Source of the DNA: Fidelibacterota bacterium
GTDB taxonomy: Bacteria > Fidelibacterota > Marinisomatia > Marinisomatales > TCS55
Assembly (NCBI GenBank): GCA_046861385.1
Contig: JBHHTW010000046.1
Coordinates: forward strand, 1 to 12,810
Direction: 5' to 3'
Length of the DNA stretch: 12,810 bases
The notes beneath the pieces were generated by a model. The model had not been told where the DNA came from and made no database searches. It was given only the letters and a program-made list of their open reading frames with translations. This document shows positions 1 through 12,810 of the stretch, piece by piece; the stretch's first letter is position 1, and each line of letters starts with the position of its first letter. A program made the position numbers and the translations under genes.

Positions 1-91
1 ATAGTGGGTTTATCCCAAATTTTTTTATAGTAATCTTTATATTCCAACCTGATGAACCGACTAAATAAAATACATTTTGTTGAGCTATGTC

Positions 92-120
92 TTGACAGGA
101 TTTTTCGAAATTGCCAATTT
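92..120 (+). promoter_or_regulatory. Putative sigma70-type promoter for the amine oxidase gene
   Basis: Perfect TTGACA at 92-97, a 17-nt spacer, then TGn-CAATTT (TG 112-113, -10-like hexamer 115-120), 14 nt upstream of ATG 135. The -10 match is imperfect. Confidence 0.4.
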
Positions 121-134
121 CGGCTTTTGTAAAA

Positions 135-1361
135 ATGTTTGAAATAAACCGTCGGGAATTTCTTCGTCAATCTATTTTTCTTGCAGCTGGATTCGCAATT
201 TTTTCTTGCGAAAATGAGGAACGAGATGATGAAGTGTTCCGGGAATCTCCCGGTATGCTTATTGGAGATCAGCCTCCTAAACGTGTTATTATTATCGGTG
301 CCGGTTTATCCGGATTAGTGGCAGGATACGAATTAATTCGAGTAGGTCATGATGTTACTATTCTGGAAGCCAGAGACAGAGTTGGGGGACGGGTTCACAC
401 TCACCGCAATGATTTTTCAGATGGATATTATGCAGAAGCCGGCGCCGCCCGAATTCCGCCAGATCACCATATGACACTGGGATATGTGGACCATTTCGGA
501 TTAACGCTTGCACCTGTTTATCCCAGCTCGGGCTTGTATGTGAGATTATCAAATGGAGATCGGACGCTCATATCAGCAAACGATTATTTAAATGATCGAC
601 CATGGCCGTCTTCAGTTACACATAGAGAATATGCAAAGATTCAGGGAGGTATGGACAAATTGCCCAAAGCATTTGCCAAATCCATAATGGAAAATATTCA
701 TCTGTCTACGATTGTTGAATCGATTGAACAGGATTCTGAAGGTGTATTAGTGAGTGTCTCTAATGGGATTGAGTATATAGGAGATAGAGTGCTGTGTACC
801 GTACCGCTACCGGTATTGAATCGAATTCAATTTTCTCCACAGCTTTCAGCTGAAAAAATAAAAGCAAGCAAAGGTGGGTATAATTATGCTGCCTCGACAA
901 AGGTCTTTCTACAATTTGCAAATCGTTCCTGGGAGGGTGAAGGTTTGAATGGATGGGGTTACACCGATTGGCCTGAAGAAATATGGCATCCAACCTGGGA
1001 CAGGGAAGGGCTTAAAGGAATCTTAATGTCTTATCTGAGATACAATCGTGCCGCTGAAATCGATGAGCTGAGTCAGGATAATCAGTATGAACATGTTCTC
1101 GATCGTTGGAACAATGTATTTCCGCGAATACATGAACATTTTGAAATTGGCTATTCCCATCCCTGAGCATTGGATGAATGGTCAGGAGGAGCGTGGGCAT
1201 CTCCCAGCAATGAACAGGAGACTGCTCTGAGTACCCACATTGGAGAAGCTGAGGATCGAATCCATTTTGCCGGTGAACACGCTTCAGAATTTCATGGCTG
1301 GATGCAAGGAGTGCTCGTTTCGGGACTCAGGGCAGCTACAGAAATTCATAACAGTGAATAA
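135..1361 (+). pseudogene. Flavin monoamine oxidase / L-amino-acid-oxidase-family protein with Tat-lipoprotein signal, interrupted by an in-frame TGA at 1164-1166
   Basis: ATG 135 begins [11 protein letters not shown] (twin-arginine motif) ... AIFSC (lipobox). It carries the Rossmann motif [10 protein letters not shown], plus [18 protein letters not shown] and GGMDKLP. ORF 1170..1361 is in the same frame and supplies the C-terminal IHFAGEH...GWMQG...SG.RAA motifs. The junction reads YSHP*ALDEWSGGAW, with the stop at the conserved Trp of W..D.W..G. 408 aa if read through. Confidence 0.85.
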
Positions 1362-1466
1362 TCATACGAGGAATACATTAAGATACGTCAAAGGGTACTG
1401 TTTTTTAATTTACATTCCTGGGTATTTTTTCCGTTAATATTTTATTTAATCAAATAGGTAAATACA

Positions 1467-3287
1467 ATGAATGAACGAAATGGATATATTATATTTTTTG
1501 TCATTACCATTGGGCTTGTTTGGATAAATCCAGACAAACCTACGAAAGATATTAGTAAAAAGACTGAGTCAGTCAAGGCCAATACATATTTTGAAAAAGT
1601 GTTCCAGGATAATTTGGATCACAGTCCGGAATTCAAAATGTGGCTGGGGATTAAAGAAGATCAAGGCCACTGGGATGATCATTCTGAACGAGCAACCAAG
1701 ATAAATCTGGCCAGAACAAAAAGAGAATTGCGCTGGTTGAAAAATAATATTGATTACGATAAACTGGATGATCAAACAAAAATAAGCTACGATTTATTTG
1801 TGTATGAACATGATAGAACAATTAGCAATTACAAGTATCGTTATCATAATTACCCTGTAAACCAGATGCATGGGATTCAATCCGGGGTGCCTGCAGACCT
1901 TATCAGTATGCATAAAATTGATAATGTACAAGATGCCTTAAATTATATCAGCCGGTTGCGAAGAACGAAGACACTTTTTAAACATGTGCTTATTGGTCTT
2001 GAGAAAAGACGTTCCATGGGTATTATTCCACCGGAATTTGTTTTTTCACATGTACTGAGAGATTGTCGAAATGTGATTTCAAATGAACCCTTTGAACAAA
2101 CCGGAATTTCAAGCACTCTCTTATCCGATTTTACCAAAAAAGTTGATGCTCTTGACATAGACTCGCGGAAAAAAGTACGATTAATAAAACAAGCCAAACA
2201 GGCATTATTAAAATACGTAAAACCTGCCTATGAACACCTCATTGCTTATGTTGAAGAATTAGAGTTCGAAGCGTCCGAATATGATGGTGTGTGGTCTTTG
2301 CCGGATGGAGAGGACTTTTATAACGCACGTTTAGCTGCTGTTACAACGACCGCATTAACCGCAGAAAAGATTCATGAAATTGGTTTGGGAGAAGTCGAAC
2401 GCATTCATAAAGAAATGCGCGCCATCATGATGCAAGTCGGTTTTAAGGGAACCTTACAGGAATTTTTTAAATATATCAATGATGATAAGAGTCATTTTTA
2501 TGAAGATACAGACGAGGGTAGAGCTGAATATGTTTCTGAAGCTATTCGTATTGTTGATCATATGCGGTCCAAATTAGATTTGCTTTTCTTAACCAAACCT
2601 AAGGCAGATATTGTTGTAAAACCTGTTGAAGCATTCAGGGAAAAATCTGCAGGGAAAGCATTTTATCAAAGTCCAGCGATAGATGGTTCTCGTCCCGGTA
2701 CATATTATGTTAATACGTATGATATTAAAGCCATACCAAAATATCAAATGGAAGCGCTGGCCTATCACGAAGGTATTCCCGGCCATCACATGCAGATAGC
2801 TATTTCCCAGGAATTAGAAAATATTCCTATGTTTCGTAAATTTGGCTGGTACACCGCATATGGCGAAGGTTGGGCTCTCTACAGTGAATATATCCCCAAG
2901 GAAATTGGTTTTTACTCCGATCCGTATTCGGATTTTGGACGTTTGGCAATGGAACTCTGGCGGGCATGTCGGTTAGTTGTGGATACGGGAATTCACGCCA
3001 AAAAATGGACCCGGGAACAGGGGATCAAATATTATGTTAATAATACACCAAATGTAGAAGCAGATGCAGTTAAAATGGTGGAGCGTCATATTGTTATGGC
3101 CGGACAGGCAACAGGATATAAAATCGGTATGCTAAAAATTCTTGAACTCCGGGAAAAAGCCAGGAAGCAACTTGAGGACACCTTTGATATTCGTGAATAT
3201 CACGACGTAATTCTAACCAATGGCCGCCTGCCTCTGGATATTCTCGAAACTCAAGTGGACAAGTGGATTTCTTCAAAATTAAATTAA
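1467..3287 (+). CDS. DUF885 family protein (putative exported metallopeptidase-like protein)
   Basis: 606 aa with an N-terminal hydrophobic segment. Family motifs: EALAYHEGIPGHHMQ, AFYQSPAIDGSRPG, AYGEGWALYSE, WRACRLVVDTGIH, GQATGYKIG. SD-like AGGT upstream. Confidence 0.9.
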   Translation: MNERNGYIIFFVITIGLVWINPDKPTKDISKKTESVKANTYFEKVFQDNLDHSPEFKMWLGIKEDQGHWDDHSERATKINLARTKRELRWLKNNIDYDKLDDQTKISYDLFVYEHDRTISNYKYRYHNYPVNQMHGIQSGVPADLISMHKIDNVQDALNYISRLRRTKTLFKHVLIGLEKRRSMGIIPPEFVFSHVLRDCRNVISNEPFEQTGISSTLLSDFTKKVDALDIDSRKKVRLIKQAKQALLKYVKPAYEHLIAYVEELEFEASEYDGVWSLPDGEDFYNARLAAVTTTALTAEKIHEIGLGEVERIHKEMRAIMMQVGFKGTLQEFFKYINDDKSHFYEDTDEGRAEYVSEAIRIVDHMRSKLDLLFLTKPKADIVVKPVEAFREKSAGKAFYQSPAIDGSRPGTYYVNTYDIKAIPKYQMEALAYHEGIPGHHMQIAISQELENIPMFRKFGWYTAYGEGWALYSEYIPKEIGFYSDPYSDFGRLAMELWRACRLVVDTGIHAKKWTREQGIKYYVNNTPNVEADAVKMVERHIVMAGQATGYKIGMLKILELREKARKQLEDTFDIREYHDVILTNGRLPLDILETQVDKWISSKLN

Positions 3288-3319
3288 TTCTGGAAGATCG
3301 ATACCGTAAGCGTTTTTTG

Positions 3320-3325
3320 TATAAT
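3320..3325 (+). promoter_or_regulatory. Putative -10 box (TATAAT) directly upstream of the ATG; possible leaderless transcript
   Basis: TATAAT at 3320-3325, then 5 nt, then ATG at 3331. No Shine-Dalgarno sequence in between. Confidence 0.4.
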
Positions 3326-3330
3326 ATTCT

Positions 3331-3810
3331 ATGAATCTAAACAATCTTAAAGGCGTCAATCGCTTCCTCTGGAAACTGGGATTTTTCAAAATTCCTCTGA
3401 TATTTTTCTGCCGTCCGAAAGTAGTTGAAATCACAGATGAAAAATGTGTCATTAAAATTCCCCTCAGACGAAATGTGAAAAATCATGTTAAATCAATGTA
3501 TATAGGCGCTCTTACTGTTGGAGCTGATTTAGTTGGTGGATTGCTGGCTATGCGGCACATTGAATCGACCGGGAAAAACATCGTCCTAATTTTTAAAGAT
3601 ATGCACGCAGATTATCTCAAACTGGTTCAGGGAGATGCGTATTTTACCTGCTGTGATGGTAAAAATGTGAGAAAAGCGGTTAGTTTAGCTGCGGAATCGG
3701 GTGAGCGTCAGAATATTGAAGTGGATATTACAGTGACCGTTCCCGATCAACTTGGGGATGAACCGGCTGCAAAATACACGTTAACATTATCGATCAAAGA
3801 TAAGGGTTAA
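3331..3810 (+). CDS. DUF4442 / PaaI-like hot-dog-fold thioesterase
   Basis: 159 aa. KIPLRRNVKNHVKSMYIGALTVGADLVGG and LIFKDMHADYLK..GD..F.C match the DUF4442 pattern. Confidence 0.8.
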   Translation: MNLNNLKGVNRFLWKLGFFKIPLIFFCRPKVVEITDEKCVIKIPLRRNVKNHVKSMYIGALTVGADLVGGLLAMRHIESTGKNIVLIFKDMHADYLKLVQGDAYFTCCDGKNVRKAVSLAAESGERQNIEVDITVTVPDQLGDEPAAKYTLTLSIKDKG

Positions 3811-3813
3811 CCA

Positions 3814-4284
3814 ATCGATATTTTCAGCCATGGATTGTGGGGAAGAGGACTGTTTGGGCATCGTGGCCATCCGGGAATTGCTATTTTTTTCGGTATTTTT
3901 CCTGATATTTTTTCTTTTGGAATATTTGGATTCGTGAGAGCATTACAAGGTGAGTTTCAAATGGGACCACCTCCATTGAATATTATACCTGACTGGGTCG
4001 TATTCAATTATAATTTATCACACAGTTTTGTAACAGCATTGGTTGTCATAGGTGCGGTTGCTATACGAAAGAGGAATTTGGCTTTTACCATGTTAGGTTG
4101 GCCATTGCACATTCTGATGGATTTTCCCTTTCACACCAGAAATTATTTTCCAACTCATTTTCTCTGGCCCTTGACTGATTTTTCAATCGATGGAATTCCC
4201 TGGTCGCATCCATTGGTCTGGTTTCCAAATTTGGCGGGTATTATTTTTCTTTATCTTTATCGATTTAAACAAAAAAGGAAATAG
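3814..4284 (+). CDS. Membrane-bound metal-dependent hydrolase (YdjM/DUF457-like); probable start at ATC 3814 (ORF track uses TTG 3835)
   Basis: Motifs (I)DIFSHGLWG, GIFPDI, LSHSF, LHILMD and FLWPL, with several hydrophobic segments. The first conserved His lies upstream of the TTG. SD-like TAAGGG at 3801-3806. Confidence 0.7.
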   Translation: MDIFSHGLWGRGLFGHRGHPGIAIFFGIFPDIFSFGIFGFVRALQGEFQMGPPPLNIIPDWVVFNYNLSHSFVTALVVIGAVAIRKRNLAFTMLGWPLHILMDFPFHTRNYFPTHFLWPLTDFSIDGIPWSHPLVWFPNLAGIIFLYLYRFKQKRK

Positions 4285-4285
4285 A

Positions 4286-4495
4286 ATGAAAACTGGAACA
4301 ATCAGGCACTATGATGCTGAAAAGAAATTTGGATTTATCCGTGGTGAAGACGGTGTGGATTATTTTTTCCATGGCGGAAGCTTGAGTCCCCGCCTTCAAA
4401 AAATGTCTGGATTACTGAGGGAAGGATTCCGGGTAAAATTTGATACTGATTTTGATATGAAAGGGGATAAGGCAGTAAATGTTCAACCGGAATAG
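4286..4495 (+). CDS. Cold-shock domain protein (69 aa)
   Basis: MKTGTIRHYDAEKKFGFI...DYFFH...LREG.RVKF...KGDKAVNV, with RNP1 (KFGFI) and RNP2 (YFFH). AAGGA SD upstream of ATG 4286, 1 nt after the upstream TAG. Confidence 0.9.
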   Translation: MKTGTIRHYDAEKKFGFIRGEDGVDYFFHGGSLSPRLQKMSGLLREGFRVKFDTDFDMKGDKAVNVQPE

Positions 4496-4549
4496 CATCT
4501 GTTCAAAATAATTTATTGTTCCAATTCCTTTTGGAAATGCAGATGGAAG

Positions 4550-4672
4550 GAGATTGCCACACTACATTTCATTTCGTTCGCAGTGACATTTATTGGTTTT
4601 TTTTATTATTTATTTATTAATTAATACACATAGAAGTTGTCTTCACGAGGAGTTTGTGACGAAGTGATCCCC
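4550..4672. repeat. Two degenerate, inverted copies of a GTCATTGCGAG...GCAATC-type palindromic repeat (CGTC-type / RPE-like) around an AT-rich spacer
   Basis: 4550-4588 GAGATTGCCAC...CGTTCGCAGTGACA and 4638-4672 TGTCTTCACGAGGAG...GACGAAGTGATCCCC resemble the two orientations of this widespread short repeat. They are separated by about 49 nt of A/T-rich sequence. Recognised from memory of the consensus. Confidence 0.6.
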
Positions 4673-4722
4673 TTGGGTTTGCTGACATTCATGAAACCGC
4701 TATAGCGCAACAAGCTGGCGAT

Positions 4723-4801
4723 GTAGTGCATACATTCCCCGCCTACATGCTTACGACAGACAGGCTGTCTGCACTACGACAGACAAGAATGTCTGTCGTA
4801 C
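4723..4801. repeat. GTAG-type REP-like palindrome pair with nested insertion
   Basis: GTAGTGCA (4723-4730) pairs with TGCACTAC (4770-4777). Perfect 11-bp hairpin TACGACAGACA-AGAA-TGTCTGTCGTA at 4775-4800. TACGACAGACA is directly repeated at 4752-4762. Confidence 0.7.
4775..4800. terminator. Hairpin just 3' of the DUF2461 gene; possible terminator or mRNA-stabilising stem
   Basis: 11-bp perfect stem with a 4-nt loop, 7 nt past the minus-strand stop, between convergent genes. No poly-U tail, so it is not a classical intrinsic terminator. Confidence 0.35.
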
Positions 4802-4807
4802 GGTTTA

Positions 4808-5464
4808 TTACAATATTGCTTTTCGTAAAAATCGGATAAACGGAAACATGGCTTTATAGTCAGCTGTAAAGTCCCCAATGATTTTTTCTGAAGTAAGATC
4901 TATTTGTTTTTTTGTACATCCGGCTAAAAAGTCTTTATAACGAAGCCATTTAATCTGTGGATGGTCTTTTGGAAAACCTTTTGGTGCTATTTTCAATTGT
5001 TCACCATCCATTTCACCAAAATGTTTTGTAAATGTTTTATTATAAACGATTTTTTCTAATTCATCAGAATGGTCTACTATATATTCACGAATATTTTGGA
5101 GAATCTCTTTAGACGGATGCCAAATACCGCCACCCAAATAAATATTACCTGGTTCTATATGAACGTAATATCCCGGCCAAAGTCCTTTTCGTCCACCAGT
5201 GCTCATCGCAGCACTGAACCACGTTTTATAAGGACTCTTATCTTTGGAAAACCGAACATCTCGATATATTCTGAATAAACATTCTTTTGGTAACACTCCA
5301 ATTAAACTATCATCGAATTCGGCAATGTTGTGAAGAAGCATAGCAACCAAATCAATAAAATTTGCTACTGCTGATTTATAATCATCTTTATGATTATTGA
5401 ACCAGGTCCGGTCATTGTTTTTCTTGAGATCGGATAAGAAATCAAGAGTTTTTTGTTCAATCAT
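4808..5464 (-). CDS. DUF2461 / TIGR02453 family protein
   Basis: 218 aa. FLSDLKKNNDRTWF, LFRIYRDVRFSKDKSPYK, GYYVHIEP, GGGIWHP, LKIAPKGFPKDHP. Confidence 0.92.
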   Translation of the reverse strand: MIEQKTLDFLSDLKKNNDRTWFNNHKDDYKSAVANFIDLVAMLLHNIAEFDDSLIGVLPKECLFRIYRDVRFSKDKSPYKTWFSAAMSTGGRKGLWPGYYVHIEPGNIYLGGGIWHPSKEILQNIREYIVDHSDELEKIVYNKTFTKHFGEMDGEQLKIAPKGFPKDHPQIKWLRYKDFLAGCTKKQIDLTSEKIIGDFTADYKAMFPFIRFLRKAIL

Positions 5465-6596
5465 TTTGAAACTCCTCTCCGAAAGTTAAACGTTCACCAA
5501 TGGGCGGATGAGAATAATAGAACCATTTAACCCACCAGCTTGGATAGGCGTTGGATAAATTACGGTTTGCGAGCCCTGACATGGCACCTAAAAAATCGTT
5601 TTTATTAAAATACAATTTTAAGGAAAAATAATCCGCTTGGCGCTCAAATGTGCGAGATATCCAATTATTTAATGGGCCAAACAACACTCCTGATAATATG
5701 CCCATGATTAAAACGATCATGGGGAAGAGAGCTAGATTGGCAACATTTGATGCAAGAAAATCAGAGAAGAATTGTTTCATAGCCATATCTAGTATGTAAA
5801 ATGTAATAAGCTGTTGGGCAGTTCCGATAACAATATTTTTGGGGAGGTGATTGTATTTATAATGTCCTACTTCATGGGCAATTACGGACGATATTTCACC
5901 TTCACTCATATGCTCCAGTAAATTATCCGCCATGACTACACGGCGAGTTTTTCCCAATCCGGCTAAAAATGCATTTTCTTTTTTGGTCTGTTTGCTCATG
6001 TCCTGCTTAAAAAAACCGCCTGGTTTAAGTCCTGCTTTTTCTAGTATTTCTGTCAAACGGCTGATCAGGCTGTCATCTTCAATGGGATCGTATTTATTAA
6101 AAATGGGAGCGATAATGACAGGAAAGATTGTTACAAAAATGACTGAAACCATTGCGGTGGCACCGCCGGCTACCAGCCACCAAATATCTGGAAAAGTGGC
6201 AAAAACCCAATACAACAATCCTAAAAGTAATGGAAATAAAACGAGGCCAACTAAAAAGGATTTCAATTGATCCAGCGCCCAAGTTTTATGAGTATAATTG
6301 GAAAATCCCCATTTATGTTCGTGGACATATCCGGAATAATAACCCAGAGGCATTCCGATTAGAGTTGATATGATTTGAAAAATAAGAACATAGATTAAGA
6401 AGGTCCAGATAAATGAGAATTCAAGGTGGGCGATCTGATGGCTAAAACCTGAAAAATAATACCAAAGTATAAAGGCTAATGAAATAACTGAACCAAATAA
6501 TCCTAAAAGGCGTTTTTCATTTTCATATTTTCTGGCTTTCTGCTGTTTTTCAGCATCCAGAAGTGGATGGATGTTATTGAGATTGGTCATTTTCAT
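5457..6596 (-). CDS. M48 family zinc metallopeptidase (Ste24/YhfN-like), integral membrane
   Basis: 379 aa (alternative ATG at 6590). Multiple TM helices, NAFLAGLGKTRRVV, HEVGH zinc motif, SRTFERQAD, YSHPP..ERL. Confidence 0.93.
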   Translation of the reverse strand: MKMTNLNNIHPLLDAEKQQKARKYENEKRLLGLFGSVISLAFILWYYFSGFSHQIAHLEFSFIWTFLIYVLIFQIISTLIGMPLGYYSGYVHEHKWGFSNYTHKTWALDQLKSFLVGLVLFPLLLGLLYWVFATFPDIWWLVAGGATAMVSVIFVTIFPVIIAPIFNKYDPIEDDSLISRLTEILEKAGLKPGGFFKQDMSKQTKKENAFLAGLGKTRRVVMADNLLEHMSEGEISSVIAHEVGHYKYNHLPKNIVIGTAQQLITFYILDMAMKQFFSDFLASNVANLALFPMIVLIMGILSGVLFGPLNNWISRTFERQADYFSLKLYFNKNDFLGAMSGLANRNLSNAYPSWWVKWFYYSHPPIGERLTFGEEFQND

Positions 6597-7203
6597 TTGT
6601 ATTAATAAAATCCTTAATTAATTCATACGCTCGTAATGGAATTTTGTGAGTAGCGTTGTATTTTTCAAACTGCACTGAGTAGCCATGTTCAACAAGAAGC
6701 TCATACGCTTTCTCACCTAATTCTGGCTTGACAATTTCATCTTTTGTCCCGTGAAGAATCAGTATTGGCGTTTTAAGGCTTGCTGCAGTCGCATTCGTAA
6801 ACAGTCGATCTGGATGATTAATAAAACCTGCGATAGGAATGATACCGCCAATTGGAAATTCTAAACTCATGGTAACATAATAGCTCAAACCGGCACCCAT
6901 AGAAAATCCAATTAAATAAATATCCTTTGGTGCAAATCCATCTTTTATTACTTGTGCAATCAGATTGGTGGTTAATTTAAATGTCTTTTCATATTTCCAA
7001 CCAATTTCATCGTTTCCACTGAACCATGTAAATCCTTTACCAGCATCAGACTTGTATGGCGCTCGGGGAATATACCATTTGGTATTTTCCAAATTCATCG
7101 ACTTTGCGACTGGAACCATTGAATGTTCATCGCCCGTCCAGCCGTGAAGACCAATGACCGCCCGGGTGGGGTGATCGTTATCCTGGTAATATTTGATTTT
7201 CAA
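6574..7203 (-). CDS. Phospholipase/carboxylesterase (alpha/beta hydrolase)
   Basis: 209 aa, TTG start. LHGWTG oxyanion region, GFSMG nucleophile elbow, HGTKDEIV and THKI give a Ser-Asp-His triad. Confidence 0.9.
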   Translation of the reverse strand: MKIKYYQDNDHPTRAVIGLHGWTGDEHSMVPVAKSMNLENTKWYIPRAPYKSDAGKGFTWFSGNDEIGWKYEKTFKLTTNLIAQVIKDGFAPKDIYLIGFSMGAGLSYYVTMSLEFPIGGIIPIAGFINHPDRLFTNATAASLKTPILILHGTKDEIVKPELGEKAYELLVEHGYSVQFEKYNATHKIPLRAYELIKDFINTNENDQSQ

Positions 7204-7207
7204 TTAT

Positions 7208-7474
7208 TTACTCGACACAACAGCAGTCATCAACAACTTTTACCGTTTCAATATTAAAATTAGTGCCACCAAGGTCGAGTTTATAGCGTATGCAGGCTCC
7301 AATTTCAATTCCGTCAATCTCGCCTAGTTCAGCAATATCTTCTGTGGTTACTTCGTCGAAATAATATCCATCAAGGATTGTGCCTCCACACTCGTCGCAA
7401 CCTTTTTCATCATTCGCACACCCAATTAAAACCAATAGTAATATTAGAAATAATGGAAAAATTTTATGATTCAT
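7208..7474 (-). CDS. Small acidic Cys-rich lipoprotein, unknown function
   Basis: 88 aa. Signal peptide ending LLVLIG-C (lipobox). Mature part has CDEC, a single C and a terminal CCC. Spaced 3-4 nt from its operon neighbours. Confidence 0.75.
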   Translation of the reverse strand: MNHKIFPLFLILLLVLIGCANDEKGCDECGGTILDGYYFDEVTTEDIAELGEIDGIEIGACIRYKLDLGGTNFNIETVKVVDDCCCVE

Positions 7475-7477
7475 TTT

Positions 7478-7798
7478 CTACTCCTGTGGTTTTTCAAAAT
7501 TAGCAGCCGACATCAATGACCATTTTCCGTTCTCCGGGGTTCGACTGGGTTCCAGGCGATATAATTCACCTGTGGCAGTATCTAAAAGATAATGCCAATG
7601 GGTGCGATCGATGCTAAAACTCTGCAGTTGATAGCGACCAGAAGCTTCCGGCTTATTCAGCTCTGCTTCCATATACTCCTCAATTTTCAATAATAATGAA
7701 TGGAGGGAATCGTTTTCAGCTTCTGCAGCACCTGTAAATACGAAGAAAGATGCCGTTATGATAACGCCGGTTATAAAACTGATTATGGATTTTTTCAT
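7478..7798 (-). CDS. Small exported or membrane-anchored hypothetical protein
   Basis: 106 aa. AGGAG SD, MKKS plus a hydrophobic N-terminus, and a C-terminal GRYQ...LLDTATG segment. Confidence 0.8.
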   Translation of the reverse strand: MKKSIISFITGVIITASFFVFTGAAEAENDSLHSLLLKIEEYMEAELNKPEASGRYQLQSFSIDRTHWHYLLDTATGELYRLEPSRTPENGKWSLMSAANFEKPQE

Positions 7799-7822
7799 AT
7801 AAACTCCTTGTGGTTATAATGA

Positions 7823-8476
7823 TTATTTCCGATTGGCTTCATAAGAAGCCATTCGTTTAATAAAGTCTTGTTCATTTTTTGCCTGCAGCAGGGGACTGAT
7901 TTCAACGTTTTTTCGTATAGATATTGTGGGGAATTGACCATAATCATGCCCAGGGTAAATTACATTATCTAGCGGTAAAGTTAGCAGTTTTTCATACACA
8001 GACTGATATAGCAGTCTTGTGTTGCTGCCTTGGCTGACCGTCCTGCCTGTTCTTCCAACAAAAAGAGTATCTCCGGTAAAAACAATATTCTCCAAAACAT
8101 AACATGAGCTGTCGGGGAAATGCCCCGGCGTATGAAGTATGTGAAGGTTGAGCTGGCCAATTTGGATTTTTTCATTATCGATTGTAGGATAAACATTCAA
8201 AGCTTGAATTCGTTCAGCGGACATTTTATGAACAATAACTAACATATTCGGGTATGTATCTAAATACTCGTCGATAAAAGCGATATGATCACCATGAGTG
8301 TGCGTAATCAGCATTGCTGCCAACGGATAACCGCTTAAGCATGATTCTATCTGATCCAAAGGCAGTGCGGCATCGACTGCGATAAATGTATTGGTGCGCA
8401 GGCAAGCCAGGATGTACTGGAAATTTTCATCATATCCGCCCTTGAACGTAGAAATTGAAAAATCTGTTTTTATCAT
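7823..8476 (-). CDS. MBL-fold metallohydrolase (glyoxalase II / hydroxyacylglutathione hydrolase-like)
   Basis: 217 aa. THTHGDH, HTPGH, FTGDTLF and YPGHDY metal-binding motifs. Confidence 0.9.
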   Translation of the reverse strand: MIKTDFSISTFKGGYDENFQYILACLRTNTFIAVDAALPLDQIESCLSGYPLAAMLITHTHGDHIAFIDEYLDTYPNMLVIVHKMSAERIQALNVYPTIDNEKIQIGQLNLHILHTPGHFPDSSCYVLENIVFTGDTLFVGRTGRTVSQGSNTRLLYQSVYEKLLTLPLDNVIYPGHDYGQFPTISIRKNVEISPLLQAKNEQDFIKRMASYEANRK

Positions 8477-8691
8477 AATAATAAGACTTATTGCCCAAAC
8501 CCATCCTATACCATTTTAATAGTAAAAATGGAATAAGGACAGGAATCAGACAAGTTTTTATACTTTTTTCTTTACACTAAAAATTATGCAAGCATCTCAT
8601 AAAATCATACTGTTTCTAATGTGAGAATAGTTTATTTTCAATCCATTACAAATAGGCTATTATATTTCAATAAAGTAGGAGATTAATCATT

Positions 8692-8904
8692 ATGAAAGAT
8701 ACAGGTCTGTATTTGATAATTGGAGGAGTGGTTTTATTCATACTTGTCTTCATAGGTAAAATTATATCCTTTATCGTTAGCAATCCGATTCTCGGTATAG
8801 CTACAGTTGCAATCATCGCCGGAGTTGTATTGATATTAATCAACATGATGAAAGAAAATCGAGATGCAAAAAAAGACGAGCCGCTTAGAGGCGTGGATAG
8901 GTGA
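8692..8904 (+). CDS. Small two-TM membrane protein, unknown function
   Basis: 70 aa. AGGAG SD at 8677-8681, two hydrophobic helices and a charged tail. Its TGA overlaps the GTG of the next gene (GTGA). Confidence 0.75.
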   Translation: MKDTGLYLIIGGVVLFILVFIGKIISFIVSNPILGIATVAIIAGVVLILINMMKENRDAKKDEPLRGVDR

Positions 8905-9228
8905 TTATATCCACCACAGAGGGAGTTGTCGGATATGAAATTTCAAAACAATTGGGAGTTGTGATCGGAAATACGATTCGGAGCAAGACATATCGGGAAG
9001 GATATTTCAGCTGGTTTACGTAGTTTAGTTGGAGGCGAAATACCGGAATATACGGTAATGTTAGCTGAATCTCGAGAACAGTCTCTCCAACGGATGATTG
9101 ATCGCGGGAATGAATTAGGTGCAGATGCCATTGTGGGTGTTCGCTTCCAAACATCCATGATTATGCAGACAACTGCTGAACTCCTTGTTTACGGAACTGC
9201 AGTGAAGCTAAATAAAAAATCTAATTAA
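8901..9228 (+). pseudogene. ybjQ: YbjQ / UPF0145 family protein (putative heavy-metal-binding domain) with a +1 frameshift near 8979-8982
   Basis: Frame A from GTG 8901 reads MIISTTEGVVGYEISKQLGVVIGNTIR. Frame B from 8983 reads ARHIGKDISAGLRSLVGGEIPEYTVMLAESREQSLQRMIDRGNELGADAIVGVRFQTSMIMQTTAELLVYGTAVKLNKKSN* (TAA 9226-9228). Removing one base gives 108 aa. Absent from the ORF track. Confidence 0.9.
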
Positions 9229-9400
9229 GACTGTTTCATAGCCAAATCTGATTCTTTAAATTGCCCGGTATTTTTTTGCAAATATAATTACGAAAATAAT
9301 CAATTTGAGATAAGTCTCTGGTTTACCTATATCTAAATCAAATACTCTCATCAATTATTTAAAATAGTAATCAATAATACAATTGAATAGAAAGGATAAC

Positions 9401-10087
9401 ATGAAATATCTATTTACACTTACTTCACTTTTGATTCTTATTGGCTGCGGATCAGATCAATCGTCAAACGTCGTATTAGAATCGTCTATTGACTCTGTCA
9501 GTTACAGTATAGGAGTTGATATTGGGAAAAGCATGAAAACACAGAAACTGGACCTGAATGAGGAAGCGCTTTTTGAAGGATGGAGCAATGCATTCAATGG
9601 AACTGACTTAAAATTAACAGATGATGAAATGCTAGCGATACTCAACTCATTTCGGAAAGAATTTCAGGAAAAATCACGTCAGCAAGCACAGGTTCAAGCT
9701 GAAGAAAACCTGGCAAAAGGAACCGCTTTCCTGAAAGAAAACGAGACAAAAGAAGGCGTGGAAACTACCGAGAGCGGTCTGCAGTATAAGATCATTAAGC
9801 ACGGGACCGGAATCAAACCAAAAAGCACCGATAGGGTTTCCGTTCATTATCGAGGTACGTTGATCGATGGCGAAGAATTTGATAGTTCTTATAAAAGAGG
9901 AGCCCCAGCCACATTTGCTGTTACAGGTGTCATAAAAGGATGGACTGAGGCATTGCAATTAATGCCGGTTGGTTCGAAATGGGAATTATATATCCCTTCC
10001 AATTTGGCCTATGGGAGTGGTCCCCGCGGCCCTGGCGGACCAAACAGCGCTCTTATTTTTGAAGTTGAATTATTAGGGATTGAATAA
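9401..10087 (+). CDS. fkpA: FKBP-type peptidyl-prolyl cis-trans isomerase (FkpA/FklB/Mip-like), lipoprotein
   Basis: AAGGA SD then ATG 9401 (228 aa). Lipobox LILIG-C, FKBP_N motif SYSIGVDIG, SGLQYK, VHYRGTLIDGEEFDSSY, VIKGWTEALQLM, IPSNLAYG, LIFEVELL. Exact orthology within FkpA/FklB/Mip is not resolved. Confidence 0.93.
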   Translation: MKYLFTLTSLLILIGCGSDQSSNVVLESSIDSVSYSIGVDIGKSMKTQKLDLNEEALFEGWSNAFNGTDLKLTDDEMLAILNSFRKEFQEKSRQQAQVQAEENLAKGTAFLKENETKEGVETTESGLQYKIIKHGTGIKPKSTDRVSVHYRGTLIDGEEFDSSYKRGAPATFAVTGVIKGWTEALQLMPVGSKWELYIPSNLAYGSGPRGPGGPNSALIFEVELLGIE

Positions 10088-10109
10088 ACTTTTATTACCA
10101 ATTTGGGAT

Positions 10110-10149
10110 TTTAAACCCCTGGATTTTCAATTGAAACCAGGGGTTTAAA
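10110..10149. terminator. Probable bidirectional terminator between the FKBP gene and the motAB operon
   Basis: 13-bp perfect inverted repeat TTTAAACCCCTGG (10110-10122) / CCAGGGGTTTAAA (10137-10149), with inner palindrome TTTCAATTGAAA. The distal motB stop codon (10145-10147) lies in the right arm. Confidence 0.75.
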
Positions 10150-10855
10150 TTGTTAACTGTAATTCTTGTCCTGATTTTAAAAGTGATGCATTAATGATGA
10201 TATCCACCCGACGGTTCAATAATCGATTTTGCGTTGAGATATTTTCTACAAGGGGTTTGTATTCACCATAACCCTTTATTGCAAACAGTTGCGGCGGTAG
10301 ATTCAGCTGTTCCTGTAGGATTCGCATCACTGTCTGTGCGCGAGCCGCGCTGAGTTCCCAATTATTTTTATAGTTTGAACCTGGGATTAACGGAGTATTA
10401 TCGGTATGACCCTCCACAAGAATTTTCACGCTCCATTCAAGGTCATTTTCACGAAATGATTTAAAATCTTTTTCATATGATGGAAGCTCATTCAATTTAA
10501 AAATATTAAGGTTTTGTATTTCATCGGTAATATCATGGAGTCGTAAAATAAGGTCTCTGCTGGGTATAGCTTCTCCTTCTTGAAACATACCTTTACTTTG
10601 GATCGATATATGAACTCCTTTAGTATCCTGTCGAACATCTATTTCAGATAAACCTTTTTCGATTACTGATTGACTCAGCTCGTCGGTGGCAATTGTGAGC
10701 TGGTGGTTGATCCAATTATGAACCTTTGAAATACGACCTGATTCGACTGAAATCATCATAATAAAAAATGTAATTAATAATGTTATCAAATCCCCGTAGC
10801 TGATCAGCCAGGTATTTTTTATTTTTATATCAAACGGGTGCCTATATTTCAGCAT
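10145..10855 (-). CDS. motB: MotB/PomB-family stator B subunit (copy 2, ion-binding Asp intact)
   Basis: 236 aa. TM helix WLISYGDLITLLITFF (Asp22). OmpA-like peptidoglycan-binding domain with VEGHTD, NWELSAARA, GYGEYKP and NRRVDI. Confidence 0.9.
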   Translation of the reverse strand: MLKYRHPFDIKIKNTWLISYGDLITLLITFFIMMISVESGRISKVHNWINHQLTIATDELSQSVIEKGLSEIDVRQDTKGVHISIQSKGMFQEGEAIPSRDLILRLHDITDEIQNLNIFKLNELPSYEKDFKSFRENDLEWSVKILVEGHTDNTPLIPGSNYKNNWELSAARAQTVMRILQEQLNLPPQLFAIKGYGEYKPLVENISTQNRLLNRRVDIIINASLLKSGQELQLTI

Positions 10856-11543
10856 ATATTAAAGAGGACTCAAGTTGAAATTTTATAAAAAGCTCTACTC
10901 TTCGATTTTCAGAATAATTATCAATACTGGTTTTAGGAAGAAAAGGTCCATAACCGGCAATTGAAAAGATTTTTGGATTTAACCCCGTATTTTCTTGCAG
11001 CAGTTTCATAAAAGAATATGATCTGGCTGTACTTAAATCCCAGTTGCTGGTGAATTCCCCAGATTGAACTGGAAGTGCATCTGTATGTCCTTGAATTAAT
11101 ATTTCAAGACTGAGGATTTTATTTTGCTTTTTTAACTTTTTCGAAATCACTTTATTCCATTGTATAAGACTGTCCAATTCAAGATCTTTGATGATCGTTG
11201 ATAGAGAATGGATATAAGGTATAAAATTATCTGTGATTTTACTCGAGTTTGATCTGAACATGGATTGATTCTCGACGATGGATGGTATAACGAGTCTAAC
11301 GCCCAATGTGCCAGTATTTTCTACATCGAGCCAATCTAGTTTATGCACCGTTTTTTGAACAACAATTTTCTCAAATATATCACGGGTAAGATTATCTGCA
11401 ACCTGAAATGTGGATTTGGCATCATGATTTTTCATGGTAACCATCAGTATAAAAAAGGCCAAGACGGCCGTCAGCAATGAGGCATAAGTTATCATCCAGC
11501 GATCACCGTCACCGGAAGTAGGCTTAGAAGTATTAATTCCCAC
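10842..11543 (-). CDS. motB: MotB-family stator B subunit (copy 1, ion-binding Asp replaced by Ser)
   Basis: 233 aa, GTG start overlapping the motA end. TM helix WMITYASLLTAVLAFF (Ser22). OmpA-like domain with IQGHTD, NWDLSTARS, AGYG...P and NRRVEL. Confidence 0.88.
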   Translation of the reverse strand: MGINTSKPTSGDGDRWMITYASLLTAVLAFFILMVTMKNHDAKSTFQVADNLTRDIFEKIVVQKTVHKLDWLDVENTGTLGVRLVIPSIVENQSMFRSNSSKITDNFIPYIHSLSTIIKDLELDSLIQWNKVISKKLKKQNKILSLEILIQGHTDALPVQSGEFTSNWDLSTARSYSFMKLLQENTGLNPKIFSIAGYGPFLPKTSIDNYSENRRVELFIKFQLESSLIYAEI

Positions 11544-12363
11544 TTTCAGACCGGTGAAGTTCTTTGGCGTTTTTATCTAAGAATGTTAGAAGTTTTTCAA
11601 CCATTTTTAGGTGATGCTCCTTCTGATGGATACTTTGTATTCCCATAATAATCATTTCGTTAATATACATTTCCTCTTCCGTTTTTATTTTCAATTTTCC
11701 AGCAATCGGATTAAACACTAAATTTGAAAGTAACACACCATAAAATGTTGTGACCAGTGCGACCCCCATTCCGATCAGAAGATGATTCATCGAATTCTCC
11801 ATCTGCATTGAATATCCGGTGGCAGAATCGCCATTGGATTGAGATGTCATCATGAGGATGAGTCCCATTACAGTGCCGAGTAAGCCAAATGCAGGAGCAT
11901 ATGTTCCCATATTTTCAAACATTCGCTGTCCAATCGCGTGTCGTCTTGTCATATGGTCTATTTCATTATGAAGAAATTGCAGCAGTTTATTCGTATCTTT
12001 TTCGATTGTCATGTATTGAAGACCATTCCTGAGAAATTTGTTTTGAATAGTTGGAATTATCTTTTCCAAAGCGACAATACCCTGCTTCCGGGATGTGATA
12101 TTAATATCGACCAACGTACTGATAATATCATCATCAGACTCAACTTCTTTTCCTCTAAAAGCCAGTCCGGCTACCTTGAAAAGTTTAAGAATTCTTTTTA
12201 ATGGGTAATTAATTAATGTTGCTGCTGTCGTTCCACCCAAAACAATTGCTATGCCCTGATAATTAAGAAATGTTTGTGGTATTGTTTTTGTTACACTATC
12301 AACCATACCAAAAATAATTAATCCTAATCCAACAATAAACCCAATAATAGTACCTGCATCCAT
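11533..12363 (-). CDS. motA: MotA/PomA-family stator A subunit
   Basis: 276 aa. MD..TIIG start, IVLGGT..A, SRKQGIVALE, APAFGLLGTVMGLI, MGVALVTTFYG, PIAGKL. AAGGAA SD upstream. Confidence 0.93.
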   Translation of the reverse strand: MDAGTIIGFIVGLGLIIFGMVDSVTKTIPQTFLNYQGIAIVLGGTTAATLINYPLKRILKLFKVAGLAFRGKEVESDDDIISTLVDINITSRKQGIVALEKIIPTIQNKFLRNGLQYMTIEKDTNKLLQFLHNEIDHMTRRHAIGQRMFENMGTYAPAFGLLGTVMGLILMMTSQSNGDSATGYSMQMENSMNHLLIGMGVALVTTFYGVLLSNLVFNPIAGKLKIKTEEEMYINEMIIMGIQSIHQKEHHLKMVEKLLTFLDKNAKELHRSESGN

Positions 12364-12810
12364 TACAAAATTCCTTTTAACATATTATTAATAGTATTGA
12401 TTTTATTAACACAACGACTGACCTCGCTCATTTATTAAAATTTAAAGGACTATTCATAAAGCGAAAAGTATCTGATCCTAGCTGATAATTTATCTTTAAC
12501 TGACTATATCCAATACTCTGAAATTTACTTTTAGGGAGATTAATGTTATCTAACAGTGATTGACTTTAGCTGACAATTGTTAAATACACATCATTATGAA
12601 CATTCATTCCGTTTTTAAAATATTATTTTTTACTTAAAAATAGTCTTTTTATTTAATTTCATCAGTAATAGCCTAAACAAATTTACTTTGATGAAAATTT
12701 ACAAAAAACTCAAATATGATTACTAATAATCAATTATAATTTATTGAAGAGATTATTATTTAATCAATTGTATTAAAAACTGTATTTCACTTTAACATAA
12801 AAATTATCAT

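Follow-up and report, generated by a model that had tools for sequence, protein, structure and literature searches.

A conserved motA-motB-motB trio in Fidelibacterota encodes an aspartate-independent MotB paralogue and may specify a rotary motor unit with a single ion site

Introduction

In the models of MotAB, PomAB, ExbBD and TolQR, two identical B chains carry aspartates that alternate in ion binding, and we know of no natural system that tests whether the aspartates of both B chains are needed. A locus in a genome of Fidelibacterota (Marinimicrobia/SAR406) raises this question, because one motA gene is followed there by two motB genes, the first of which (B1) encodes serine where the second (B2) encodes the ion-binding aspartate. 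Do the three genes specify a single motor unit with two unlike B chains, and what would such a unit drive?

The initial annotation of this locus knew of no arrangement of one A and two B genes with OmpA-type MotB proteins, a view overtaken by an already published precedent. The nearest published case is the motA/motB1/motB2 operon of Aquifex aeolicus, in which, as in the trio, one motA gene precedes two OmpA-type motB genes (Takekawa et al. 2015, PMC4525482). The transmembrane (TM) and N-terminal regions of the Aquifex MotBs are described as 97% identical and each protein as functional with MotA in chimeric form, from which it follows that both carry the aspartate, and the authors read them as alternative partners of one MotA (PMC4525482). 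In contrast, B1 and B2 are 32% identical overall, with different TM helices, belong to separate old clades, and the first of them lacks the aspartate.

One A-type and two B-type subunits are likewise found in the Myxococcus AglR-AglQ-AglS gliding motor, for which a review treats AglQ/S heterodimer formation as an open question (PMC9389320), and in ExbB-ExbD-ExbD systems. Unlike the trio proteins, the B subunits of these systems are of the TolR/ExbD type and lack an OmpA domain. The genome analyzed here itself contains an ExbB-ExbD-ExbD-TonB operon, in which both ExbDs carry the aspartate and match PF02472 (ExbD/TolR), a family that neither trio B protein matches. Our literature search turned up no description of a MotB paralogue lacking the aspartate, nor of a natural heterodimeric MotB.

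Results

Organization of the motA-B1-B2 locus

In the 12,810-nucleotide stretch of DNA analyzed here (the window), open reading frames place the three overlapping genes exactly where the initial annotation had put them, with the same overlaps (Table 1). The translations also bear out its alignment of the two MotB helices in a common register (DRW16MITYAS22LLT in B1 and NTW16LISYGD22LIT in B2) and its reading of the serine codon. The overlaps fit a coupled synthesis, and thus a co-expression, of the three products. A promoter and terminator scan of positions 9900-12810 yielded sites no commoner than in shuffled sequences.

Table 1. Features of the motA-B1-B2 locus (positions in the window)
Feature	Position	Strand	Remarks
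motA	11533-12363	minus	276 aa, ATG start; A subunit, four TM helices and cytoplasmic domain
motB copy 1 (B1)	10842-11543	minus	233 aa, GTG start; MotB paralogue without Asp
motB copy 2 (B2)	10145-10855	minus	236 aa, ATG start; canonical Asp
Overlap of motA stop and B1 start	11533-11543	minus	11 nt; identical in the G004 orthologue, which has an ATG start
Overlap of B1 stop and B2 start	10842-10855	minus	14 nt; identical in G004 and G002
B1 Ser22 codon	11478-11480	minus	TCA; at the catalytic-Asp position (compared with 6YSL and 6YSF MotB)
B2 Asp22 codon	10790-10792	minus	GAT; canonical Asp
B1 TM helix	11433-11498	minus	residues 16-37, WMITYASLLTAVLAFFILMVTM; invariant residues in 20/20 orthologues
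B1 OmpA-like peptidoglycan-binding domain	10929-11150	minus	residues 132-205; Pfam stretch, signature motifs kept

The A subunit and the two B subunits

The motA product matches Pfam MotA_ExbB (PF01618; 3.6e-23), and its residues 4-267 align with the full length of Clostridium sporogenes MotA (6YSF/8UCS; E 4.6e-39). It combines the channel domain, four TM helices and large TM2-TM3 cytoplasmic domain of the flagellar-type A-subunit class ('FIT') of PMC12505986, a study that assigned the B subunit to the gene immediately following motA. The TM3 and TM4 prolines are present (YAPAFG and F.PIAG motifs), and almost every position of TM3 and TM4 is invariant across the 48 trio MotAs compared. All 48 also retain R/K92 and E100; the corresponding FliG-contact pair of E. 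coli MotA is R90/E98 (PMC4525482). All ten NCBIfam equivalog models for MotA, MotP and PomA score this protein below their cut-offs, the best reaching 167.4 bits against the 394 required for MotP.

Both B proteins contain a plug region and a C-terminal OmpA-like domain (B1: MotB_plug, PF13677, 7.1e-12, and OmpA, PF00691, 5.5e-08; B2: OmpA 6.5e-11 and MotB_plug 1.9e-09), with the GHTD, SNW.LS..R and NRRVE motifs kept. They differ at the ion-binding position of the single TM helix, where B2 has D22 and B1 has S22; in phmmer alignments, the latter lies opposite the aspartate of the MotBs of Bacillus subtilis (6YSL, 'YAD') and C. sporogenes (6YSF, 'FSD'). The trio thus resembles the MotA5MotB2 and PomA5PomB2 motors (6YSF, 6YSL, 6YKM, 8BRI, 8UCS) in the full-length alignment of MotA, the TM3/TM4 prolines and the R/E pair, as well as in the TM aspartate, plug and OmpA domain of B2, and departs from them in having two unlike B genes, one without the aspartate, and NCBIfam scores far below cut-off.

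The initial annotation had described the peptidoglycan-binding motifs of B1 as intact, and this holds across the family, since the signature GHTD, SNW.LS..R, GYG and NRRVE is invariant in 20/20 aligned B1 orthologues. Invariant in the same 20/20 are W16, Y20, L28, A29, F30 and F31 of the TM helix and W71, L72, E75, G81 and P87 of a periplasmic signature, DWL.VENTG.KG..L.IPS, that is absent from B2. The strong conservation of this B1-specific signature is what would be expected if B1 stood outside the MotA ring and, anchored in the membrane and bound to peptidoglycan, served as an accessory for positioning or stabilizing A5(B2)2, in the manner of the periplasmic scaffolds of some flagellar motors. 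We consider such a role improbable, however, because the MotB helix pattern (W16, T19, Y20, T25, L28-A29-F30-F31) is kept more strictly than the rest of B1, which a mere anchor would not need, and because the B1 N-terminus is still scored as MotB_plug by Pfam.

Conservation and selection within the phylum

The motA-B1-B2 trio occurs in 48 of the 401 sampled genomes of the phylum, always in the same order (47 complete, one cut by a contig end); in a 49th (G139), B2 is present and B1 is represented by its C-terminus, the rest being cut off by the contig end. B2-type matches (E <= 6e-55) are confined to the same set of genomes as B1. Wherever the contig permits judgement, neither gene is found without the other, and no A-B2-only version of the trio clade was seen in the 401 genomes. 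The genes around the trio vary by lineage (ProRS-RecO-x-rhomboid in two families, glyS-HAD-acyltransferase and UDG/parE in gammaproteobacteria) and are not informative about its function.

For the six pairs of trios with dS below 1.5, dN/dS ranged over 0.010-0.043 for MotA, 0.020-0.140 for B1 (0.116 against the G004 orthologue) and 0.028-0.127 for B2; B1 is under purifying selection. A GTG start and NCBIfam scores under every curated cut-off might suggest that copy 1 is decaying after duplication or is an artefact of annotation, a reading to which we assign negligible probability. The dN/dS values and the intact frame in 48 genomes rule out a pseudogene, an artefact or a sequencing error, and an artefact is also ruled out by the ATG that the closest orthologue has at this start position and by the presence of the family in two phyla.

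Serine occupies the B1 site in 28 of the 48 trios, aspartate in 19 and alanine in one, and B2 carries aspartate in 47/47. The serine codons are of the TCN type in 25 genomes and of the AGY type in three; as no single step joins the two families, serine must have been reached at least twice. Among database homologues of B1 with E <= 6e-50, serine is present in 13/13. The 19 aspartate-bearing B1s form one nested clade on the trees, in which the aspartate is most simply read as a regain.

These results bear on several propositions of the initial annotation. Its contention that the serine is no single-base error is upheld by the 13 homologues and the recurrence of the trio, and its argument against decay of copy 1 by the conservation and purifying selection described above. 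It had further asked whether the A-B-B order and the loss of the aspartate are conserved and under selection, and had named retention of the aspartate by close homologues, or relaxed selection on them, as evidence against its proposal. Gene order and selection came out as it expected, the former also in at least four gammaproteobacterial loci. The loss of the aspartate holds for the 29 serine and alanine B1s but not for the 19 with aspartate, so that the first kind of adverse evidence does exist in part of the family, whereas relaxed selection was not found.

Within one genus, three genomes with a serine-bearing B1 can be compared to 18 with an aspartate-bearing B1. No MotA difference is fixed between the two groups, and a single B2 difference is, at a position adjoining the B2 aspartate: Thr accompanies aspartate in B1 and Met accompanies serine (Met also stands at this position in G060, an aspartate-B1 genome). 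This covariation traces back to one evolutionary event, and the position points towards MotA rather than the other B chain in the coiled-coil register published for E. coli MotB (bioRxiv 10.1101/2023.03.05.530362).

Distribution beyond the phylum and phylogeny

Among the best 22 representatives from a profile search of 1.84 billion proteins, the B1 site is occupied by Ser, Ala or Gly in 18 (Ala in four, Gly in two) and by Asp in three; the remaining one is a fragment. The trio recurs in at least four gammaproteobacterial loci, where the site is Ala in two, Thr in one and Gly in one, which indicates that B1 needs no carboxylate. The trio is found in the cultured gammaproteobacterial genera Hydrogenovibrio (Ala), Thiomicrorhabdus (Gly) and Thiomicrospira, and in the cultured and harmless sulfur oxidizers Thiomicrospira aerophila AL3, Sulfurivirga caldicuralii and Hydrogenovibrio sp. 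SC-1.

On the trees, B1 groups with MotBs that hold the first position in other motA-B-B trios and is separate from B2 and from single MotBs. The B1 clade is well supported (SH-aLRT 100, and 93 on the tree that includes gammaproteobacterial members), as is the B2 clade (99 on both trees), and the two are separate old clades that each contain members from Fidelibacterota and gammaproteobacteria. Five further loci (L086, L089, L090, L139 and L140) also combine motA with an aspartate-less and an aspartate-bearing MotB, in that order; the representatives P0157 and P0173, whose TM motif is of a similar kind to that of these loci, fall outside the B1 clade of the window.

Across the family, Ser, Ala, Gly, Thr and Asp are all found at the B1 site, and serine itself is therefore dispensable. 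This weighs on the idea that B1 still carries an ion, for instance Na+, with Ser22 and the neighbouring hydroxyls of T19, Y20 and T25 as ligands. Serine is indeed commoner at the site than any other residue in the phylum and has arisen through two codon families, but many members, including those of Hydrogenovibrio and Thiomicrorhabdus, have Ala or Gly there, neither of which can serve as an ion ligand, and TM3 and TM4 of MotA contain no compensating acidic residue; we regard this idea as very improbable.

A candidate MotA5-B1-B2 unit

We put at roughly one half the probability that the trio specifies a MotA5-B1-B2 unit in which ions bind at one site. Such a unit would represent a version of the ion-driven 5:2 rotary motor of MotAB type that is conserved across phyla, and would be composed of a MotA pentamer, the carboxylate-independent paralogue B1 and the canonical, aspartate-bearing B2. 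We infer that B1 and B2 most likely pair within the MotA ring to form a heterodimeric axle, with both chains anchored to peptidoglycan, and that ions would bind the unit at one site rather than two. According to a published model, MotA rotates only when both aspartates are protonated (bioRxiv 10.1101/2023.03.05.530362). A neutral residue in B1 may act like a permanently protonated aspartate, in which case the condition of that model would be permanently satisfied on the B1 side and the B2 aspartate alone would gate each turn. Counting against the one-site reading, the 19 genomes with an aspartate in B1 would have two ion sites per unit.

Conserved order, selection and co-occurrence, as seen in the sequences, are compatible both with a heteromeric core and with an aspartate-less regulator. 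The latter would apply if the two B proteins formed homodimers, giving an active A5(B2)2 and an ion-dead A5(B1)2 that serves as a brake, a placeholder, a static anchor or a competitor setting the number of active units on the load. That the Aquifex MotA/MotB1 and MotA/MotB2 pairs function separately as chimeras (PMC4525482) speaks for this arrangement, as does the retention by B1 of every MotB feature for binding MotA and peptidoglycan, and the range of residues tolerated at its site looks as if the chemistry there were irrelevant. Nevertheless, constant co-transcription and translational coupling would leave a competitor without an obvious control point, the co-occurrence of B1 and B2 is perfect, with the A-B2-only form absent, and the lone fixed B2 change that accompanies the aspartate-to-serine switch in B1 adjoins the B2 aspartate, which is hard to explain unless the two proteins share a complex. 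Separate homodimers, the main rival reading, appear rather unlikely to us.

A host without a flagellum

The host has no genes for flagellar export, rod, hook or filament: FHIPEP (FlhA), FliP, FliMN_C (FliM/N), Flg_bbr_C (rod/hook) and Flagellin_N had no match in its 97.85%-complete genome. The trio is not a flagellar stator in this organism, a role which the initial annotation's comparison with flagellar-type MotB implied, and its load is not a flagellar C-ring, since there is no flagellum. Apart from stator genes, the flagellar-type genes found were one for a FliF-like protein and one for a divergent FliG-like protein, in a separate cluster with MotAB. Because MotA keeps the two charged residues used for FliG contact, we infer that the best candidate for the load is the FliF-like/FliG-like ring encoded beside this other MotAB elsewhere in the genome.

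The link between the trio and this ring is weak. A FliG_C match is present in 45/48 trio genomes versus 294/401 overall, and where gammaproteobacteria carry the trio, their FliG is the usual flagellar one. Weak evidence for the link comes from G067, in which unrelated genes separate the MotAB-FliF-like-FliG-like cluster from a trio some 7 kb further downstream. Our literature search found nothing on MotA or FliG in Marinimicrobia. It is possible, if doubtful, that B1 and B2 form an obligate heterodimeric axle in a one-aspartate 5:2 motor with half the ion sites per turn and a second chain that stays neutral, and that this motor joins two other MotAB sets in driving a free-standing, non-flagellar FliF/FliG-like ring in flagellum-less Fidelibacterota.

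Discussion

The trio provides a conserved and selected case in which one B-type gene has long been without a carboxylate while its partner never loses the aspartate. If both chains share one MotA ring, it would constitute a ready-made one-site motor, whose step size, ion-to-rotation ratio and torque could be compared with those of the two-site form. The natural aspartate and serine versions of B1 within one genus offer material for this comparison, and the presence of the trio in cultured organisms makes experiments feasible. Furthermore, the occurrence of flagellar-type stators and a FliF/FliG-like pair in the absence of any other flagellar gene suggests that these bacteria use the rotor-stator pair for something other than a flagellum.

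Operon structure in the source genome

The source genome (2.43 Mb in 104 contigs, 97.85% complete), of which the window represents the entire contig C95, encodes on this contig one MotA and two MotB paralogs, here termed B1 and B2, in consecutive genes that overlap by 11 nt (motA/B1) and 14 nt (B1/B2). The initial annotation had described these genes as a motA-motB-motB operon in which one MotB lacks the ion-binding Asp, and ORF calls, Pfam matches and translations bore out its gene positions, overlaps, transmembrane (TM) motifs and TCA codon. The TM stretch reads DRW16MITYAS22LLT in B1 and NTW16LISYGD22LIT in B2, and phmmer alignments to solved stators place Ser22 of B1 opposite the Asp of Bacillus subtilis MotB (6YSL) and Clostridium sporogenes MotB (6YSF). 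Residues 4-267 of MotA align to C. sporogenes MotA (E 4.6e-39, phmmer), with the prolines of TM3 and TM4 kept. None of the three genes reaches an NCBIfam equivalog cut-off (e.g. 167 bits against 394 for MotA).

Features of the motA-B1-B2 operon and of other one- and two-B motor sets in the source genome (G000)
Feature	Sequence	Coordinates	Strand	Description
motA	window	11533-12363	-	276 aa, ATG start, Pfam MotA_ExbB
motB copy 1 (B1)	window	10842-11543	-	233 aa, GTG start, Pfam MotB_plug + OmpA
Ser22 codon of B1	window	11478-11480	-	TCA; translation, codon reading
motB copy 2 (B2)	window	10145-10855	-	236 aa, ATG start, Pfam MotB_plug + OmpA
B2 residue 23	window	10787-10789		residue directly after Asp
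C83 cluster	L035, contig C83	3920-11478		CarboxypepD_reg, two TPR proteins, MotA, MotB, FliF-like, FliG
ExbB-ExbD-ExbD-TonB operon	L035, contig C83	16847-18909		second one-A/two-B motor in the source genome
C36 set	L036, contig C36	7576-9706		MotA 271 aa, MotB 241 aa (Asp kept), 192-aa protein

Convergent to the operon, the window encodes a Mip-like FKBP peptidyl-prolyl isomerase (9383-10087, plus strand), which carries an FKBP_N domain at its N-terminus and exceeds the NCBIfam BamJ model cut-off (119.9 bits against 100). Neither Pfam nor NCBIfam gave a match for three further ORFs of 88, 106 and 149 aa (7208-7798, minus strand, and 3835-4284, plus strand). The 149-aa ORF runs into the beginning of an ORF with a cold-shock domain (4190-4495), which makes an error in one of these two calls probable.

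B1 and B2 co-occur in a fixed gene order

Database homologs of B1 are labelled by NCBI as Fidelibacterota, Candidatus Neomarinimicrobiota or FCB group MAGs. Searching 401 sampled genomes of the Fidelibacterota, the former Marinimicrobia or SAR406 (PMC11652737), we identified B1 orthologs (E <= 1e-30) in 49 genomes from 16 of 114 genera, and we read all 49 loci. The gene order singled out for comparison by the initial annotation is kept in 48 of them, as motA-B1-B2 trios (47 complete, one cut by a contig end in genome G305), the remaining locus (G044) being a lone A-B pair outside both the B1 and B2 clades. A search with B2 returned 47 genomes at E <= 6e-55, followed by a gap to 1.6e-42; these comprise 46 trio genomes and G139, where the B1 C-terminus is visible at a contig end, and B2 is cut by contig ends in G305 and G153. 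Across both searches of the 401 genomes, B1 was never observed without B2, nor B2 without B1. The spread of the trio is patchy, with only 2 of 65 other genomes of the source genome's family carrying it, and some transfer within the phylum is suggested by the B1 tree, since B1s of the source genome's own genus group with members of two other families.

The Asp site of B1 is labile

The B2 site is Asp in all 47 trios in which it could be read (one of them, L012, by eye). The Asp loss reported for B1 holds for most of its orthologs, with Ser in 28 and Ala in 1 of 48, but not for the 19 that have Asp. In a tree of all 48 B1s, 12 of 48 B2-class sequences (11 trio B2s and the G044 B subunit) and two outgroups, inferred by a quick search with SH-aLRT values and no bootstrap, B1 and B2 define separate clades (SH-aLRT 100 and 99), and the states at the B1 site imply a minimum of three changes.

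A profile of 20 B1s searched against 1.84 billion representative proteins yielded 36 matches at E <= 1e-30. The best 22 of these (P0057-P0078) carry Ser (12), Ala (4), Gly (2) or Asp (3), with one fragment, and include proteins of Thiomicrospira aerophila AL3 (WP_006459372.1), Sulfurivirga caldicuralii (WP_074201651.1) and a Thiotrichales MAG. At least four gammaproteobacterial loci were recovered by genome scan (two Hydrogenovibrio, Thiomicrospira sp. WB1 and Thiomicrorhabdus sp.), each presenting, among housekeeping genes, motA followed by B1 (Ala, Ala, Thr and Gly, respectively) and an Asp-bearing B2. In a second tree of 71 sequences, in which the 48 phylum B1s are represented by 20 and the 47 trio B2s by 11, the gammaproteobacterial and unnamed B1-like proteins join the Fidelibacterota B1s (SH-aLRT 93), and the gammaproteobacterial B2s join the Fidelibacterota B2s (SH-aLRT 99).

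In this second tree, the Asp-bearing B1s lie deep within one family, sister to the sole Ala form, and the codons fit a path from Ser (TCC) through Ala (GCC) and Asp (GAC/GAT) to Ser (AGT/AGC), the last step being confined to one three-genome subclade. The simplest reading of this pattern is that the B1 Asp was lost early, regained once and then lost again; whatever the order of loss and regain, Ser arose through two codon families. The acceptance of Ser, Ala, Gly, Thr or Asp at the B1 site, against an invariant B2 site, indicates that B1 does not need a carboxylate. Ion binding through the B1 Ser would be unlikely, since Ala and Gly also occupy the site, and we place an ion carried by this residue among the readings that are less likely or excluded.

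Among the 80 loci listed, nine have an Asp-less first B (the four gammaproteobacterial loci and five from Desulfobacterota-like or other MAGs) and two (L111 and L156) have Asp in both Bs. The five MAG loci (L086, L089, L090, L139 and L140; Desulfatitalea, Desulfobacteraceae, "delta proteobacterium" and Pseudomonadota) encode MotA, an Asp-less MotB (Gly or Ser) with the TM motif WQ.[IV]Y.., and an Asp-bearing MotB. Representatives with a similar motif (P0157 and P0173) fall outside the B1 clade in the second tree, and these loci may constitute a second lineage of the same gene layout.

B1 is maintained by selection

We computed Nei-Gojobori dN/dS for 18 genome pairs. Six were usable (dS < 1.5 in all three genes); in the other 12, saturation or failure affected one or more genes.

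Nei-Gojobori dN/dS for the six usable pairs of trio genomes
Pair	MotA	B1	B2
G000-G004	0.043	0.116	0.076
G036-G315	0.022	0.066	0.049
G116-G065	0.010	0.046	0.030
G051-G067	0.038	0.140	0.078
G051-G094	0.042	0.126	0.127
G108-G140 (Asp-type B1)	0.014	0.020	0.028

B1 is clearly maintained by selection, under constraint slightly weaker than that on MotA and B2. The initial annotation had argued against decay of B1, and the purifying selection seen in these pairs (0.020-0.140) agrees with it, leaving gene decay less likely or excluded. The TM helix is the most conserved section of B1, with W16, Y20, L28, A29, F30 and F31 invariant in 20 of 20 sequences. In the trio MotAs (n=48), nearly every position of TM3 and TM4 is invariant, and R/K92 and E100, which by alignment to solved MotA correspond to the Arg/Glu pair described in PMC4525482 as important for stator-rotor contact, are kept in all 48. 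An insertion in the periplasmic TM3-TM4 loop is common to these MotAs and the C36-type MotA but absent from the C83-type MotA.

A candidate B1-B2 heteromer

Two readings are compatible with these data. The first, to which we assign a probability of about 0.5, is a heteromer of B1 and B2 within one MotA5 ring with a single ion site. It best accounts for the strict co-occurrence of B1 and B2, for the constant order and overlap of their genes, for a B1 helix that is strictly conserved, and for an invariant B2 Asp as against a labile B1 site, with the sole B2 change lying beside that Asp. Published modeling assumes that MotA turns only with both Asp residues neutralized (bioRxiv 10.1101/2023.03.05.530362); a neutral B1 residue would then leave the B2 Asp as the sole gate. 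The second reading, of separate, ion-dead A5B1B1 units acting as a brake, placeholder or anchor, draws on a precedent in Aquifex, in which either MotB by itself functions with MotA (PMC4525482); we consider it the less probable of the two. A role for B1 as an accessory outside the MotA ring is less likely or excluded.

The B2 change comes from one genus with three Ser-B1 and 18 Asp-B1 genomes, between which MotA shows no fixed differences and B2 a single one, at residue 23 (Thr with Asp-B1, Met with Ser-B1). Among the remaining 25 Ser-type genomes, this position is Met, Leu, Val or Ile. This covariation is only a hint of coupling between B1 and B2, because it amounts to a single event and an Asp-B1 genome of another genus (G060) also has Met. 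In the coiled-coil register given for E. coli MotB, the B-B core comprises A31, M34, M38, F41 and W45, and the residue after Asp32 lies outside it (bioRxiv 10.1101/2023.03.05.530362), so by analogy any coupling would run via the ion pathway or MotA and not through direct contact.

Relationship to known motors

The initial annotation knew of no one-A/two-B arrangement with OmpA-type MotBs. The Aquifex operon does have this layout, although the TMs of its two MotBs are 97% identical to each other (PMC4525482). We found no published description of an Asp-less MotB paralog or of natural MotB heterodimers. AglRQS and ExbB-ExbD-ExbD also combine one A with two Bs, although theirs are of the TolR/ExbD kind, and heterodimer formation by AglQ/S is stated as an open question in PMC9389320. 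A 2025 survey of MotAB diversity assigns the B subunit to whichever gene immediately follows motA, and neither "aspartate" nor "D32" appears in its main text (PMC12505986). The Asp-less MotB trio is real and conserved, and apparently unpublished.

The trio in a host without a flagellum

No match to FHIPEP (FlhA), Flagellin_N, FliMN_C, Flg_bbr_C or FliP was found in the 97.85%-complete source genome, whereas control genomes matched in each search. The trio operon is flagellar-type by descent, yet in this organism, which lacks these flagellar family matches, it does not encode a flagellar stator. The genome contains three MotAB sets, with four matches each to MotB_plug and MotA_ExbB; the TM Asp is kept in the C83 MotB, the C36 MotB and both ExbDs. 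The C36 set, whose 192-aa protein has only a weak, sub-threshold DUF4352 match, adjoins a protein with a type IX secretion sorting domain. A C36-type set may have given rise to the trio, as one lies directly upstream of the trio in G036 and no MotB clade is more closely related to B1 and B2 than that of this type.

In the C83 cluster, MotA and MotB measure 260 and 263 aa, and the FliF-like protein (YscJ_FliF_C) 523 aa. Its three-domain FliG-like protein (310 aa) aligns to the middle and C-terminal domains of solved FliG (3HJL, 7.5e-21), retaining the majority of the charged positions in the C-terminal helix. The cluster looks like a non-flagellar rotor-stator module, for which we found no published account. 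The same TPR-MotA-MotB-FliF-like-FliG-like cluster occurs in G067, about 7 kb upstream of the trio.

FlhA is found in 84 of the 401 genomes, and in 17 of the 48 trio genomes; the 31 trio genomes without it include G067, a single 2.8-Mb contig. FliG_C matches, found in 294 of the 401, form a flagellar class (E about 1e-40, in genomes also having FlhA) and a divergent, nearly phylum-wide class (about 310-330 aa, E 1e-18 to 1e-28). They are present in 45 of the 48 trio genomes, the other three being 63-87% complete. The three gammaproteobacterial hosts each carry 8-9 MotA/ExbB-family genes, and their FliG is of the ordinary flagellar kind. The trio occurs, then, in genomes both with and without flagella, and a FliG-type partner for it is plausible. 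It is a variant within an already known motor type and is not confined to the window, being present in 48 phylum genomes and in gammaproteobacterial loci; a host that lacks a flagellum is what sets the present case apart.
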